Source: an uncultured Alphaproteobacteria bacterium (GTDB taxonomy: Bacteria > Pseudomonadota > Alphaproteobacteria > RF32 > CAG-239). Taken from it: 64,000 nt of DNA. The notes beneath the pieces were generated by a model. The model was not told the origin of the DNA and searched no databases. It was given only the letters and a program-made list of their open reading frames with translations. The position numbers were made by a program, and so were the translations under genes. Every line of letters starts with the position of its first letter. Positions within the stretch are counted from its first letter, which is position 1. The stretch spans positions 137,840 to 201,839 of the forward strand of contig CAJTMA010000001.1 in the NCBI GenBank assembly GCA_910577205.1, read 5' to 3'. Below, piece after piece: positions 1 to 64,000 of this stretch.

Positions 1-1
1 G

Positions 2-107
2 CGGGAAAAAGAATATGTCGCCTTGGCATTAAAACGCCTGGAACTGGCCGATGAAAATCCCGATATTCAGGGATACGAAAGCGGCATCTTTCGTGCCAGA
101 AACAGCT
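2..107 (+). CDS. 3' end of an upstream gene, product unknown. The C-terminal peptide reads ...REKEYVALALKRLELADENPDIQGYESGIFRARNS.
   Basis: An open frame runs in from the window edge and ends in TGA at 105-107. No motif I can name. Confidence 0.35.
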
Positions 108-178
108 GATTTACATTGAATTTCAATAATTTCTCCTTACATATGTGATGTAAACAACACACATAAGGAGAATGTGAT

Positions 179-286
179 ATGCTTCAGACCTCATCTCGTA
201 CACAGACAAAACCGGATAATGACCGCTCTGCACCGCAAGACGGCTGCAAAAGCTCATCAGAAAAGAAATGCGGCAAAGAAAATTAA
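179..286 (+). CDS. Small hydrophilic Ser/Lys-rich protein, 35 aa (MLQTSSRTQTKPDNDRSAPQDGCKSSSEKKCGKEN).
   Basis: ATG is preceded by AAGGAG at -8. Below the ORF-track length cutoff. First of three similar small ORFs. Confidence 0.4.
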   Translation: MLQTSSRTQTKPDNDRSAPQDGCKSSSEKKCGKEN

Positions 287-392
287 CCGATATAGCAAAC
301 AGTCTATAAACCCTGTTTTCCATCCATTTGAAGATTAATTTGATAATGCAGCAGGGAAAACCCCGCTGCGACATAAATTAAGGAGATAAATT

Positions 393-611
393 ATGGATAA
401 AACAAACGAAACTGAAAATATGAAATCTGCTGCCCCTACCGGCGCAGGGACATATTCTTCAACTTCACGCGATAAATCCTCTATGTCTGCTTCTCAATCC
501 AATTCTAAATCGTCAGACAATTTGGATGACGATGAAGAACTGGAAATTGATGAAGTAACATTTTCAGGCGGTTGTCCGTGCAGCGGATCTTCTGATTCGA
601 AGTCGTTCTAA
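393..611 (+). CDS. Small Ser-rich acidic protein, 72 aa, with a C-terminal GGCPCSGSS motif.
   Basis: ORF-track ORF. AAGGAG ribosome-binding site 8 nt upstream. Low-complexity S/D/E composition. Confidence 0.5.
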   Translation: MDKTNETENMKSAAPTGAGTYSSTSRDKSSMSASQSNSKSSDNLDDDEELEIDEVTFSGGCPCSGSSDSKSF

Positions 612-670
612 CCCGTCTTAATATTATTAACTCAACAATCAACTTAATTAACATTTTAAGGAGAAATACC

Positions 671-778
671 ATGGCTTGTGGAAACAGCAAAAATGCAAAA
701 TCAGCTTCTGGAAATTCTAATTCATCCAGCTCTCGTTCTTCTAAATCTTCTTCTGCTAAGAAAGAAAGCAGCAAATAG
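671..778 (+). CDS. Small Ser-rich basic protein, 35 aa (MACGNSKNAKSASGNSNSSSSRSSKSSSAKKESSK).
   Basis: ATG preceded by AAGGAG. Ends in TAG at 776-778 and is followed by a terminator hairpin. Confidence 0.4.
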   Translation: MACGNSKNAKSASGNSNSSSSRSSKSSSAKKESSK

Positions 779-804
779 TTCTTTCTAAATCCTCATAGCA
801 CCGA

Positions 805-840
805 ATCTCCCTTGCCATAGCGTAAGGGAGATTTTTTATT
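805..840 (+). terminator. Rho-independent terminator (atctccctt / aagggagat stem, then TTTTTTATT).
   Basis: GC-rich hairpin plus T-run read directly from the sequence. Confidence 0.6.
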
Positions 841-902
841 AGACTATTTGAAATTATAGATTATATTAATCAGGGTTCATTGTCATACATAAGGATAGCA
901 AG

Positions 903-1526
903 ATGAAAAAATCAATTTGGACTGCCGCTCTGGCTCTGATTTTATTGGCTGCCGCCCCGCTTAAGGCTCAGCAAAAAGAAAATCTGAAACAGATTGAAGA
1001 TTATCTGAACAACATTAAAACCATGCAGGCGGCTTTTGTGCAAACCGCCAGCAACGGCAATACCGCAGAGGGAATGCTCTATATTGCCAAACCCAATAAA
1101 ATCCGTATGGAATATAATCCGCCGGCGGATGTTCAGATTATCGGCGACGGTGATTATATCGTTTATTATGACAAAGAGCTCGACCAAGTTACCAATATTG
1201 ATTATGACGATATTCCGGCCAGCCTGATTTTGGCTAATGATGTTAAGCTGGACGGCAAAAAATTCAAAGTCAGCAATTACTATCATGATGCCGGCATTAC
1301 CACTGTCACCATCCAATATAAAGACAAAGGCGACATTGGCCCGATTACCTTAACTTTTAACAACAATCCGTTTGAACTCAAGCAGTGGAGCATTGTTGAC
1401 CCGCAAAGCGTGGAAGTGACGGTTTCTTTATATAACGCGCAAAAAGACATTGATTTGGACAAGTCGCTGTTTAAGTTCAAAAAAGCCAAGTCCGGACCGA
1501 AAAGCTATAACAAAGGGCGGCGCTGA
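903..1526 (+). CDS. lolA: Outer-membrane lipoprotein carrier protein LolA family.
   Basis: Signal peptide. LolA-like AAFVQ...G.lY...P.K.RmEY..P...ii.DG..v.yYD..L.QVT pattern. ~200 aa. Confidence 0.7.
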   Translation: MKKSIWTAALALILLAAAPLKAQQKENLKQIEDYLNNIKTMQAAFVQTASNGNTAEGMLYIAKPNKIRMEYNPPADVQIIGDGDYIVYYDKELDQVTNIDYDDIPASLILANDVKLDGKKFKVSNYYHDAGITTVTIQYKDKGDIGPITLTFNNNPFELKQWSIVDPQSVEVTVSLYNAQKDIDLDKSLFKFKKAKSGPKSYNKGRR

Positions 1527-1529
1527 TAA

Positions 1530-2342
1530 ATGGATGGCACGACTTTTAAGCTGGCGAGCTGGAACGTCAACTCTATTCGTATTCGTTTAGATTTGCTGAA
1601 AAAACTGATTGAGAGTGAAAATCCTGACATCATTTGTATTCAGGAAGTAAAAGCCAAAGAAGAAGATTTTCCTTTTGAGGAAATTGAGGCGATGGGGTAT
1701 CCGCATATCGCCCTGTACGGAATGCCCGGCTATAACGGCGTGGCGATTTTATCCAAAACCCGCTTGAACGCCGTCGACCGCAAGGACTGGGTCGGCAAAA
1801 GCGATGCTCGGCACATTACGGCGCAAATTTTTGACGATTTGGAAATTAATAATATTTATATTCCGGCAGGCGGGGACATTCCCGATCCGATAGTCAATCT
1901 TTCTTTTGCACATAAATTAACCTTTATGGATGATATTGCCGAATATTGGGAACAGCATAAAGATGATTACGGCCAGCGGAAACTGATTGTCTGCGGCGAT
2001 TTCAATGTTGCTCCGCGAGAGCATGATGTTTGGAATCACAAGCAGATGTTAAAAATCGTTTCCCACACGCCGGTTGAGATTGAACGGCTGACAAGATTGC
2101 AGCTCTCGCTGGACTTTGTAGATGTTTTGCGCCATTTTTATCCCGAACCGCAGAAATTATATTCCTGGTGGAGCTATCGAAATCCTAATTGGCAAACGAA
2201 TGACAAAGGGCGGCGGCTGGATCATATCTGGGTTTCGCCTAATATTGCAGACAGAATTGTCAGCGCCAAAATCTGCCGCTTCATGCGTGCGGAGCAACGT
2301 CCGTCTGACCATGTGCCGGTGGTTGTTGAAATTAAAAAATAA
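1530..2342 (+). CDS. xthA: Exodeoxyribonuclease III (AP endonuclease).
   Basis: LASWNVNSIR...ICIQE...GDFNV...SDH pattern characteristic of ExoIII/APE. 270 aa. Confidence 0.9.
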   Translation: MDGTTFKLASWNVNSIRIRLDLLKKLIESENPDIICIQEVKAKEEDFPFEEIEAMGYPHIALYGMPGYNGVAILSKTRLNAVDRKDWVGKSDARHITAQIFDDLEINNIYIPAGGDIPDPIVNLSFAHKLTFMDDIAEYWEQHKDDYGQRKLIVCGDFNVAPREHDVWNHKQMLKIVSHTPVEIERLTRLQLSLDFVDVLRHFYPEPQKLYSWWSYRNPNWQTNDKGRRLDHIWVSPNIADRIVSAKICRFMRAEQRPSDHVPVVVEIKK

Positions 2343-2420
2343 ACTAATATTTTAATAGGCATTGACGAGAACATAAACCCGTTTTACACTCAACGCAGAT
2401 TTAACCTTGAGGCCAGTCCA

Positions 2421-3548
2421 ATGAAATTTAAACTTTTTGCCTTATCCGCTTTGGCTTTGTTATGGCCTGTCCATACGCAGGCAGCTGATGCCGAATTTGT
2501 TTACAGCGGACGGGTTGATTCCCTTTATAGCTATAATATGCCGGACAGCCGGTATAAGCATAATGACCACCGCGACCATTGGGTTAATATTTTCTCTCTT
2601 AACCTTGGGATAGAAAAAGAATTTGCCGATGATTACCAGTTGGGGTTATATGCCGATTTTAACGCCGGTATCAACAAACGGCAGGATAATTTTAATAACG
2701 GCGACTGGGGACAGGAAGTCTACGGGATTATGGACAGCCCGTATGGCCGGATTATGCTTGGCGAAACCTACAACGTAGCCTATCAGTTTCAGGTTGGCGC
2801 GCCGCGCGTCGGGGCAATCGGGCTGAATGATTCCGACATTGTCAATTTCATGGCGAATCCCAACTGGGTGAAGACAAAGCACGAAACGGCCTACCGGACG
2901 CTAAATTCAACCTCGATGAATACTGACGGTGTCGCGCCGAAAATCAGTTATATCACGCCGGAAATCTATCGCACCAGTTTCGGGGTCAGTTTTACGCCCG
3001 ACACCTATGACCGGCGGGGACTAGTAAATAAGTTTGCCAAATATGCCGATGATACGGCTTATGTTTTCTCGCTCTACAGTGAACAGGATTTGGGGTTTGC
3101 CGATATGTCGGCCGCTTTGGGTTATGGTATTTTTAACCAAGATGACAAAGAATTTACGGCCGGGTTAAGCTTTTATAAGGGTGGCTGGACACTGGGTGCA
3201 AGCTACCGCAAGACTTATGTTGACGGCGGAGATTATAAAATTACACAGCAAAGCCTGAATCCTCGCCTGCCGGATTTGTTTGACAATTACCGCGAAGGAC
3301 AGGCTTGGGATGTTGGTTTGAAGTATGAAATCGGGCCGTTTCAAACCGCATTGTCATATTTGCACAGCGAGGCCAAGGACAGCCGCAACAAAGATGATAT
3401 TATTCTTCTTTCTAACCAATATCAGCTGAACAAATATGTTGACCTTTACCTTGTCGGCGCACAGGTTAATTTCCGCGGCGCAGACCGAACAATTGCCGAG
3501 AACAACAAAGGATACACTGTTGTTGCCGGTGTCGGCCTCCATTTTTAG
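2421..3548 (+). CDS. Outer-membrane beta-barrel protein, porin-like.
   Basis: Signal peptide ending AQA. Alternating amphipathic strands. C-terminal ...VVAGVGLHF with terminal Phe. Confidence 0.6.
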   Translation: MKFKLFALSALALLWPVHTQAADAEFVYSGRVDSLYSYNMPDSRYKHNDHRDHWVNIFSLNLGIEKEFADDYQLGLYADFNAGINKRQDNFNNGDWGQEVYGIMDSPYGRIMLGETYNVAYQFQVGAPRVGAIGLNDSDIVNFMANPNWVKTKHETAYRTLNSTSMNTDGVAPKISYITPEIYRTSFGVSFTPDTYDRRGLVNKFAKYADDTAYVFSLYSEQDLGFADMSAALGYGIFNQDDKEFTAGLSFYKGGWTLGASYRKTYVDGGDYKITQQSLNPRLPDLFDNYREGQAWDVGLKYEIGPFQTALSYLHSEAKDSRNKDDIILLSNQYQLNKYVDLYLVGAQVNFRGADRTIAENNKGYTVVAGVGLHF

Positions 3549-3553
3549 GGAAT

Positions 3554-4183
3554 ATGATTATGCCTGACGTTTTACTGCTTTCTGACAATCAGGGATTTGC
3601 CGATGACCTCGCCGGCCAAATCAGTTTATACACCCCGGAGTTCTCCGTTTACCGGCAAGATGGTGATAACCGGAATTTTGACGTCTATATTTTGGATGAA
3701 AAAAGCCCTTTGGCGGGTAAATTGCGCCAGGAGCACCATAAAGCGCCGATACTCTTACTGGAAAAAGCCGACAGTTCCGCAGATTTTGACCCGGAAATGA
3801 CTGTTTACAAGCCATTCAGCCTGAATGTCTTTTTAAATTTGCTGCGCTCTTGCATCAACCGTTTTGAAAACAGCAGCGACGGCTATTTGCGATTTAACAG
3901 TTATGAACTTCATCCGGCGGCAAAAGAAATTGTTAATTTGCAGAATGGCGAAACCGTCAAACTGACGGAAAAGGAAGTGGCGGTTATTAAATATTTATAC
4001 AAAGCCAAAGACAGAATCGTTTCAAAAAATGACTTGTTACACGATGTTTGGGATTATAATGCCGATGTGACAACACATACGATTGAAACGCATATCTATC
4101 GCCTGCGGCAGAAAGTTGAACATGACAATGCCGAAACGCCGCTGATTATGACCGAAGACGGCGGTTACAGACTTAAATTTTAG
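3554..4183 (+). CDS. OmpR/PhoB-type winged-helix transcriptional regulator with an atypical receiver-like N-terminus.
   Basis: C-terminal trans_reg_C-like segment (THTIETHIYRLRQKVE...GGYRL). N-terminus has D/D/K positions but a degenerate receiver. Confidence 0.55.
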   Translation: MIMPDVLLLSDNQGFADDLAGQISLYTPEFSVYRQDGDNRNFDVYILDEKSPLAGKLRQEHHKAPILLLEKADSSADFDPEMTVYKPFSLNVFLNLLRSCINRFENSSDGYLRFNSYELHPAAKEIVNLQNGETVKLTEKEVAVIKYLYKAKDRIVSKNDLLHDVWDYNADVTTHTIETHIYRLRQKVEHDNAETPLIMTEDGGYRLKF

Positions 4184-4186
4184 GAT

Positions 4187-5461
4187 TTACCGGGAATTTC
4201 CGCCGGGACGCGGGCGCGGTTTTGAACGCGGCTTAGACCGGGGTTTAGCCGGCTGGTTTGCCTGTATGGCTTTTTCCAAACGCTGTTTGGTTTGCGCGTC
4301 AATATTTTTCAAAAATGCCGGGGTTATTGACGGAGCGCCTTTGGTTTTCATTCGCGGCTGGGCTTCAAGACAGGCAATTAAAAGGCGGGCGCGGAATTCA
4401 TCATCTTCAATAGAGGCAAATTCAATCTGGCTGTTATCTTTTGCGGCCTTGGCAACCACATCGGCGAAATCCTTAACGCTCGGAATATCGTCTGTTCCGT
4501 CATCACGAACAACGCCCATGGATAAATTGTATTCGTTGTTGGCTTCCAGATTGAGCTTAGAACCGTCTGCACGAGTAATATCTGCCACAAAATTCGGATT
4601 TTTGGCATCTTCATGATATACAGCCTTATCCCTTGCCGCCACGGCCTGATAATGTTTGCGCCAGCCGTCTTTCCAATTGTCGTTGTTATGCGGCAGAACC
4701 GGCAGGGCATTATCATGCGACACGGCAACAGCTTTGACCAAGCCCGGCATATTTTCCAAAGTTGCGCGCATTGAAGCAATACACTCGTCACAAAACGGCG
4801 GCTGATTTTTCTTTTTGCGCTCCAGCCGCTCTTGTGTCAACCCGATATAACCGCTTTCGCCCATAATACATTTGTCATTGGTGCAGTGTGTGCCCAAATC
4901 CGCGTCATAATGCGTATTGCCCCTTTTGTCATGCGTGGCATTGAGAATATGCCCGAATTCATGCATAAAAATAGTGATAAATAATTCCTTATCATTACAG
5001 GTCTGGGTGGAGAGAACAGCATTAAGCTTTTCAATCCCGTAGCCATAAAAAGACGGTTCTAATTTCTCATTGAGAAGCGTCACAACCAAATCCTGCGAAC
5101 CAGTACGCATCATGTTTTCGGCTTTCAGCTGGCCGTATTTAGCCATATCAACGCCGTTTATGCCTTTTTTGCGATTTTCTGCGGAAGCGGCAAGCAGGTA
5201 CCACTGCTCGGAAGCATAAGGCACAAGATATTTGCCGTTGGGCAGTTTGATAAATTTTTGTTTATAGCCATCGTTCGGCAGGGAAACATATTCATTGACA
5301 TCAATTTCCGATTTATTCTGCGGGCGGCAGTCGCTGAACTCCGCCTTAAATGAGGATTTATATTCAGGAAACAGCGCCAGCATTTCCTCCGCGGCTTCTT
5401 TCGCCCAGAGCTTATATTTCGGATGAGTGCCTGCCGGTGTTTCTATGATTATTTTTTTCAT
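4187..5461 (-). CDS. Archaemetzincin-like zinc metallopeptidase with a ~200-aa C-terminal extension and basic KPRSKPRSKPRPRP tail.
   Basis: HEFGHILNATH (HExxHxxxxxH), then CTNDKCIM (Cx4CxM), then CDEC about 25 aa later. Start overlaps the upstream gene stop (ATGA). Confidence 0.6.
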   Translation of the reverse strand: MKKIIIETPAGTHPKYKLWAKEAAEEMLALFPEYKSSFKAEFSDCRPQNKSEIDVNEYVSLPNDGYKQKFIKLPNGKYLVPYASEQWYLLAASAENRKKGINGVDMAKYGQLKAENMMRTGSQDLVVTLLNEKLEPSFYGYGIEKLNAVLSTQTCNDKELFITIFMHEFGHILNATHDKRGNTHYDADLGTHCTNDKCIMGESGYIGLTQERLERKKKNQPPFCDECIASMRATLENMPGLVKAVAVSHDNALPVLPHNNDNWKDGWRKHYQAVAARDKAVYHEDAKNPNFVADITRADGSKLNLEANNEYNLSMGVVRDDGTDDIPSVKDFADVVAKAAKDNSQIEFASIEDDEFRARLLIACLEAQPRMKTKGAPSITPAFLKNIDAQTKQRLEKAIQANQPAKPRSKPRSKPRPRPGGNSR

Positions 5462-7368
5462 TTGTCTTTTCCTTTGGCGCGCAGCATTTTAAGCAGCGTC
5501 TTTTCTACCGGACGTTCAATCTGACATTTGTGTTTCATTTCTTCGGCATAGCGTTCGCCGATACGCGTTGAGGGGCGTTTGAAATCATTCAGTTTAAAAA
5601 TTTCGCAAACCAAATTGCCTGACACCATACGGCGGCGGCGATTGTCAAAGATGTCACCCAGTTTTCCGGCCTCATAATCAATTTCATCAGGATTTCTGCC
5701 ATCCTGCCGCAACCGCCGGCGGAGGGTTTCCGTTACCCGGCCTTCCGTTTCTTTGGAGGCATCAAACAGCTTAAAGGTATTCTGCCGCTGGCGCTGAATT
5801 AAAATATTATTGGCATCAAAGAAGTAGTCCTGCGCCTGAACATGGCTGAAATAGGCTTCAAAACCTTTGCGGTTAAATCCGGTTTCAGCAGAATTTGTCA
5901 GCTCGGCAAATAATGCAATCTGTTTGAACCAATCAGTTTTGTGATCACCGCATTGTTGTTCAAAATCACGGCTTTTCAGAATATTAGCGCTCTTTTTATC
6001 GCACCAGTAAAGCAAATCGACCATTGGCGGGGTTATGCCAATTTTTTGGGCTTCTATGCCGTCTATCAGCTTGTTATTCAAAACCGACAGAAATTCCCCA
6101 AACTGACGGGTGTCGTTTGTGTTGTCCATTGCCAATTGCCGCGACAAATTGTCTAGTTCTTTATCACCGGTCCGCGGCGCATGATTATTGCTCTTTTGCA
6201 TATTTTCCGCAATGGTTTGTATCAGGCCGGCAGCCGTTTCGCCGGTATCCTGATTAACAATCGTTTCGTATCGGCTGATATCCAGGTAGGCCGGCAAGAA
6301 ATCTTCAGATTGAACATTTTTCAAATCCCCGGCAATCAATGCGGCATTTTCATCGGCTGACGGCTTATCCCCTGACTTAGCGGCCTGATAGTAGTTAAGC
6401 ATATGTCCGACAAGCTCGCTGACACCGATGGTTTCACTGTGTATCATGTCCCTCAAACCGTTAAACTCCGCAACCTCAAGCTCTATCGCTTTGGTACGCA
6501 GAAGCTCCCGTTTGGTCATATCTGGTGTCGGAACTTCCTTCAAAATGCCCAAAGCCTCATTAAAACGGCGCGGCGACCATTCCGATGTGAGAATTTTATT
6601 ATTGTACCCTATCAGCCCATATTCGCCGAAAGCACAATCATGTTCGGCGGAAAGCGTGTTAAAATCAGGCGTTTTATTAATCATCGGAATGACATATTTT
6701 TCAAAACCTTCGGCCATCTCCGGCGTTAAATTGCCCTCATTGAGATAAGTCATGTCAATTTCTTCACAGACTTTAACGAGGGTTTGGGGGTCATCCAACT
6801 TTTGTATTGCCTTATTCACCATCCCCAAGCGGTTAAAATAGGCAGAGGGATTGTCTTGATAAAGCGAGCTAAAAACCTGCAATGCCAGCGGAAACTTGTC
6901 TTTCAGCCCCAGCCCGTTATCCGGAGAGGTTATTCTTTCAGCCGTAATCGCCATAAATTTATGCAAACTATCATCATTCAGACGCTCCGGCGCATAAGTC
7001 ACCATTGCTTTGGCAGACATTGCAAAAATTGCCCGACATAAGGCTTCATCTTTGGGTGTTTCAGTGTTAGGCATAACACGGTCTGCAAAAATCTCTGAAT
7101 AGCCGACTAACTCAGCCAGCTGTTGCGGCTCTAAGCGGTTAATTTCACAAAAGCGGCTGTTCCAATTGCGTGTGACCGCGCCCTCTTTTATTTCAGGGTC
7201 GAAATAACTGTCCATACCCAAATTATAAGCGATTTCAGCCATATTTTTGGCCGCAGAAGCTGCCGCTCCGGCACTTATTCCGGGATGTTGCCGTTTCATC
7301 TCCTCTATGGCTTCTTTGGCCGGAGCTGTTCTTATAAAAACGGCATATAATTCATCAAAATCGCTCAT
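5458..7368 (-). CDS. Hypothetical protein, 636 aa. No motifs I recognise. Translationally coupled to the metzincin gene.
   Basis: Long uninterrupted ORF. 4-nt overlap with the downstream gene. Confidence 0.65.
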   Translation of the reverse strand: MSDFDELYAVFIRTAPAKEAIEEMKRQHPGISAGAAASAAKNMAEIAYNLGMDSYFDPEIKEGAVTRNWNSRFCEINRLEPQQLAELVGYSEIFADRVMPNTETPKDEALCRAIFAMSAKAMVTYAPERLNDDSLHKFMAITAERITSPDNGLGLKDKFPLALQVFSSLYQDNPSAYFNRLGMVNKAIQKLDDPQTLVKVCEEIDMTYLNEGNLTPEMAEGFEKYVIPMINKTPDFNTLSAEHDCAFGEYGLIGYNNKILTSEWSPRRFNEALGILKEVPTPDMTKRELLRTKAIELEVAEFNGLRDMIHSETIGVSELVGHMLNYYQAAKSGDKPSADENAALIAGDLKNVQSEDFLPAYLDISRYETIVNQDTGETAAGLIQTIAENMQKSNNHAPRTGDKELDNLSRQLAMDNTNDTRQFGEFLSVLNNKLIDGIEAQKIGITPPMVDLLYWCDKKSANILKSRDFEQQCGDHKTDWFKQIALFAELTNSAETGFNRKGFEAYFSHVQAQDYFFDANNILIQRQRQNTFKLFDASKETEGRVTETLRRRLRQDGRNPDEIDYEAGKLGDIFDNRRRRMVSGNLVCEIFKLNDFKRPSTRIGERYAEEMKHKCQIERPVEKTLLKMLRAKGKDK

Positions 7369-7529
7369 CTGCAGTTCCTTAAACTTTCTTTGCTTTAATG
7401 TAACATAATATGAAAATTTTGTCTAGAATCAAAATACCCCGGAAAGGGTTAAAAAATTGTGTAAAAATCCGCTCCATACGTTGATATCTTTAAATTATCG
7501 CTTGGTGATTATGAAATTCTGCTATATGA

Positions 7530-10010
<2,481 letters not shown>

Positions 10011-10040
10011 ATATTATTAGGAATATCTGACAAACAAAAA

Positions 10041-10070
10041 AGGAAAGCAAGAAGTGCTTTCCTTTTTTTA
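10041..10070 (+). terminator. Rho-independent terminator after gyrB.
   Basis: aggaaagca ... tgctttcct hairpin followed by TTTTTT. Confidence 0.7.
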
Positions 10071-10368
10071 TAAGGCATGGGCAGATGTATATACTCAGCC
10101 CGTCAGTCCGGTTGGCGAAGCCTTGAAGCCTGGAGAAAACGTTTCGGAAGGGTTAATACCTGCTGTGCCATCCGGCGGATGTTTATGGATGTTTCACTTC
10201 TCAGCATATTCTGCACGAATAAAATATTTTATACCCAAATAATACAGTCCAAACTATTTACTTCCATTAGCCAAAAATAAACCCTACGCCCATAATTGTT
10301 TGACACTTTGCAGCGCGTATGATATTCTAAATTCAGGTTTTGATTTAGTAATATCTACGAGGTGTGCT

Positions 10369-11172
10369 ATGAAAATGTCCCTGTTCGTTTCTGTCTTTTG
10401 TTGTGCAACGTCCTATTCTCTTATGGCTCAAGCTGACTGTGTGCCAGCGCCGAATTGTGAGGAACTGGGCTTTACTGTGGATGCCTCAAAATGTTCCGGA
10501 GCGGCTCTTAAATGCCCGTGGGATTTATCCAAAGCGGCCTGTAAGGAAAAAGAAGAAATAGAAATTGGTTCAATTCTCTATGGCGATGGGACGGTGGCGA
10601 GCGGTGTCGTAACCGGTAAAACGCCGATAGGTGTGGTCTTTGATGTTGAAAATCGTTTGGCTGTAGCATTAACAAATGTAAAGAAAGATGGTACAGCTGG
10701 AAGTGAAAATATGTATTGGTCAAGTAGTTATTGTGATACGCAGGGATTACAAAATTGCAGCTCTTCAGAGATTTCACTAGGTACAGATTTAATCCCGATT
10801 ACTTGTGGGGTGGATGGACGATTGAATACCAATGCGATATTAGCAAGTACTTGTAACGGCACAACTTATGCAGCTAACGCTACCAACGACTACCAGCCGG
10901 CAGGCTGCACAAAAGACTTTTGTAAAAAGAGCAAGTGGTTTTTACCCAGTTTGAGAGATTTGCAGAATATTTATTTACAAAAAACACAAATTGATGCGTC
11001 ATTGACACTTTTGAACAGTAATGGCGCAACAACTATAAGGAATAGAAATTATTGGTCCTCTACCGAGTGCAATATTAGTGGCGCGTGGGACTTCGGTATG
11101 AGTAATGGTTATAGAAACAACGACTATAAGTACACTGGCAATCTCTTCGTCAGACCGGTTCTCGCTTTTTAA
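10369..11172 (+). CDS. Secreted Cys-rich protein with a C-terminal DUF1566 (Lcl C-terminal-like) domain. Paralog of 49396 and 50447.
   Basis: Signal peptide MKMSLFVSVFCCA...AQA. CxPxCExLG N-terminal motif shared with 50447. WFLPS..DL..IY ... YWSSTE ... VRPV C-terminal pattern. I chose the start at 10369 in preference to the ORF-track 10300. Confidence 0.6.
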   Translation: MKMSLFVSVFCCATSYSLMAQADCVPAPNCEELGFTVDASKCSGAALKCPWDLSKAACKEKEEIEIGSILYGDGTVASGVVTGKTPIGVVFDVENRLAVALTNVKKDGTAGSENMYWSSSYCDTQGLQNCSSSEISLGTDLIPITCGVDGRLNTNAILASTCNGTTYAANATNDYQPAGCTKDFCKKSKWFLPSLRDLQNIYLQKTQIDASLTLLNSNGATTIRNRNYWSSTECNISGAWDFGMSNGYRNNDYKYTGNLFVRPVLAF

Positions 11173-11186
11173 CCGTATAGCTCAAA

Positions 11187-11229
11187 ATAATCCCCCCTAT
11201 TCTCAAGGGGGGGGGATTATCTTTTTATT
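11187..11229. terminator. Bidirectional terminator hairpin between convergent genes.
   Basis: aatcccccc...ggggggggatt stem flanked by A/T runs. Confidence 0.6.
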
Positions 11230-11575
11230 GCATAGGTTGAGTTGTCGTGGTTGAGATTGTTTCCTGAATCATATAAGCATTGCCTGTTGCAGGGGCTTGC
11301 GGCTGCGGCTGATTACCATCCGGCAGCGGCGCAACGTCTACGCCGGGATCACCGGGCAGCGGCTGCATTGCATTTTCTGAAGCGGCCGCGCCTGACGGAG
11401 CAATCGGCTGAATCGGATCTACAACCGTATAGCCTTCTTGGATGATTAAAGTATTAGTCCCCTGCGGCGAACCGACATCTGCGGAAACCTGATTGGCCTG
11501 CGCATTGGCATTACGGCTGTCGCAACCCATCAGGGCAAGCGCGGACACGCTTAAAGCCATCATTATTTTTTTCAT
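11225..11575 (-). CDS. Small lipoprotein, hypothetical.
   Basis: MKKIMMALSVSALALMGC lipobox. Pro/Gln-rich. 116 aa. Confidence 0.5.
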   Translation of the reverse strand: MKKIMMALSVSALALMGCDSRNANAQANQVSADVGSPQGTNTLIIQEGYTVVDPIQPIAPSGAAASENAMQPLPGDPGVDVAPLPDGNQPQPQAPATGNAYMIQETISTTTTQPMQ

Positions 11576-11701
11576 GTTTCATTCCCCTTGTTTTTATATT
11601 TCTTACCTTATAGATATAACCGGAGGCTGCCGTTTTTCAACAATGACAGTTGACGAACTTTGTTTATCTGTTAGTATTATCAAGTTTGATGTAATTAGAA
11701 T

Positions 11702-12394
11702 ATGGAGACAGAAGTGATATTAGGCAAAAAGAATATTATCTGGGATTTAGATAACACCTTATACCGTATTACCCCGGAATTTGCTGATATATTGGATGAG
11801 GCTACGGCTATTGCCGCGATTGAAGATTTGGGCGTTCCGCTTGATTTTGAAACCGCAAAAGCCAAAGTCAAAGAATCCTACCGCGTTTATCGGGATGGCG
11901 GCGAAATTTTTGTAAAAGAATATGGTATCGACCCCAAAGATATTTTTTTGGCTTATCATAAGCGCAAGCCGGTGCACCCGATTGTCCCCTATGAGAATCT
12001 GCTGGAAAAGTTAGAAGCCCTGCCTTGCGAACAATACATCTTTTCTACCAGCACCCGCGATGTTTGTGAAAAAATTTTGAAACATATCGGCTTGTATGAC
12101 TTTTTTAAAGGGCGTTTTTACTCGGTTGAAGATTTTGACACGTTTAAGAAAAATGAAAGCGCCGATGTTTATCTGCAGCTTTGCCAGAGGATTAATGTTG
12201 ATCCCAAAGACTGCATTTTTGTAGATGACAGCTATTCTAACTTAGAATTTCCTAAAGAAATCGGCATGACAACCGTGCGGATTTTCTATAACGAAAATTC
12301 AGCCAAAGACAAAACCTATATCGATTTTGCTTATAAAGGCATTCACAGCTTTTTGGAAGCTTGCCAACAGCAGCCTAGCGAAGTTTGCGGTTAA
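11702..12394 (+). CDS. HAD-superfamily hydrolase, nucleotidase-like.
   Basis: IWDLDNTLY motif I plus downstream HAD motifs. 230 aa. Confidence 0.6.
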   Translation: METEVILGKKNIIWDLDNTLYRITPEFADILDEATAIAAIEDLGVPLDFETAKAKVKESYRVYRDGGEIFVKEYGIDPKDIFLAYHKRKPVHPIVPYENLLEKLEALPCEQYIFSTSTRDVCEKILKHIGLYDFFKGRFYSVEDFDTFKKNESADVYLQLCQRINVDPKDCIFVDDSYSNLEFPKEIGMTTVRIFYNENSAKDKTYIDFAYKGIHSFLEACQQQPSEVCG

Positions 12395-13076
12395 ACGCCC
12401 GACAGGTGTCGCTTTCCTTTTGGTAATTGCTGCGGCTGTCCAGTTTGCGCTGCTCTTCCAAAATCTGGTCGCGCAAGCGATTTACCAAAGGCGTTACGGC
12501 ATTATAGAATTTCTGGGTCAATTCCGCAGAAACTTTGTCTTCGGAATCCATCCGCCCCACATATGCGGGCGGAATTTTTTTTACTTCTTCGGATAATTCG
12601 CGGCGGATTATCGGTATAAAATATTCTAATGCCTGCTTGTTTATTTGTTGATGCACCTGCTCATGGCGGAGAACCAAGTTATAATTGCAGCTGCCGGGAA
12701 CTAATTCTTTCGCCATGTAAATAACCGGACGGGAAAAACCAATATAGACACTCAGGCGCAGAGGCAGAATACAGCGGTCATTATTGCTTAGCGTTTTGGT
12801 CTGGGTGTTTAATTCATATTCGGAATTAATATTAACCAAGGCCAGCCCTGCCGCAAAAACGCCTTGTTCAAAGATTCCGGCCTGTTGTGCCATACGGCTT
12901 AATTCTTCACGCCCCATCGAGAAATCATAAATCAGTTTTCCGTAAGATGTTGTAAAAACAATCTCGGGCACAAAGGACAAGTTTTCACATTCCTGCTTCG
13001 CTGTTTCTTCAGCCGGTGCTGACGAAGCAGAAAGGAAAATCACGCTGATTATTAATACAAAAAAAAGCTTTTTCAT
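12375..13076 (-). CDS. Secreted protein with an HExxH motif (HEQVH), DUF922-like.
   Basis: Signal peptide. LRHEQVHQQI motif. Family call is tentative. Confidence 0.45.
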   Translation of the reverse strand: MKKLFFVLIISVIFLSASSAPAEETAKQECENLSFVPEIVFTTSYGKLIYDFSMGREELSRMAQQAGIFEQGVFAAGLALVNINSEYELNTQTKTLSNNDRCILPLRLSVYIGFSRPVIYMAKELVPGSCNYNLVLRHEQVHQQINKQALEYFIPIIRRELSEEVKKIPPAYVGRMDSEDKVSAELTQKFYNAVTPLVNRLRDQILEEQRKLDSRSNYQKESDTCRAFNRKLR

Positions 13077-13134
13077 GATATATATGGTATAAGTTATTTA
13101 TTAATATTGCGTTATAATTGCGGAGAAACAGCAG

Positions 13135-14073
13135 ATGAACAAATTAATCTTCGGCGGAATGCTTATCCTTTTAGGTTCTGTGTCGACACTTGTTTATGCC
13201 CAACATCCCGGAAGTTATATGCGTAAACCTTTGCCTGCACCTAACTTTTTTGTACCGCAGAAAGCCCTGCCCCAACCGGAAAAGCTGCCACCGTTTAATA
13301 TGCCGGAGCAGGAAGAGAATATTCCGGCGGAAGTTGTTCACAAACCAAGCACCCCGGCCCCGACCATTACTTTTGAGCGCGAAGAAGAAACCACTCCTGA
13401 GAAAAACTCGCCGGCGGAAGAATTTAATCCCAAGCTTGACGTTTCGCTGCCTGAACCGGAGGAAACCACCGCACCGAAATACAAGCAGGAATATGACGCT
13501 TATGTCAAAGACTTAAAAGCCATTGCCGAAACCGGCAAAGCTCCGGCTAATCCTGAGCTGGAAAAAGATTTGGAAAAGCTAAACAGCGAAGACCGCTTGA
13601 AAGTTGATGAAGAAGGGCGCATTACCGAAGTTTTTCAGCAATCGCAGCTGATTAACCCTATGGCTTCCGGCAGAGAATATGGCGGCACGACTGTTCAGAT
13701 TCTGGAGCAGGCAGAGATAGACCGCAGCAGCTCTTTTGTATCTGAAGAAGCGCATAATCCCTTTGCAGACGGCAAGGAAGTTGAAGCAATGTCGCCAGAA
13801 ACCGCCGCTTATTTTGGCGGAACAAACCCGTTTTATGACGGAGATGTCATTTCATATGACGAAGAAGAAGACAGTGACAAAGAAAAGCAAATAGAAAGGC
13901 CGACTTCTGAAATACAGGCCGAAGCCGCTCCCGAAGAGGAAGCAGCTCAACCCGAGCCCGAAGCCTATACACCGCCCGAACCCAAAAAAACACATAGTTC
14001 CGGTAACAGAAACCGCGGCCGCAGAGCAAACAGCGCGGCTTCGTTTAATCTCGGCCCGAATATGGTTCGCTAA
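13135..14073 (+). CDS. Secreted Pro/Glu-rich low-complexity protein, hypothetical.
   Basis: Signal peptide. Acidic PE-rich repeats. 312 aa. Confidence 0.5.
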   Translation: MNKLIFGGMLILLGSVSTLVYAQHPGSYMRKPLPAPNFFVPQKALPQPEKLPPFNMPEQEENIPAEVVHKPSTPAPTITFEREEETTPEKNSPAEEFNPKLDVSLPEPEETTAPKYKQEYDAYVKDLKAIAETGKAPANPELEKDLEKLNSEDRLKVDEEGRITEVFQQSQLINPMASGREYGGTTVQILEQAEIDRSSSFVSEEAHNPFADGKEVEAMSPETAAYFGGTNPFYDGDVISYDEEEDSDKEKQIERPTSEIQAEAAPEEEAAQPEPEAYTPPEPKKTHSSGNRNRGRRANSAASFNLGPNMVR

Positions 14074-14077
14074 GCTG

Positions 14078-15211
14078 TCAGAAATAATTTTTAATAAAAT
14101 CCCGGTAGATGACTTCAAGTAAATAAATATCTTCAACCTTGGCAGCTTCATTCATTCGGTGCACCAAGGTATTTGTCAGCCCGAATTCGATAACCGGGCA
14201 ATAGCTGCTGATGAAGCCGGCGGAAGTTGAAGAACCATCTGTTCCGCAAGAGGGAATAATTCCGGAAGCCCGCTCTATCACTTCTTTCAGCAATGACATT
14301 TCCCGTTCCGGGGTATTGTAATAGATATTTCTGTCTTTTTCATATTTAAGCTCAAATTCCCCCTTGGCAAAGGAAACATTCCTCTGTACCCAAGACACGA
14401 TGTTTTCCGGGCGGTGGTTGTTGTTATATAATATCTGCACCATTGCCGTCGCCGTCATAGGGAAATTGCTGTACAGCCCGTTTTCAGACCGTAAGGACAT
14501 AATTTGCAGAGTTGACGGGGAAAAGTTTTCATTACCGTTATCCAAGGCGGTGGCTTTAAGCTTATTAAGCAAGTCCAGCAAATTATGAAGCGGATTTTGA
14601 CTGGCTGCGTGATATGCCGGATGGCCGCTCCGGCCAAAAGATTTTATTTCAAACCAAAGGCTGCCGCGAGCACCGATTTTAATTGCTTCGCCCATGCGCT
14701 TAGGGTTGCTCGGGCTGCCGAAGATACAAAAATCAAACTTCTCGCCCTCTGCGGTTAATTGTTCAAGCATCTTCTGCACGGAATGACCGCCGCATTCTTC
14801 TTCATCGCTGCTAAGCAGCAGGCTCACCCGCCCCGGCAGGCCTCCTTCTTTCACCAGGCTTTCACAAGCTGAAATAAAGCCCGCCACAGCTCCTTTCATA
14901 TCGCAAATGCCCCGGGCATACAGCAGGCCGTCGTCAACCGTTCCGCCAAACGGGGAATAACGCCATTCCTCCTCGGCCTGAGGGGTTGCTATATCCAAAT
15001 GTCCGGCGAATAAAAGATGTTTTCCTCCCTGTCCCATAGAGGCAAACAGTCCGGGAGTTTTTGCGTGATTATCATTTTCCAGGTCAAACAGCCTGACGTT
15101 AAAGCCATCGGCTTCAAGATATGTTTTGAGGTAAGAAAAAACAGGAAATAATTGAGGGGAGTGTGAGCGGTATTGGACAAGTTTCTGCGCCAACTCGATT
15201 ACATTAGTCAT
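14078..15211 (-). CDS. dapE: Succinyl-diaminopimelate desuccinylase (M20 peptidase).
   Basis: Collinear with DapE. VIELAQKLV..SHSP N-terminus. GH.D..P, GDMKG and SDEE motifs. Confidence 0.8.
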   Translation of the reverse strand: MTNVIELAQKLVQYRSHSPQLFPVFSYLKTYLEADGFNVRLFDLENDNHAKTPGLFASMGQGGKHLLFAGHLDIATPQAEEEWRYSPFGGTVDDGLLYARGICDMKGAVAGFISACESLVKEGGLPGRVSLLLSSDEEECGGHSVQKMLEQLTAEGEKFDFCIFGSPSNPKRMGEAIKIGARGSLWFEIKSFGRSGHPAYHAASQNPLHNLLDLLNKLKATALDNGNENFSPSTLQIMSLRSENGLYSNFPMTATAMVQILYNNNHRPENIVSWVQRNVSFAKGEFELKYEKDRNIYYNTPEREMSLLKEVIERASGIIPSCGTDGSSTSAGFISSYCPVIEFGLTNTLVHRMNEAAKVEDIYLLEVIYRDFIKNYF

Positions 15212-15316
15212 AAGTCATTCCTAAAATCAGGTTTATATACGATTGCGTATAAAAGTAGATAAAAAAGATATAATCCTTTTTATGCAGATTTAAACCTTTG
15301 GGAATTCTAAAACAGA

Positions 15317-18010
15317 CTAAGCGGCTTGTTTGGAACTCAGTGATTTCAGTTCATAAAGCTTTTCTAAGGCCTCGCGCGGGGACAGGTCGTCAGGGTTCAG
15401 GCTTTCCATAAATTCGGCCAGCTCTGATTTGACCGGAATAACTTCCTCCCGCGGTTTAAGCGATGCAAAAAGCGGCAAATCATCTGCCAGTTCAGCAACA
15501 TTCTTATGGCTGCTATCGCTTTCTAATGATTGCAGCACCTGTTCGGCACGTTTGATTACCACTTTCGGCAAGCCCGCCAGTTTGGCAACATGAATACCGT
15601 AAGAACGGTCAGCCGCCCCGTTAATCACCTCGTGCAGGAAAACCACTTCCTCATTGAACTCTTTAATTTTCATGCAATGCAGGCTCATGCGCGGCAATTT
15701 TGACACCAAGCTGGTTAATTCATGGTAGTGGGTGGCAAACAAAGCCCGGCAATGATTAGCCTCGTGCAAATGTTCAATCACCGCCCAGGCAATCGACAAG
15801 CCGTCAAAAGTCGCTGTGCCGCGGCCGATTTCATCCAAAATAACAAAAGAGCGTTCATCCGCCTGATTCAAAATGCTGGCGGTTTCAACCATTTCCACCA
15901 TAAAGGTCGAGCGGCCGCGCGCCAAGTCATCACTCGCGCCGACACGCGAGAAAATCTTGTCAATAATGCCGATATGCGCGGATTTACAAGGGACAAAAGC
16001 TCCCATTTGCGCCATAATGGCAATAATGGCGTTTTGGCGCAGGAAAGTGGATTTACCGGCCATATTCGGACCGGTCAGCAACCAAATCAGATTATCTTCA
16101 TCCAGCACGCAGTTGTTGCCGACAAAAGCGCCGCCATGCTCTTTTTTTATCGCATATTCAACAACCGGGTGGCGGCCGTCAACAATCTCAAAAGCCAGCG
16201 AATTATCCAACTGCGGGCGGCAATAGTTATTTTCCACCGCCAAATCGGCCAAAGCCGCGCCAACATCCAGTTCCGCCAAAGCTTTAGCCGTGCGGGAAAT
16301 GTCATCAGAAGCGGCCAGCACTTCCTTAACCATATTGTCAAACAGCTCTAATTCCATTGCCAGAGATTTTTCAGCTGCGCCGCGAATGCCGTTTTCCAGT
16401 TCGGTCAGCTCAACCGTGGTAAAGCGGGCAGCATTTAAGACGGACTGGCGATGGATAAAATCTTTGTTTTCCAACATTTCGGTAGCAAATTTGCTTTGAA
16501 CCTCAATAAAATAGCCGATGACATTGTTGTATTTGATTTTTAAATTGGGAATATTGACGGCTTCAGCATATTTGTTCTGTAATTCAAGAATAAGCTTATG
16601 GCTGTCTTCCTTCATTTCTTTTACGGCATCCAAGGGAGGATAGTATCCCGGGCGGATAAACCCGCCGTCACGCGCTAAAAGCGGCAGTTCTTCGTCAAGC
16701 GCCCGATTAAAGGTATCAACCATGGTTTCATGAAACCCCAAACGTTTCATAATCGCGGCAACAGCTGCCGGAAGTTCCTGCTCGACAGACGCACCGGCTG
16801 TTTGGTTGAAGCCGGCAAGCAATATTTTCAGTTGCGGAATGACCGACAAAGTGGTTTTGATATTTGCCAAATCACGCGGGCCTCCGCGGCCAAGGCTTAA
16901 ACGCGATACGGCACGTTCCATATCCGGACAAGATTTGAGCAAATCGCGAAAGTCTTCCCGCAAGCGAGGGTGGTTAATAAAGAACTCAATCACGTCCAAA
17001 CGCTGGTTAATCTCCGGCAAATCGACCAGCGGGCTGGCAACCCGTCCGGCAAGCAAACGCCCGCCGACTGCGGTAACCGTGCGATCCATTACCGAAAGCA
17101 GGGTTGCTCCCTTATCTCCGGTCAGGGATTCCAGCAGTTCCAAATTCTTGCGGGTAGCGCCGTCAATTTCCATAACCTTGTTTTCATAGACTTTAACCGG
17201 TTTTTCAATCCGCGGCATTTGCCCTTTTTGCGTATTTTCCACATAATCCAGCAAAATCCCGGCGGCGGTGGTTTCCGTGCGGCTGAAATTGCCAAAGGCA
17301 TCCAGTGTTTCAACTTTGAAAATATCCTGCAAACGGCGGCGGGCATTTTCACTGTTAAAGCGCGCCTGCGGCAAAACCGACAGCTTTTCGCGGTATTCAT
17401 TAAGCAGGCCAAACAACCGCTGATTTTGCAGATAAGCGTCTGACACCAGAATTTCTACCGGGCTTAACCGGGCTAACGCCGAGCTTAAAATGACCGCTTC
17501 GTCTTTGTCTTTCAGGCTGATTTCCTGCGTGTAGAAATCGCCGGTTGACAAATCCAGCCATGCCAACCCCAGATTATCGTTCAATTTGGCAAGGCTGAGA
17601 ATGAAGTTGTTGCGCTTGGAATCCAACAGATTGTCTTCGGTCAGTGTTCCCGGCGTTACCAGACGGATAACATCGCGCTGAACAACCGCTTTATAGCCGC
17701 GTTTTTTCGCTTCTTTCGGATCTTCCGTCTGCTCGCAAATTGCCACTTTATAGCCTTGGCGGATGAGTTTAGCCAAGTAGCTTTCATAAGCATGAAACGG
17801 CACGCCGCACATAGGAATATCCTGCCCGTCGTGTTTGCCGCGTTTGGTAAGGGCGATATCCAAAGCCTTGGAAGCGGTGACGGCATCGTCAAAAAACATC
17901 TCATAGAAATCACCCATGCGGTAAAACAACAGGTAATCTTGGTGTTTGCTCTTAATGTCAAGGTATTGCGCCATCATCGGCGTTATCGGGGCTGCGGTAT
18001 TTTCAGTCAT
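15317..18010 (-). CDS. mutS: DNA mismatch repair protein MutS.
   Basis: MutS domains I-V and Walker [11 protein letters not shown] chose MTENTAAP as the start; the ORF-track N-terminal extension to 18088 is probably not translated. Confidence 0.93.
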
Positions 18011-18103
18011 TTTTCTCAGATTATTTATCAAATTTAAACTATCTGTATCATAATCTATTTTAAGGTATCGTCCAGAGTTTTTTAGCATTTATGGAACCAT
18101 AGG

Positions 18104-19531
18104 ATGTTTAAACGCAGCAACAATTATTACAAATTTGAAAAAAACAACAAATTTGCCGACCGTGTTTTGGTTTTATCTCTGCCGTCGGCACTGGTTTTTA
18201 TTATGCTGGTTGCTTTGCGGTTGCTGCCACCGTCAATGGCTGTCATTTCCTATGCGGCAATTATCATATTCAACATAGTCTTTTTGCTGCCGATTTCCTT
18301 TGAAATGCAGCAGCTGAAAAACTATGTCAAAAATCTGTCGCAGGGCGAAGTTCCGGGTGAAGGAAGCATTGAGTTATCAGAAAAAGATGCCAAAGAAATC
18401 GTGGAAGCCGTCAATGCCATGCACCGTTTCTGGGCTGCTAAGACAGACACGCTTGAGGCTCAGACTATTTCCGACACCGCCGTATTGGACACCCTGCCCG
18501 ACCCGATTATGATGATTGACCGCTCCGGCAATGTTATCGGGGCTAATTTGTCCTCCCGCACTATCTTTGGCAAAGAAATAACCGATAAAAACATCGAAAA
18601 GATTATCGATTCAAATAATTTTATTGAAGCCGTATCTCGCGTACTCAAAAAAGAAAGCGAATCCGAAAACCTGATTTTTTATGTGAAATCGCCTTTAGAC
18701 CAGAAGCTTTATGCCCATATCAAACGCCTGCCTTATTTATCCAAAGGGCGTGCCGTTGCGGTTATTTCGCTTTATGACCTGACCAAAGCGATGAAAATTG
18801 AAAAAATGCAATCAGATTTTGTGGCAAATGCCAGCCATGAACTGCGCACGCCGCTGGCGATTATCTCCGGTTTTATCGAAACGCTGCAAACCGCCGCAAA
18901 AGACGATGAAGAAGCCCGCGACAAATTTTTGAAGATTATGCAAGAGCAGGCGGAATATATGTCTTCACTGATTGAAAACCTGTTGTCGTTATCTAAAATT
19001 GAGATGAGTCAGGATATGCCGCCGGAAGACAAAGTGGATGTCAGCAAAATTATTGAAGAAGTCAGCGATGCGCTGTCGCTCAAAGCACAAGCCAGAGAAA
19101 TTGAGATTCACACATTTATGGAAACTGATTTGCCCGAAATCACTGCTGATGCGCGGCAGGTTAAACAAGTGATTCAAAACCTGACGGATAATGCGGTCAA
19201 ATACGGTGTGGCAAAAAGCGATTTATTAATCAAAGCCAGAGTGGCAGACAGCATTCCTTTATCCAAAAGTTTTCAGGTTGCCAAAGGCAAAGCCGTGGCT
19301 ATTTCCATTAACAACAAAGGCCCCAAAATCTCCCCCGAAAATCTGGCACGTTTGACCGAACGTTTTTACCGGATGCAGGAACACAAAGATTTGAATATTA
19401 AGGGAACAGGTTTGGGTTTGGCGATTGCCAAGCATATTATCTTGCGCCACAAAGGCAATTTGACGGTGACCTCCACCGCTTATAACGGCACAACGTTTAC
19501 CATTTATCTGCCGGTTTCTTTAACCCAGTAA
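18104..19531 (+). CDS. Two-component sensor histidine kinase (2 TM, PAS, HisKA, HATPase), PhoR-like.
   Basis: H-box ANASHELRTPL. N, G1 (DNAVKYG) and G2 (GTGLGLAI) boxes. Confidence 0.8.
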   Translation: MFKRSNNYYKFEKNNKFADRVLVLSLPSALVFIMLVALRLLPPSMAVISYAAIIIFNIVFLLPISFEMQQLKNYVKNLSQGEVPGEGSIELSEKDAKEIVEAVNAMHRFWAAKTDTLEAQTISDTAVLDTLPDPIMMIDRSGNVIGANLSSRTIFGKEITDKNIEKIIDSNNFIEAVSRVLKKESESENLIFYVKSPLDQKLYAHIKRLPYLSKGRAVAVISLYDLTKAMKIEKMQSDFVANASHELRTPLAIISGFIETLQTAAKDDEEARDKFLKIMQEQAEYMSSLIENLLSLSKIEMSQDMPPEDKVDVSKIIEEVSDALSLKAQAREIEIHTFMETDLPEITADARQVKQVIQNLTDNAVKYGVAKSDLLIKARVADSIPLSKSFQVAKGKAVAISINNKGPKISPENLARLTERFYRMQEHKDLNIKGTGLGLAIAKHIILRHKGNLTVTSTAYNGTTFTIYLPVSLTQ

Positions 19532-19556
19532 ACGCGGAGGTTTCTGTAAGGCAACA

Positions 19557-19588
19557 ATAAAAAAGCCGCCCAATCAGGCGGCTTTTTT
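19557..19588. terminator. Bidirectional terminator between the sensor kinase and dnaK.
   Basis: aaaaagccgcc caatca ggcggcttttttg. Confidence 0.7.
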
Positions 19589-19602
19589 GCAGTTAAACAC
19601 TC

Positions 19603-21513
19603 TTATTTAACTTCTTCAAAGTCAGCGTCAACGACTTTTTCATCGCTACTGCCTGACTGAGCCTGTCCGGCATCAGCACCGGCTTCCGCGCCGGCTGCAC
19701 CGGCAGCTTCAGGCTGCTTGTACATAGCTTCGCCAAGTTTCAGAGAAGCCTGCATCAAGCTTTCGGTTTTTTCCTTAATAACAGCCAGGTCATCGGCTTC
19801 AATAGCGGTTTTCAAGGCTTTCAGTTCATCTTCGATTTTGGTTTTCTCTGCCGGGGAAACCTTATCGCCATGTTCTTTCAAAGTCTTTTCGGTCGCATGA
19901 ACCAAACCTTCAGCCTGGTTTTTGGCTTCAACCAATTCTTTCTTCTGTTTATCAGCCTGAGCATTGGCTTCAGCGTCTTTAACCATCTTTTCGATATCTG
20001 CGTCAGACAAACCACCGCTGGCCTGAATACGGATAGCCTGTTCTTTGTTGGTTGCTTTATCTTTAGCAGAAACGTTAACGATACCGTTGGCGTCAATATC
20101 AAAGGTTACTTCAATCTGCGGCATACCGCGCGGTGCAGGCGGAATACCGACCAAGTCAAACTGTCCGAGCAGCTTGTTGTCTGCTGCCATTTCGCGCTCG
20201 CCTTGGAAGACGCGGATGGTTACGGCTGTTTGGCCGTCTTCCGCAGTTGAGAAGACCTGAGATTTACGGGTCGGAATAGTGGTGTTGCGGTCAATCAAAC
20301 GAGTGAAGACACCGCCTAAGGTTTCAATACCCAATGACAACGGGGTAACGTCAAGCAACAGAACATCTTTGACATCGCCCATCAAAACACCGCCCTGAAT
20401 GGAAGCGCCGACAGCGACAACTTCATCCGGGTTTACGCCTTTGTGCGGCTCTTTACCAAAGATTTCTTTTACTTTTTCCTGTACTTTCGGCATACGGGTC
20501 ATACCGCCGACCAAAATGACTTCGCTGATTTCATTGGCTTTCAAGCCTGCGTCAGACAAGGCTTTCTGGCAAGGAGCAACCGTGCGGTCAATCAAATCTT
20601 CAACCAGAGATTCCAATTTGGCGCGGGTCAATTTGATGTTCAGGTGTTTCGGACCGGTGGCATCTGCGGTAATAAACGGCAGGTTAATTTCGGTCTGAGT
20701 GGTTGAGGACAATTCAATTTTGGCTTTTTCAGCAGCTTCTTTCAAGCGTTGCAGAGCCAAACGGTCGTTTTTCAAATCAATACCGGATTCTTTCTTAAAT
20801 TCTTCGGTCAGATATTCAACCAAACGCTGGTCAAAGTCTTCACCGCCCAGGAAAGTATCGCCGTTGGTGGATTTTACTTCGAACACGCCGTCGCCGATTT
20901 CCAGAATGGAAATATCGAAAGTACCGCCGCCCAAGTCATAAACGGCAATCGTGCCGTTGGCTTTTTTATCCATACCATAGGCCAAAGCCGCAGCAGTCGG
21001 TTCGTTGATGATACGCAGAACATCCAAACCGGCGATTTTACCGGCATCTTTGGTTGCCTGACGCTGAGAGTCATTGAAGTATGCCGGAACGGTAATAACC
21101 GCTTTTTCAATTTTTTCACCGAGATAGCTTTCGGCATATTCTTTGATTTTTTGCAAAACGATGGCAGAAATCTGTGACGGCGCATATTTCTGGCCTTTGA
21201 CTTCAACCCAAGCGTCGCCGTTATCGCCATCAACGATTTTGAAAGGCACAAGTTTCTTGTCTTTTTCGACTTCCGGCGAATTATAGCGGCGGCCGATTAA
21301 GCGCTTAATGGCAAACAAAGTGTTTTCAGGATTGGTAACGGCCTGACGTTTTGCCGGAAAACCGACCAGACGCTCGGTGTCGGTAAAAGCTACCATAGAC
21401 GGCGTGGTGCGTGCGCCTTCAGAGTTTTCAAGAACTTTGGCTTCGCCGCCTTCCATCACTGCAAAGCAGGAGTTGGTCGTACCCAAGTCAATACCAATAA
21501 CTTTATTGCTCAT
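19603..21513 (-). CDS. dnaK: Chaperone DnaK (Hsp70).
   Basis: [18 protein letters not shown], and so on. 636 aa. Confidence 0.97.
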
Positions 21514-21568
21514 GTTTTTTCATCCTTATTGTTGTCTAAAAACGGTATTAAAATATTTCTACCAAGTT

Positions 21569-21597
21569 ATATAGGAAGTAGATTAAACAGAAGCAAG
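21569..21597 (-). promoter_or_regulatory. Putative sigma-32 (RpoH) heat-shock promoter for dnaK: CTTG-N18-CCTATAT.
   Basis: Minus strand reads cttg cttctgtttaatctactt cctatat. Matches the alphaproteobacterial RpoH consensus CTTG-N17/18-CYTATNT. About 55 nt upstream of the start codon. Confidence 0.55.
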
Positions 21598-21613
21598 ACT
21601 ATATCTTATTTTT

Positions 21614-22582
21614 TTAATATTTTTTCAGTTGTGCGGATGTATGGGCGTTTTTCGCAAGCGCCAAAGAATAATTTTTTTTGAAACTATCGTCAATTGCTGC
21701 CGACAGGCGTTCAACTTCCAAAGTGCAGCGGCCGTTGTTCAAGGGTATTTCCCCGCTACGGCAGCAATGGATAAAATGGCGGTGCTCATTGGCCAAAGGA
21801 TTGCCGCCGGAAATTATAAGACTGCCGTTTTTGCGGAGTTCACAAGCAACATAGTCCAATTGATATAAGTTTCCGATATCATCGCAGATTTCTGCACGAC
21901 GAACAACTTTATCCTTGCTGACCTGCGCCAACAAATCAACGTCCGCGTTATTTGAGCCTTGAAATGAAACATGGGCATAACTTTGAAGATTACGCTGAAT
22001 ATCCACTCCAATTTGCAAGCCTTTCATTTCATCGGCTTTGATCCCCGTCAGGTAATGCAAGACAGACAAATCATGCGACATTAAATTAGGAACAATAGTC
22101 GTATCTGTATTGCTGCCGAAAGACAAAGTTTCACGCACAGCATGATAAGAAGTGACTACCTGGTTCTTCAGCTCCTTTTTCAAAGCAACAACTGCAGGGT
22201 TGAAAACCTCTTGATAACCAATCATCAGGGGTGTCTTATTTTTTTCTGATAAGAGAATAAGCTCCATGCATTCGTTTTCATTCAGGGCAAAGGGCTTTTC
22301 AACCAAGCAAGGGATTCCACGCCCAAGCAGATAAGCAGCATAATGGGCATGATAAGAGGCCGGGGTGGCAATTATGGCAAGGTTAACCCGTGCAGGGTTG
22401 ACATCTTCAAGTTGTTTAAAATATCCGGTTTTAAAAATTTCGGCAGCAACGGCAGATGACTGCGGCGTAGAATTCATAATTCCGACAACTTCAACATCCG
22501 CGGCAGCAAATTCGCGCAAAACCTTTAAATGCTTAGCTCCCATGTTTTTACAACCAAAGATTGCTGCTTTATATTTTTCCAT
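21614..22582 (-). CDS. Gfo/Idh/MocA-family NAD(P)-dependent oxidoreductase.
   Basis: N-terminal Rossmann AIFGCKNMGAKH. 322 aa. Confidence 0.7.
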   Translation of the reverse strand: MEKYKAAIFGCKNMGAKHLKVLREFAAADVEVVGIMNSTPQSSAVAAEIFKTGYFKQLEDVNPARVNLAIIATPASYHAHYAAYLLGRGIPCLVEKPFALNENECMELILLSEKNKTPLMIGYQEVFNPAVVALKKELKNQVVTSYHAVRETLSFGSNTDTTIVPNLMSHDLSVLHYLTGIKADEMKGLQIGVDIQRNLQSYAHVSFQGSNNADVDLLAQVSKDKVVRRAEICDDIGNLYQLDYVACELRKNGSLIISGGNPLANEHRHFIHCCRSGEIPLNNGRCTLEVERLSAAIDDSFKKNYSLALAKNAHTSAQLKKY

Positions 22583-22596
22583 TTAAGCCCTTTTCG

Positions 22597-24096
22597 TTAG
22601 TAATTGCTCGGGCGGCCGGAGATTTCATAGCCGGTATAGCCGTCAACCACCGAGTTGGCATAGGCAAAATCCGTGGAGTTGCAGGAATGAATCCGATACA
22701 AAGTTTCCCCCTGCTCGACCGTATCGCCCACTTTTTTCAGCAAGTCTAATCCAGCACCGGGATATTGCCCCGCCCCTGCCCAAACGCCGATTTTATTAAT
22801 GCGCGAATTATCGATGGCTTCCACCACGCCGCTGACGTTAGAAACAATATCCCTCGTCAAATGCCCAACCTGCGGCTGCGGCGCTTTGCCTTGGGCATGG
22901 ATGATTTTATTAATCATCTCCAAAGCGCGTCCGGAGGTTAAAATTTCTTTGGCAACTAAATATCCCTGTCCGCCGCGCAATTTGGGATCAAACTCTAATA
23001 TCCGTCCGGCCAAGAATAAAGATTTCTCCAGCAAATCCTGCGGCGCGTCTTCTTTATTGCGCAGGACTTTCATCACATCCCGGGCTTCCAGAACCGCGCC
23101 AACGCCGTTGCCAATCGGCTCGCTGCCGTCGGTAATGACAACATCAATTTCCATAGACAGCATATCGCCGACATATTCTATCAGCTTGCGCAGGCGCATG
23201 GCTTCATTGGTGCTTTTGATGCGGGATTTCGGCCCGACCGGAATATCAAGAAGCAAATGCGTGACACCAGCGGCAAGCTTTATCGCCAAAATGGAAGATG
23301 TGATATGTTCCTGCTGAGTCAGTCCGATTTGGCGCTCAACCGAAGAAATCATTTTGCTGGCCGCGGCTATATTTAATCCGTCATAGCAGGCAACTGCCGC
23401 ACGGTTTTCTTTTACCAGTTTCTTAAATGTTTTATCATCAATGTCAACATTGGTCAGCACGCTCATGGTGTCGGCTACGCCGGCGCAGGAAGTCAGCGAT
23501 CGAGAAGCTGTTTTGGGAATAGGTAGGCCGTAAGCACCGACAATTGCCGTAATGATAATGTCGGTCTTATTGCCGGGCACGCCGCCCAGGCAATGGTGAT
23601 CAACAACTATTCCTTCGTTGTCCCAGTGAAAAACATTGTCCCCGACCAGCGCTTCGGTCATCGACAGGACTTCCGGCGCACTCATGAATGAGCCGCTGGC
23701 AACCAGAAACGAGGCAATGTCCATATTGGAGTAGCGTTTAGCCGTGATGTCATTGATGATGGAGCTGTATTCGCCGGAGCTTAAAATATTGCCGGCAATT
23801 TTGCGTTTGACCGAAGCTAAGCTCGGCGGCGGCGTCGACAGCGAAATCGACAGGTTCGCCCCCTCGGGCAAGTTGATTTGTTTAAAGGCTTCGTTGTTTA
23901 AGGCAATTTCTGTCGGCTTAACCAGTTTGGCATCATCGACAACCTGCAAAAAAGCATAGACTGGCTTAACGCCGCCGTGGATTTCTATTTTAGTCAGCGT
24001 CGAGATGTCATCAACTTTATAGGCCGCGCAATCTTTATGCAAATAAGCCAGATTTTCGTTAAATGAGCTTAACGGAAGATGTTTTAAACTCAGCAT
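22597..24096 (-). CDS. Thymidine/pyrimidine-nucleoside phosphorylase family, ~500-aa type with N-terminal extension.
   Basis: Glycosyl transferase family 3 core (HSCGGVPGNKT, TASRSLTSCAGVADT) plus PYNP C-terminus. Confidence 0.75.
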   Translation of the reverse strand: MLSLKHLPLSSFNENLAYLHKDCAAYKVDDISTLTKIEIHGGVKPVYAFLQVVDDAKLVKPTEIALNNEAFKQINLPEGANLSISLSTPPPSLASVKRKIAGNILSSGEYSSIINDITAKRYSNMDIASFLVASGSFMSAPEVLSMTEALVGDNVFHWDNEGIVVDHHCLGGVPGNKTDIIITAIVGAYGLPIPKTASRSLTSCAGVADTMSVLTNVDIDDKTFKKLVKENRAAVACYDGLNIAAASKMISSVERQIGLTQQEHITSSILAIKLAAGVTHLLLDIPVGPKSRIKSTNEAMRLRKLIEYVGDMLSMEIDVVITDGSEPIGNGVGAVLEARDVMKVLRNKEDAPQDLLEKSLFLAGRILEFDPKLRGGQGYLVAKEILTSGRALEMINKIIHAQGKAPQPQVGHLTRDIVSNVSGVVEAIDNSRINKIGVWAGAGQYPGAGLDLLKKVGDTVEQGETLYRIHSCNSTDFAYANSVVDGYTGYEISGRPSNY

Positions 24097-24178
24097 GACA
24101 AAGCCTCACGGTTAACAGTCGTAAAATTTTACTAAATATATGGCTATTGTGGTTTATGTTTCGTTAATATGCAAGTTT

Positions 24179-26956
24179 TTAATGCGCTTCGGCCCAATTG
24201 TCGCCCACACCGACTTCGGCAATAAACGGCACTTCATAATTAACAACATTCTGCATACTTTGTTTAATCAGTTCAGAAACAGCAGCCACTTCTTCTTCCG
24301 GCGCTTCAAAAACCAGTTCGTCGTGCACTTGCAACAGCATACGGGTTTTGAAACCACCGGCTTTTAATGCTTTAAATACAGTGTTCATCGCCATTTTGAT
24401 AATATCGGCAGCACCGCCTTGTATCGGCGCATTGATTGCGGCGCGCTCGGCGTTCATGGCCAGGCGTTTGTTTTTATCATTAATGCCATTGACCGTACAT
24501 TTGCGGCCGAACGGTGTCAGGACATAGCCGTTCTTGCGAGCAAACTGAATAGTGTCATCCATATATTGCTTGATTTCGGGCATTTCACGGAAATAAGCAT
24601 CAATATAAGCTTTGGCTTCCTCGTTACTGACATCAATCTGTTTTGCCAAACCAAACTGGGAAATGCCGTAGACAATGCCGAAATTAATCGCTTTGGCGTG
24701 GCGGCGCTGGTTTGGCGTTACTTCATTCAGCGGCACGCCGAAAACACGGGAAGCCGTGGCGGCATGAATATCCTGATTTTCGGCAAAAGAATGTTTCAGC
24801 CCCTTTACATCCGCAACCACCGCCAGCAAGCGCAGCTCAACCTGTGAATAGTCTGAGGCAATAATCTTATGTCCCGGTTTGGCAATAAAGCTTTCACGGA
24901 TTTTCTTTCCCTCTTCGCTGCGAATGGGAATATTTTGCAGGTTGGGATTGTTAGAAGCCAAACGCCCGGTTGAGGTATTAATCTGATTATAGGTGGTGTG
25001 CACGCGGTCTTGCTTATCAAGCAGAGCCAGCAAAGCGTCGGTATAGGTTGATTTGAGTTTGCTCAATGCCCGCCAATCCAGAATTTTGGCGGCAAGCTCA
25101 TTGCCTTCGGCAGCCAAATCTTCCAAAATATCTGCGCCGGTTTGCCAAGCACCGGTCGGGGTTTTCTTGCCTTTAGCCCCGAGTTTGCTAAACAAAATAT
25201 CGCCGATTTGTTTGGGTGAACCTAAGTTAAATTCTTCGCCGGCTAAACGGTAGCTTTGCTGCTCATAATCACGCATTTTTAATTCAAAATCGCGGCTTAA
25301 ACCTTGCAGCGCTTTGGTATTGACGCAAATTCCCGCATCTTCCATTGATTTGAGAATATTAATCAGCGGGCGGTCTAAATCTTCATACACGCTGACCTGG
25401 TGCTCGGCAAACAGGCGCGGCTTGAATAACTGATAAAGCCGCAAGGTATAATCAGCATCCTCAGCAGCATATTCCAAGGCCTTATCCAAATCAACTTTAT
25501 CAAAGGTTATTTTATTTTTGCCGCTGCCGCAAACTTCTTCATAGGCAATCATTTTATGGTCTAAATAAAGCTTTGCCAATTCATCCAGCCCATGGCCGTG
25601 CTCGGTACCGTTCAGAACATATGACAATACGGCAGTATCGTCTATAGGTTCGACAAGGGTGTCCTCGCCCCAGACTTGTTCCATAAAATGCAAATCAAAT
25701 TTGATATTATGGCCGATTTTCAGAATAGATTTGCTGGTAAACAGCGGTTTGAGGATTTTTGACACCTGTTCAAAGCTTAATTGCGGTGCCAGCGGGCTTT
25801 GCTGCTCGCTAAACAAATCCAGATTTTCGCCTGACGGCAGGCCGCAGAGATGACCTAACGGCACATAACAAGCTTCTCCCGGCGCGGCCGATAGCGAAAA
25901 GCCGACAATTTCATCAAACTGCGGATTTAGCCCGTTCGTTTCCGTATCAAATGCAACATATCCGGCCTGACGTATTTTATCTGCCCAGCGTCTTAAGCCG
26001 GCTTCGTTTTGAATAAGTTCATAGTGGGTTTCAATCTCGGGCACTGCCGGTTTAAATACAGTGTTATCTTCTCCGTCCGGCAAGCTTAAACATTGTTCAG
26101 CCACCCATTTTTCGACCCGCGGGCGGATAGAATTAAAGCCATAGCGGGCAACAAAATCCAACATGGTTTGCAAGTCCGGTTTCCGGCAGGCAAATTCTTC
26201 TATGTCGTGCATTACCGGAACATCCGGCTTTAATGTAACCAGCTGCAAAGATATTCTGGCTTTATCGGCATTTTCAATCAAGGTTTCGCGGCGCTTGTTT
26301 TGTTTGATTTCCGGCGCGCGGGCTAAAACCTCTTCCAGCGAGCCAAACTGGTTAATCAATTCCGCCGCGGTTTTCAATCCAATGCCGGGAACGCCGGGAA
26401 TATTATCCGTGCTGTCGCCCGCCAAAGCCTGGACATCAACCACTTTATCCGGATAAACGCCGAATTTCTCCTTAACATCTTCCGGCGTAAAATATTTGTC
26501 TTTCATCGGGTCAAAAAATTCTACCCCCGGGCGGATAAGCTGCATTAAATCTTTGTCAGCGGAGATAACCGTTACCTCGTAGCCCTCTTTTAAAGCCTTA
26601 TCGGCATAAGTGGCTATCAGGTCGTCTGCTTCATAGCCTTCCATATCCAGATAATGCAGGTTCAGCTTCTCCACTGCCTGATGGATAATGTCAAACTGGG
26701 GAATCAAATCCTCAGGGATTTCCTTGCGCGTCCCTTTATAATCGGGAAAAATATCATTGCGAAAATTCTGGCGCTTGGCATCAAACAACACCAGCGAGTA
26801 ATCGCATTTGATTTTCTGAGTGAGGCGCATGAACATATTCGTAAAGCCGTAAACGGCATTAACCGGAATTCCGTCCGGGCTGGTTAATGGCGGCAAAGCA
26901 TAGAACGCCCGGAAAATATAACCAGAACCGTCAATTAAACATATTCTTTTGCTCAT
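24179..26956 (-). CDS. polA: DNA polymerase I.
   Basis: 5'-3' exonuclease, 3'-5' exonuclease and family A polymerase motifs (DYSQIELR, QVHDEL). 925 aa. Confidence 0.97.
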   Translation of the reverse strand: MSKRICLIDGSGYIFRAFYALPPLTSPDGIPVNAVYGFTNMFMRLTQKIKCDYSLVLFDAKRQNFRNDIFPDYKGTRKEIPEDLIPQFDIIHQAVEKLNLHYLDMEGYEADDLIATYADKALKEGYEVTVISADKDLMQLIRPGVEFFDPMKDKYFTPEDVKEKFGVYPDKVVDVQALAGDSTDNIPGVPGIGLKTAAELINQFGSLEEVLARAPEIKQNKRRETLIENADKARISLQLVTLKPDVPVMHDIEEFACRKPDLQTMLDFVARYGFNSIRPRVEKWVAEQCLSLPDGEDNTVFKPAVPEIETHYELIQNEAGLRRWADKIRQAGYVAFDTETNGLNPQFDEIVGFSLSAAPGEACYVPLGHLCGLPSGENLDLFSEQQSPLAPQLSFEQVSKILKPLFTSKSILKIGHNIKFDLHFMEQVWGEDTLVEPIDDTAVLSYVLNGTEHGHGLDELAKLYLDHKMIAYEEVCGSGKNKITFDKVDLDKALEYAAEDADYTLRLYQLFKPRLFAEHQVSVYEDLDRPLINILKSMEDAGICVNTKALQGLSRDFELKMRDYEQQSYRLAGEEFNLGSPKQIGDILFSKLGAKGKKTPTGAWQTGADILEDLAAEGNELAAKILDWRALSKLKSTYTDALLALLDKQDRVHTTYNQINTSTGRLASNNPNLQNIPIRSEEGKKIRESFIAKPGHKIIASDYSQVELRLLAVVADVKGLKHSFAENQDIHAATASRVFGVPLNEVTPNQRRHAKAINFGIVYGISQFGLAKQIDVSNEEAKAYIDAYFREMPEIKQYMDDTIQFARKNGYVLTPFGRKCTVNGINDKNKRLAMNAERAAINAPIQGGAADIIKMAMNTVFKALKAGGFKTRMLLQVHDELVFEAPEEEVAAVSELIKQSMQNVVNYEVPFIAEVGVGDNWAEAH

Positions 26957-27117
26957 GATTTTGTTTCTTTCCCCGATAATTTATTTGGTAAGAATATATA
27001 CTGCTTTTAGCAAAATACCAAGTCATAAGCATCATCTTGGGGAGAAACCGGCAGCGCAAGAAGTTTATGCACTTTAAGACAAACCCCGGAAGATTATTCC
27101 GGGGTTTGTGCGAATAC

Positions 27118-27321
27118 TTATTCTGCGGCGGAGAAAAAGAAAGAACGCTCCAGAGATGAAACACTATTCAAATCAGTATTGTAAACGTCTTCGCAGTTTT
27201 CGACATATTCAGCCACAGCCAGTTCAAGGCTGTCTTCGACCGTGCGCCCGCTTTTAAGCGACAAGCTTTGCAGTTTTTTATATAATTCCGCCGGGAGGGT
27301 TACTGATATATCAGACATCAA
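27118..27321 (-). CDS. Ribbon-helix-helix (CopG/antitoxin-like) small DNA-binding protein.
   Basis: ISVTLPAELYKKLQ...GRTVEDSLELAVAEYVE beta-alpha-alpha pattern. 67 aa. No partner toxin nearby. Confidence 0.5.
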   Translation of the reverse strand: MMSDISVTLPAELYKKLQSLSLKSGRTVEDSLELAVAEYVENCEDVYNTDLNSVSSLERSFFFSAAE

Positions 27322-27370
27322 TTTTCCTTTAACTTCTTTGTGATAAGTTATGGTTTAGTTTTAAGATATT

Positions 27371-29209
27371 TTGCGAATCGGCGCAAGGGCTTATGTGATG
27401 GCGAAAGTTACCAAGAAAAAGAAAACCGTAAAAAAAAGAAAAAAAAGAGAGTCAAAACAAAGAGTTGAGAATCGGCGGCTGCTCTTAAAGTTTATTGCGG
27501 CGCTGGTGATAACTTTTGCAGCCTGTCTGCTGTATTGTTTTCTGACCCTGCCGGATATTGAACAGGCTGTTTCGCGCACCAGACAGCCCTCCACGACCAT
27601 TACCGCAGAAAACGGCAATGAAGTCGCGACTTATGGGCAGATTTATTCCGCAGTGGTTATGCCCGACTATTTGCCGAAGCACGCGACAGAAGCGATTATT
27701 GCCACAGAAGACCGGCGGTTTTATCATCATTTCGGGTTTGACGTTATCGCTTTCACCCGGGCGATGGCCGTTAACCTCATTAAAGGGCGCTATGCCCAAG
27801 GCGGCAGCACGATTACGCAGCAGGTTGCCAAAAACCTGTTTTTAACGCCTAATAAAAATATCAAACGCAAAGTTCAGGAATTGCTGCTGGCTTTTTGGCT
27901 GGAACACAAATTCACCAAACAACAGATTATGGCGCTTTATTTGAACCGGGTATATCTCGGGGCGGGAACTTACGGCATAGAAGCGGCAGCCAATAAATAT
28001 TTTCAGAAAACTTCTGCGGATTTAAACTTAAAGGAAGCGGCTATTCTTGCCGGAATGCTTAAAGCCCCGACACGTTATAATCCGGCGGCAAATCCGGAAC
28101 AGGCCGAAAAACGGGCAAGAATTGTTTTGCAAAATATGGTGGATGAAGGCTATATCAGCGAGGCTGAACGGCAAAAGGCTCTGAATATGCCAACCGGCGC
28201 GTTGATATCCGATAAAGTCGAGGGCGGAAAATATTTTGCTGACTGGGTTTATAATGACGTCAACGCCTATATCGGCGAGCGGGAAAATGATATTTATGTT
28301 TATACAACCCTTGACCAGCATATTCAGGAAGCCGCGGATAAAATTCTGACGGAAAGCATTAAAGCCAACAAAAATAAAAATGTTACCCAAGGGGCGATAG
28401 TCGTTTTAGATAAATCAGGCGGCGTTAAAGCTTTAATCGGCGGTGTCAATTATCAAAAAAGCCAATTTAACAGGGCTATTCATGCCTTGCGGCAGCCAGG
28501 GTCGTCATTTAAGACTTTTGTTTATCTGACGGCGCTGCAAAACGGCTATAAACCAAGCGATATCATCGGTGATTTTCCGATAAGTATCGGCGATTGGCAG
28601 CCGGAAAACATCGACAAGAAATATCACGGCGAAGTCAGCCTGACCGAAGCTTTGGCAAAGTCTTACAATCTGGCAACTATTAATCTGGCGCAGTCGCTTT
28701 CTAAGTCTGAAATTATCCGAACCGCTCAAAAAATGGGCATTACCACCCCTATTCAAAATACGCCGTCTTTGGCTTTGGGGGCTTTTGAGGTTAAGGTTAT
28801 CGATATGGCCGTGGCTTATTCGGCGATTGCCAATGGCGGCTATGCGACTTGGCCTTATGCCATTAAAGAAATTTACAGCCGTGACGGCTATCAACTGTAT
28901 ATGCGCGAAAATGACGACAACAATCAAATTCTTGACCGCCGGGCAGTTAAAGACATGGCAAAAATGCTGGAGCGCGTTATCCAAACCGGAACGGGGCGCA
29001 AAGCCAAACTGCCGTTTTTTGCTGCCGGAAAAACAGGAACATCACAAGATTACCGCGACGCGTGGTTTGTCGGCTTCACGGATAAATATATTGCCGCGGT
29101 ATGGGTGGGCAATGACGATAATTCACCCATGAAAAAAGTCGGCGGAAGCTCTCTGCCTGCTGAAATCTGGCGCAAAGTCATGCTGGCGGCTCATGAAAAC
29201 CACGACTGA
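27371..29209 (+). CDS. Class A penicillin-binding protein (GT51 transglycosylase plus transpeptidase).
   Basis: EDRRFYHHFGFD (GT51), SSFK (SxxK), KTGT. Start may be the internal ATG at 27398. Confidence 0.85.
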   Translation: MRIGARAYVMAKVTKKKKTVKKRKKRESKQRVENRRLLLKFIAALVITFAACLLYCFLTLPDIEQAVSRTRQPSTTITAENGNEVATYGQIYSAVVMPDYLPKHATEAIIATEDRRFYHHFGFDVIAFTRAMAVNLIKGRYAQGGSTITQQVAKNLFLTPNKNIKRKVQELLLAFWLEHKFTKQQIMALYLNRVYLGAGTYGIEAAANKYFQKTSADLNLKEAAILAGMLKAPTRYNPAANPEQAEKRARIVLQNMVDEGYISEAERQKALNMPTGALISDKVEGGKYFADWVYNDVNAYIGERENDIYVYTTLDQHIQEAADKILTESIKANKNKNVTQGAIVVLDKSGGVKALIGGVNYQKSQFNRAIHALRQPGSSFKTFVYLTALQNGYKPSDIIGDFPISIGDWQPENIDKKYHGEVSLTEALAKSYNLATINLAQSLSKSEIIRTAQKMGITTPIQNTPSLALGAFEVKVIDMAVAYSAIANGGYATWPYAIKEIYSRDGYQLYMRENDDNNQILDRRAVKDMAKMLERVIQTGTGRKAKLPFFAAGKTGTSQDYRDAWFVGFTDKYIAAVWVGNDDNSPMKKVGGSSLPAEIWRKVMLAAHENHD

Positions 29210-29220
29210 TACTAATTGTA

Positions 29221-29258
29221 AAACAAAACCGTCCGGCGGATAAACCGGACGGTTTTCA
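29221..29258. terminator. Bidirectional terminator (ccgtccggcggataaaccggacgg with flanking T/A runs). Part of inverted-repeat arm A.
   Basis: Hairpin with U-tracts on both strands. Confidence 0.7.
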
Positions 29259-30016
29259 GATGACGGTAAGCTGTGCCTTATTTTGAAAGTTCAGTTATCC
29301 GCTTTGCCGCAATCCGTCCCCGAAAATTCTCTCACTTTTTTCAGGGATAAAAACTTTATCAGGCTTCCAAAACCACGCTGACATTAAGCTGATAATAGTC
29401 CAGCAGATAACCGATATCCATATTGGTTATGGCGGCGCGTCCGCTTTCGATTTTCTCTAGACTTTTAAAGTTGACTTTGGTTTCGCGGCAGACTTGCTCC
29501 CGGCTGATGTTGCGCTGCGAGCGTATCATTAGCAGCCAAATGCCGAGCGTCCGCCCGATGGTGGTTTGCAAATCTTTGGGTGTGATTTGCAGCGTTACTT
29601 TTTCTAACATTCCAAGCTCCTGTTTTGTTTTGGGATATCATAAAATCCCTACCTAACAATTCCGACTATATTTGCTGTTTCGGCAGCTGTCGCAACCTCA
29701 CAACAAAAAGTCTCATTGCTTATCTCAACAAAACAATTTTCAAATTGTTTTGTTTTCGCAGCCCCTTAATTTTAAGGGGAGGTTAGGTAGGGATTAATTT
29801 CTCCAAACCCTGTAAATTAAAACAAAAACCGCCTTAAATTTTAAGGCGGAGGAGCTGAAAAACTGCCAATAACAGTCAGTCTTATTCGTGCTTACGCCTT
29901 ATATCGACCACTCCCCCGAAAAGGAGGATATTTTTTTATTGGAGATGTTTTTCAGACACCACAACCGATCTCCCGGCTGCGAGAATTATATTAGGTGATT
30001 ATTTTTATTTTGCAAT
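29222..30016. repeat. Arm A of an imperfect large inverted repeat. Contains an XRE HTH gene plus ~400 bp upstream. Roughly 85-90% identity to the reverse complement of 36339-37270.
   Basis: Aligned by eye: terminator, HTH gene, gagcttggaatg start context, and upstream attgcaaaataaaaata...ggttgtggtgtctgaaaaacatct block. Confidence 0.75.
29359..29610 (-). CDS. XRE-family helix-turn-helix transcriptional regulator, 83 aa, copy A.
   Basis: ISREQVCRETKVNFKSLEKIESGRAAI HTH. 79 of 83 residues identical to the 36878-37129 product. Confidence 0.75.
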   Translation of the reverse strand: MLEKVTLQITPKDLQTTIGRTLGIWLLMIRSQRNISREQVCRETKVNFKSLEKIESGRAAITNMDIGYLLDYYQLNVSVVLEA

Positions 30017-30184
30017 CAAAATATTGCGATTGTTTGGTTGGGAGGAAAGTCGGCCAATGGGGGGAATATTGGGAAAGGCTGAGGTCGCAGCAGAAAAAAG
30101 CGGCGCGGAGAGAGGTGAAGAATGTAAAGCCGAGTAACGATAACAGGCTGCTCAAAGACATGGCAACAGATACGGAGATATTTA

Positions 30185-30658
30185 TCAGAAATAGTTGTCA
30201 ATTATCGGGGCAAAGACTTCCACCATCTGTTTATATGCATCTTTTTTTACGCTCCAGACCAAATCCGGCGTTTCGCGGATATCAACCCAGCGGTATTCCT
30301 TAAACTCCGGTTCAGCTGTCTGCAAATTGATTTCTGTTTCGCTGCCTGTCAGATAGAACAATGACCAATATTGTTCCTGTCCATCGGTTAAAATACCGCG
30401 CTGGCTAAAAATATTTTTAACTTCCGGCGGAAATTCATAGCGTATCGGCTTTTCAATTCCGGCAATCCATTTTACGCTGTGCAACGAGGTTTCTTCAAAC
30501 AATTCGCGGGCTGCTGCCTGCTTAGGCGTTTCACCGGCTTCTATGCCGCCCTGCGGAAACTGCCAAAGATTGCCCTCGCCATTAATGCGGGCGCAAACCA
30601 AAACTTTTTTATCGTCCCGAAAAACGACCACCGCTGCATTTTTGCGAAAATTTGCCAT
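30185..30658 (-). CDS. rppH: RNA pyrophosphohydrolase (Nudix).
   Basis: Nudix box GG.E.GETP..AA.REL.EE. Alphaproteobacterial RppH-like N-terminus. 157 aa. Confidence 0.85.
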   Translation of the reverse strand: MANFRKNAAVVVFRDDKKVLVCARINGEGNLWQFPQGGIEAGETPKQAAARELFEETSLHSVKWIAGIEKPIRYEFPPEVKNIFSQRGILTDGQEQYWSLFYLTGSETEINLQTAEPEFKEYRWVDIRETPDLVWSVKKDAYKQMVEVFAPIIDNYF

Positions 30659-30660
30659 GC

Positions 30661-31833
30661 TTATTCCGCCACCAGATTAGAAACCGGAACTAAAGCAAAG
30701 GGTTTGGCAATCTCAGAAATGTTTTTCTCTTTCATTTCCTCATAACTTAATTGCGGCGAAAAGCTTTTTATCCATTCGCTTAAAGCCAAAACAACCACTG
30801 GCTTGGGTTCGGTTACGATAATCACCCGTCCTTTGTCACGGGCAATTTGTTCTGCCTGTTGCAATTTTTCTTCGGTTGACTGGCGGGAGTAATCGTTTTC
30901 GATAACAATATCAGCTTTTGCGCGGACTAAACGATCGATTTTAAGCTGAGCCAAACCGTCATGGTTTACAGAATCAATAACCAGCAAACCGCGATTTTTT
31001 AACTCTTGCATAAGTGTTGCCAATTGTTCGGCATTGCTTTCATCTGCAACGCCTGAGCGAACAATGATACCGCCGGAGGGTACTTTTGCGCCGATAACTT
31101 TTTCAAGCCGGCTGCGATTTTCATCAAGGCTGGCCGTCAAACTCATGGAAAGCGGTCCGCTGTCTGATTTCAGATAATCTTCTGACGGCAGCAGAAAGTC
31201 CATATAGGTTTCGTGTCCCTCTGTTCTGGCTTCCGCCAATTGTTTTTCCAAAACCGGGGCATAAGGCGAAAAGGAGAAGCTGACTTCCGCAGGCAGCCCT
31301 TTGTTTATCAGACGGGCGTGGGCTGGGTTAGCCCCCAGATTGGCAATCACCACCGCAACACGGTTAAAACGGGGCATAACCTGAACTTTGCGGCCATAGG
31401 TTTCCCATGGGCGCTCTTTGCCGTCTGTCTTCGGCAGCAGCAATCCGTTTTTTTCTTCAACCAAATTATCTCTTGGCTGAATGTCCGGCAAAGGCTTTTG
31501 CCCATCGGCATCGCCCAGTTTTCCCAAATTAGGAATACGGCTTAAAACAGCTTCAAGGCTGTGCGGATTTTCCGAGGCGGCCTCTGCCTGCGCTTCTTGG
31601 GTTGGCGCATTTTTCACTTTTTCAGGCGTTTCTTGTTTTTTTACCCTGTCTGGCAGCGTGATTATGTATTTGGGCGATTTGTTATGCGTGTCATACATAA
31701 TCCTGTCAATTTTTGACAGATAAACTGGTTCGCTTTTCTTGCTGGCAAACAAATATCCCAGTCCGGCCATTCCCGCCAAAGTCAGCAGGATAACCAGAAA
31801 CAGCGTTTGTTTTTGCCGCAGAGTTTCAATCAA
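30661..31833 (-). CDS. Divergent polysaccharide deacetylase family protein (YibQ-like).
   Basis: RVAVVIANLG block and position downstream of ctpA, as in many alphaproteobacteria. N-terminal TM. Confidence 0.6.
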   Translation of the reverse strand: MIETLRQKQTLFLVILLTLAGMAGLGYLFASKKSEPVYLSKIDRIMYDTHNKSPKYIITLPDRVKKQETPEKVKNAPTQEAQAEAASENPHSLEAVLSRIPNLGKLGDADGQKPLPDIQPRDNLVEEKNGLLLPKTDGKERPWETYGRKVQVMPRFNRVAVVIANLGANPAHARLINKGLPAEVSFSFSPYAPVLEKQLAEARTEGHETYMDFLLPSEDYLKSDSGPLSMSLTASLDENRSRLEKVIGAKVPSGGIIVRSGVADESNAEQLATLMQELKNRGLLVIDSVNHDGLAQLKIDRLVRAKADIVIENDYSRQSTEEKLQQAEQIARDKGRVIIVTEPKPVVVLALSEWIKSFSPQLSYEEMKEKNISEIAKPFALVPVSNLVAE

Positions 31834-31836
31834 CGT

Positions 31837-33150
31837 TTAGTTTCCTTTTTCTTCCAAGCCCTGATTGTATAAATTCAACGCCTTAACCAAATCAATTGCG
31901 CGGGACAACTGGTAGTCTTTTGCCAGTTCTTCGGCTTCAGCTTTTCTTTGGTCTGCAGTTTTGCCTTTTTTATCGCCGGCGGTTTCGTTTTTCAGCGCGT
32001 TGCTGAATTCGGCCTCGCTGAAACCAACGCCGGTGTCGATAATTTCAACTTTAGCCGGTTTGACCTCAATATCGGGTTCAATGCCTTTGGCCTGAATAGA
32101 ACGTCCGGACGGCGTATAATAGCGGGCAGTGGTTAATCTCATCGCGCCGAATTTGCCAAGCGGGATAACTGTCTGCACCGAACCTTTGCCGAAAGATTTT
32201 TCGCCAAGGATAATGGCGCGTTTATGGTCTTGCAATGCACCGGCAACAATTTCAGAAGCAGAGGCTGAGCCGTCATTAATCATAACCACTATCGGCAGTC
32301 CTTTGGCAATATCACCCTCTTTGGCGGTGTATTTGACGGTGTCTTCCTCATTGCGTGACCGGGTGGAAACGATTTCGCCTTTGTCAAGGAACAAGTCTGA
32401 AACATTAACCGCCTGATCTAACAAACCGCCGGGATTATTGCGTAAATCAATAACCACGCCTTTTAATTTCTCGCCGTGTTTTTTCTTGGCTTCCTTAATT
32501 GCTTTGGCAATCATATTGTCAACATCATCGCTGAAAGATGAAATGCGGATATAAATCACGTCATCAGCTTTAATGCTGTGTTTGACGGATTGGATTTTGA
32601 TTTCCTCGCGTTTGAGGGTAACTTCCAGCGGCTTCTCATTAAGACGGCGGATTGTCAGCTTGACTTTGCTGCCGATTTTGCCGCGCATTTTATCTACCGC
32701 GTCGTTTAAGGTCATGCCCATAACGGCTTCATCATCAATATTCGTAATGTAGTCACCGGGCTTTAATCCGGCTTTGGAAGCAGGGGTGTCGTCTATCGGC
32801 GACACGACTTTTACCACGCCGTTTTCCATGGTGACCTCAATTCCCAAACCGCCGAATTTGCCTTTGGTTTGTTCGCTCATGTATTTGAAGCTCTGGTCGT
32901 CTAAAAAGCTGGAATGCGGATCTAATGCCGATAACATCCCGTTAATCGCAGATTCAATCAGTTTTTTATCTGTAACATCTTCCACATAGGACACTTTTGC
33001 CCGCTCCATAACCTCGCCAAAGAGATTTAACATCTCGTAGGTGTCGGCATCGGCTGCCGGAGTTTTAGCATTTTTTGCCGCTTGTGACATCGGCGATGCC
33101 ATCATCAGGCATAAGAGTGAAACAGTAAATAATGATATTCTTTTCCGCAT
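31837..33150 (-). CDS. ctpA: Carboxy-terminal processing protease (S41).
   Basis: PDZ plus S41 motifs (GGLGIE, RNNPGG, SASASE). I chose MRKRISLF as the start in preference to the ORF-track extension. Confidence 0.9.
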   Translation of the reverse strand: MRKRISLFTVSLLCLMMASPMSQAAKNAKTPAADADTYEMLNLFGEVMERAKVSYVEDVTDKKLIESAINGMLSALDPHSSFLDDQSFKYMSEQTKGKFGGLGIEVTMENGVVKVVSPIDDTPASKAGLKPGDYITNIDDEAVMGMTLNDAVDKMRGKIGSKVKLTIRRLNEKPLEVTLKREEIKIQSVKHSIKADDVIYIRISSFSDDVDNMIAKAIKEAKKKHGEKLKGVVIDLRNNPGGLLDQAVNVSDLFLDKGEIVSTRSRNEEDTVKYTAKEGDIAKGLPIVVMINDGSASASEIVAGALQDHKRAIILGEKSFGKGSVQTVIPLGKFGAMRLTTARYYTPSGRSIQAKGIEPDIEVKPAKVEIIDTGVGFSEAEFSNALKNETAGDKKGKTADQRKAEAEELAKDYQLSRAIDLVKALNLYNQGLEEKGN

Positions 33151-33163
33151 ATTTTTTTCCTTA

Positions 33164-34426
33164 CTAATTTGCAAACCACGAAACCGGGTTAACCGGGTGA
33201 TTTTGTTTACGCAGTTCCATATAAAGCTTGGCATCGCTGTCACCAGGCATTAAGCCGACGGGCTCTCCTGCCAGCAGCAGCTGCCCCAGTTCACAATCTA
33301 TCGTATCCAATCCGGCCAGCAAAGAGGTGTAGCCTTTGCCGTGTTCGATAATAATCAGATTGCCGTAACCGCGGAACGGACCGGCAAAGATGACTGAGCC
33401 GTCAAACGGCGCGATAACCTGCGCCTGCGGACGGGTTTTGATAATAATGCCTTTGGAGCTGACGCCTTTGGCGGTTTCCTGTCCGTAAGCCGTGACAATC
33501 TGCCCTCTGGCCGGCCGCGACAGTTTACCCCGCGCTTTTACAAAATTATCCCCGATTTCATTTATAACCTCGGGTTTGAATTTAATCAAGTCGGCAGTTT
33601 TCACTTGTTCACGCTTTTGATTTTCCTCAGCTTCTTTTCTTCTCTGCTCTTCAAGCGCAGCCAAACGCCGGCGTTCTTCTTCCTGTTTGCGGCGCTTTTC
33701 CTGCTGTTGCTTTTCCAGACGGCTGAGCAAATCGCGCAAGTTTTGTGCTTCGCCGGCTAATTTTTGAACTTTTTTCTTAGCTTGTTCGCTTTTGACTTCC
33801 ACCACATTTCGCAGCTTGGATTTTTTCTGAACCAGCGTTTTCATTTGTTCATGCTCGGCTTCCAAGTTTTTTTTCTGCTTAACAATACGGGCTACTTGGG
33901 CTTCCACACGTTTTTTCTGGAGTTCGATTTTTTCCAACTCCTTACGCAAGCGGGAGGCGTTCTCTTCCAAATATGGCACTGTTTCGCGCAGCAGCATGGC
34001 ACTGCGGATGATTTCCACCGGGCTCAGGGGCTGCACAAACAAAGCTTCTGTCGGCTTGAGCGCCAAGTTTTGCAAAGCAGCCAGTGTTTTTATCAGGTTT
34101 TCGTCTTCTGAAGAAAAGTTGCTTTCCGCCGTTTTTAAATCTGCTGAAAGCTGTTCAAGCTCCGCCTCCATTTTGGAAAGCGTTTCTTCGTTATTCTGTA
34201 TCAGCTTGGCAGACCTAATCATCTGCTGGTTAACTTTTTTCAATTCATCGTTAATCTGGGTGGCTTGCTCCTGCAATCGCTGATGTTCCAGATTTTGCGC
34301 TTTAACCTGCTGCTCAACCTGCTCCAAGTCCTGACGAGAAATTTTTTCGGCGCGAACTGACCCAAGCATGAGGCCAAACAGCCCCATACTTACCATAATC
34401 AGTCTGTTCAAGCGCCGAAAAGTCAT
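33164..34426 (-). CDS. Murein hydrolase activator EnvC-like (coiled coil plus M23/LytM domain).
   Basis: Long coiled coil (QQ/EE/KK-rich). C-terminal M23 fold (GIII...G..V.A...G.V). Confidence 0.8.
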   Translation of the reverse strand: MTFRRLNRLIMVSMGLFGLMLGSVRAEKISRQDLEQVEQQVKAQNLEHQRLQEQATQINDELKKVNQQMIRSAKLIQNNEETLSKMEAELEQLSADLKTAESNFSSEDENLIKTLAALQNLALKPTEALFVQPLSPVEIIRSAMLLRETVPYLEENASRLRKELEKIELQKKRVEAQVARIVKQKKNLEAEHEQMKTLVQKKSKLRNVVEVKSEQAKKKVQKLAGEAQNLRDLLSRLEKQQQEKRRKQEEERRRLAALEEQRRKEAEENQKREQVKTADLIKFKPEVINEIGDNFVKARGKLSRPARGQIVTAYGQETAKGVSSKGIIIKTRPQAQVIAPFDGSVIFAGPFRGYGNLIIIEHGKGYTSLLAGLDTIDCELGQLLLAGEPVGLMPGDSDAKLYMELRKQNHPVNPVSWFAN

Positions 34427-34430
34427 GCCG

Positions 34431-35966
34431 TTAGTTCTTAACCAGCAAAGAGTGTCCGTTCATTTCAGCCGGTTCGGGAATATCCAGCAACTGCAGCAAA
34501 GTCGGCGCAATGTCAGCCAAGCGCCCGTCTTTCATGGCGGTTACGTCTTTCGGACCGTTAACCAAAACAGCCTGAACTTTGCCGACAGTGTGAGCGGTGT
34601 AAGGTTCGCCGGTTTTCTCGTCAACCATCTTTTCGGCATTACCGTGGTCTGCGGTTACCAACAAGACACCGTCAACATCCTTAATGGCTTTAACGACGCG
34701 GCCGAGGCATTCGTCAACAGCGGCAACGGCTTTCAAAACCGCGTCCATTTTGCCGGTGTGCCCAACCATATCGCCATTGGCAAAATTACAGATAATCACG
34801 TCGAATTTTTTATTTTCAATCGCGTCAACCAGATTATCGGTTACTTCATAAACGCTCATTTCCGGCTTTAAGTCATAAGTAGCAACTTTCGGGCTGGGAA
34901 CAAGTATCCGGCTTTCGCCCGGAAATTCTTTTTCTTCGCCGCCGTTAAAGAAAAACGTGACGTGGGCATATTTTTCGGTTTCGGCAATGCGCAGCTGGGT
35001 CAAACCGTTTTCTGCAACAACTTCTCCGAAGATGTTTTTCAGAGCTTCCGGCCCAAACATGGTTTTCATGAAACGGTTATGGTCGACAGAGTATTCGGTC
35101 ATACCGACAGCCATTGATAAAGCAAAAGTTTTTTTGCGGGCAAAACCGTCAAATTCTTTATCTGCCAAGGCATATAAAATTTCACGGGCGCGGTCGGCGC
35201 GGAAATTCGCCATCAGAACTGCGTCACCGTCTTCAAAACCTTTATAGTCGCCGATAATGCAAGGAACGACAAATTCGTCAGTCACGCCGTCTTTATAAGA
35301 GGCTTCAACAGCTTCGGCAGAGGTTGCCGCGTGTTTGCCCTCGCCTAAGGCAATCGCATTATAGGCCGCTTCAACACGATCCCAGCGTTTATCGCGGTCC
35401 ATGGCATAAAAACGCCCGGAAACCGTCGCAACTTTTACACCGTTTAAGCCGGCAATGGCTTTTTCAAATTCTGCCAGATATTCTTTAGCAGATGACGGCG
35501 GGGTGTCACGGCCGTCCAAAAAGGCATGAACGTCTGTTTTGATATTGTTTTCTGCCAAAACTTTGCATAAAGCAACAATATGCTCCATTGAAGAATGCAC
35601 GCCGCCCGGGGACATCAAGCCCATCAAATGGCAGGTTTTGCCATTAGCCTGCAAATCGGCAATCAATTTTTGCAAAACAGAATTATCTTTAATGCTGCCG
35701 TCTTTAATGGCCTGGTCAATTCTCGGCAAATCCTGCATAACAACGCGGCCAGCACCCAAATTCATATGTCCGACTTCAGAGTTGCCCATCTGGCCTTCCG
35801 GCAAACCAACTGCCAGTCCATAGGTTTCAATCAGGCTGTGCGGATATTCATTCAGGCAGTTATGCCAGTTAGGCGTATGACCGTTTTCAATAGCGTTGTC
35901 AGCCGTCTTAGGTTCACGATAGCCCCAACCGTCCAGAATCAGCAGCATTACAGGTTTCTGTTTCAT
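34431..35966 (-). CDS. gpmI: 2,3-bisphosphoglycerate-independent phosphoglycerate mutase.
   Basis: LLILDGWG N-terminus, metalloenzyme core, ADHGN. 511 aa. Confidence 0.95.
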   Translation of the reverse strand: MKQKPVMLLILDGWGYREPKTADNAIENGHTPNWHNCLNEYPHSLIETYGLAVGLPEGQMGNSEVGHMNLGAGRVVMQDLPRIDQAIKDGSIKDNSVLQKLIADLQANGKTCHLMGLMSPGGVHSSMEHIVALCKVLAENNIKTDVHAFLDGRDTPPSSAKEYLAEFEKAIAGLNGVKVATVSGRFYAMDRDKRWDRVEAAYNAIALGEGKHAATSAEAVEASYKDGVTDEFVVPCIIGDYKGFEDGDAVLMANFRADRAREILYALADKEFDGFARKKTFALSMAVGMTEYSVDHNRFMKTMFGPEALKNIFGEVVAENGLTQLRIAETEKYAHVTFFFNGGEEKEFPGESRILVPSPKVATYDLKPEMSVYEVTDNLVDAIENKKFDVIICNFANGDMVGHTGKMDAVLKAVAAVDECLGRVVKAIKDVDGVLLVTADHGNAEKMVDEKTGEPYTAHTVGKVQAVLVNGPKDVTAMKDGRLADIAPTLLQLLDIPEPAEMNGHSLLVKN

Positions 35967-36494
35967 GTGTTTCTCTCTTTCAAAATGTTAGCCAGCGCAG
36001 ATTATACGCCGTTTTTTATCATCTAAAACTTTTTCGTATTATATATAATAAATGAGAATAAAAAAGCACTATTTTTATGCTTTATGCAGAAAATAAAACA
36101 TCTTACCCCAATAAATATATTTACGAGCGCTGAACGAATCAGGCTGATTAAACGGCGGTTGGGATGCGGACGAAAAATGTAAGCTAACAGCGACGGGGCT
36201 TGGGAATAACATTTTTCCCCTTAATTTTAAGGGGAGATAAAGAGAGGTTTAATATGAATAAAGTCTATTTTGCATGGATTCTTCGTCGCACAGCTTCTCA
36301 GAATGACGTTTTAGGAGGGGAGAGCAACCATAAAATATATTGCAAAATAAAAATATTCACCTAATATAATTTTCGCAGCCAAGAGATTGGTTGTGGTGTC
36401 TGAAAAACATCTTTCTTACTAAAATATCCTCCTTTCGGGGGAGTATACGATATAAGCCATTGGTCGAATAAGTATGACTGTCGTGAACAGTTGC

Positions 36495-36762
36495 GACCTA
36501 AAATATTCCCTTAAAACAATATTTAGCAAATAAGAAAAGTTTATAATGCGCCGTGCTTTTTAGCAGGCGCTACTGAGCGTTAGCGTCAATAAAAAGGACA
36601 AGCAGAATGAGCTTTTCTTGTTTGTCCTTCGGATTTGTGGTTAAAAAGTATCTGCGTCAGAAAACTCCTTGCAGGTAGCAGCAACTATCTGCGGCGTCGT
36701 TTTCTTAGCAGCTGACTTTTTACTCGCAAACTAAATGTTATTTTAAGGGAATATTTTAGGTC
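36495..36762. mobile_element. MITE-like non-autonomous element, 268 bp, with 32-bp terminal inverted repeats.
   Basis: gacctaaaatattcccttaaaacaatatttag (36495-36526) against ctaaatgttattttaagggaatattttaggtc (36731-36762). Absent from the corresponding site in arm A. TTGC on both flanks could be a target-site duplication. Confidence 0.55.
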
Positions 36763-36877
36763 ATTGCTCCTCCACCTTTTTCTAAAAAGGTGGTTTTGTT
36801 TTTAAAATCCTTTCTCTGCCTCCCCTTAATTTTAAGGGGAGGTATGGAGGGGATTAATAAACCTAAAGGAGCTTGGA

Positions 36878-37129
36878 ATGTTAGAAAAAGTAACGCTGCA
36901 AATCACACCCAAAGATTTGCAAACCACCATCGGGCGGACACTCGGTATTTGGTTGATGATGATACGCTCGCAGCGCAACATCAGCCGGGAGCAAGTCTGC
37001 CGCGAAACCAAAATTAATCCGAAAAGTCTGGAGAAAATTGAAAGCGGCCGTGCTGCCATAACCAATATGGATATCGGTTACCTGCTGGATTATTATCAGC
37101 TTAACGTCAGCGTGGTTTTGGAAGCCTGA
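36878..37129 (+). CDS. XRE-family helix-turn-helix transcriptional regulator, 83 aa, copy B.
   Basis: Near-identical paralog of 29359-29610. RBS aaaggag. Confidence 0.75.
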   Translation: MLEKVTLQITPKDLQTTIGRTLGIWLMMIRSQRNISREQVCRETKINPKSLEKIESGRAAITNMDIGYLLDYYQLNVSVVLEA

Positions 37130-37230
37130 TAAAGTTTTTATCCCCGAAAAGCGGGAGAGAATTTTCGGGGACGGATTGCGGCAAAGCGATAACTGAACGT
37201 TCAAAATAAGGCACAACTTACCGCAATCTG

Positions 37231-37270
37231 AAAACCGTCCGGTGTTATCCGTCGGACGGTTTTGTTTTTA
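37231..37270. terminator. Bidirectional terminator shared by the HTH gene (+) and recR (-).
   Basis: ccgtccggtgttatccgtcggacgg hairpin with T-runs on both strands. Confidence 0.7.
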
Positions 37271-37861
37271 TAACAACTTACGAGAATTCAGCGCCAGCTG
37301 TATTGTGCCTTCATCCATATAATCCAGTTCAGCACCCATCGGGATACCTTGAGCCAGGGTGGTGATTTTTACCCCGCTGTCTTTTAAGCGAGAAACCAGA
37401 TAGTGGCAGGTTATCTGCCCGTCAACTGTTGCAGGAAGCGCCAGAATAATCTCCGACACTTCATCGCGCGCCACACGCGAGAGCAGGCTGTCAATATTCA
37501 AATCTTCAGGCGCAACGCCGTCCAATGCTGACAGAATACCGCCCAGCACATGGTATTTACCCTTAAAAAAGGATACTCTTTCCATCGCCCACAAATCTGC
37601 CACATCTTGAACAACGCATAATTGTCGGCCGTCACGCTTATCTGACGCGCAGACAGAACAAGGGCTTTGTGTATCAAAATTGCCGCAAATTTCGCAGGTT
37701 TGCACTTTTGTTGCCACCTCGTTAAGAGATTCAATCAGCGGCAAAAGCAGATTTTCGCGCTTTTTCAGCAATTGCAGCACAATCCGCCGGGCTGAACGCG
37801 TTCCCAGAGATGGCAGTTTGGCGATTTGTTTCGCCAGTTTTTCAATTTCTTTTCCGGCCAC
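37268..37861 (-). CDS. recR: Recombination protein RecR.
   Basis: C4 zinc finger CxxC...CxxC plus Toprim. 197 aa. Confidence 0.95.
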   Translation of the reverse strand: MAGKEIEKLAKQIAKLPSLGTRSARRIVLQLLKKRENLLLPLIESLNEVATKVQTCEICGNFDTQSPCSVCASDKRDGRQLCVVQDVADLWAMERVSFFKGKYHVLGGILSALDGVAPEDLNIDSLLSRVARDEVSEIILALPATVDGQITCHYLVSRLKDSGVKITTLAQGIPMGAELDYMDEGTIQLALNSRKLL

Positions 37862-37873
37862 GGCTGTATTCTC

Positions 37874-38194
37874 TTAAAATGGCAGTTTCAGACCGCCCAG
37901 ATTTAAGCCGCCGGTTACATCTTTCATGCCATCGGCCATAACCGTGTCAACTTTGGCGTGGGCATCATTATAGGCCGCCAAAATCAAATCTTCCAGAATG
38001 TCAACTTCTTCAGGGACAAGCAGGGATTTATCCAATTCTACTTTTTTAGCTTCAAATTTGCCGTTCAGGGTCACTTTAACCAAACCGCCGCCGCTTGTTC
38101 CGGTAATTTCCTGCTGCGCCAGTTTCTCCTGAGCTTCTTCCATTTTTTTCTGCATCATTTGCGCTTGTTTCATTATTCCCTGAATATTCATCAT
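37874..38194 (-). CDS. ybaB: Nucleoid-associated protein YbaB/EbfC.
   Basis: MMQKKMEEAQEKL...GGGLVKVTLNG pattern. Sits between dnaX and recR. Confidence 0.9.
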   Translation of the reverse strand: MMNIQGIMKQAQMMQKKMEEAQEKLAQQEITGTSGGGLVKVTLNGKFEAKKVELDKSLLVPEEVDILEDLILAAYNDAHAKVDTVMADGMKDVTGGLNLGGLKLPF

Positions 38195-38196
38195 GT

Positions 38197-39915
38197 TTAA
38201 TTTTCCTCATCATAAATGATTTCATTATTATCGGCACCGAAATCCAAATCTGACGAATCGTCATCAGTTTCGGTCATTTTGCGGGTTGCGGTTTCGATTT
38301 TGGCGCCTTTAAATTCCGCCATAATCGCTTTAACCAACGGATATTCCATAATGTTACGTTTTTCTTCTTCCTCTGCCGCTTTTTCCATATCGGCCAGTGT
38401 CACGCCCAATGCGCCGCGGGTAAGTTCAATTTTCCACGTCAGGCCGGTGGCCTCCGTCAGCGTTTTATGCAGATTGAGAATAAAATCGGGGTGGATTTTC
38501 TCGGATACGGCCATTTTTATCAGGCCGTTGCTGAATTCGGAAATTGAAACATCATTCTTAATGGCATATTCAACCAGAAGCATTTTTTTCTGCTCAAGGT
38601 AAGCAACCAAATCGCTGACTTGGTTAAACACCAGTTTATCCCCGGTTGGCTGAATAGCGGAGGCAGGCTCCGCAGCCGGAGCCGCCCTAAAAACCGGTGT
38701 TGTTCCCGGAGAACGGACAGAGGGAACTACAGCACTTAAATTAGAGTTTTTTTTTACGTCGTTCAAAAGCTCGTATGGCGTTGGCAAATTAGCAGAGTAA
38801 GCCACGCGAATCAAAATCATTTCCAACGCGTCAATCTGCACCGGAGCAACCTGTAATTCGCCCAGCCCTTTAATCATCATCTGCCAGATTTTTGACAAGA
38901 CGGCAATTGAAACTTTGGCGTTCAAACGCTGGCAAAGTTCTCTTTCGGCTTCGCTTAAAGACGAATCGTTGATAAAGCTGGGAACAAGTTTAGTTTTCGC
39001 CAACAGATGGGTAATATTTATTAAATCTTGCAACAGAGAGGTCGGGTTTGCCCCGTTTTTATATTGCTCCTGCAATTTGAGAATGGTTTCTTTAGTGTCG
39101 CCGCTGACAAGCTTTTCAAAGAGTTCAAAAGTCTGGTTGCGGTCGGCCAAGCCAATCATCTCTTTAACGACATCGGTTTTAACAACGCCGGCACCGAGAG
39201 AGATTGCCTGATCAAGCAAAGACAAACCGTCACGCGCCGATCCGTCAGCCGCTTTGGCAATAATATGCAATGCTTCGTTATCGGCTTTCAAATTTTCGGC
39301 AGCAACAATCTTATTAAAGAGCTTCATCAGGTCTTCTATTGTCAGGCGTTGCAAATCAAAGCGCTGGCAACGTGACAAGACAGTTACCGGAACTTTGCGG
39401 ATTTCGGTCGTGGCAAAAATAAACTTAACGTGCGCCGGCGGCTCTTCCAGCGTTTTCAGCAAAGCGTTAAATGCGTTTTTGGAAAGCATATGAACTTCGT
39501 CGATGATATAAATTTTATAGCGGGCATTGGTCGGCTTATAACGTACGCCGTCCAAAATCTCGCGGATATCATCTACGCCGGTACGAGAAGCCGCGTCAAG
39601 CTCCAAAACGTCAATATGGCGGTCAGCGGCAATAGCTTTACAATTCTCACACACGCCGCAGGGATGAATCGTCGGCCCACCATTGCCATCAAGCCCCGTA
39701 CAGTTCAAAGCGCGGGCAATCAGACGGGCGGTGGTGGTTTTGCCCACGCCGCGGATACCGGTTAAAATGTAAGCATGGTGCAAACGGTTGTTTTTAATGG
39801 CATTGGTAAGGGTTTGCACCAAGGCATCCTGCCCAAGCAAGTCATTAAAACTCTGCGGGCGGTATTTGCGGGCCAGAACCACATATTGATTATCTTTATT
39901 TTCTTCTTCTGCCAT
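38197..39915 (-). CDS. dnaX: DNA polymerase III subunits tau/gamma.
   Basis: AAA+ GIRGVGKTT, zinc module CGVCENC. I chose MAEEENK as the start because the ORF-track extension runs through the SRP RNA gene. An A9 run at 38747-38755 is a possible frameshift site. Confidence 0.93.
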   Translation of the reverse strand: MAEEENKDNQYVVLARKYRPQSFNDLLGQDALVQTLTNAIKNNRLHHAYILTGIRGVGKTTTARLIARALNCTGLDGNGGPTIHPCGVCENCKAIAADRHIDVLELDAASRTGVDDIREILDGVRYKPTNARYKIYIIDEVHMLSKNAFNALLKTLEEPPAHVKFIFATTEIRKVPVTVLSRCQRFDLQRLTIEDLMKLFNKIVAAENLKADNEALHIIAKAADGSARDGLSLLDQAISLGAGVVKTDVVKEMIGLADRNQTFELFEKLVSGDTKETILKLQEQYKNGANPTSLLQDLINITHLLAKTKLVPSFINDSSLSEAERELCQRLNAKVSIAVLSKIWQMMIKGLGELQVAPVQIDALEMILIRVAYSANLPTPYELLNDVKKNSNLSAVVPSVRSPGTTPVFRAAPAAEPASAIQPTGDKLVFNQVSDLVAYLEQKKMLLVEYAIKNDVSISEFSNGLIKMAVSEKIHPDFILNLHKTLTEATGLTWKIELTRGALGVTLADMEKAAEEEEKRNIMEYPLVKAIMAEFKGAKIETATRKMTETDDDSSDLDFGADNNEIIYDEEN

Positions 39916-39934
39916 TAAAATTCTTCTTAAAAAA

Positions 39935-40025
39935 GGTGGAGGACGAATGACCTTAACCGCTTTCGTTACGGCTGCTTCCTTCCGGACCTGACCGGGTTGG
40001 CGAAGAGTTAACCCACCATCCTCCA
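39935..40025 (-). ncRNA. ffs: Signal recognition particle RNA (4.5S RNA).
   Basis: Minus strand contains GGUCAGGUCCGGAAGGAAGCAGCC (conserved domain IV). 5' ggaggatgg pairs with 3' cgtcctcc. Followed by TTTTTT. Classic position upstream of dnaX. Confidence 0.85.
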
Positions 40026-40127
40026 TAAATGTGATTTTCAGCCTTAAACGCCGGAAATCCTGACGGGATTAATATCGTTCATATCCGGCGATTTTTCAAG
40101 GAAAAAATCAATAATTAACACCTGAGC

Positions 40128-41597
40128 TTAATCAGGGACGACAATATTAAGCTTTTTCAGCCCTTCTTTGACGATTTCCCGCTCCTGCGCTCCCGGCACA
40201 TAATCCAGCGGCTGGCTCTCTAACCCTAAAGGACGGCCGTAAATTAAGGTTTGGGCGGTGTTGGTATCTTTGCCGAAAATATGCGGCGCTTGATAGCCTG
40301 CTTCAGGAATAAAGCTATCAGCCATATCAGCGGCATCTCCAGCATTAAACTTTTTCGGCGCGTCATCAACAATTACGTCACCCGCCGGGCGGACTTCGAC
40401 AATATCCAGGCTATGCTGGTTTTGACCGTTATCCAACAGGCGGAATGCGCCGTTAATTCCGACATAGCCATCCGAATTGGCAATGGTTTCATTTAAATCG
40501 CCGCCGCTTTTCTTTGACAATGCCGAAGCCAAAGCCACGGCATCGTAGCCCATAGAATACAAGCTGCTGGGGCGCTCGCCGAACAGCTCGGTATATTTGT
40601 TGGCAAAATAGCCGCTATGCGACCGGGACAAAGCCGGATACCAAGCGCCCCGCAATGTGGATTCCGTATTGAGGCGGGTGTTTTCCCACACTGATGTTCC
40701 TATAAACTTAACCTGTGGCGCATATACGTCATAGTAGCCAAACATTGCCACCGCAGCTTTTAACCCAGCGCCGGATTCAGGGATTAACACCGTGTCAAAA
40801 TCAACTTCGCCCAATGTATCGGTCTTGTTCAGGCGTTCCAGCACTTTTGCGGCAGAACCGTCACCGGCAGCCGCTTTGTTTTTTAAGCCGGCTTTCAGGT
40901 TTTGCAGGCGGCCGGTTCGCGTATTATAATCCGACATTTGTTTGGTTACGGCAGAAAAGTCGGTTGTTCCCGGCGTATAAAAGCCGATACGGGTAATTTT
41001 AACGCCGTTTTTAGCCGCAGATTTTACAGCGGCGCGGGCAACGGCTATTCCGGTTTTGTTATCGGGAATCAACAAGGCAAAACGGGAGCGCCCCTGCGCA
41101 GCGGTATAAGAAATTATGCGGTCGACCTGTTCTTCGACCATCAGCCCTAACGTATAAATTCCCGGCTGAAGCACATTAGAACCGGTGTTAAACGCAATGA
41201 CCGGAATGTTGTGGGATTTGGCCTGTTCCGCAACAGCTTCAACCGATGAGCTTTTTAACGGGCCGATAATCAACTTGCTTTTTTGGTTAATTGCATTGGC
41301 AACGGCAACCCTCGCCCCTTCCGGCGTACCCTTGGTGTCATAATATTGCAGAATCAGATTAGGTTCGCGGACATCTTCCAAGGCTATCATGGTCGCATTT
41401 TTTAAGCCGTTCCCCTGCCGAGCCGCATCCCCGCTCAAGGGCAGCAAAACGCCGACGCGGAAATTGCCGTCCGTTCCCAGATTAACTTCGCTGATTTCGG
41501 TAGAGGACACATCGGCACCGCCATTGGTGCTGACCGTTGTCCGGCAGCCGGCAAGCAGCCCGAAGGCTATTAGAAAACTTATTTTTTTTAACACTTG
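40128..41597 (-). CDS. LpoA-like lipoprotein (penicillin-binding protein activator/LppC family, periplasmic-binding fold).
   Basis: Lipobox LLAGC after a GTG/TTG start near 41594-41600. Type I PBP fold. Divergent from rsmI with yraN downstream, as in the E. coli lpoA-rsmI-yraN locus. ORF-track N-terminal extension is probably false. Confidence 0.55.
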   Translation of the reverse strand, partial: QVLKKISFLIAFGLLAGCRTTVSTNGGADVSSTEISEVNLGTDGNFRVGVLLPLSGDAARQGNGLKNATMIALEDVREPNLILQYYDTKGTPEGARVAVANAINQKSKLIIGPLKSSSVEAVAEQAKSHNIPVIAFNTGSNVLQPGIYTLGLMVEEQVDRIISYTAAQGRSRFALLIPDNKTGIAVARAAVKSAAKNGVKITRIGFYTPGTTDFSAVTKQMSDYNTRTGRLQNLKAGLKNKAAAGDGSAAKVLERLNKTDTLGEVDFDTVLIPESGAGLKAAVAMFGYYDVYAPQVKFIGTSVWENTRLNTESTLRGAWYPALSRSHSGYFANKYTELFGERPSSLYSMGYDAVALASALSKKSGGDLNETIANSDGYVGINGAFRLLDNGQNQHSLDIVEVRPAGDVIVDDAPKKFNAGDAADMADSFIPEAGYQAPHIFGKDTNTAQTLIYGRPLGLESQPLDYVPGAQEREIVKEGLKKLNIVVPD

Positions 41598-41667
41598 CAA
41601 TTTATCCCAAAATAGAAAATCATATACCAAAGAAACTAGCTTAAAAATTTTTGAATGTAAAGTACAG

Positions 41668-42507
41668 ATGATGAAAAACGGCTTATATATCGTGGCAACA
41701 CCTATCGGCAATTTGGCGGATATTTCAGCCAGAGCCAAAGAGGTTTTGGCTGAGGCAGACGCAATTGCCTGCGAAGACACCCGCGTGACCCGCAAACTAT
41801 TTTCCCTTTTGGGGTTAAGCGCCGCAAAGCCCTTTATCACCTGCCAGGATCACAATGAAGAACAACAGGCGCAATCCCTTATTGATTTGGTCAAGGAAGG
41901 AAAAACGCTGGCGCTTGTCAGCGATGCCGGATCCCCGCTGATTTCTGACCCGGGGTATAAGCTTATCCGCCGCTGCCGCGAGCAAGGCGTTAAAGTCTGG
42001 ACAGTGCCGGGCTGCTGCGCGGTTATATCCGCCTTGCAATTATCCGGTTTGCCAACCAACCGCTTTATGTTCGCCGGTTTTATCCCTAATAAAGATAAGG
42101 CCAGATCAGACCTTTTCAATGAGCTGAAGAATATTAACACAACCCTGGTATTTTATGAAACAGCCCCGCGAATTGTTAAGACGCTTACGGCGGCGGCCGG
42201 CGTCTTCGGCAACAGAGAAATTGCCGTTGCCCGGGAAATCACCAAACTATACGAAGAATGTGTCAATGGCACGGCGGAAGAGCTTATTGCCCATTTTGAA
42301 GAAAATCCGCCCAAAGGGGAGATGGTGCTGATGGTTGCGCCGCCGGAAGAGATTGACCGCGAAAAGATTGATACTGACGCTTTGCTGCGGGAGAAACTTG
42401 GCCTGATGCCATTAAAAACCGCCGTCAAGGAAGTGGTGGAACAGACAGGCCTGAACAAAAATGATGTTTATGCGCAAGCTTTGAAAATTAAAAATGAAAA
42501 CCTGTAA
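41668..42507 (+). CDS. rsmI: 16S rRNA (cytidine1402-2'-O)-methyltransferase.
   Basis: LYIVATPIGNL N-terminus. Tetrapyrrole-methylase fold. Start taken at the MMKNG codons. Confidence 0.9.
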   Translation: MMKNGLYIVATPIGNLADISARAKEVLAEADAIACEDTRVTRKLFSLLGLSAAKPFITCQDHNEEQQAQSLIDLVKEGKTLALVSDAGSPLISDPGYKLIRRCREQGVKVWTVPGCCAVISALQLSGLPTNRFMFAGFIPNKDKARSDLFNELKNINTTLVFYETAPRIVKTLTAAAGVFGNREIAVAREITKLYEECVNGTAEELIAHFEENPPKGEMVLMVAPPEEIDREKIDTDALLREKLGLMPLKTAVKEVVEQTGLNKNDVYAQALKIKNENL

Positions 42508-42844
42508 AACCGGAAAATTTGCCGAGCGGTTGGCGTGTTTATATCTGTTTTGCAAAGGCTACAACATTGTCGCCCGCAATCAGATAACAGGAAAAGGAAC
42601 AGGCGCAGGAGAGGTTGACATTGTTGCCCGCAGAGGCAAAACCTTGGTTTTTATTGAAGTGAAGAAAAGGCAAAACGGCGAAAAAGCCGCTTATGCTATT
42701 TCCGAGCAGCAGAAAGCGCGAGTTCGCCGGGGTGCGGAAGCTTTTCTTAACCGTCATCCGGAACTGCAAAATTCAGATATTCGTTTTGATGCAGTTTTAG
42801 TGGTTTTTCCTTTTTCGTTTACTCATATAAAAAATGCTTTCTAA
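42494..42844 (+). CDS. yraN: YraN family (UPF0102) endonuclease-like protein.
   Basis: GE.DI.A......VFIEVK.R motif. Overlaps the rsmI stop. Confidence 0.8.
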   Translation: MKTCKTGKFAERLACLYLFCKGYNIVARNQITGKGTGAGEVDIVARRGKTLVFIEVKKRQNGEKAAYAISEQQKARVRRGAEAFLNRHPELQNSDIRFDAVLVVFPFSFTHIKNAF

Positions 42845-43037
42845 AAACCAACAAAAATACAACCTATGAGAGCAAAATAAAATATTCCAAAAAAGTATAA
42901 ACAAGCGTGAGCATGACTTACACCCCTGTTTGGTTAGCTTGTTGATATAATTTTCTTTTTCAATTCTAAGTTAATTCCCTATTTTTTCTAAATATTGTAC
43001 TTATATTAGAGGTTAGTCATATAGAAAGGATAAAACC

Positions 43038-43502
43038 ATGATTGTCACAAGTTCTGCAATTCAAAATGGCTATTTTAACGACAAATACGGCAAAAGAGGA
43101 ACAGAAATTATAAAGAAAATACCTCTCGTTTCCTTTCCGTTCACTATCAGCGAAGCGCCGGAAGGCACAAAATCTTTTGCCTGGCTTCTGGAAGATGAAG
43201 ACGCTATTCCTGTTGCCGGTTATTCGTGGATTCACTGGATGGCGGTTAATAACACCTGTCCCGATGTGCCAGAAGATTACAGCCGGGAGGCCACCGATAT
43301 TGTTCAAGGCATAAACAGCTGGAATAAAATCGGTTATGGCGGAATGACCCCGCCCAACAAAACGCACCGTTATGATTTGCACGTTTATGCGTTGGATACG
43401 GAATTAGACCTTAAACCGGGATTTAGAATCGAAGATTTCTATCGGGCTGTCGATAAGCATATGCTTGCCAGCTATACGCTAAGCGGAAAATATACCTATT
43501 AA
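43038..43502 (+). CDS. YbhB/YbcL family PEBP-like protein.
   Basis: HRYDLHVYALD motif typical of bacterial PEBP. 154 aa. Confidence 0.75.
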   Translation: MIVTSSAIQNGYFNDKYGKRGTEIIKKIPLVSFPFTISEAPEGTKSFAWLLEDEDAIPVAGYSWIHWMAVNNTCPDVPEDYSREATDIVQGINSWNKIGYGGMTPPNKTHRYDLHVYALDTELDLKPGFRIEDFYRAVDKHMLASYTLSGKYTY

Positions 43503-44245
43503 TCCAAGCTGTTTTCAATCAAACGGTCAAGATTAATCCGTTCGCTGCTATTGTAGCCGTCAAAGTTTTCTTGAATTTTTTCAGGCTGTTTGGCGGTTTC
43601 TTTTGCTTTTTTGGATTTAACCTGAGGCTGAGCCAGCTTTTCAAACAATTCATCAGCGTCATTTGATTTTTTAGGCGCTTCTTTTTCTTCGGCTTTTTTA
43701 TCTTCCTCTTCAACCGTTTTGCCGCTGACTTCTGCAGCCTTATTGCGAATGGTATCCAAGGTTTCTTTCGGAATCAGGTTTTCAATCGGTTTGGCAAATT
43801 CGCCGGCCAGTTGGAAATAGCGGGAGTTTTTAAAGGTTTCCGGCTGGCGGTCTTTAGGCATCATCCAGCTGATGAGAATGTTTAGCAGAATAACCAGTAA
43901 AAAGGCGCGCATAATGCCAAAAAACAAGCCCAAAACCCGGTCAACCGAGCTTAACTTGCTGGAACGGACTTTACCGACAATATTTCCGGTCAGCAAAATC
44001 CAGATTACCATAAATAAAATCAAGATAAAAATAGACGTAACAACGCCGGCAATCATCCCGTTGGAGATATATTCGCGGGTTATCGGCGTGAAAACCGGCA
44101 GCAGATAGATGATGGCGGCAGAACCAAGCACCCAGCCGATAATCGACAGCACTTCTTTTATCAAACCGCGGCTTAAGGCTATCAGCGCCGATAAACCAAG
44201 GATGATTAAGATAATAATATCAAGATTATTCAAAGGCTGAGACAT
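43499..44245 (-). CDS. cvpA: CvpA family membrane protein.
   Basis: N-terminal TM helices DIIILIILGLSALIALSRGLIKEVLS. Sits upstream of radA. Confidence 0.75.
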   Translation of the reverse strand: MSQPLNNLDIIILIILGLSALIALSRGLIKEVLSIIGWVLGSAAIIYLLPVFTPITREYISNGMIAGVVTSIFILILFMVIWILLTGNIVGKVRSSKLSSVDRVLGLFFGIMRAFLLVILLNILISWMMPKDRQPETFKNSRYFQLAGEFAKPIENLIPKETLDTIRNKAAEVSGKTVEEEDKKAEEKEAPKKSNDADELFEKLAQPQVKSKKAKETAKQPEKIQENFDGYNSSERINLDRLIENSLD

Positions 44246-44254
44246 TTTTCTATC

Positions 44255-45625
44255 CTAGTTAAACCAATTAATTAAGCGTTGGACATTGCCGATTTCGTAA
44301 CAGGTCATATCCAAACTGTGTTTCTTTTCTTTGCTGTGGGTCGGCGGCGTAATAGCGCTGGCGAATCCTAATTTATGCGCTTCCTTTAACCGTGAATTAG
44401 GCTGGCTGACGGCGCGGATTTCGCCAGATAAGCCGATTTCTCCAAAAATAACCGTATCTGCCGGCAGCGGCTTGTTTGTCAAAGAAGAGATTACAGCCAT
44501 CGCAACCGCCAAATCTGCCGCCGGTTCAGAAATTTTCAGCCCTCCGGCAATATTCAGGTAAACATCCTGCGAGCTTAAATTCATGCCGCAGCGGGCTTCC
44601 AGAACAGCCAAGACCATTGCCAGACGGTTGGAATCCCAGCCGACGACAGCACGTTTCGGACTGGCGTATCCCGTGGGACTGACTAGAGCCTGGATTTCTA
44701 CCAAAACCGGGCGCGACCCTTCTATTCCAGCAAAAACGCAAGAGCCGGAAATGTTTCCCTGACGTTCGGCCAAAAACAGCGCCGACGGATTTTCGACTTC
44801 TACCAATCCTTGATCCTGCATTTCGAAAACGCCGATTTCATCCGTTGCGCCATAACGGTTTTTAACCGCGCGCAAAATACGGAAATGGTGGCCGCGTTCA
44901 CCCTCAAAATAAAGCACCGTATCAACCATATGCTCCAGAACACGCGGGCCGGCAATTGCCCCCTGTTTGGTAACGTGCCCGACTAAAAACAAGGCAAAGC
45001 CCTTTTTCTTAGCCAGTTTAATCAGCTCATAGGCGCAGGCACGCACTTGAGATACGCTGCCGGGGGTGGATTCAACTTCATCCAAATACATGGTTTGAAT
45101 CGAATCGATAATCACCACTGCGGCGTTTGATTCCTCCAGAGTGGTGATAATATCCTTTACGCTGGTGGCGCTGGTTAATTTGACCGGAGATTGCTCAAGT
45201 TGTAAGCGTTTGGCACGAATCCGCACCTGATCAATCGCTTCCTCTCCGGAAATGTAATAACATTCTGGATGTGACGGCAGATTTGAAATGCTGGCACAGG
45301 CTTGAAGCAATAACGTTGATTTGCCGATGCCGGGATCGCCGCCGACTAAAATGGCTGAACCAGGAACTAAGCCGCCACCGCAGACGCGGTTTAATTCTCT
45401 AATGCCTGTTACCAGGCGGGTTAAGGCTTCCTGTGAACCGCTAAGAGGAACAAAGTCCAACATACGCCCTTTCTTTTTCGGGGTCAGGTTAGAAAAACCT
45501 TCGCCGCCGACTTTTTCCTCCATAATGGTATTCCATTCGCCGCAGGCATCGCATTTGCCCTGCCATTTGGGATAAACAGCGCCGCAGCCTTGGCATACAA
45601 ATTCACTTCCGCCTTTTTTTGCCAT
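44255..45625 (-). CDS. radA: DNA repair protein RadA/Sms.
   Basis: C4 zinc finger CQGCG...CDACGEW. Walker A GDPGIGKST. KNRYG. Lon-like C-terminus. Confidence 0.95.
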   Translation of the reverse strand: MAKKGGSEFVCQGCGAVYPKWQGKCDACGEWNTIMEEKVGGEGFSNLTPKKKGRMLDFVPLSGSQEALTRLVTGIRELNRVCGGGLVPGSAILVGGDPGIGKSTLLLQACASISNLPSHPECYYISGEEAIDQVRIRAKRLQLEQSPVKLTSATSVKDIITTLEESNAAVVIIDSIQTMYLDEVESTPGSVSQVRACAYELIKLAKKKGFALFLVGHVTKQGAIAGPRVLEHMVDTVLYFEGERGHHFRILRAVKNRYGATDEIGVFEMQDQGLVEVENPSALFLAERQGNISGSCVFAGIEGSRPVLVEIQALVSPTGYASPKRAVVGWDSNRLAMVLAVLEARCGMNLSSQDVYLNIAGGLKISEPAADLAVAMAVISSLTNKPLPADTVIFGEIGLSGEIRAVSQPNSRLKEAHKLGFASAITPPTHSKEKKHSLDMTCYEIGNVQRLINWFN

Positions 45626-45626
45626 T

Positions 45627-46391
45627 TTAGACCTCTACTTTAATCGGTCCTTGAGAACAGCCGTTGATAAACTGGCGGACGTAAGGATTATCCGTTTTAT
45701 CCATCTCTTTGACAGTGCCCTGCCAAATGATTTTTCCTTTATAAAGCATAGCGATTTTATCGGCAATCTTACGCGCCGAGGCCATGTCATGGGTAATTGT
45801 CAGCGCAGTCGCTCCCAGCCCTTTAACGGATTCAATAATTAAATCATTAATCACATCAGACATAATCGGATCAAGGCCGGTGGTCGGTTCATCAAAAAAG
45901 ATGATTTCAGGACGAGTGGCAATCGCCCGGGCCAAACCAACGCGTTTCTGCATACCGCCGGAAAGTTCGGAAGGCGATAAATCGGCAACATCAGGCGCTA
46001 AACCAACTTGGCGCAAAACGCGAACAGCTTCGTTTTTTGCCTGTTTTTTAGGCATATCGCGGTTTTCAATCAGTCCGAATGCGACATTTTGCCAAACACT
46101 CAAGCTGTCAAACAATGCGCCTCCCTGAAAAAGCATTCCCATTTTGGTATGCATGGCTTCAACCTGTTTGCGCGGCGCGCCGACAACTTCGTCGCCGTCA
46201 ATTTTAATTGACCCGCTGTCAGCATTCAGTAAACCCTGAATACATTTAATCAACACGGATTTACCGGTACCAGACCCACCGATAACCACCAGAGATTCCC
46301 CGCGTTTGATATCAAGGTCAATGCCGTCTAAAACGACTTTTTTACCAAAAGCTTTAGAAAGATTGCGGATTTCAATTTTATTATCATTCAT
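45627..46391 (-). CDS. mlaF: ABC transporter ATP-binding protein, MlaF-like.
   Basis: Walker A GGSGTGKS, signature LSGGMQKR. Adjacent to the MlaE permease. Confidence 0.8.
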   Translation of the reverse strand: MNDNKIEIRNLSKAFGKKVVLDGIDLDIKRGESLVVIGGSGTGKSVLIKCIQGLLNADSGSIKIDGDEVVGAPRKQVEAMHTKMGMLFQGGALFDSLSVWQNVAFGLIENRDMPKKQAKNEAVRVLRQVGLAPDVADLSPSELSGGMQKRVGLARAIATRPEIIFFDEPTTGLDPIMSDVINDLIIESVKGLGATALTITHDMASARKIADKIAMLYKGKIIWQGTVKEMDKTDNPYVRQFINGCSQGPIKVEV

Positions 46392-46409
46392 TTTCTGTCT
46401 TCCTTTTGC

Positions 46410-47201
46410 TTATTTGGTAAAGAACATACCGGTAATGATGTAGTTGAAAATCAAAATCAAGATGGATGAAGCGACCACGGCGTTGGTCGTTGCTTCACCC
46501 ACGCCCTGAGCACCACCTTTGGATTTATACCCGTTGTAGCAGCCCATCAAAGCAATAATAAAGCCGAATACAGCCCCCTTGGTGACACCGGTAATAATAT
46601 CAATTGCCTGCAATTCATTAATCGTAGAATTGATATAGTTGGCCGGGTTAAAACCCAACTGATAAATAGAAACGACATAACCGCCGAAAATGCCGATAAC
46701 ATCGCCAATCAAAACCAGTAAAGGCAGCACAATCAAACCGGCAAGCAAGCGCGGAGCAACCAGATATTTAAACGGATTGGTCGATAATGTTACCAAAGCG
46801 TCAATCTGCTCGGTGACGCGCATTGTTCCGATTTCAGCTGCCATCGCCGCACCAATTCGCCCGGCAACCATCAAACCGCAGAATACCGGCGCTAATTCCC
46901 GCGTAACGGAAATCAGCACAACGGAAGCCACCGCGCTTTCTGCACCAAAGCTGGAAAAACCGGAATAGGTTTGCAGAGCAATTACCATACCGGCAAAGAT
47001 TGTGGTCAGCGCAACAACCGGAAGCGAATAAAAGCCAATGTCTAAAAACTGGCGGCCAACCAGCTTCAGATAAAACGGCGGTGTGACCGTATGATACAGC
47101 GCCTGCGCAATAAACAGTGACAATTGGCCGAGGCGGGACACAAATGTTACCAGCGGTTTACCGAGTTTTCGTAAAAAATTTTCAACGATATTTCCAGACA
47201 T
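46410..47201 (-). CDS. mlaE: ABC transporter permease MlaE (YrbE) family.
   Basis: MlaE-like TM architecture with conserved TRELAPV and EIGTMRVTEQIDAL blocks. Confidence 0.8.
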   Translation of the reverse strand: MSGNIVENFLRKLGKPLVTFVSRLGQLSLFIAQALYHTVTPPFYLKLVGRQFLDIGFYSLPVVALTTIFAGMVIALQTYSGFSSFGAESAVASVVLISVTRELAPVFCGLMVAGRIGAAMAAEIGTMRVTEQIDALVTLSTNPFKYLVAPRLLAGLIVLPLLVLIGDVIGIFGGYVVSIYQLGFNPANYINSTINELQAIDIITGVTKGAVFGFIIALMGCYNGYKSKGGAQGVGEATTNAVVASSILILIFNYIITGMFFTK

Positions 47202-47264
47202 GGGATATTTCTTTCGTAGATTAATCTGATTTTGCGCACATCTTAGAGCTTTTAAGCTGAAAAA

Positions 47265-47693
47265 TCAACCGGCTTCTGATTTTTCATCACAAGCTAAAGT
47301 TAATTTATGAGCCGCGGACAATTCAAAGGGATAAAGTTTTATTTTTTTTACGGGATACCCACAGATAAGCGTTGTTTCCGGCGCAGGCAAGCGCTCGATT
47401 TCCGCCAGGGAGGAAACCAATTCCGCAACAAGAAAGACTTCTGTTTCAGCTTGTGCCGGAGGGGTGACAATCCCAACGCCCCGCACTTCCAACAATCCTT
47501 TGATTGTTTCGGGACAAGAGGCAACCGGCCGGTTTGCCCCGCGGCGGATATCCGTGCGGTCATCAGCAATCAGAACAGCCCCTTTTTCTAAAATCATCCG
47601 CAAGGCCAAATCTGATTTGCCGCTGCCGGAAGCGCCGGTCAAAAGTATTCCCCGGTTATTCAGCGCAATACAGGTCGCGTGGATGTTTTCCAT
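47265..47693 (-). CDS. hprK: HPr kinase/phosphorylase, short alphaproteobacterial form (C-terminal domain only).
   Basis: GILLTGASGSGKSDLAL P-loop and LEVRGVGIV motif. 142 aa. Confidence 0.75.
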   Translation of the reverse strand: MENIHATCIALNNRGILLTGASGSGKSDLALRMILEKGAVLIADDRTDIRRGANRPVASCPETIKGLLEVRGVGIVTPPAQAETEVFLVAELVSSLAEIERLPAPETTLICGYPVKKIKLYPFELSAAHKLTLACDEKSEAG

Positions 47694-47694
47694 A

Positions 47695-48147
47695 TCAGGC
47701 CTTCAATTTTTCAAAACGCGCCAAGCGTTTGGCATCAGAGCAATCCAAAGTTATTTTACGCCCTGAATTTTCCGGCGTGATGGTTATCTTAAGACAGCCG
47801 CGCGGAATGTATCCGCCCATTTTTTCCGGCCACTCAATCAAACAAACGCCGCTGTACATGGCTTCCTCAATGTTCAGTTCAAAAATTTCCTCCGCTGATT
47901 TCAGACGGTAAAGGTCATAGTGAAAAATTTCAAACTCCGGAGCATCATAAGTTTGCAGCAAGGTAAAGGTCGGGCTGGGCACATCTTCTACCGCCGTCAA
48001 AGACTGAATAAAAGCTCTTGCCAAAACAGATTTTCCCATGCCTAATGTGCCATATAAGGCAAAAACATCTCCGGTTTGGGCAACAGAGGCTAATTTTACA
48101 GCCAAATCAGCCGTTGCCTGCTCGTCGGGGCAAATAAATTCCAACAT
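47695..48147 (-). CDS. tsaE: tRNA threonylcarbamoyladenosine biosynthesis protein TsaE.
   Basis: LYGTLGMGKS P-loop and SPTFTL motif. Confidence 0.85.
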   Translation of the reverse strand: MLEFICPDEQATADLAVKLASVAQTGDVFALYGTLGMGKSVLARAFIQSLTAVEDVPSPTFTLLQTYDAPEFEIFHYDLYRLKSAEEIFELNIEEAMYSGVCLIEWPEKMGGYIPRGCLKITITPENSGRKITLDCSDAKRLARFEKLKA

Positions 48148-48150
48148 TCT

Positions 48151-49227
48151 TTACATCCCAAAGAAATTTTGGCGGCGTTTTTTAGGTTTGATGACTTTGA
48201 TTTTGGGTTTTTGAGCCTGTAAAGCCCGCCAATCCCAAGGTTTGTAAAACTTACCCTGCCATAAACCGTTGCCGTTTGCCTGCGCCTGTTGTTCATAAGG
48301 AACGTAAATATCCGTGTATTTTGTGTAGGCAAAAGCCCAGCCGGCATTTACCAAAGCAGCGCCGAGGTCATATTCGCCCAAAGAGCAAGTTCCGACCATG
48401 TTGCCTTTGCTGTCCTGCTGCATAATGCGGCATTCCAAAATATTATCGCCAATCCAGCCTTTGAGCCATAAAGCAGCCTGACGGCCACAGTTATAAGAGC
48501 GGCCGGATTTATCGGCGCAAGTTTGATTGGCTTCCGGCGCATCAATACCATAAAGCTTAAAATAACGTCCCTGAATTTGCAGCGTGTCGCCGTTAATCAC
48601 GCGGGCAGCGCTGTTAAATGTCGGTAAAGCGGCCGGATTCATTTCCTGATTGCCGCCGGCTTGTCCGCCGCCCAAGGAACTCATCAGCTGCTGGAACATA
48701 TTACCTTCTTCCCGGGGCGCGTTAACCGGTGCTGGCGCTTGCGGCTGCTCGTAGGCGGCATTTTCGCCGACAGATGATCCGAAATTTTCATCCAGAGCAG
48801 GCGCTAATTCTGTTTCCTCGGCAAGCGGACGATTATCTGCCTGCTGTTGCGCGGCCATGATAGCCTGTTGCTGGCGGCCGAGGAAAATTTGCAGATTACG
48901 CCCTACCCCGCCGATACCATTATTAAATGCGCCAATCGCATAAAGGATGAAGACAACAATGCCTATTACCACAATAAATGACGGCAGACACCCCATCGCG
49001 CGCCAGGCCATTTTGGTAAAAATATAGAGAGCTATCAAACCGATGATTAAGCCGATAAAACCACCGCCCTGTAAAATAATATTGCTGCTTTGAGTTCCGC
49101 TGCCTCCAGCCAAAATCAACACCAAAGCCCCTAGACCCAATAAAAATTTTTTAAGAAATAGCATCTCTGTTTTCCTCTGGTTGAATCTGCATTCATTAGA
49201 ACACATCCACTTACAAAAATCCACCAT
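48151..49227 (-). CDS. Membrane-anchored protein with a Gly/Gln-rich linker and a C-terminal thermonuclease (SNase-like) domain.
   Basis: GDTL..QGR..KLYGIDAPE...GR.Y.CG......L...I.......C.......G..VG.C SNase pattern. N-terminal TM helices. True start may be the internal MLFLKKF. Confidence 0.6.
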   Translation of the reverse strand: MVDFCKWMCSNECRFNQRKTEMLFLKKFLLGLGALVLILAGGSGTQSSNIILQGGGFIGLIIGLIALYIFTKMAWRAMGCLPSFIVVIGIVVFILYAIGAFNNGIGGVGRNLQIFLGRQQQAIMAAQQQADNRPLAEETELAPALDENFGSSVGENAAYEQPQAPAPVNAPREEGNMFQQLMSSLGGGQAGGNQEMNPAALPTFNSAARVINGDTLQIQGRYFKLYGIDAPEANQTCADKSGRSYNCGRQAALWLKGWIGDNILECRIMQQDSKGNMVGTCSLGEYDLGAALVNAGWAFAYTKYTDIYVPYEQQAQANGNGLWQGKFYKPWDWRALQAQKPKIKVIKPKKRRQNFFGM

Positions 49228-49395
49228 AAAATTTTAATAGCCTTTGGTAAAGATATAGTTACTCCAAAACATAATTCTTTTAGTCTACTCCTTTTAGCCA
49301 TAAAAAAAAGCAACCCTTATTGAGTATTGACAAATATAGATAGCTATGGTACATTGAGAACAGGCTTTGATTCAGTTATATTTGTGAGGTGTATT

Positions 49396-50316
49396 ATGAA
49401 AATAATCAGCAAACCTTATCAATTGTCTTTGGCATTCTCCTTAGTTCTGCCTCTGACAATTTTTGCATTTTTATCTTCGGCATATGCCTTCCTCGTAGAT
49501 ACAAGCCAAAACCAAGCCTTTGAATCACGGCCTCAGGCCGCCGCAAATTCAAAGCGGCCTGTTTCTTTTCCTGCTTTTAAATTAGCTTCCGTCAATTTTA
49601 TTACCGGTGGCGGAAACCTTGTTTTTTCAGCGCCAGACTTTACGGATAAATCCGTTGAAACCTGTAAATCTCTTGGATTTAATAAGACTTCCTGTGCTTC
49701 CGGCGTGCCGGGAAACACCTGCCCTTACAACTCTTCTTATTTTTCTCAATGCTGCGATGAACGTTACAAATACTCAAAATCCAAATGCGTTTATCCGAAT
49801 ACTATCAGCGGTGATTCCTGCGGCGGTAAATATATGTGCTACTGTGACCGCAGTTTATACAAAGTGACGGCTTCTTCTTGCAAAGCACCGTTAGTTCCGG
49901 CTTCCGGCAGCGGCAACAGCTGTGTTGAAGACGGCGTGATTTACTATTCTTCCTGTGTTTGTCCGGCAACTTATACGCAAGTTTGCAACGGAAATAATAT
50001 GGAAGGCACGGGCCAAGGTTGCACCATCGGCGGAATAACCAAATATATATCTTGCCAATGCAAAGCCGGATACAATCTGACCTGCGCCAATTCTACCCCG
50101 GAAAATGCATCTGATTATTGCCTGAAAGACGGCATTAAATATTACAGCCGCTGCAAGACCTGCCCTAATGCCTGCAAGTTGAACAGCTGCCCGGCAGGCG
50201 TGAGCTGCAGCAAAGAGGAATGCTCGGGAAAATATTGTGCCAATAGCTGTTCAACCGGATATGTGGATTTAGAAAATTACTGGTGTAACGGCGCTTTGAA
50301 GTGTTTGCTCCGCTGA
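49396..50316 (+). CDS. Secreted Cys-rich repeat protein. Paralog of 10369 and 50447.
   Basis: Signal peptide. Repeated C..DG..YYS.C.C modules. The 5' leader is near-identical to that of gene 10369. Confidence 0.6.
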   Translation: MKIISKPYQLSLAFSLVLPLTIFAFLSSAYAFLVDTSQNQAFESRPQAAANSKRPVSFPAFKLASVNFITGGGNLVFSAPDFTDKSVETCKSLGFNKTSCASGVPGNTCPYNSSYFSQCCDERYKYSKSKCVYPNTISGDSCGGKYMCYCDRSLYKVTASSCKAPLVPASGSGNSCVEDGVIYYSSCVCPATYTQVCNGNNMEGTGQGCTIGGITKYISCQCKAGYNLTCANSTPENASDYCLKDGIKYYSRCKTCPNACKLNSCPAGVSCSKEECSGKYCANSCSTGYVDLENYWCNGALKCLLR

Positions 50317-50446
50317 CAGAATATTTGGGGCAAATGAGGGAAATCCAAGCAGAAACCGTCACAAGGTTGAGATAGTGCCGCTTTAGCGTTAGATGCCTCA
50401 CTTCGTTCAGCATGACGAAGAGAAATAAAAAAAGAAAAGGAGAAAG

Positions 50447-51466
50447 ATGATGAATAAAATATGTAGTTTAAATTTGGGGACGGCTTTGCTGGTTTCGTCG
50501 GTATTCTCTCCGGCTCAAATTGTTCTGGCACAGAGCTGCACTATTCCGCCGACCTGTGAAAGTTTGGGATATGACAAGAATCCCAGTGATTGTGTTGACA
50601 AAGCCATTTTGAAATGCCCGCTAGATAAAACCAAAATTTTTTGCTCTAACGGCGTGGCCGACGGTGTTGCTCCTGATGACGGAAATAATCCTCTTATGGT
50701 TGGTTCTATCGCTTATTCTGACGGATCATGGTCGACTAAACCTAAGTCTGACAAAATACCTATCGGCGTTATATTTGATATATCCGGTTTAGCTGTTGCT
50801 TTAGACAATTATACATTGGTAAACTACTCTTGTTCCAATCCATGCCAAAGTTTTACGCCAACAGTATGTTCCGGATATTCTGCGGGAGGACTTAATTTAT
50901 GGAAAAATCCGACTTTGCAGCAATTGCAATTAATGTATGATAAAAAAACCAAATTGGACAGTGTTCTTTCTGCTCTTTCAGCCAGACCTTTGGCTTCTTC
51001 AAAATTGGTTTATGGCACAGATGGGAGTCGAGTGGCCTATCTTGAATTTGATAAGGGGACTATTGGCACATCATTTACAGAAACACCTATTCGCTGCGTT
51101 ATTGACATCTCATCCATTAACGCAGCACCTCCCCCAACCACTCCTTACAAAGTTGGGGATACCTATTATAAAAACGGAATAGCTTGCGGCAAAATTGCAA
51201 AACTTGACAGCACCGGGAAACACGGAACAGTAATTACTTCCGGTGCTTATGTGGGAACACAAAGCGAAACATCTAATTACTGCATCAACAAATCGACCTG
51301 CGGACTAGACTGGGGTATCGCTTCGCCGGAAAGTATAAAAAACACAGTGGACTTCTGTAGCTATTTTTACACATCAGCGGGGTGCTGCCACCTTTGCGGC
51401 GGTCAATCCAATAGAGTTTGCGGAATTAGTGGTTGCACAAGCGGGTACTGTGAAGCTTCTTTTTAA
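50447..51466 (+). CDS. Secreted Cys-rich protein with a DUF1566-like segment. Paralog of 10369 and 49396.
   Basis: CTIPPTCESLGYD...KCPLD N-terminal motif matches gene 10369. IGSIAYSDG...PIGVIFD...LAVAL block is shared. WKNPT..QL..MY ... IRCV follows. Confidence 0.6.
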   Translation: MMNKICSLNLGTALLVSSVFSPAQIVLAQSCTIPPTCESLGYDKNPSDCVDKAILKCPLDKTKIFCSNGVADGVAPDDGNNPLMVGSIAYSDGSWSTKPKSDKIPIGVIFDISGLAVALDNYTLVNYSCSNPCQSFTPTVCSGYSAGGLNLWKNPTLQQLQLMYDKKTKLDSVLSALSARPLASSKLVYGTDGSRVAYLEFDKGTIGTSFTETPIRCVIDISSINAAPPPTTPYKVGDTYYKNGIACGKIAKLDSTGKHGTVITSGAYVGTQSETSNYCINKSTCGLDWGIASPESIKNTVDFCSYFYTSAGCCHLCGGQSNRVCGISGCTSGYCEASF

Positions 51467-51587
51467 CGAAAACGCCATTTAGTCTTTATTGCGCATTTTT
51501 TGGCGACAGAGAGCAATTTTGAATTATCATGGGTGTTTTATCAAAAAACTTGCAATACACCACTCAGTGCTCAAATTTTAAGAACAA

Positions 51588-51620
51588 CAAAAAAGCAGGA
51601 AGTTTATTCCTGCTTTTCTT
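51588..51620. terminator. Bidirectional terminator between the Cys-rich gene and parB.
   Basis: aaaaaagcaggaa gtttatt cctgcttttctt. Confidence 0.7.
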
Positions 51621-51641
51621 ATATAAATCAATATGTTATCT

Positions 51642-52664
51642 TTAATCAATTACTTTGATTGAAAATTTACCGTTTGCAGACGGGGCCGCAGCGGCGACAG
51701 AAGACTGCGGCGCAAACGTGCCGTGTTTCTCCCCTGCCCGTTTTTGTTCCAGTATATCGATAATCATATCCAGTTCTGCCGGCGAAGCATATTGCAATAC
51801 GACTTTGCCGCCTCCCTGTTTACTTGGAGAAATTTTTATTCTCAGGCCAAGGTTCTTATTTAAATCTTTTTCAATGTCAGCAATGTCAGAATCTTTTTCA
51901 GCTTTTGCGGCCGTTTCTTTTTTGCCTTCTTTTTGTTTGGCAACCAATTCTTCAACTTGACGGACATTTAAATCCTTGGCTATAATTCGTTCAGCTAAAG
52001 CTTCGGCATTTTCTAATCCTACCAAAGCCCGAGCATGACCGGCACTGAGTCTGCCTTCTTTTACCAGAAGCTTAACGGCTTCCGGAAGATTAAGCAGGCG
52101 CAGCGTGTTTGCTATGTGACTGCGGGATTTGCCAATAATCTGCGATAAAGCTTCCTGTGTGTGGGAAAATTCGTCAATCAGACGCTGCAATCCTTCAGCT
52201 TCCTCAATGGCTGACAGGTTTTCTCTTAATAAGTTTTCCACCAATGCCACTTCAAGAACTTCTTTGTCAGAAAGATCTTTTTCAATGACCGGAACTTTAT
52301 CAAGGCCTGCCAGTTTAGAAGCACGCCAGCGGCGTTCACCAGCAATAATCTCAAAACCCATTCCGTCGCGCCGGACCAAAAGGGGCTGCAATACGCCCTT
52401 TTCTTTGATGGATTCAGCCAATGAGTTTAAGGCTTCTTCATCAAATTCGGTTCGGGGCTGAAACTTCCCGGGTTTAAGTAAATCTATATCAATCAAACTG
52501 GCTGAAGTGGTTGACGGCGCTAAAGAGCTTAAATCTTCAACACTGTTCAAATCCAAATCATCTTCACCCAGCAGCGCACCAAGGCCACGACCAAGGCTTT
52601 TGCGCTTGTGATTATTTTCAGAGGGGGCGCTGTTCAGCATTTTATTTATTTCATTTTCTAGCAT
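51642..52664 (-). CDS. parB: Chromosome partitioning protein ParB.
   Basis: GERRWRA ParB box and HTH. Start taken at MLENEINK, overlapping the parA stop. Confidence 0.93.
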   Translation of the reverse strand: MLENEINKMLNSAPSENNHKRKSLGRGLGALLGEDDLDLNSVEDLSSLAPSTTSASLIDIDLLKPGKFQPRTEFDEEALNSLAESIKEKGVLQPLLVRRDGMGFEIIAGERRWRASKLAGLDKVPVIEKDLSDKEVLEVALVENLLRENLSAIEEAEGLQRLIDEFSHTQEALSQIIGKSRSHIANTLRLLNLPEAVKLLVKEGRLSAGHARALVGLENAEALAERIIAKDLNVRQVEELVAKQKEGKKETAAKAEKDSDIADIEKDLNKNLGLRIKISPSKQGGGKVVLQYASPAELDMIIDILEQKRAGEKHGTFAPQSSVAAAAPSANGKFSIKVID

Positions 52665-53437
52665 GCCAGCAATTCCTTCTCTCTTTTCAGAACTTCTCCG
52701 GTCAGGCTGATGTAGGCCTGTGATCCGGGACATTTAAAATCATATATCAATACAGGTTTGCCATGTGAGGGGGCTTCTGAAATACGAACATTCCGCGGAA
52801 TGACCGTTTGGTATACTTTTTTACCAAAGAAGCTGCGCACATCGTCTTCAACCATCTGTGTCAGGTTATTACGCTTGTCGTACATTGTCAGCACAACACC
52901 CTGTAATTCAAGTTTGGGATTAAATTTCTTTTTAATCTGGTTGATGTTGCGAATTAAATCGGTAATGCCTTCCAATGCCAGAAACTCACATTGCAAGGGA
53001 ACAATGACAGCGTCCGCAGCAACCAGGGCGTTAATAGTCACCAAGCTTAATGACGGCGGACAATCAATTAAGATATAGTCATAATTAACGGCATCACGAT
53101 ACAAGGCTTTTTTCAACGCAAATTCGCGATTGGCAATTTCAACCAATTCAACTTCTGCTCCCGCCAAATCAGGGGAAGAGGGAATCAAAGAAAAGTTAGG
53201 GATGTCTGTCCAGACAACAGCTTCAGAAATTCTTTTGTCACCCAAAAGCACTTCGTAAGAAGAAGCCATCCGCCCGCTTTTGTTAACGCCCATTGAGGTG
53301 GTGGCATTTCCCTGCGGGTCTAAATCGACAACCAAAACTTTTTTGCCGGTGGCAGCCATAGCTGTCGCAACATTTACCGTTGTCGTGGTTTTTCCGACTC
53401 CGCCTTTTCGGTTGGCAATGGCAATAATTCTTGGCAT
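52658..53437 (-). CDS. parA: Chromosome partitioning ATPase ParA.
   Basis: KGGVGKTT deviant Walker A. 259 aa. Confidence 0.95.
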   Translation of the reverse strand: MPRIIAIANRKGGVGKTTTTVNVATAMAATGKKVLVVDLDPQGNATTSMGVNKSGRMASSYEVLLGDKRISEAVVWTDIPNFSLIPSSPDLAGAEVELVEIANREFALKKALYRDAVNYDYILIDCPPSLSLVTINALVAADAVIVPLQCEFLALEGITDLIRNINQIKKKFNPKLELQGVVLTMYDKRNNLTQMVEDDVRSFFGKKVYQTVIPRNVRISEAPSHGKPVLIYDFKCPGSQAYISLTGEVLKREKELLAC

Positions 53438-54063
53438 TATTTAACTCCCTTAAGTTTGCTTAGATTATTGATTAACAAAATGACACCCTCATCGCTATAT
53501 TCGCTGGGCATGGCTTGACAGTCAAATTTCCAGTGCTTGCGTGCTTCGGCGATTTCTTCTGCATATTTTTTGCCTTTAGGAAATATACAAAGCGTTTTTT
53601 TACCGCAGAACGGAAATGCATAACCGAGCAGCCCATCCAAAGCAGTCATCGCTCTTGAGGTAATAACATCAGCTTTTTGACGAGGCAGATTTTCGATTCG
53701 CTCATTCAAAACCTCGACGTTTGCACCTGTCAATTCAGCGACGTGTTTTAAATACAGTGTTTTCTTCTTTATACTTTCTATAAGGTTCACTTTTAAATAC
53801 GGTGTTTTTTCTTTAGCCATTATAGCAAGAACCATTCCCGGAAAGCCAGCGCCAGAGCCAAAGTCATAAAGGGTTTGCGCGTCTTGGGGGATATATCTAA
53901 ACAGCTGCATCGAGTCTAAAAAATGCCGATTCCAGCTATCTTCCAATGACGCAGAGCTAACCAGATTAAACTTATTTTGCCACTCGCGCAGAGAGGCTTC
54001 ATAAGCTTTTAAATGCTCAATTGTTTCACGTGAAACACTATATTTTTCTGCAATATTTTTCAT
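53437..54063 (-). CDS. rsmG: 16S rRNA m7G527 methyltransferase RsmG (GidB).
   Basis: DFGSGAGFPG SAM motif. Sits between parA and mnmG as in canonical loci. Confidence 0.93.
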   Translation of the reverse strand: MKNIAEKYSVSRETIEHLKAYEASLREWQNKFNLVSSASLEDSWNRHFLDSMQLFRYIPQDAQTLYDFGSGAGFPGMVLAIMAKEKTPYLKVNLIESIKKKTLYLKHVAELTGANVEVLNERIENLPRQKADVITSRAMTALDGLLGYAFPFCGKKTLCIFPKGKKYAEEIAEARKHWKFDCQAMPSEYSDEGVILLINNLSKLKGVK

Positions 54064-54236
54064 ATGATTTTTATATAATTTTTATATTAAATTTAAAACC
54101 CTAAAAACAGAGTTATAAACACCTTATTATCAATTTTTAAAATTTATTTTAAATACAAACAATTAAACATCAATCTTGACTCAGAATATCAAGATTTTAT
54201 CAACATTTAAATACACTGTTTGGGTAGTATAAAGTT

Positions 54237-54854
54237 CTATTTGATGATTTGCAGAAATTGGTAGGTATCACACTGGCATTTGTTGTCGATGGTCGTCTTC
54301 AGATAAGTTACGATTTGTCGCAGAGAGTATTCTTGTTGCGCCGAGAGTTGATAACGCGAAGTAATGCCTTCAATGCGTTGCTCAGGTGTCACGCAACTTA
54401 GGCCTTCAAAAAACATATCGGCATATTGGATAATTAAATCATAGTCACTATAGATAAGCGGTTTTAACAAGCTGCGACATTCATCAAGCCAGTGGTCCGG
54501 ATAGGAATAATCTTCATTTGAAAAATCTTTGTTAACAAAAGTATGCGTCAGGCAGATTTGAGCAACGTCGGTATACCCCTGCGACAACATATCCCGGTAG
54601 CCAAGGATACCGTGAAAACAATCTTGCTGCCTTTCATCTTGGCGCTTACCATGATCATGCAGCAGACCCAAAACATAAGCTTTTTCCTCGTTCAATGACA
54701 TCTTTTGGGCGAGTAATTCACTTAATTTGGCAACACCTTGCGTATGGAAAATATACTCCTTGTCAATTTGCGGTGATTTGACGTGGTGGGCGCGGGAATA
54801 ATCTATTCCCTGCTGCCAGATTATTTCAGCGTCATATCGATTGGGATAAGACAT
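54237..54854 (-). CDS. HD-domain phosphohydrolase family protein, paralog 1 of 3.
   Basis: H...LGLLHDHGK...FHG...LTH...YAD pattern. C-terminal KCQCDTYQFL motif is shared by all three. Confidence 0.65.
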   Translation of the reverse strand: MSYPNRYDAEIIWQQGIDYSRAHHVKSPQIDKEYIFHTQGVAKLSELLAQKMSLNEEKAYVLGLLHDHGKRQDERQQDCFHGILGYRDMLSQGYTDVAQICLTHTFVNKDFSNEDYSYPDHWLDECRSLLKPLIYSDYDLIIQYADMFFEGLSCVTPEQRIEGITSRYQLSAQQEYSLRQIVTYLKTTIDNKCQCDTYQFLQIIK

Positions 54855-55474
54855 TAATGAATTCCTAAAAGGGTATAGATATCACAGCCGCATTTTTCAT
54901 CAAAATATTGCTTAAGCTTTTCAGCGGCGTTCATATGTGCTTGTAAAAAATCTTCCTGAAAAGGGTATCTTTGAGCCAATGACTGGCAACGATAACTTAA
55001 TGTGCAGCTTTTTCCCCGGTCATTCAACATATCCGCTAACTGGAGCAATTTGTCATAATTATCATAATCAAGCTGAGAGATTATTTGTTTGCAGCGCAAA
55101 AGGTCTTGATGTGCCTGAGGATATAAATCCGGATTAAAATCTTTATTCAAGAAGCAGTGGGTGAGGGATATCCGGGCAATTTCATTCCAACCTTGAGACT
55201 TCATCAACTCATAGCCTGTCCAGCCATGGAAGACATTTTCGCTTTTTTCGTCTTTGATACGCCCGCAATCATGAAGCAAACCTGAAAGATATGCGCGTTC
55301 AGGGTTTAAATACGCTGTTTTTGCAGCTATTGTCGAGGCAATTTCAGCAACAGTTCGGCTATGAGCACGAAACTCTTTTTCCCATTGCGGCAAAAAAGGG
55401 CAGGGACTGTTATTACGGCTGGTTATTACATATTCAAGAAAAGCTTCGGCTTCTTGTCTGGTTGGCAATGGCAT
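54854..55474 (-). CDS. HD-domain phosphohydrolase family protein, paralog 2 of 3.
   Basis: LSGLLHDCGR...FHG...LTH...LAD...KCGCDIYTLL. Start taken at MPLPTRQ (GGGAG RBS), immediately after the stop of paralog 3. Confidence 0.6.
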   Translation of the reverse strand: MPLPTRQEAEAFLEYVITSRNNSPCPFLPQWEKEFRAHSRTVAEIASTIAAKTAYLNPERAYLSGLLHDCGRIKDEKSENVFHGWTGYELMKSQGWNEIARISLTHCFLNKDFNPDLYPQAHQDLLRCKQIISQLDYDNYDKLLQLADMLNDRGKSCTLSYRCQSLAQRYPFQEDFLQAHMNAAEKLKQYFDEKCGCDIYTLLGIH

Positions 55475-55475
55475 T

Positions 55476-56099
55476 TCAGGCAACTCCCAAAAGCTTGTAG
55501 ATATCGCAACCGCATTTGTCATCAAAATACTTTTTTAACAGCAAAGCTTCGCGGTATTTTTTCTTTACCAAAGCGACAGGCAGTCGGTAAGTATTTTGAA
55601 TAAACTTCATACGCTCTTTAATATTATATGTTACGCCGACAGACAAGCGGTCACAAAGTTGAATCAGGCGATCATAGTCGTCAAATGGCAGCTTGTTTAG
55701 TAACTGTTTGCAATGGCGCATTTCCCAAGGATTATAGGAAGCATATTCTCTTAAATTTAATTCCTGCTGATAAAAAGTGTGGGTCAGGTTAATTCTGGCA
55801 AGTTCATCATAGCCTAAATTTTTGAGGAATTTATATCCCTCCAAGCCGTGAAATTTATCGGAAACTTCATCGTTATACACTAATTTTCCGAAGTCATGAA
55901 ACAAGCCCATCAAATAAGCTTTCTGCCCATCAATTTCCGGCAGCCGTGATGCAATAATTTCAGCGCAGACAGCAACCATTGCCGAATGAATCCTTTGCCC
56001 TTTTGCCCGGCCATATTTGAAACGGGATGATTCCTCGCAGCGCTTATCTAACGTTTCTTCATAAAGCTTTAGAGCTTCTTTCATGCTTGGCATTGTCAT
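55476..56099 (-). CDS. HD-domain phosphohydrolase family protein, paralog 3 of 3.
   Basis: LMGLFHDFGK...FHG...LTH...LCD...KCGCDIYKLL. Confidence 0.65.
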   Translation of the reverse strand: MTMPSMKEALKLYEETLDKRCEESSRFKYGRAKGQRIHSAMVAVCAEIIASRLPEIDGQKAYLMGLFHDFGKLVYNDEVSDKFHGLEGYKFLKNLGYDELARINLTHTFYQQELNLREYASYNPWEMRHCKQLLNKLPFDDYDRLIQLCDRLSVGVTYNIKERMKFIQNTYRLPVALVKKKYREALLLKKYFDDKCGCDIYKLLGVA

Positions 56100-56102
56100 G
56101 GG

Positions 56103-57956
56103 TCACCTCTTAACAAATCCCAAAATAGCAGTTATTGCCGCCGGCGTTACCCCGGGTATGCGGGAAGCTTCACCAACGGTCGACGGGCGGACTTTAGACA
56201 GTTTTTGCACCATCTCACGCGATAAGCCGCCAATTTGGCTGTAATCAATGTCTTCCCTAATTTTTAAGTTTTCATCTTTATGGAACACGTCAATATCTGC
56301 TTGCTGGCGCTTCAGATAGCCGGCATATTTTGCTTCAATTTCGATTGCTTCGTAAACATCGTCCGGCATAGAAGATAATTCTGGCCAAAGCTGATTGATT
56401 GTTTCACGTGAAACAGTGTCATAAGACATGAGGTTAAAAGCAGTGCGTTTAGTGCCGTCATGTTTGGTTTTGATACCGGCTTCATCAAGACGGTTTTGTT
56501 TGGCAAACAACTCTTCACAAAGGCTGCGGTAATGTTTAATCTTGTCATATTTTTCTTTAAATACAGTGTATCTATCATTCCCGACACAACCAATTTGCCA
56601 GCCTTTTTCCGTCAGGCGGGCATCGGCATTGTCTGCGCGGAGCAACAAACGATATTCCGAGCGGGAAGTAAACATCCGGTAAGGCTCATCCACGCCTTTG
56701 GTAATTAAATCGTCTATCATAACACCAATGTAGGCTTCGCTGCGGTCTATGGTGAATTCACGGCCTTTGCCTTCAGCAAACAAGGCCGCATTGACACCGG
56801 CAACCAAGCCTTGGGCGGCAGCTTCTTCATAACCTGTCGTACCGTTTATCTGCCCTGCCAGATATAATCCCGGAACTTTTTTAACTGCCAGTGTCCGATT
56901 CAGCTCCTGCGGGTCAACATAATCGTATTCGATAGCGTAGGCATAACGCAGGATTTCAACATCTTCTAATCCGGCAATGGTATGAATAAACTGCTCTTGT
57001 ACATCAGCGGGCAGGGAGGTCGAAATGCCGTTAGGGTAAACAACATCTGTTGTCAGACCTTCGGGTTCAAGAAAAATCTGGTGGCTGGTGCGATCAGCAA
57101 ACTTGACTAGCTTATCTTCAATACTGGGGCAGTAACGCGGCCCGACACCTTTAATCAGCCCGGAGAAAAGCGCACATTTGGAAAAATTATCGCGGATAAT
57201 CTGGTGCGTTTTTTCATTGGTGTGAGTTATATAACACTGAATTTGCGGATTAGTAATTTCTTTAGTTAAATAAGAAAAAGGCTGGGGCGGAAAATCTCCG
57301 TCTTGGGCATCAAGCTTATCCCAATGGATAGTTTTGCCGTTTAAGCGAGCAGGCGTTCCGGTTTTCAAACGCCCGACAGTCAAACCACGCTGTTTTAAAT
57401 ACGGTGTTATACCTGAACAACTGACATCATCTATACGACCGCCGACAGTTGTTTCATGTCCGACAAACATCACACCATTTAAGAAAGTACCGGAGGTCAG
57501 GATAACGGCTTTGGCTTGGATTTCTGTTCCGTCCGCAAGAATTACGCCGCTCGCCTTGTCGCCCTCAAAAAGCAATCCCTCGGCTGCCGCCTCAATAATA
57601 TCCAGGTTTGGCTGCGCCTGCAATGCTTCAAGCATAAATTTTTTATAAAGTTCTCTGTCTGCCTGAGCACGCGGTCCTCTGACAGCAGGGCCTTTAGATT
57701 GGTTTAGCATACGAAACTGTATACCGCCTTTGTCAATGACCCGTCCCATAAGACCGTCCAGAGCATCTATTTCGCGCACCAAATGCCCTTTGCCTAATCC
57801 GCCGATAGCGGGATTGCAAGACATAGCGCCTATGGTTTCAATTTTATGAGTAATTAACGCGGTTTTTGCACCGGTTCTGGCCGCCGCGGCACAGGCTTCA
57901 CATCCTGCATGGCCGCCGCCAATGACAACAACATCATAGTTTCTATTTTCAGTCAT
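56103..57956 (-). CDS. mnmG: tRNA uridine 5-carboxymethylaminomethyl modification enzyme MnmG (GidA).
   Basis: FAD-binding [12 protein letters not shown] and the conserved MnmG core. 617 aa. Confidence 0.96.
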
Positions 57957-58055
57957 ATATTCAGCCTTACGTTCTGGCCTCTAACAGGCAGATTCCTACT
58001 TATGCATATCGTAGCATATAAAAGATTAGCAAGCCGTTAATAACAGCCTCTCATT

Positions 58056-58087
58056 TAAAAGCAAAACCTGCCTGATTTTCAGGCAGG
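58056..58087 (-). terminator. Rho-independent terminator after the hypothetical gene (acctgcctga ttt tcaggcaggt plus T-run on minus strand).
   Basis: Hairpin plus TTTTGCTTTT on the minus strand. Confidence 0.65.
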
Positions 58088-58095
58088 TTATAGGC

Positions 58096-58587
58096 TTAAA
58101 TGACACATTCCTTACGGAGGTTGCGGAGGTAATCATAAACTTCGGCACGCTGTAAAAGTGTCGGACAAATACTGAAAATAGACAAGACATATACCGCAGC
58201 GACATGAGCAGAATAAGATTTATCATCTTCCAGCAGCTTAATAGCCGTATGCATGAAGTTAGAAAGACTAGTCAGCAATTGGTTAACAAAAGCATCGTTT
58301 TCACTATTCAGATGAAGATAAAAAAGATTATTTTCATATTCATCAAACTTTTCAAAAAGATTTTTGAAGCAGTAAATCATGCCTGTCAGAGCCGGCCGAT
58401 AAGTTTCATTAACATCCGAAAAATCGCCGCTTGATGCTATGGCATAACCACAGAGGACAGAGATATTACGACCGATTAAACACTGCAAACTGTCATTGTT
58501 GGGATTAAAGTTTCTGTTCATAAAAATAAATTTTAAGTTAATAATAAATTTATAGTGTTTTTTTAGTCCATTTCTGCAAAAAGTCAA
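58096..58587 (-). CDS. Hypothetical protein, AT-rich, inserted between mnmE and mnmG.
   Basis: ORF of 163 aa (or ~141 aa from MNRNF). No motif I recognise. Own terminator. Confidence 0.5.
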   Translation of the reverse strand: MTFCRNGLKKHYKFIINLKFIFMNRNFNPNNDSLQCLIGRNISVLCGYAIASSGDFSDVNETYRPALTGMIYCFKNLFEKFDEYENNLFYLHLNSENDAFVNQLLTSLSNFMHTAIKLLEDDKSYSAHVAAVYVLSIFSICPTLLQRAEVYDYLRNLRKECVI

Positions 58588-58590
58588 GTT

Positions 58591-59934
58591 TTATTTGCCA
58601 ATACAGAACGACCCAAAGATTTTATCCAGGATATCGTCTACTTCAATCCGTCCGGTAATTTTGCCTAATCCGCGGGCTGCCAGACGAATATCTTCCGCTG
58701 CCAATTCTATCTCTTTATCCAGACTAAATTGCCGCAAAGTTTCCAGGGTTTCCTGTAGAGCTTCGCGATAACGGGCACGGGTAATCAACACATCAGAATT
58801 TGCGGTAAATTTGTTTTCTATCTGCTTGGTTATTTCGGCCAGAAGCATATCTAATCCCTGGCGTTGCTTTGCAGCAATAATCAGGCAGTTCCGGCACCTC
58901 AATTCATCAATCTGTTCAGCTGACAGCTTATCGGCTTTATTAGCGACAAGCAGCATTTTGTCAGATATTGTTTTTCGCAGATTATCAAAGAGGTGAACAG
59001 TGTCCTGTGATGCATCAAACAAACATATTACCAAATCTGCTTCTGCAATTTTATGGTAGGCTATTTCAATGCCGCGTTTTTCAATGGCATCTTCAACTTC
59101 ACGCAGCCCGGCCGTATCAGTAAACATGACCGGATAGCCTTTTAAATCGAGGTGAACGTCAACCGCGTCACGGGTTGTTCCGGCAATGTTAGACACGATT
59201 GCCGCTTCCCGGTTTACTACAGCGTTCAGCAAACTTGATTTGCCGGCATTCGGCGGTCCGACAATAACAACCCGAAACCCTTCGCGCAGGCGTTCGCCGA
59301 TTTTATCGCCGGATAAATGGGCTGAAATAGCCTCACAAAGTTTAAATACATTGTTTTCAAGTTTAAATACAGTGTCCTGAGGAATATTTTCATCCGGGAA
59401 ATCAATATAAGCTTCAAGATGAGCCATCACAGTCAATAATTCGTCACGCCAACTTTCATACAGATTTTTTAATCCGCCCTCCATTTGGCGCATGGCATAT
59501 TTCTGTTGCTCGGCTGTTTCGGCGTCAATTAAGTCAGCCAGCCCTTCTGCTTGGGTCAAATCCATTTTGCCGTTATAGAATGCGCGTTTGGAAAACTCAC
59601 CGGGTTCTGCCAGACGAAACCCAGGAATTTGCGCCAATGAAGAAATGACTCCGGAAATTACGGCTCTGGAACCGTGAATCTGAAATTCGACAATATCTTC
59701 CCCCGTAAAAGAAAAAGGTGCCTTAAAATAAAGCAAAAGGCATTTATCAAGCAACTGACGTTCCGGAACAGAATACAAGTTTGCAAAATAAGCATAACGG
59801 GGTTTTAAGCGGCCGATATCAATGTCTGTCATTCGGCAAATCGTTTCGCGCGCTTCAGCGCCGGAAACGCGAATAACCGCTACTCCGGATTTTCCCATTA
59901 CCGTCGATAAAGCATAAATGGTTTGATTATCCAT
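58591..59934 (-). CDS. mnmE: tRNA modification GTPase MnmE (TrmE).
   Basis: G-domain GPPNAGKSSLLN, DTAG, NKAD. C-terminal CIGK. 447 aa. Confidence 0.96.
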   Translation of the reverse strand: MDNQTIYALSTVMGKSGVAVIRVSGAEARETICRMTDIDIGRLKPRYAYFANLYSVPERQLLDKCLLLYFKAPFSFTGEDIVEFQIHGSRAVISGVISSLAQIPGFRLAEPGEFSKRAFYNGKMDLTQAEGLADLIDAETAEQQKYAMRQMEGGLKNLYESWRDELLTVMAHLEAYIDFPDENIPQDTVFKLENNVFKLCEAISAHLSGDKIGERLREGFRVVIVGPPNAGKSSLLNAVVNREAAIVSNIAGTTRDAVDVHLDLKGYPVMFTDTAGLREVEDAIEKRGIEIAYHKIAEADLVICLFDASQDTVHLFDNLRKTISDKMLLVANKADKLSAEQIDELRCRNCLIIAAKQRQGLDMLLAEITKQIENKFTANSDVLITRARYREALQETLETLRQFSLDKEIELAAEDIRLAARGLGKITGRIEVDDILDKIFGSFCIGK

Positions 59935-60057
59935 AATCTCTTCCTGTCAAAAATCTTAAAATTGTCGACAGTATAATTCAAATTGGTAAAAAATGCGATA
60001 AAAATTAGCCCATTAAAATTAAGGCCTATTTTGGACTTGCTGAGCGTATTTTAATTT

Positions 60058-60825
60058 TTGCTTAAGTGTTATCCTATAAACTATGCGAAATTCTATTGTA
60101 CGGGCTTCCTGCGGACTCATTTTTTTCTACTGAAAGTATATAAAGTGACAGAAAACTCTAAAAAATTAATTATCTGGGATTTTGACGGTGTTTTGGCTGA
60201 TACGGAAAAGCTTTGGCTGGAAAACCGCAGGCAAATGATTAACGAAACTTTCGGATTTAATTGGGATTTTGCTATGACAAACTGTCATTTAGGCGGAATG
60301 AGCGACAAAACCAAACGGTTAAATTTAGACAAGCTTGGCCTTGAAACAACTGATGCCTTTTGGGATGAATGCGCAAAGCGAGATATGGCCGTAATGGAAC
60401 TTGGATTTGAAGCAACGCCCGATGTTGAAGATATACTGAAATGCCAAGAACTTAAGCAATGCGTTGCAACCGGCGGTGTTTTATCAAAAAGTATTGAAAA
60501 ACTCAAAACAATCGGATTTTGGAATAAATATATCACAAAAAATAATCTTTTTACCGCAGATATGGTCGAACACGGAAAACCCGAACCTGATTTATTTTTG
60601 CTTGCAGCCCGGAAAATGGGGGCTGAGCCAGAAAATTGCGTTGTCATAGAGGATTCTCTCGCAGGCATGAAAGCCGGTCTTAAAGCGAATATGAATGTCA
60701 TCGCCTTTATTGGCTGCGAAATGAACAATTCACCAGAATATATAAATAAAATCAAAGAGTTAGGTGTTAAGAATATTTTTAGCAGAATGTCTGACATAAA
60801 AGATTTTTTAGCGGTGTGCAAATAA
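60058..60825 (+). CDS. HAD-IA family hydrolase (beta-phosphoglucomutase-like).
   Basis: IWDFDGVLADTE motif I and downstream HAD motifs. True start may be GTG near 60145. Confidence 0.7.
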   Translation: MLKCYPINYAKFYCTGFLRTHFFLLKVYKVTENSKKLIIWDFDGVLADTEKLWLENRRQMINETFGFNWDFAMTNCHLGGMSDKTKRLNLDKLGLETTDAFWDECAKRDMAVMELGFEATPDVEDILKCQELKQCVATGGVLSKSIEKLKTIGFWNKYITKNNLFTADMVEHGKPEPDLFLLAARKMGAEPENCVVIEDSLAGMKAGLKANMNVIAFIGCEMNNSPEYINKIKELGVKNIFSRMSDIKDFLAVCK

Positions 60826-60897
60826 TATTTGACAAAATATTTCGAAAAAGGCATACTCTTTTAAAATTTTATTATTATAAATTAAAAACTTTTTATT

Positions 60898-61317
60898 ATG
60901 AAAGCAGAAAATTTTCTTGGGGTTGTCGTTACTGTAGCTGCAACATTTGTTCTCATCTTTGGCCATTGTGAAACCATTATCTGGAAGTATGAACTCCTCT
61001 CTTGGGCGACTGGATTGTTGTTTATTCTCCTCTATAATTTGGAAATCTTCCGGCCAAAGAGCAAAAAGTTCAACTTTATTGTCAGTTATATCGGCCTGTC
61101 GATTGCGGTATATTTAGGGCAATATATGATGACAGAGCATTCGGCAATTATCGTGGCGGTTTTGTTTGGAACACCCATCATTCTCAGCCTTTTGACGGCA
61201 TATGTTCCCAAGATTGCACATCAGTTTGCTTACAGGACGCCTAATCACCCGGTTTTCCCATGCAAAACTTTTGTCTTATTCTCATGGGCAATTGTTCAGA
61301 TGGCAATTCTATTTTAA
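60898..61317 (+). CDS. Small integral membrane protein, hypothetical.
   Basis: Four predicted TM helices. 139 aa. Followed by a terminator. Confidence 0.5.
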   Translation: MKAENFLGVVVTVAATFVLIFGHCETIIWKYELLSWATGLLFILLYNLEIFRPKSKKFNFIVSYIGLSIAVYLGQYMMTEHSAIIVAVLFGTPIILSLLTAYVPKIAHQFAYRTPNHPVFPCKTFVLFSWAIVQMAILF

Positions 61318-61320
61318 TAA

Positions 61321-61350
61321 AAACCCCGGAAAATTCCGGGGTTTTTGTTT
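61321..61350. terminator. Bidirectional terminator (ccccgga aaatt ccggggtttttgttt) shared with the rho 3' end.
   Basis: Hairpin plus T-run. Confidence 0.75.
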
Positions 61351-62602
61351 AGCTGTTCATGGTATTAAAGAAATCATGATTGTCTTTGCTCATCCGCAAT
61401 TTATCAAGCAGGAATTCCATACCGTCGGTCATGCCCATCTGCATCAACACGCGGCGCAAAACCCACATTTTGGAAAGGGTCGCTTTGTCAACCAGCAGCT
61501 CTTCCTTACGCGTTCCTGAACGGGTAATATCAATGGTCGGGAATAAACGCTTGTCCGTCAGCTTACGGTCAAGGATAATTTCAGAGTTACCTGTTCCTTT
61601 GAATTCTTCAAAAATAACTTCATCCATGCGAGAACCGGTATCAATCAAAGCCGTCGCAATAATTGTCAGCGAGCCGCCTTCTTCAACATTACGAGCCGCA
61701 CCGAGAATACGTTTCGGGCGTTGCAAAGCATTGGCATCGACGCCACCGGTCAAGACTTTGCCTGAAGAAGGGATAACCGTATTATAAGCACGCCCCAGAC
61801 GGGTAATCGAATCCAAAAGAATGATAACGTCTTTTTTGTGCTCAACAAGGCGTTTGGCTTTTTCAATAACCATTTCGGCAACCTGAACGTGACGGGCAGC
61901 CGGTTCATCAAAGGTTGAAGAAATAACTTCGCCTTTAACCGAGCGGGTCATATCGGTTACTTCTTCCGGACGTTCGTCAATCAACAGCACCATAAGGTAA
62001 GCTTCCGGATGATTTTCGGCAATCGCATGAGCGATGTTTTGCAGCATAACCGTTTTACCGGTACGCGGCGGCGCCACAATCAGGCCGCGCTGGCCTTTGC
62101 CTTGCGGCGAAATCAAGTCAATAACGCGGCAGGTGTAGTCTTTATCTCCGCAGATAATGTCAAAATTAAGTTTTTCTGTCGGATATAATGGCGTCAGGTT
62201 GTCAAAGTTAACGCGCAGTTTTGATTTTTCAGGATCATCAAAGTTAATGGTGTTAATTTTGGTTAAAGCAAAATAGCGTTCGTTATCACGCGGACCGCGG
62301 ATTTCACCCTCGACAGTGTCGCCGGTGCGCAGGCCGAATTTTTTAACCTGGGACGGGGAAACATAAATGTCGTCCGGTCCGGCCAAGTAGTTTGATTCGG
62401 CAGAGCGAAGAAAGCCAAAGCCGTCCGGCATAACTTCAATCGTGCCTTCGCCGTTAATGACAATATCGTCATCTGCCAGTTTTTTGAGAATAGCAAACAT
62501 TAAATCCTGTTTGCGCATTGAAGAAGCATCTTCAATTCCTAAATCTTCCGCCTGGGTTAATAACTCGGTCGGAGACTTCTGCTTGAGTTCTTTTAAATTC
62601 AT
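61349..62602 (-). CDS. rho: Transcription termination factor Rho.
   Basis: Cold-shock-like RNA-binding domain, Walker [16 protein letters not shown], RecA-like core. 417 aa. Confidence 0.97.
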
Positions 62603-63115
62603 GTGAACCTGATCTGATTATAAAAAATGAAGTGAATGGTTGAAAGGGTAAAAAGATGAACTATATGTTCATGGCATAAGCTTTATATATGATTTAAATT
62701 ATAAAGTGTCAAACAAAGAATAGAGATTTTTTCATGGCAGTTTTATGCACATCTTCCCTGCCCATATAATATTTTTTTAAAAGTTAGTAGTAGATTGTAT
62801 ATGCCTGTGACTGATGTGGATAAGTTCTTTAACACAAAGTTATGCAGAGCAGGCGGGGATGTTTATAAGATTGTGGGGGAAAGTTAACCCTTTCTTAACG
62901 AATCGTTAAAAATTTATTAACACAAAATGTAAACCTAAAAATTGCCCGTTTGTGCGTAACTTTTTTATCCCCAGATTTGGGATAAAATATGAGCTTGTGC
63001 GTAAGTGGGTATATTAGATTTTACTTTATGGTGATTAATCTGTATAAACTTAGTAAACAGCGGAGTTATGCACAGAAAAGGGCACTTCTGTTGATAACTG
63101 CCTTAAGCCTTTGAT
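62603..63115. promoter_or_regulatory. AT-rich intergenic region with a perfect DnaA box, DnaA-like boxes and two tandem CtrA boxes. Candidate chromosomal replication origin and/or CtrA-regulated promoter region.
   Basis: TGTGGATAA at 62815-62823. TTATCCCCA at 62965-62973. TGTTGATAA at 63089-63097. TTAA-N7-TTAAC at 62884-62899 and 62906-62921. Confidence 0.45.
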
Positions 63116-63127
63116 TTGGAGTTTAAA

Positions 63128-63712
63128 ATGAAAATAGTTGCCATAACGGGTTCTATCGGCTGTGGGAAAACCACTTTGGCGCATTTGGTTCGCGATTTGG
63201 GATATACGGTTTATGATGCCGATGGCTGGGTACGGCGCTTATATTATCAAAAAGATTTTATTGCGGCGGTTGGCAGGCAGTTTCCTGAAGTGATTGAAAA
63301 CGGCAAAGTTAACAAACGCCGGCTGCGGGATATTGTTTTTAGTGACAACAGCCGCTTAAAAGTGCTGGAAGCTCTGGTTCATCCTTTTCTGAAGCAAATG
63401 TTTAAAAAACTGAAAAAGCGCAATGCCGGTTATGACGATTTGTTTTTTATTGATGTCGCTTTGCTGTTTGAGATGGGATGGGATAAATTCTGTGATTATG
63501 TGATTGTGGCTGATGTGGCGTATGAGTTGCAAAAACAAAGAGTGATGAAAAGAGATAATATCAGCAGTGAAGATTTTGAGAAAATCAATAAAGTTCAGAT
63601 GAGCAATGAAGCCAAAAAACAGCTTGCCGATGCGGTTATTAACACGGATAAGCCGCTGAATTTGCTGAAAGCAAGCTTGTTGTGCGTCATTAGTGAAATT
63701 GAGGATTGCTGA
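63128..63712 (+). CDS. coaE: Dephospho-CoA kinase.
   Basis: KIVAITGSIGCGKTT P-loop. ~195 aa. Alternative TTG start at 63116. Confidence 0.9.
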   Translation: MKIVAITGSIGCGKTTLAHLVRDLGYTVYDADGWVRRLYYQKDFIAAVGRQFPEVIENGKVNKRRLRDIVFSDNSRLKVLEALVHPFLKQMFKKLKKRNAGYDDLFFIDVALLFEMGWDKFCDYVIVADVAYELQKQRVMKRDNISSEDFEKINKVQMSNEAKKQLADAVINTDKPLNLLKASLLCVISEIEDC

Positions 63713-63714
63713 AA

Positions 63715-64000
63715 ATGGTCAGAGAGATTGTATTCGATACGGAAACCACGGGTTTTAAAGTTAATGAGGGTGACAGGCTGGTTGAAATCGGTGCGGTGGA
63801 ATTAATAAACCATATGCCAACCGGCGTGACTTATCACCAATATATTAACCCGGAGAGAGATGTTCCGGATGACGCGTTTAAAGTTCACGGGTTAAGCTAT
63901 GACTTTTTGAAAAGTTATCCGACTTTTAAACAAGTGGCCGATGAATGGCTGGACTTTGTCGGGGATGCCGTTTTGGTCGCGCATAATGCGTCTTTCGATA
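63715..64000 (+). CDS. dnaQ: DNA polymerase III epsilon subunit (3'-5' exonuclease), 5' partial in window.
   Basis: REIVFDTETTG Exo I motif and VAHNASFD Exo II. Runs off the window end. Confidence 0.88.
   Translation, partial: MVREIVFDTETTGFKVNEGDRLVEIGAVELINHMPTGVTYHQYINPERDVPDDAFKVHGLSYDFLKSYPTFKQVADEWLDFVGDAVLVAHNASFD

Follow-up and report, generated by a model that had tools for sequence, protein, structure and literature searches.

Does the dnaX gene of this uncultured alphaproteobacterium encode one clamp-loader subunit or two? The question arises from a run of nine adenines close to a -1-frame stop within the gene, which the original prediction had proposed as a tau/gamma recoding site acting by -1 frameshifting or transcriptional slippage. 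We examined it in the whole stretch of 64,000 nucleotides that was analysed (hereafter the window) and in the dnaX genes of relatives, beginning from the following features.

37268..37861, minus strand: recR, from the open reading frame list and the Pfam annotation of syntenic loci.
37874..38194, minus strand: ybaB, downstream of dnaX, from the same two sources.
38197..39915, minus strand: dnaX coding sequence (tau, 572 aa, 63.2 kDa), from the open reading frame list, translation and Pfam; the zero frame is unbroken.
38293..38625, minus strand: C-terminal domain found only in tau (Pfam DUF3646, PF12362), absent from the predicted short product.
38626..38745, minus strand: hypervariable linker found only in tau (residues 391-430); in protein comparisons conservation ends straight after VKK[N/K]S.
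38736..38738, minus strand: TAA in the +1 frame, four codons past the run.
38741..38743, minus strand: TAA in the -1 frame, two codons past the run.
38747..38755, minus strand: A9 homopolymer (xxA AAA AAA AAC; T9 on the plus strand), the candidate slippery run and the only A/T run of at least nine in the window.
38761..39180, minus strand: clamp-loader domain III (PF12169), residues 246-385 of the 572-aa protein, converted from a 609-aa reading frame.
39932..40027, minus strand: SRP RNA gene (ffs; Rfam RF00169, 60.9 bits), directly upstream of dnaX.

The dnaX product matches the Pfam entries DNA_pol3_delta2, ATPase lid, DNA_pol3_gamma3 and DUF3646. Its assignment to DnaX follows from PF13177 (1e-41), PF22608 and PF12169 (2e-38), and residues 10-380 align with residues 2-366 of E. 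coli gamma structures (E = 1e-93). Pfam annotation of syntenic loci indicated that the gene arrangement ffs-dnaX-ybaB-recR is conserved. The dnaX start was placed at 39915 because the alternative, longer reading frame of 609 aa overlaps the SRP RNA gene into which it would run.

At the run the coding strand of dnaX reads GAC GTA AAA AAA AAC TCT AAT TTA AGT (D V K K N S N L S), with flanks of the form GACGT-A(n)-CTCTAATTTAAG and two in-phase heptamers, A_AAA_AAA (38749..38755) and A_AAA_AAC (38746..38752). As first reported, the -1 frame continues with K K K L and then TAA, so that a shifted product would end ...VKKKL. The +1 frame, whose TAA had been overlooked, reads K K T L I, giving the end ...VKKTLI. 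Domain III finishes one codon before the GTA that opens the run, placing the start of the run 2 residues past the domain, and the same spacing was found in two relatives (L170 and L087). Because the run falls right on the boundary of domain III, the predicted gamma would be the bare clamp-loader core: domains I-III only, 391-393 aa and 43.3-43.6 kDa, versus 63.2 kDa for tau.

Base composition alone predicts roughly 0.8 A/T runs of at least nine in 64 kb (a rough estimate), and one was observed. Within coding sequence, synonymous-codon shuffles of the window's open reading frames gave 4.7 +/- 1.7 such runs versus the single one present (P = 0.018), whereas runs of eight showed no depletion (9 observed, 10.8 expected). 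A/T runs of at least nine are otherwise depleted in the window's coding sequence.

In the comparison with relatives, each of the 14 others that were sequenced and bear the run had A9 or A10, at protein identities as low as 44%, and across three different codon contexts the run never falls below nine. It is kept at the homologous position in four groups: the window's own family (L001-L004 and L085-L089, 66-89% protein identity), a clade named here for its motif DIKKN (L090, L091, L170 and L171), L172, and Marinicaulis L061. A rough neighbour-joining tree placed the run-bearing lineages in two clades plus singletons. The residue before the lysine codons differs (Val GTA, Ile ATA or Leu TTA), but its third base is always A, although codons of the form xxA make up only 3-26% of the codons for those residues within the same genes. 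Multiplying the per-lineage probabilities for 13 sequences (L061 excluded) gave a joint codon probability of 2.8e-16, with the caveat that the lineages are not fully independent, either here or in the stop statistics below. Lysine is already AAA in 65-90% of cases in the run-bearing genes (L172 is the exception at 37%), and the codon-level signal therefore comes mostly from the single xxA codon. Synonymous sites are saturated over these distances, the identical-codon fraction at conserved residues being 0.38-0.58 even at 89% protein identity.

The run was also seen to move. In L180/L181 the original site has decayed to ATA AAA AAT, and a new A9 (CAA AAA AAA ACT) stands 11 codons downstream in another phase, followed by stops after 1 and 3 codons. 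These comparisons of sequence indicate that the A9 run is kept by selection across many uncultured Alphaproteobacteria. The original expectation of conservation in close relatives was thus borne out, both by the run and, in the window's family, by its -1 stop.

The run is far from universal in the class. A long A run at the site was absent from 77 of 80 GTDB alphaproteobacterial dnaX loci among the matches listed, which were matched by universal DnaX motifs and of which the best had 47% identity to the window's DnaX, and from 78 of 80 JGI alphaproteobacterial loci, the other two belonging to the motif-bearing clade. Caulobacter crescentus makes gamma by ClpXP partial proteolysis of DnaX (bioRxiv paper), with no slippery run, and a run is also lacking from most other alphaproteobacterial dnaX loci examined. 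Caulobacter belongs to the same class and produces the same kind of shorter DnaX lacking the C-terminus, but does so post-translationally, and it is the one alphaproteobacterium studied.

Could the run then be kept for reasons other than recoding, as a basic [V/I/L]KKN motif or a DNA or RNA signal, with any gamma arising by partial proteolysis? The KK[N/K] residues are indeed conserved in the protein, all 106 of 106 protein clusters reading [V/I]KK[N/K][S/F][D/N/S/E] before the hypervariable linker, and ClpXP processing is the sole mechanism demonstrated in an alphaproteobacterium. However, a protein motif explains neither the invariant third-position A of the Val, Ile or Leu codon nor the exclusive use of AAA. 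It also leaves unexplained the depletion of runs of at least nine elsewhere in coding sequence, and the appearance, once the old site was lost, of a new A9 that lies at another place and phase and encodes QKKT. The stops described next are a further feature for which it offers no account, and we regard an absence of recoding as quite improbable. Processing of the Caulobacter type, which involves a ClpX recognition motif near the C-terminus and a processing-stop region, may nonetheless act as an additional route to gamma.

The sequence just past the run closes both alternative frames quickly. In 14 of 15 sequences both were closed within 3-6 codons, whereas the null median for the same genes was 11-28, and the joint closure was significant across these partly non-independent lineages (Fisher combined p about 1e-5). 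Within the window's family the -1 stop stays exactly two codons past the run, as CTC TAA, ATC TGA or CTC TAG; it arises through TCT followed by AAY, GAT or AGC codons, and the serine codon TCT is fixed. This fixed TCT with its following AA, GA or AG, together with the fast closing of both frames, is what a conserved protein motif fails to explain. In the DIKKN clade the +1 frame closes first, after 2 codons, the -1 stop lying 3-5 codons off. Stop nearness in either frame taken singly was not significant across lineages (Fisher p 0.11 for -1 and 0.07 for +1). Since only the joint statistic is significant, separate selection on the +1 stop is not demonstrable, and the case for transcription over translation is correspondingly weaker.

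Two known systems offer models for how such a site might work. The first is dnaX of Thermus thermophilus, which uses programmed transcriptional slippage (Larsen et al. 2000, via PMC5009743, PMC1088944 and PMC3711429) and resembles the present gene in having a single open reading frame for tau, a short product (predicted here) without the tau-only C-terminus and no structured stimulator. The window likewise has an A run of at least nine within an unbroken tau frame, stops close by in both non-zero frames, and a run that is conserved, and a minimum of nine agrees with the Thermus A9 and with how long the RNA-DNA hybrid is (PMC5009743, PMC1088944, PMC6260861). The two cases differ in that Thermus belongs to Deinococcus-Thermus and the run-bearing lineages here to the Alphaproteobacteria; the run here lies at 68% of the gene, straight after domain III, a position unlike that in Thermus; the Thermus flanks, GAG AAAAAAAAA GCCTGA, are unrelated to those here; and slippage here is predicted from sequence.

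The second is E. coli dnaX, the same gene, in which gamma is tau cut at about two thirds, at an in-phase lysine heptamer that a -1-frame stop follows within two codons. The window also has A_AAA_AAA and A_AAA_AAC in phase, followed by CTC TAA. The run occupies codons 387-390 of 572, as the earlier estimate of about 68% of tau had it, and the agreement with the gamma/tau ratio of E. coli that was drawn from it holds numerically (E. coli codons 428-430 of 643). It does not extend to positional homology: in E. coli the site falls within Pfam domain IV (417-498), about 55-70 residues past domain III versus 2 here, and the shared relative position is coincidence. The sites also differ in composition, A6G (GCA AAA AAG) in E. 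coli and A9 here, and neither the AGGGAG upstream of the E. coli site nor the GC-rich stem-loop downstream of it was found here.

An E. coli-type programmed -1 ribosomal frameshift would, as the main route, have tRNA-Lys slip on a faithfully transcribed message to give gamma ending ...VKKKL. Every relative, like the window, has in-phase heptamers of the X_XXY_YYZ type, also at the relocated CA[A AAA AAA], so that a ribosome could shift at each of these sites; and the -1 stop fixed two codons past the run in the window's family, with all three stop codons in use, would suit such a shift. However, the stimulators expected of this type of site are missing. No Shine-Dalgarno-like element was found about 10 nt upstream in the window, and some relatives have GAGG-like matches scattered at -5 or -8, which amount to no conserved element. 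The downstream stem-loop that had been suggested as a stimulator to look for did not materialise either: 60-nt folds gave z from -1.9 to +0.7 with structures at differing places, and no conserved hairpin, 5-7 nt downstream or elsewhere in these folds. A perfect 7-bp hairpin does occur 63 nt past the run (38666..38683), but it is too distant to act as a stimulator and is kept only in the 88%-identical relative, and it was rejected in that role. No run ends in G in the window or in any relative, so the most shift-prone sequence, A_AAA_AAG, is never used, whereas A_AAA_AAA and A_AAA_AAC are far less shifty in E. coli (PMC5009743). Moreover, selection has kept nine or ten adenines where seven would suffice, and the nearest stop of the DIKKN clade is in the +1 frame. 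The tRNA-Lys repertoire was sought as well, but there are no tRNA genes within the 64-kb window. We therefore consider it unlikely that ribosomal frameshifting is the main route, although it possibly adds some gamma from the same heptamers, with the same ...KKKL end.

Between the two mechanisms originally named, a Thermus-like one fits better, given a run never shorter than nine, stops in both frames and no stimulator. We consider that the A9 run is probably a selected recoding site, at which one dnaX gene would give rise to two clamp-loader subunits by transcriptional slippage of the Thermus type. The proposal of a tau/gamma recoding site gains its support from a run kept at saturated synonymous sites, from the fast closure of both frames and from the re-creation of the run after its loss. 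Slippage itself, the level at which it would act (transcription or translation) and the product ratio are what we infer from this anatomy and conservation.

In such a mechanism, the newly made A-tract would be realigned inside the 8-10 bp RNA-DNA hybrid as RNA polymerase transcribes the T9 template, yielding mixed mRNAs with 8, 9, 10, 11 or more adenines. Messages with nine (or 9 +/- 3) would be translated into full-length tau (572 aa, give or take one lysine). With other counts, ribosomes would read on in the -1 or +1 frame and meet a stop 1-3 sense codons beyond the run. The resulting gamma of 391-393 aa (43 kDa) would consist of domains I-III followed by KKKL, KKTLI or KKKTLI, and would lack the linker and the C-terminal domain.

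Poly-A tracts at the gamma/tau junction are also known from the split dnaX genes of Chlorobi, Bacteroidetes and Verrucomicrobia (A7-A10), where the mechanism is presumed to be transcriptional realignment (Antonov et al. 2013, PMC3711429). There, reading in the zero frame ends at a stop past the run and a shift is required for tau, whereas here tau is in the zero frame. The split type was rejected for the window, whose zero frame runs unbroken to residue 572 and takes in DUF3646. One alphaproteobacterial locus, L073, is itself of the split type, with A12, a zero-frame stop after the poly-A and the C-terminal part of tau in a different frame.

Length variation at the run could alternatively reside in the DNA, as a contingency tract in which replication slippage would toggle between A9 genotypes making tau and A8 or A10 genotypes making gamma only. 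Public assemblies of the 88%-identical relative do hold gamma-like reading frames with A10 (391 aa, 7 contigs) and A8 (392 aa, 25 blocks), as well as an A12 variant (573 aa) in one contig, and in three A8 contigs the run is the only indel in 6 kb. However, blocks carrying A9 number more than 2600, and the variants come to about 1% of them. In addition, 2-12 further homopolymer indels were present in other A8 contigs, some of which belong to the same run series, so that sequencing error is the simpler reading. An off-switch would also be lethal, tau being essential (bioRxiv Caulobacter DnaX paper), unless slippage at the RNA level rescued tau. A contingency tract is thus highly improbable.

Transcriptional slippage at this run, if it occurs, bears on annotation, as gene callers overlook gamma and homopolymer errors at the run yield truncated dnaX calls. 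As a natural dataset on the features that selection retains at slippage sites, the comparative series is unusually clean, with its swaps between TAA, TGA and TAG, a run never shorter than nine, a relocated site and a reversed, split gene. It also supplies concrete constructs for slippage thresholds of non-model RNA polymerases.

In the literature we found no report of gamma made by dnaX slippage in Alphaproteobacteria, the trick being known from Thermus and E. coli. The purpose of the two DnaX forms is an open question, and the main argument for their importance is that routes to gamma were invented independently (bioRxiv paper). Tentatively, and as a possibility with rather more against it than for it, several large alphaproteobacterial clades, most of them uncultured, may share gamma made by slippage on an A9/A10 run just past domain III, as a trait that is widespread and has long been maintained. 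Selection would then be strong enough to re-create the run where it is lost, and slippage efficient enough for natural A8 and A10 genotypes and split genes such as L073 to survive with a tau that depends on it. One class would thus hold three routes to gamma, repeatedly switched: proteolysis, and slippage with either tau or gamma in frame. Whole alphaproteobacterial clades, abundant human-gut lineages included, appear to use a Thermus-like A9 run, whereas Caulobacter, the only member of the class to have been studied, uses proteolysis instead.

The A9 run lies in dnaX, within a minus-strand series of genes in the order ffs, dnaX, ybaB, recR.

Features of the dnaX locus (window positions)
39932..40027, minus strand: ffs (SRP RNA; Rfam, 60.9 bits), directly upstream of dnaX
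38197..39915, minus strand: dnaX, 572 aa, starting MAEEEN...
38747..38755, minus strand: A9 run, read from the dnaX sequence
38741..38743, minus strand: TAA stop of the -1 frame, which reads K K K L before it
38736..38738, minus strand: TAA stop of the +1 frame, which reads K K T L I before it
37874..38194, minus strand: ybaB, from the ORF list
37268..37861, minus strand: recR, from the ORF list

The mechanically called dnaX ORF encodes 609 aa from a start at 40026; since ffs overlaps the first 37 of its codons, the start yielding 572 aa was taken as the real one. Over-long starts (609 or 578 aa) are used by many public gene calls for this DnaX family.

Codons 386-394 of dnaX read GAC GTA AAA AAA AAC TCT AAT TTA AGT (D V K K N S N L S). 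The -1 frame runs through K K K L into a stop exactly as the original prediction described; the +1-frame stop was absent from that description, and with both stops in place each alternative frame ends within four codons of the run. The run starts two residues past Pfam domain III (residues 246-385 of the 572-aa protein), alignment with the crystallised E. coli gamma core pairs DnaX residues 10-380 with residues 2-366 of that core, and the tau-only C-terminal domain, DUF3646, is located downstream of a 40-residue linker. Because the run adjoins domain III, with the linker and DUF3646 beyond it, a product ending at the run (predicted 391-393 aa and 43.3-43.6 kDa; tau, 63.2 kDa) would comprise precisely domains I-III.

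The run is the sole stretch of at least nine A or T in the 64 kb, and since base composition alone predicts approximately one, its mere existence is unremarkable. Within coding sequence, one run of at least nine was observed against 4.7 ± 1.7 expected from synonymous-codon shuffles (P = 0.018), and runs of eight were as frequent as expected (9 seen, 10.8 expected). In line with avoidance of runs of nine or more, two A8 runs split by one G (27430..27446, plus strand; GTA AAA AAA AGA AAA AAA AGA) end at eight; they encode part of an N-terminal tail, rich in Lys and Arg, on a class A penicillin-binding protein (ORF 27371..29209; Pfam Transgly and Transpeptidase). Three features are not expected by chance: the depletion of coding runs, the position two residues past domain III, and the alignment with the E. 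coli gamma core together with the linker and DUF3646 layout. The only other homopolymer of nine in the window is an intergenic G9 (11207..11215), which has a C6 a few bases upstream to pair with and a T-rich stretch after it, and looks like a terminator hairpin.

Of the named relatives of this uncultured alphaproteobacterium, the nearest (DnaX 88% identical) is a MAG from the human gut, deposited as 'Azospirillum sp. 47_25'. In the 120/120 closest protein clusters ...LLNDVKKNSNLS is followed by a hypervariable linker, and when a 68%-identical relative served as query, 106/106 clusters had [V/I]KK[N/K][S/F][D/N/S/E] at the site. At the DNA level the family was represented by nine loci (L001-L004 and L085-L089; 66-89% protein identity), seven of which differ in protein. 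All nine contain GTA AAA AAA AA[C/A] TCT, giving A9 or A10 in the same phase. The codon pair after the run is TCT AAT, TCT AAC, TCT GAT or TCT AGC (S-N, S-D or S-S in protein), and at every locus the -1 frame stops in the same place (CTC TAA, ATC TGA or CTC TAG). The run and this stop are thus kept at 9/9 loci of close relatives, where their absence had been named beforehand as part of a possible refutation. The +1-frame stop is also kept, at varying places 3-5 codons on.

Beyond the family, of the 150 representatives of 50%-identity clusters with the highest similarity, 7 have the motif at this position, so it is a trait of a minority of alphaproteobacterial DnaX proteins. A long A run at the site is missing in 77/80 GTDB alphaproteobacterial dnaX loci (among the matches listed) and in 78/80 from JGI. 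A further large clade, marked by D-I-K-K-N-[G/S/T] (99/120 clusters), came up with a profile of distant carriers; loci from it and from other carriers were compared at the DNA level.

Run-bearing dnaX loci outside the family
L090 and L091, JGI metagenomes: ATA AAA AAA AAC
L170 and L171, ENA assemblies: ATA AAA AAA AAC
L172, GCA_020631295.1, separate lineage: GTA AAA AAA AAC AGT GAT
L061, Marinicaulis sp.: TTA AAA AAA AAC CGT GAA

In all six the A9 falls on the homologous residue with its phase unchanged; their sequences show that the residue before the lysines varies (Val, Ile or Leu) while its third base is always A. A contrasting case is Bartonella tamiae Th239 (L068), with an A9 in the tau linker (AAC AAA AAA AAA GAA, dnaX ORF offset 1617) and both alternative frames open for at least 20 codons, so that here a long run comes with no such pair of stops.

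Synonymous sites between run-bearing lineages are saturated, the identical-codon fraction at conserved residues being 0.38-0.58 even for an 89% relative, so that the codons chosen at the site by different lineages are nearly independent of one another. With the amino acids fixed, an unbroken run has a per-lineage probability of 0.016-0.19, low mainly because xxA codons are rare, and the product of codon probabilities is 2.8e-16 over 13 sequences, with L061 left out since it was found by its run. Both alternative frames close within 3-6 codons in 14/15 sequences, compared with a null median of 11-28 in the same genes (per-lineage P 0.02-0.11; Fisher combined p ~1e-5 over 10-11 lineages). The nearness of either stop singly is weak (p = 0.11 for -1, 0.07 for +1), and separate selection of each frame's stop is therefore not claimed.

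The site has also turned over. In a lineage that groups with the DIKKN clade (P0393; loci L180 and L181), the sequence at the old site has degenerated into ATA AAA AAT GGG, and 11 codons further downstream there is a new A9 whose phase differs (GCT CAA AAA AAA ACT AAA; L180:2178-2190, same in L181), with the alternative frames closing after 1 and 3 codons. That the lineage regained a run of exactly nine, stops included, speaks for selection acting on function and not on a particular peptide. Five proteins of a further DnaX group (P0129, P0384, P0453, P0460 and P0479), available as protein sequences, share a conserved 'LAQKKN' ~15 residues past domain III; it would encode CAA AAA AAA AAY, an A10, and may be another independent placement. 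In a GTDB MAG labelled Paracoccaceae bacterium LRMED-264 (L073; 36% GC locus), dnaX contains an A12 (L073:2804-2815) with a zero-frame stop two codons later and DUF3646 (Pfam 1e-21) in the -1 frame, the same reversed arrangement as in the split dnaX of other phyla (Antonov et al. 2013, PMC3711429). Here tau may need the shift, or else this single genome may contain an assembly error.

Gamma is known to arise in three ways: by -1 ribosomal frameshifting in E. coli (PMC5009743), by transcriptional slippage on an A9 in Thermus (PMC5009743, PMC1088944) and by partial ClpXP proteolysis in Caulobacter. The E. coli K-12 site (GCA AAA AAG AGT GA, codons 428-430 of 643) lies between an upstream AGGGAG and a downstream GC-rich stem-loop. 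In contrast, at the present site there is no conserved Shine-Dalgarno-like element, the linker sequence is not conserved and the run never ends in G. No conserved stem-loop stimulator was found in the 60 nt after the run, which fold no better than shuffles (z -1.9 to +0.7) and place their structures differently. The tau linker contains a perfect 7-bp hairpin (GGCTCCG GCTG CGGAGCC; 38666..38683, minus strand) at a distance of 63 nt downstream from the run. The 88% relative shares it (coding PVFRAAPAAE) and more distant relatives do not; the distance is too great for a classical frameshift stimulator. The proposed positional match to E. coli is also coincidental, as that site is inside domain IV, ~55-70 residues past domain III. 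The observation itself was confirmed and its interpretation as a recoding site is supported, with all functional steps inferred from sequence.

At the sequence level, each anatomical feature of the Thermus dnaX site has its match here. In function that site is defined by heterogeneous mRNA and two proteins, both of which are predicted for the present one. Because the conserved features are those the Thermus mechanism needs, and those of E. coli are missing, programmed transcriptional realignment is favoured. RNA polymerase realignment on the A9 would be the main route to gamma, and the in-phase A_AAA_AAA / A_AAA_AAC heptamers could allow a contribution from -1 ribosomal frameshifting. Either route would yield a product ending ...VKKKL; only transcription would account for ...VKKTLI, or for tau that has gained or lost a single lysine.

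Public assemblies of the 88% relative's gene contain run-length variants: A10 (391-aa product, 7 contigs), A8 (392 aa, 25 blocks) and A12 (573 aa, 1 contig), alongside >2600 blocks with A9. The A8 contigs (L174-L179) have a 392-aa dnaX call, with DUF3646 in an ORF of its own. Apart from the missing A, three of them show no indel in 6 kb; other contigs, some of which belong to the same run series, have 2-12 additional homopolymer indels. Sequencing error is the simplest reading, and the variants speak neither for nor against slippage or DNA-level variation.

Earlier reports of poly-A sites in dnaX concern Thermus and, as split genes, Chlorobi, Bacteroidetes and Verrucomicrobia (PMC3711429); no report for Alphaproteobacteria was found in the searchable literature, and one genome-wide survey of transcriptional slippage explicitly excluded truncating cases like this A9. 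The comparative record of the run-bearing lineages is unusually informative. Taken together, the sequence comparisons provide good support for an extension of a known mechanism, rather than a new one, to new and abundant lineages.

Follow-up and report, generated by a model that had tools for sequence, protein, structure and literature searches.

The DNA analysed was a 64-kb stretch (hereafter the window) from an uncultured Alphaproteobacteria bacterium, and its relatives were compared as loci of ~16 kb. On the minus strand, at 54237-56099, the ORF list places three genes for HD-domain proteins of ~205 aa between mnmG and rsmG, in agreement with an earlier note on this DNA, which had described three HD paralogs of ~200 aa inserted into an otherwise contiguous mnmG–rsmG block. 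All features of the block lie on the same strand. The upstream gene is mnmG (gidA; 56103..57956; Pfam GIDA, E 6e-165), followed by HD_C (55476..56099; 207 aa; orthogroup C; Pfam HD, E 9.8e-12), HD_B (54854..55474; 206 aa from a revised start; orthogroup B; E 3.5e-8) and HD_A (54237..54854; 205 aa; orthogroup A; E 4e-8). An AT-rich spacer (54064..54236; 31% GC), identified by composition and alignment, separates HD_A from rsmG (gidB; 53437..54063; Pfam GidB, E 1.2e-39), which forms the downstream flank of the insertion.

The genes are closely packed. Only 3 nt separate mnmG from HD_C, whose ATG is preceded by AAGAGG; HD_C and HD_B are 1 nt apart, with GGGAG ahead of the HD_B ATG at 55474; and HD_B and HD_A share 1 nt in a TAATG stop/start overlap. 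Each of the three junctions carries a Shine-Dalgarno-like sequence. The longest ORF for HD_B (54854-55525, 223 aa) overlaps HD_C by 50 nt because it uses a spurious TTG start, and the protein read from ATG 55474 has an N-terminus that agrees with those of its orthologues, including the one at locus L001. The tight packing noted earlier is thus borne out at every junction, while the 50-nt overlap is not. We infer that this packing fits translational coupling of the three HD genes, and mnmG-HD_C-HD_B-HD_A probably forms one transcription unit. A terminator-like hairpin lies upstream of mnmG, at 58089-58065. The spacer at 54064..54236 contains long invariant blocks in an alignment with five relatives and is probably the promoter or regulatory region of rsmG-parAB. 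On its 3' side the HD array ends at this spacer, just upstream of which relatives carry a PHP gene. The AT-rich gene that had been noted between mnmE and mnmG (58096-58587) exists as an ORF, with a weak positional homologue in relatives (23-24% identical). At gathering thresholds, Rfam detected no RNA element in or near the HD array, the only match being an SRP RNA in another part of the window; no tRNA genes were found in the window either.

All three proteins pass the gathering score of Pfam HD (PF01966; 22 bits), with 34.0, 34.2 and 45.6 bits. An HMM built for the family matched each of them at E 1e-82 to 1e-87 and found no fourth copy elsewhere in the 64 kb. Their pairwise identity is 29-37%, close to the ~30-40% estimated by eye in the earlier note, and 45 columns of their alignment are invariant. 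These columns include the shared motifs reported there as L.GL.HD.GK, FHG and LTH, the first of which reads GLxHDxG(K/R), as well as the C-terminal KCxCDxYxxL. This last motif had been called unusual; it is present in all three copies and typical of the clade, the first Cys of KCxCD being conserved in at least 97% of 47 clade copies, but in the wider family only its D and Y are conserved and the cysteines vary. A C-terminal CxC as a metal site conserved throughout the family was rejected because the cysteines are not conserved beyond the clade.

The six-residue two-metal motif H..HD..H..H..D is invariant in all 47 copies from 21 loci. According to a superfamily review (PMC8177086), this motif is diagnostic of a dinuclear site, YqeK being the example among phosphatases; the review also reports it from HD-domain oxygenases and some phosphodiesterases, so that sequence alone does not settle the chemistry. 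Most of the 47 copies also retain the HDxxK/R residue, which is group-specific, being Lys in orthogroups A and C and Arg in B; in YqeK, the lysine of HDxxK is needed for Ap4A cleavage (PMC11857287). An Arg directly before the first His is present in B and C and absent from orthogroup A, a difference which may mean that the copies work by different mechanisms. Structure prediction, one of the checks proposed earlier, gave confident, all-helical AlphaFold2 models for HD_C (pLDDT 96.1) and HD_A (pLDDT 96.8), and in Foldseek searches with both models the top-ranked proteins belonged to the HD superfamily, as weak matches (E ≥0.01, TM 0.3-0.45). By sequence score, H...HD...D ligands and all-alpha fold, the window copies are members of this superfamily.

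The comparison set comprised 21 related loci with 47 HD copies, all from uncultured, mostly gut-derived Alphaproteobacteria. One to three HD copies lie between mnmG and rsmG in 20 of the 21 loci, and the tree divides the copies among orthogroups A, B and C, all of them old, which occur in the combinations A, A+B, A+C, B+C and A+B+C. Single-copy loci all group with HD_A, orthogroup A being the type kept when there is one copy. The HD array is a lineage-specific insert of three ancient paralogues rather than the product of a local triplication. The local tandem triplication proposed earlier is contradicted by the age of the three orthogroups and by their presence at this one site across many related species. 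HD_C is the most conserved of the three, with 75-78% identity to the position-1 copy in close relatives. Values of dN/dS range from 0.03 to 0.12 across copies (0.03-0.05 for HD_C), which points to purifying selection. In the HD genes, dS is about threefold higher than in their flanks.

In relatives, a phosphatase gene of the HisJ-family PHP type is the usual neighbour of the HD genes within the mnmG-rsmG insert. No remnant of it was found in the window by tblastn; the ancestral insert normally included a HisJ-type PHP phosphatase, which has been lost here. Gene order varies among three of the related loci. The PHP gene comes first, ahead of the HD genes, in L004; NUDIX, MurA-like and PHP genes lie between mnmG and the HD genes in L029; and in L008 the genes ahead of the HD gene are tuf and NUDIX, the latter directly upstream. 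The PHP phosphatase as usual neighbour was counted toward a nucleotide substrate class, as was the NUDIX gene, which adjoins an HD gene in L008 and lies within the island in L029.

Among functionally characterised proteins, the best profile-versus-PDB match of the window proteins is YqeK (8jja, E 4e-6), the symmetrical Ap4A hydrolase of Gram-positive bacteria (structures 2O08, 3CCG, 2OGI, 8WMY, 8JJA). Like YqeK, they are stand-alone, all-helical HD proteins of about 190-210 aa, with the dinuclear H..HD..H..H..D set, the HDxxK lysine in A and C (Arg in B) and (F/W)HG around the third His. Ligand spacing is different, with 15 residues from HD to the next H against 32 in YqeK and 43 from H to D against 18. 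The YqeK structures are not close matches either (Foldseek E 0.011-0.4, TM 0.31-0.43, rmsd 6.5-13.5 Å), and, unlike YqeK, the family has a distinct C-terminal helix, YFDxKxxxD(I/V)YxLL. Among the profiles suggested earlier for an HMM check, Pfam HD was passed as described above, and orthology to YqeK or YfbR was rejected, as the NCBIfam scores fall far under the cut-offs. Against the YqeK family TIGR00488, whose equivalog cut-off is 70.15 bits, HD_A scored 17.5 bits and HD_C 12.5 bits, HD_B gave no match, and distant family members reached 16-21 bits. Genomic context separates the two as well: here it is mnmG, PHP and rsmG, whereas yqeK lies in the nadD-yqeK-rsfS operon.

The best partial matches in NCBIfam, with E down to 1e-10 and seen for both window copies and distant members, were NadD-HD (PRK07152) and the DVU_1551-family NTP transferase (NF045665). 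They span only the HD part of these two-domain proteins and score 21-41 bits against cut-offs of 315 bits; the window proteins have no nucleotidyltransferase domain. Phosphodiesterases of the PgpH and HD-GYP types (4S1B/4S1C, 4MCW) share the dinuclear HD fold and are among the top Foldseek matches (E 0.014-0.03), with TM about 0.4. The ligand set of phosphodiesterase-type HD domains is H..HD..H..HH..D, with an HH doublet (PMC8177086); in the window proteins the fourth ligand lies instead in LTH(T/C)F, with a single His, and 7TM and receiver domains are absent. An HD-GYP or PgpH-type phosphodiesterase was rejected on these motifs, there being neither an HH doublet nor GYP.

In public data, clustering at 50% identity leaves at least 213 clusters that match the family with E below 1e-30. 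Protein names of the cluster members are uninformative, no curated NCBIfam family matches the window copies or the distant members, and neither Foldseek nor the profile search against the PDB found a close solved structure for the subfamily. Related HD domains (50-61% mutual identity) occur fused as NUDIX-HD, HD-NUDIX and NT5C-HD, and such fusions to, or adjacency with, NUDIX and NT5C suggest nucleotide substrates. Other fusion partners in the family, namely GNAT, SUKH-1, GDSL and peptidase S51, do not indicate nucleotides. The distant members have unrelated genomic contexts, with no linkage to mnmG, mnmE or rsmG; the association with mnmG is limited to one lineage. Literature searching found no paper that joins an HD domain with mnmG/rsmG or gidA/gidB. 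A plasmid-borne or mobile origin was also considered and rejected: only seven distant matches were obtained, on large non-mobilizable replicons with unrelated neighbours. These seven are annotated as 'HD domain-containing protein'.

Taken together, we consider it fairly probable that the three genes encode catalytically competent, stand-alone, metal-dependent HD phosphohydrolases of a ~205-aa subfamily, present as a lineage-specific insert and acting on nucleotides. What the data show is the class of fold, the completeness of the ligands, the division into orthogroups, the synteny, the purifying selection and the fusions to, or adjacency with, nucleotide hydrolases; the three genes are real, and their products are probably active in nucleotide cleavage. 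In the mechanism that we infer, mnmG and the HD genes would share a transcript, with translational coupling among the HD genes, and each protein would bind two metal ions through H..HD..H..H..D. The Lys four residues past the HD histidine (Arg in B) would contact phosphate, as in YqeK, and the enzyme would hydrolyse a small nucleotide substrate at a phosphoanhydride or phosphoester bond. Candidate substrates are dinucleoside polyphosphates, (d)NTP/(d)NDP or (d)NMP, which would correspond to nucleotide house-cleaning or alarmone turnover. Subfunctionalisation may have followed: the paralogues probably now differ in the substrates they prefer, with some redundancy left between them, and this would account for the retention of different subsets in different lineages.

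The position of the array could instead reflect a shared pathway, with the HD enzymes tied to mnmG and rsmG and either processing tRNA or rRNA ends or disposing of cmnm5U- or m7G-type nucleotides released by RNA turnover. HD_C, the most conserved copy, adjoins mnmG at a gap of 3 nt, and the placement between mnmG and rsmG is kept in 20 of the 21 related loci. The known Ap4A hydrolase genes apaH and yqeK share operons with genes for rRNA modification or ribosome assembly, which was also counted in favour. However, adjacency to mnmG is not obligatory, as the arrangements in L004, L029 and L008 illustrate, and the distant family members lack linkage to mnmG, mnmE or rsmG. Moreover, Pfam and NCBIfam recognise no RNA-binding domain in the HD proteins, and rsmG appears to own a conserved upstream region. 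No analysis gave specific support for a link to tRNA modification, and we regard such a link to RNA modification as unlikely. Quite unlikely, too, is a more specific proposal, according to which the HD array (with PHP in relatives) would be a lineage-specific module for nucleotide sanitation or alarmone turnover with substrate-specialised paralogues, either replacing an absent ApaH/YqeK-type NpnN hydrolase or clearing cmnm5U- and m7G-derived NMPs from the RNAs modified by its neighbours. If true, the HD proteins would form a new HD subfamily set apart by its biochemistry and tied physiologically to RNA modification.

The uneven divergence of the locus might suggest a conflict module, that is, an anti-phage system that depletes nucleotides or a toxin/immunity set, in which an arms race would lie behind the changes in copy number and the divergence of the distal copies. 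HD_A is present or absent among relatives whose flanks are about 90% identical, in comparisons with about 95% identity in the flanks HD_B and HD_A reach only 74-82% at the nucleotide level, and dS is elevated about threefold over the flanks as described above; in addition, the distant members include one fusion to a SUKH-1 immunity-type domain and one gene on a contig resembling a conjugative element. Nevertheless, PADLOC-DB yielded only short, generic HD-motif matches to Cas3/Cas10 (E 7e-6 to 7e-3), and tblastn against 50,697 phage records found no homologue. The low dN/dS (0.03-0.12) reflects purifying selection, the orthogroups are stable and syntenic over deep divergence, no sensor, nuclease or toxin partner is present at the locus, and the genes lie within a core, origin-proximal housekeeping cluster. 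A conflict function is very unlikely. A defence system was rejected, the PADLOC matches being generic HD-motif noise and the phage search empty, and no result favours the effector role suggested in the earlier note, which runs against the same absence of anti-phage family matches and phage homologues and the same purifying selection.

There is an even slimmer chance that one or more copies act as a non-catalytic regulator or scaffold resembling HDOD, or that the three form an obligate hetero-oligomer with one active subunit. The HDOD profile (Pfam PF08668; 196 positions; cut-off 22.9 bits) matches B at 36.5 bits and C at 30.5 bits, with A below the cut-off at 21.8. An HDOD protein (3HC1) is also the best match by sequence among solved structures (E 1.6e-7) and ranks first in Foldseek for HD_A, the likeness lying in H...GLLHDxG, and translational coupling suits stoichiometric complexes. 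The HDOD alignment, though, is partial and covers about a quarter of the model (~40-50 of 196 positions, at about 93-146, around the H..HD region), and, in contrast to HDOD, the set of six metal ligands is complete in all copies of each orthogroup. HDOD domains usually serve larger proteins as accessory signalling modules. An obligate heteromer is argued against by the retention of any subset in different genomes (A alone, A+B, A+C, B+C).

That the proteins are not hydrolases and are di-iron oxygenases of the MIOX/PhnZ/TmpB type cleaving a C-X bond is hardly credible, although every known HD oxygenase carries the six-ligand dinuclear motif (PMC8177086). With the majority of the relatives sampled from the gut and presumably anaerobic, a reaction that needs O2 is unlikely; PhnZ ranks only 43rd in the fold search (E 1.3), phosphonate and inositol pathway genes are absent nearby, and the fusion partners are hydrolases.

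Under the favoured reading as nucleotide-acting HD phosphohydrolases, the three genes are additional members of a known enzyme superfamily, ordinary in kind, and the result is one at the level of annotation. If the substrates are dinucleoside polyphosphates or modified nucleotides, the proteins would represent a third type of such hydrolase, and this would explain their RNA-modification neighbours. Because three long-lived paralogues hold a conserved, tightly coupled position in an origin-proximal housekeeping cluster, the lineage lends itself, as a natural experiment, to the study of substrate specificity in an orphan HD subfamily.

Three HD-domain genes on the minus strand lie between mnmG (56103-57956; Pfam GIDA, E 6e-165) and rsmG (53437-54063; Pfam GidB, E 1e-39), in the order HD_C (55476-56099, 207 aa), HD_B (54854-55525 as the longest ORF, 223 aa) and HD_A (54237-54854, 205 aa). 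parA and parB are found on the downstream side of the array, and mnmE (58591-59934) on the upstream side along with rho. The ORF listing and Pfam agree on the three genes that the earlier note had placed here. Each protein exceeded the gathering score of the Pfam HD family, and a family HMM recovered exactly three copies in the 64-kb window (E 1e-82 to 1e-87); the array is real and far exceeds chance. Pairwise identities, estimated by eye at 30-40%, were measured at 29-37%, with 45 invariant columns, among them (in HD_A numbering) H36, H65-D66, G68, H80, H103 and D145. Also invariant is the C-terminal K-C-x-C-D-x-Y, which had indeed been read as common to all three copies. Its cysteines are typical of this clade and variable across the wider family.

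The genes are tightly packed, as the earlier note had it. HD_C begins with an ATG at 56099, preceded by AAGAGG and 3 nt on from the mnmG stop (TGA, 56105-56103), and ends with a TGA at 55478-55476. Another ATG, preceded by GGGAG, follows 1 nt on at 55474; HD_B read from it comprises 206 aa with an N-terminus that agrees with its orthologues, so the 50-nt HD_C/HD_B overlap (TTG start) is a longest-ORF artefact. HD_B and HD_A overlap by 1 nt, with stop and start sharing TAATG at 54854. A strong terminator-like hairpin was located at 58089-58065, upstream of mnmG and 3' of ORF 58096-58587, and a terminator scan of the HD array found nothing convincing, the sole candidate being a weak 5-bp hairpin inside HD_A. 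In the simplest reading, mnmG-HD_C-HD_B-HD_A would form a single, translationally coupled transcription unit.

HD_A ends at 54237, and a 173-nt spacer (54064-54236, 31% GC) then extends up to the rsmG ATG. Alignment showed strong conservation of this AT-rich spacer, extending to distant relatives such as locus L005, with blocks AAAC.GTGTATTTAAA, GTGTTTATAACT and TTTTAAATTT..T.TAAAAA.TATATAAA, and at gathering scores it matched no known RNA family in Rfam. It is probably a promoter or regulatory site, which would drive rsmG-parAB.

A species scan with one genome per species recovered 16 loci, all from MAGs of uncultured Alphaproteobacteria, including 'Candidatus Scatocola faecipullorum', a water-deer caecum MAG and an 'uncultured Azospirillum' MAG. 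HD genes (3, 2 or 1 copies) were inside the mnmG-rsmG interval in 15 of them and in all five extra places found by contig look-ups; the exception, L008, has a lone copy immediately behind tuf and a NUDIX gene. When 47 HD copies were placed in a neighbour-joining tree, they fell into three orthogroups, arranged C-B-A in the window. Single-copy genomes always carry type A, and two-copy genomes carry A+B, A+C or B+C. This pattern indicates old duplications that were differentially retained; the tandem triplication proposed in the earlier note was not a local event. Among close relatives, dN/dS was 0.03-0.05 for C, 0.09-0.11 for B and 0.10-0.12 for A, compared with 0.03-0.04 for mnmG and 0.05-0.09 for rsmG. 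Between L001 (7400-8600) and its close relatives L003, L002, L014 and L016, HD_B and HD_A shared only 74-82% nucleotide identity against ~90-95% in the flanks, and their dS was ~3 times the value for mnmG and rsmG. In L014 and L016 precisely the HD_A gene is missing, leaving a clean ~620-bp gap. The identity dip and this gap suggest that alleles were exchanged, or a gene recently lost, in the distal array.

No NCBIfam model reached its cut-off against the three proteins; the best matches, all partial, were HDIG, RNase Y and, for two fusion families (NadD-HD and DVU_1551 NTP-transferase), the HD half. YqeK, a candidate orthologue, was rejected at 17.5 bits against a cut-off of 70.15. An exhaustive profile search yielded 213 clusters (50% identity) at E < 1e-30 and 692 at E < 1e-10, mostly stand-alone proteins of ~200 aa named only 'HD domain-containing protein', 'hypothetical protein' or 'putative nucleotidyltransferase with HDIG domain'. 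Confident AlphaFold2 models of HD_C (pLDDT 96.1) and HD_A (96.8) are all-helical with identical element order. Foldseek ranked HD-superfamily structures first in the PDB (HDOD 3HC1, 2PQ7, PgpH, YqeK-family entries and Ddi2), all as weak matches (E >= 0.01, TM 0.3-0.45), so the subfamily is without a close solved relative. A profile-based sequence search of the PDB retrieved HDOD 3HC1 (E 1.6e-7) and YqeK 8JJA (E 4e-6).

The six residues of H..HD..H..H..D are invariant in 47/47 copies. According to a superfamily review, this extended motif is diagnostic of a dinuclear site, YqeK being the phosphatase example (PMC8177086). Mutation of YqeK Lys62 strongly lowers Ap4A cleavage (PMC11857287); at the counterpart position, four residues past the HD histidine, groups A and C have Lys and group B has Arg. 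Unlike YqeK, however, the family has 15 rather than 32 residues from HD to H, 43 rather than 18 from H to D, and a C-terminal helix motif of its own, YFDxKxxxD(I/V)YxLL.

In nearly all relatives a gene for a PHP protein of 266-277 aa separates the last HD gene from rsmG, and three of the four copies scanned exceeded the HisJ-family subfamily cut-off. The window and L015 lack this gene, and no remnant was detectable in the window. In L016, the PHP gene (8618-9414) aligns as two overlapping pieces and may be frameshifted; if so, this would be consistent with decay of PHP in the subclade nearest the window, given its loss in the window and L015. More distant relatives have larger islands: L029 carries mnmG, NUDIX, a MurA-like gene, a HisJ-type PHP gene and two HD genes, and L030 carries mnmG, three HD genes, a MurA-like gene and two HisJ-type PHP genes. 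With these additions (L029 1468-4359; L030 6297-9373), the interval behaves as a variable, phosphoesterase-enriched island. The MurA-like enolpyruvyl transferase is divergent (474 aa, 275 bits against a murA cut-off of 392.7).

Distant family members occur in Clostridia, Chitinivibrionia, Holosporaceae and other groups in unrelated neighbourhoods. Among those examined, none was adjacent to mnmG, so the linkage is lineage-specific. Fusions of the types NUDIX-HD, HD-NUDIX and NT5C-HD (NT5C being a 5'-deoxynucleotidase) contain HD domains with mutual identities of 50-61%. In L008 the gene immediately upstream of HD is a NUDIX gene, the L029 island also includes one, and PHP phosphatases are the usual neighbours. 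That the family repeatedly appears alongside nucleotide hydrolases speaks for a nucleotide substrate without pinpointing which; the other fusion partners (GNAT, SUKH-1, GDSL and peptidase S51) are uninformative on this question. We consider it fairly probable that the array encodes three active HD phosphohydrolases that use two metals and have small nucleotides as substrates, co-expressed with mnmG, with diverged specificity and partial redundancy. Each would work in a YqeK-like manner outside the YqeK family, with a role in house-cleaning or alarmone turnover.

Tight coupling to mnmG might instead reflect a pathway link to tRNA/rRNA modification or disposal of modified nucleotides, but this is unlikely, as other genes intervene at some loci and distant members show no such linkage. 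The presence/absence polymorphism of HD_A and the local divergence of HD_B and HD_A among close relatives hint at a conflict or defence module, a reading made quite improbable by purifying selection, stable orthogroups and the lack of defence or phage homology. That the proteins are non-catalytic and HDOD-like, or an obligate heteromer, is very unlikely given the invariant metal ligands and freely retained subsets. A di-iron oxygenase is extremely improbable.

Two perfect parS palindromes (TGTTTCACGTGAAACA; chance expectation ~0.01) at 54022-54037, in the rsmG 5' end, and 56400-56415, in the mnmG 3' part, both within V-S-R-E-T codons, bracket the array, placing the HD/PHP insert inside the ParB-loading (centromere) zone. 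In 14 of the related loci the pair recurs, with one site inside mnmG and the other where rsmG starts. Cumulative GC skew (~59900-63115) has its minimum near 60 kb and is strongly positive from ~62.5 kb, and the 513-bp gap at 62603-63115 (33% GC), between rho (minus strand) and a plus-strand gene, is a candidate replication origin. ORF 58096-58587 (minus strand), between mnmE and mnmG, had no match in Pfam or NCBIfam. In the corresponding place, relatives have a 125-aa ORF with which it shares 23-24% identity and a C-terminal CP..L.R..VY motif. Its start is probably an internal ATG (MNRNF...), and its product appears to be small and fast-evolving. Beside parB, two adjacent plus-strand genes (49327-50316 and 50447-51466) encode Cys-rich proteins (329 and 339 aa) whose N-termini resemble signal peptides. 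The sole Rfam match in the window was a bacterial small SRP RNA (39932-40027, minus strand; RF00169, 60.9 bits), and a search of the 64 kb revealed no tRNA genes.

Overall, the observation in the earlier note stands and its interpretation was right only in part: the HD genes are new, uncharacterised additions to a very well known superfamily. What is new is a conserved insert, made up of 1-3 HD copies plus PHP, that a group of uncultured, mostly gut-derived Alphaproteobacteria carries between mnmG and rsmG, together with the three ancient HD orthogroups; we found no literature on either. The result would hold no surprise for a specialist; it serves annotation and provides a starting point for enzymology.

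Follow-up and report, generated by a model that had tools for sequence, protein, structure and literature searches.

Where does the chromosome of an uncultured human-gut alphaproteobacterium begin to replicate, and what may control this step? The spacer between rho and coaE had been put forward as a candidate oriC in an original prediction that drew on DnaA boxes and CtrA-type sites. We analysed the 64,000-nucleotide stretch of DNA that carries this spacer, hereafter the window, and the proposal is supported by the strand composition skew, the conservation of the boxes, two parS sites and the match to a published origin gene cluster (PMC2818188). Judged from its sequence, the rho-coaE spacer is most probably the chromosomal oriC of this bacterium, because a DnaA box cluster, its conservation footprint, a skew step, parS sites, synteny, a TTAA array and a conserved GANTC come together at this locus, and because rival sites failed. 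We found no published description of the origin of this clade.

The rho-coaE spacer and its conservation

The spacer comprises 525 bp (62603-63127) and has a GC content of 32.6%, compared with 45% in the window. It is bounded on the left by rho (61349-62602, minus strand; TIGR00767, 684 bits) and on the right by coaE (63128-63712, plus strand; PF01121), whose start is most likely the ATG at 63128 rather than the TTG at 63116. Downstream of coaE, dnaQ (PF00929) starts at 63715 and runs past the window end. The partition genes parB and parA are located at 51642-53437 on the minus strand (TIGR00180 and ParA-family matches), and searches against NCBIfam or Pfam confirmed the identities of rho, coaE, dnaQ, mnmE, mnmG, rsmG, parA, and parB. 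An RNA gene or a small protein within the spacer was rejected, since an Rfam search of the spacer returned no match even at E = 1 and none of its open reading frames exceeds 44 amino acids.

Relatives were obtained by protein search followed by contig look-ups; scans of genomes and metagenomes with CoaE yielded few. The resulting comparison covers eight species (seven relatives and the window), with CoaE identities down to 54%, and the names among the relatives include 'Azospirillum sp. CAG:260' and 'Candidatus Scatocola'. The rho-coaE gene order and a spacer length of 467-525 bp are conserved in all seven relatives. The exact CoaE protein of the window is also present on metagenome contigs; within the collection (human metagenomes), 142 blocks contain it and 6887 contain the CAG:260 version.

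A probable rho promoter (TTGACA-17 bp-TATATA) can be read from the sequence at 62684-62712 on the minus strand and would account for the left AT-rich block at 62676-62706. Its TGTCAAA and TTTATATATG elements are kept in most relatives. IHF sites were rejected as an origin feature, as the spacer contains a single consensus match (63104-63116, where the ribosome-binding region of coaE lies) and the count over the whole window is at chance level.

A conserved cluster of DnaA boxes

The perfect DnaA box TGTGGATAA (62815-62823) and the one-mismatch boxes TTATCCCCA (62965-62973) and TGTTGATAA (63089-63097) of the original prediction were all found at their positions, and two further one-mismatch boxes, both TTATGCACA (62743-62751 and 63066-63074), had been overlooked. 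The spacer thus contains five boxes with at most one mismatch (one perfect, four one-mismatch) compared with 0.21 expected, and none of 2000 composition-matched shuffles of the spacer reached five. When the window was extended by 9.7 kb to the right, the spacer was the densest 525-bp segment for DnaA boxes within the 73.7 kb analysed. Exact matches to TTATNCACA occur three times in the 64 kb, all of them inside the spacer, which represents 0.8% of the window.

Including more degenerate copies, about ten DnaA-type boxes of the form TTATnnACA are spread over 360 bp (62743-63097), and their positions are kept in the seven relatives. Across the eight species, column identity is 0.89 in the ten boxes and 0.64 in the remainder of the spacer; the boxes were more conserved than any of 5000 random placements. 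Box 1 (TTATGCACA, 62743-62751, plus strand) fits TTATNCACA, shows TTATnnACA in 8/8 species and has a column identity of 0.92. Box 2 is the perfect TTATCCACA on the minus strand (62815-62823; column identity 0.96 in eight species) and stands in tandem with a weak minus-strand box at 62806-62814 (TGTGACTGA on the plus strand, three mismatches), whose CCTGTGA is nearly invariant across the eight species. Boxes 3 (TTATGCAGA, 62840-62848, plus strand; column identity 0.89) and 4 (TTATAAACA, 62860-62868, minus strand; 0.92) each have two mismatches, and the box 4 pattern TGTTnATAA is retained in nearly all species. A further box-like sequence with two mismatches, TTATTAACA (62914-62922), overlaps the last TTAA half-site described below.

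On the right side, boxes 5 (62951-62959; column identity 0.81) and 8 (62996-63004; 0.89), both TTACGCACA on the minus strand with two mismatches, belong to one identical 10-mer (repeat family D4). Between them, box 6 (TTATCCCCA, plus strand, one mismatch) forms an inverted repeat with box 7 (TTATCCCAA, 62977-62985, minus strand, two mismatches); the position aligned to box 7 reads TTATCCACG (one mismatch) in L005 and AAATCCACA (two mismatches) in L008. The row ends with box 9 (TTATGCACA, 63066-63074, plus strand), which fits TTATNCACA and has a column identity of 0.97, and box 10 (TTATCAACA, 63089-63097, minus strand; one mismatch, 0.94).

Three AT-rich stretches of low stability are present in the region. 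Our preferred candidate for the unwinding element is the stretch at 62764-62793 (plus strand), in which AT-rich ATATAATATTTTTTTAAAAGT is followed by TAG TAG TAG. Only one 30-mer of the region is less stable, and the stretch is located 5' of the tandem boxes at 62806-62823, so that the arrangement follows the order AT-rich, trinucleotide repeat, box known from basal unwinding systems (PMC8287927). Its T/A run is a conserved feature, unlike the TAG repeats, which are kept in close relatives only. A strict match to the basal unwinding system, which requires a box with at most two mismatches no more than 16 bp from the trinucleotide repeats (PMC8287927), was rejected: the perfect box lies at a distance of 21 bp, and the box in between carries three mismatches. 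A second, highly conserved AT-rich block of 39 bp (63010-63048; column identity 0.85 across eight species) includes the third least stable 30-mer and a promoter-like match on the minus strand (63046-63018); it may serve as an alternative unwinding element or else as a promoter, internal or of coaE.

A phased TTAA array at the centre of the spacer

The two predicted TTAA-N7-TTAAC sites at 62884-62899 and 62906-62921 are present, and the window contains no others of this form, but a third perfect TTAA-N7-TTAA between them (62895-62909) had been missed. Together, four TTAA half-sites at 11-bp spacing (62884, 62895, 62906, and 62917; array 62883-62921) form three overlapping TTAA-N7-TTAA sites of the CtrA-type consensus. 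A first-order Markov model of the spacer predicts 0.14 such sites instead of three (P = 0.0008), and chance would give a four-half-site array 0.10 times in 64 kb, even with two mismatches allowed. In six species the spacer contains three to four perfect TTAA-N7-TTAA sites each (P <=0.003 each), and in these six the motif occurs almost nowhere else in the 20-kb loci. The TTAA sites are absent from the more distant relatives L006, L007, and L008.

The central site TTAACGAATCGTTAA (62895-62909) is a perfect 15-bp palindrome that holds the only GANTC of the spacer (62900-62904). It is identical in L025, L026, and L028, differs by one change in L027, and occurs in a degenerate form in L005; L008 retains only its GAATC, and L007 has lost it. 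In every locus examined, TTAACGAATCGTTAA is restricted to the rho-coaE spacer. A role of the array as a cruciform or hairpin was rejected because of its weak fold (z = -1.1). Many of the sites also read GTTAA-N6-GTTAA; this direct repeat, with its period of 11 bp, fits the expectation for regulators of the OmpR family.

The original prediction regarded DnaA boxes together with CtrA boxes as the architecture of alphaproteobacterial origins such as those of Caulobacter and Rickettsia. It is not the general architecture of the class: according to a review, CtrA sites have not been seen in origins besides those of Caulobacter and possibly Rickettsia (PMC4468827). Considering the motif itself, we regard binding of CtrA to the array as plausible, although we would stop just short of calling it probable. 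The fit to TTAA-N7-TTAA is exact and often extended to TTAA-N7-TTAAC, four half-sites spaced at exactly 11 bp far exceed what chance would give, the central site neither is nor overlaps a DnaA box and stays conserved in relatives with CoaE identities as low as 70%, and CtrA is widespread in Alphaproteobacteria (PMC8116508).

These observations have to be weighed against a serious, if somewhat doubtful, alternative in which the spacer is the origin but the array is occupied by something other than CtrA, namely another tandem-binding regulator or a nucleoid protein, or acts as a phased bend. The array might also be partly a by-product of AT-rich DNA and of TTATTAACA-type DnaA boxes: the GTTAA of TGTTAATAA boxes is embedded in several of the non-central sites, which could thus have arisen with such boxes. 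Furthermore, three distant relatives keep all DnaA boxes and lack the TTAA sites, and the perfect palindrome at the centre would suit a symmetric dimer as well. With a Caulobacter CtrA sequence as query, tblastn found no ctrA in about 410 kb, which corresponds to about 5% of any one genome, and the OmpR-type protein encoded at 3554-4183 is not CtrA-like. We found nothing useful in the literature on RF32 or CAG-239 in connection with CtrA or flagella. In Rhodospirillales, ctrA is present in just 72-82% of genomes (PMC8116508).

GANTC was two-fold depleted in the window (93 copies compared with 193 +/- 13 expected), the second lowest value among 16 comparable palindromes. Despite this depletion, the GANTC within the central site is kept in 7/8 species. 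GTWWAC is neither avoided nor clearly enriched. The sole DNA methyltransferase gene nearby lies upstream of the window start, with its last ~109 bases at window positions 1-109; we rejected its assignment as CcrM, as the protein is YhdJ/BceJIV-like and scores 115 bits against a CcrM cut-off of 830.

Strand composition, parS sites, and gene order

Cumulative G-C reaches its minimum at 59,955, stays flat until about 62.5 kb and rises steeply thereafter. The flat section between 60 and 62.5 kb results from plus-strand genes followed by rho on the minus strand. The skew at third codon positions is -0.09 (plus-strand genes) and +0.04 (minus-strand genes) on the left, and +0.26 and +0.32, respectively, on the right, where 10 kb were covered. 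Maximum likelihood places the change point at 62,100 (support interval 62,000-63,100), and the change-point model gains 61.5 lnL units over a model with no change. The composition switch, which the original prediction had named as a check, is thus located at the spacer within the 73.7 kb analysed and not far off. The step is repeated in L025-L028, and L007 shows a sign change, giving six species including the window.

A simple bidirectional origin predicts equal and opposite skew on its two sides. The replication-associated component is asymmetric here, with about -0.03 to -0.06 on the left (at least 80 kb) and +0.29 on the right (10 kb). A possible reading of this weak-left, strong-right bias is that the two forks behave differently, for instance through frequent delay or blockage of the leftward fork.

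One perfect parS, TGTTTCACGTGAAACA, is located at the 5' end of rsmG (54022-54037), and a second perfect copy within mnmG (56400-56415). Both lie 6-9 kb from the spacer and are conserved in all relatives whose locus extends there. The origin gene cluster described for Rhodospirillales has the order rho-hyp-hemH-hemE-ori-hyp-maf-aroE-coaE-dnaQ (PMC2818188). The order rho-spacer-coaE-dnaQ found here corresponds to the outer genes of this cluster with the inner genes missing, and hemE is absent from the ~95 kb examined.

We consider it improbable that the spacer is a divergent promoter region only, bound by DnaA as a transcription factor and by another regulator, with the origin elsewhere. The promoters of rho and coaE must lie in the spacer, which contains the near-consensus rho promoter described above; DnaA boxes are known from promoters (PMC4468827); and the left arm has almost no replication skew. 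However, ten conserved boxes over 360 bp far exceed what a promoter needs, the skew step maps to the spacer in six species, parS sites are close by, and the location fits the published gene cluster (PMC2818188). The array stands 170-190 bp off the likely rho promoter and at ~120 bp from the one that probably serves coaE, and is thus not at a -35 position. In addition, there is no other box cluster in ~95 kb, the region upstream of dnaA included.

An origin in the spacer between mnmE and HAD (59935 to ~60150), the site of the raw cumulative-skew minimum, is very improbable. The raw minimum falls in the equivalent spacer in the relatives too, and the sequence contains one TTAA-N7-TTAA at 60051 and a one-mismatch DnaA box at 59927, but this single weak box overlaps the mnmE start codon, and with coding effects removed a change point at this site fits less well by 10.7 lnL units. 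Least probable of all is an origin upstream of dnaA as in many bacteria. There, dnaA, dnaN, and recF stand together ~72 kb to the left behind an 854-bp rpsT-dnaA spacer with an unexplained array of 68-bp repeats. However, this spacer (39% GC) lacks any DnaA box with zero or one mismatch and holds a single one when two are allowed, third-position skew stays the same on both sides of it, and dnaA is reportedly not conserved near the origin in Rhodospirillales (PMC8116508). The stronger box cluster near dnaA or hemE that would have spoken for another site was accordingly not found in the ~95 kb examined.

Comparison with known origins

The Cori of Caulobacter crescentus, flanked by hemE and CC_0001/COG1806, is likewise an alphaproteobacterial oriC in a spacer of ~400-500 bp. 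It shares with the rho-coaE spacer the presence of parS several kb away and the combination of DnaA boxes with several TTAA-N7-TTAA sites. Some of these sites overlap DnaA boxes in Cori (PMC1914354, PMC4468827); here the last half-site overlaps a box-like sequence with two mismatches, sites of relatives overlap boxes 4, 5, or 10, and the conserved central site overlaps none. The boundary genes differ, being hemE and COG1806 there and rho and coaE here. Cori contains two moderate G-boxes and weak W-boxes (PMC4468827), whereas the boxes here are numerous and near the E. coli consensus. Moreover, the five TTAA sites of Cori are spread across the origin, whereas here the predicted CtrA sites form one central 37-bp phased array.

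The predicted origins of Azospirillum sp. B510 and Magnetospirillum AMB-1 have the same outer genes in the same orientation, coincide with a GC-skew shift (PMC2818188) and have parAB nearby. They differ in six inner genes (hyp, hemH, hemE, hyp, maf, and aroE) that are absent here, and in B510 parAB is downstream of dnaQ, whereas here it is found on the rho side after mnmE-mnmG-rsmG.

Origins have been predicted in silico from spacers of 200-1000 bp with conserved boundary genes and enriched DnaA (and CtrA or IHF) sites (PMC1914354). By the same criteria the spacer here compares with the predicted origins of Rickettsia, Wolbachia, Ehrlichia, and Anaplasma (between hemE and COG1806 or COG1253), with the difference that those have other boundary genes and that here only one match to the IHF consensus is present. 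In contrast to Wolbachia, a clear skew step is seen here.

The E. coli oriC, between mnmG/gidA and mioC, resembles the spacer in its cluster of TTATCCACA-type boxes and in its mnmG-rsmG neighbours. Its unwinding element and R1 box have a defined relative orientation, and the AT-rich element 5' of the TGTGGATAA box here is oriented in the same way. Unlike E. coli, however, this locus has no GATC/SeqA system (one GATC in the spacer), mnmG is 5 kb away instead of adjacent to oriC, and the TTAA array is without a counterpart in the E. coli origin.

Discussion

The rho-coaE spacer is very probably an ordinary kind of origin, of which the conserved row of CtrA-like sites is the unusual part. For an origin at this site, we propose that DnaA would occupy the ~10 conserved TTATnnACA-type boxes over 360 bp. 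From the tandem boxes at 62806-62823, a DnaA oligomer may extend to the left over the TAG repeats and open the putative unwinding site at 62764-62793. Forks would then depart in both directions, and ParB-parS complexes 6-9 kb off would segregate the new origins. The TTAA array with its spacing of one helical turn most likely serves as the binding platform for a regulator of the OmpR family that binds in tandem, and CtrA is the obvious candidate. Once bound there, the regulator would prevent DnaA from oligomerising between the two groups of boxes, left and right, and in this way gate initiation. Methylation may also play a role at the origin.

We also considered a broader interpretation, according to which the origin of this clade gained a phased CtrA-type array of four half-sites independently of Caulobacter and Rickettsia, tying initiation to a regulator of the CtrA kind and, perhaps, to adenine methylation, and the one-armed strand bias reflects forks that are not equivalent. 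In this full form we regard it as speculative and rather unlikely.

Human metagenomes commonly contain uncultured gut Alphaproteobacteria of this clade. An origin placed with kilobase accuracy would provide an anchor for coverage-based estimates of growth rate (peak-to-trough ratio), and its position would also serve the orientation and circularisation of assembled genomes and analyses of replichores. If the central array is indeed a CtrA site, it would represent a further and probably independent recruitment of CtrA to an origin, in a lineage near Rhodospirillales, where CtrA is thought to govern motility and not replication (PMC8116508), and initiation of replication in these bacteria would be coupled to a CtrA-like regulator.

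The rho–coaE spacer and its genomic setting

The spacer between rho and coaE consists of 525 bp of non-coding DNA, bounded by the start codons of rho (62602, − strand) and coaE (ATG at 63128), and has a GC content of 32.6% compared to 45% in the window. It holds no ORF longer than 44 aa and gave no Rfam match, even at E = 1. Curated family models confirm rho, coaE, dnaQ, mnmE, mnmG, rsmG, parA, and parB. The gene order rho-spacer-coaE-dnaQ and a spacer length of 467–525 bp are kept in seven other species, over which CoaE identity falls from 85 to 54%. The window's exact CoaE protein was found on many metagenome contigs, and the relatives are MAGs labelled 'uncultured Alphaproteobacteria', human-gut samples among them. 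Named homologues come from 'Azospirillum sp. CAG:260', 'Azospirillum sp. 47_25', and 'Candidatus Scatocola', names which we take to belong to the GTDB order RF32, family CAG-239.

The origins of Azospirillum sp. B510 and Magnetospirillum AMB-1 were placed at the GC-skew shift, in the cluster rho-hyp-hemH-hemE-[ori]-hyp-maf-aroE-coaE-dnaQ (PMC2818188). The window shares the outer genes and their orientation with this cluster but lacks the six inner genes. Because the outer genes match the Rhodospirillales arrangement, we regard the rho–coaE spacer as corresponding in position to the classical origin spacer, hemE|COG1806 (PMC1914354).

As judged from its sequence, the left-most AT-rich block of the spacer is best explained as a putative rho promoter (TTGACA, 17 bp, TATATA; 62684–62712, − strand). 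The single IHF-consensus match in the spacer (AATCAAAGGCTTA; 63104–63116, − strand) lies just ahead of the coaE ribosome-binding site and is kept in close relatives; the count of this motif across the window is at chance level. Around 59935–60160, other strains of the species (L001–L003, 98% identical) carry an extra HAD-hydrolase gene (~667 bp more; L001:6141–7030) between mnmE and the window's own HAD gene. Further left, rsmG and mnmG are separated by an insertion of three paralogous HD/HDOD-domain genes in tandem (205, 223, and 207 aa; 54237–56099, − strand), with two or three copies kept in relatives. A bacterial small SRP RNA (39932–40027, − strand) is located immediately upstream of dnaX; since the longest dnaX ORF (38197–40026) overlaps it, dnaX must in fact begin further downstream.

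A conserved cluster of DnaA boxes

Every DnaA and CtrA-type motif that the original prediction had located in the spacer was recovered at its position, but the DnaA-box list was incomplete, as two one-mismatch boxes, both TTATGCACA, at 62743 and 63066 had been overlooked. The alphaproteobacterial search consensus TTATNCACA has three exact matches in the 64-kb window, and all of them fall inside the spacer, which represents 0.8% of the sequence. Five boxes with ≤1 mismatch are present where 0.21 are expected, a number reached in none of 2000 composition-matched shuffles of the spacer. We also scanned the window together with a 9.7 kb extension on the right, provided by Logan contig L004 (100% identity to window 61598–64000), and found the spacer to be the densest 525-bp stretch for boxes at ≤1 and at ≤2 mismatches.

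Ten TTATnnACA/TGTnnATAA elements (boxes 1–10; 62743–63097) hold their position across the eight-species spacer alignment. Column identity is 89% in these boxes compared to 64% in unannotated spacer columns, and ten 9-mers placed at random 5000 times never reached this conservation. On the basis of the alignment, this is the pattern that functional DnaA boxes would be expected to show, as opposed to a motif arising by chance in a single genome.

Strand composition switches at the spacer

Cumulative G−C declines from ~12 kb onwards, bottoms out at 59,955, stays flat until ~62.5 kb, and rises steeply to 73.7 kb. Since gene orientation also switches there, third codon positions in both gene orientations were used to separate coding from replication effects. 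Left of the spacer, third-position GC skew (+ strand reference) is −0.09 in + strand genes and +0.04 in − strand genes; right of it, the values are +0.26 and +0.32, respectively. A two-segment likelihood scan, fitted separately per gene orientation, placed the change point at 62,100 (2-lnL support interval 62,000–63,100) and beat the no-change model by 61.5 lnL units. The original prediction had named a skew minimum far from this locus as evidence against an origin, whereas the change point maps to the locus itself.

A skew step at the orthologous spacer is also seen in four close relatives (L025–L028), and L007, the most distant relative, shows a genuine sign change from ~−0.13 to ~+0.15. With a simple bidirectional origin, the two arms should carry skews of equal size and opposite sign. 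Here, the left arm has a nearly zero replication-associated component of ~−0.03 to −0.06, followed over at least 80 kb, while the right arm reaches +0.29 over 10 kb. The arms compared were window 1–62602 and 63128–64000 plus L004:2404–12115. This asymmetry is common to all five close species (the window and L025–L028; L030 and L032 were also compared), whereas L007 is roughly symmetric. The asymmetry slightly lowers our confidence in the origin reading. In the distant relative L006, the small stretch hyp-rho-origin-coaE-dnaQ has the opposite orientation to its surroundings, which places mnmE-mnmG-parAB after dnaQ (L006:1–8703), and the mnmE-to-parB block has ordinary positive leading-strand skew. 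L006 is AT-rich, with a third-codon-position GC of ~0.1, and its contig, like that of L008, ends within or directly beside the origin spacer.

parS sites and rival origin locations

Two perfect parS sites (TGTTTCACGTGAAACA) at 54022 and 56400 lie 6–9 kb from the spacer, and both recur at equivalent positions in every relative whose locus reaches that far, L006 and L007 among them. The raw skew minimum would put the origin in the mnmE|HAD spacer, but this candidate was rejected as it has one weak box, overlapping the mnmE start codon, and fits 10.7 lnL units worse.

An origin beside dnaA was examined on contigs recovered via the window's LolA protein, which reach ~9 kb beyond the window start and show the order rpsT, an 854-bp spacer (L030:337–1190), and dnaA-dnaN-recF. 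The rpsT|dnaA spacer (39% GC) contains no DnaA box with ≤1 mismatch, one with ≤2, and no TTAA-N7-TTAA, and third-position skew does not change across it, there or in a related species followed 9 kb further left. The stronger box cluster near dnaA that the original prediction had considered as a competitor is thus absent from this spacer, and we rejected the spacer as an origin. This is in line with Rhodospirillales, for which a lack of conservation of dnaA close to the origin has been reported (PMC8116508). In the rpsT|dnaA spacer, a ~68-bp unit is repeated five times in tandem (period 137 bp, 2.5 copies; L030:644–983), each copy bearing a GGTAAA...TTTACC inverted repeat. The array has no Rfam match and no DnaA boxes; in some relatives (P0123–P0129), gene callers stretch DnaA to ~600 aa through it.

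Published in-silico criteria describe an origin as a spacer of 200–1000 bp whose boundary genes are conserved, whose binding sites are enriched, and which has no rival (PMC1914354), all of which applies to the rho–coaE spacer. With box enrichment, the eight-species footprint, the skew step, parS, and synteny as observations behind it, the proposed candidate oriC is very probably a real chromosomal origin.

A phased TTAA array as a candidate CtrA target

Four TTAA half-sites at 62884, 62895, 62906, and 62917 follow each other at an exact 11-bp spacing. The two TTAA-N7-TTAAC sites originally predicted are both real, but a third perfect TTAA-N7-TTAA between them (62895–62909) had been missed. By a first-order Markov model of the spacer, 0.14 such sites would be expected where three are present (P = 0.0008), and 0.10 four-half-site arrays are expected per 64 kb with two mismatches allowed. 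The site at the centre, TTAACGAATCGTTAA, forms a perfect palindrome of 15 bp and holds the spacer's only GANTC. It is unchanged in three species (CoaE identity 85, 79, and 70%), differs by one base at 71%, is degenerate at 61%, retains only GAATC at 64%, and is lost at 54%; we found it nowhere else in any locus examined. Of the relatives, only the two closest retain the two outer boxes. Nevertheless, each of six species has 3–4 perfect TTAA-N7-TTAA per spacer (P ≤ 0.003 each) and almost none elsewhere in 20 kb, a pattern that resembles turnover of sites under selection.

Many sites take the form GTTAA-N6-GTTAA, in which GTTAA recurs in the same orientation every 11 bp, and this would suit tandem-binding OmpR-family regulators such as CtrA, and the other strand matches the extended CtrA consensus. 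However, three more distant relatives lack TTAA-N7-TTAA sites, and several non-central sites take their GTTAA from TGTTAATAA-type DnaA boxes. Taken together, the central array is a plausible, albeit tentative, CtrA target. The window also encodes a winged-helix regulator of the OmpR/PhoB type whose receiver domain is degenerate (3554–4183, + strand), directly 3' of a porin gene; it gave no receiver match at E < 1e-6 and is not CtrA-like.

GANTC is halved in the window (93 observed, 193 ± 13 expected). Its avoidance ranks second among 16 comparable palindromes, with similar ratios in relatives, which hints at a GANTC-specific enzyme. GGNCC is scarcer still (ratio 0.21–0.42 in the whole window, L007, and L028), and depletion of both suggests that these sites are under restriction-modification or CcrM-like pressure. 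The one DNA methyltransferase gene seen nearby, of the beta class of N6-adenine enzymes, adjoins PTS EIIA and HPr genes; it has its 3' end at window 1–109 and is complete at L030:8287–9207. We rejected it as CcrM, since it scores well under the CcrM cut-off and best matches E. coli YhdJ-type models and PDB 8urk.

Proposed mechanism and comparison with known origins

We infer that DnaA would occupy the ten boxes and that the tandem pair at 62806–62823 (a weak and a perfect box) would nucleate a DnaA oligomer, which may extend left across TAG TAG TAG (62785–62793) into AT-rich 62764–62784. The E. coli unwinding element and R1 box have the same order of AT-rich DNA, repeats, and TGTGGATAA. This order is also that of the basal unwinding system (PMC8287927), which the spacer matches imperfectly in spacing. 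The TAG repeats of the spacer are poorly conserved. The very conserved 39-bp AT-rich block at 63010–63048 would be a second candidate for the unwinding site or else an internal promoter. The TTAA array parts boxes 1–4 from boxes 5–10, and a protein row on it could stop continuous DnaA assembly. This blocking role is proposed by analogy with Caulobacter Cori, where CtrA blocks DnaA assembly sterically (PMC4468827).

Cori has boundary genes other than rho and coaE and few, deliberately weak DnaA boxes, whereas the rho–coaE spacer has many near-consensus boxes and its TTAA sites are gathered in one phased array. The lineage seems to be without a previously described origin. According to a review, CtrA sites have not been seen in origins beyond Caulobacter and possibly Rickettsia (PMC4468827); the array would be notable if CtrA binds there.
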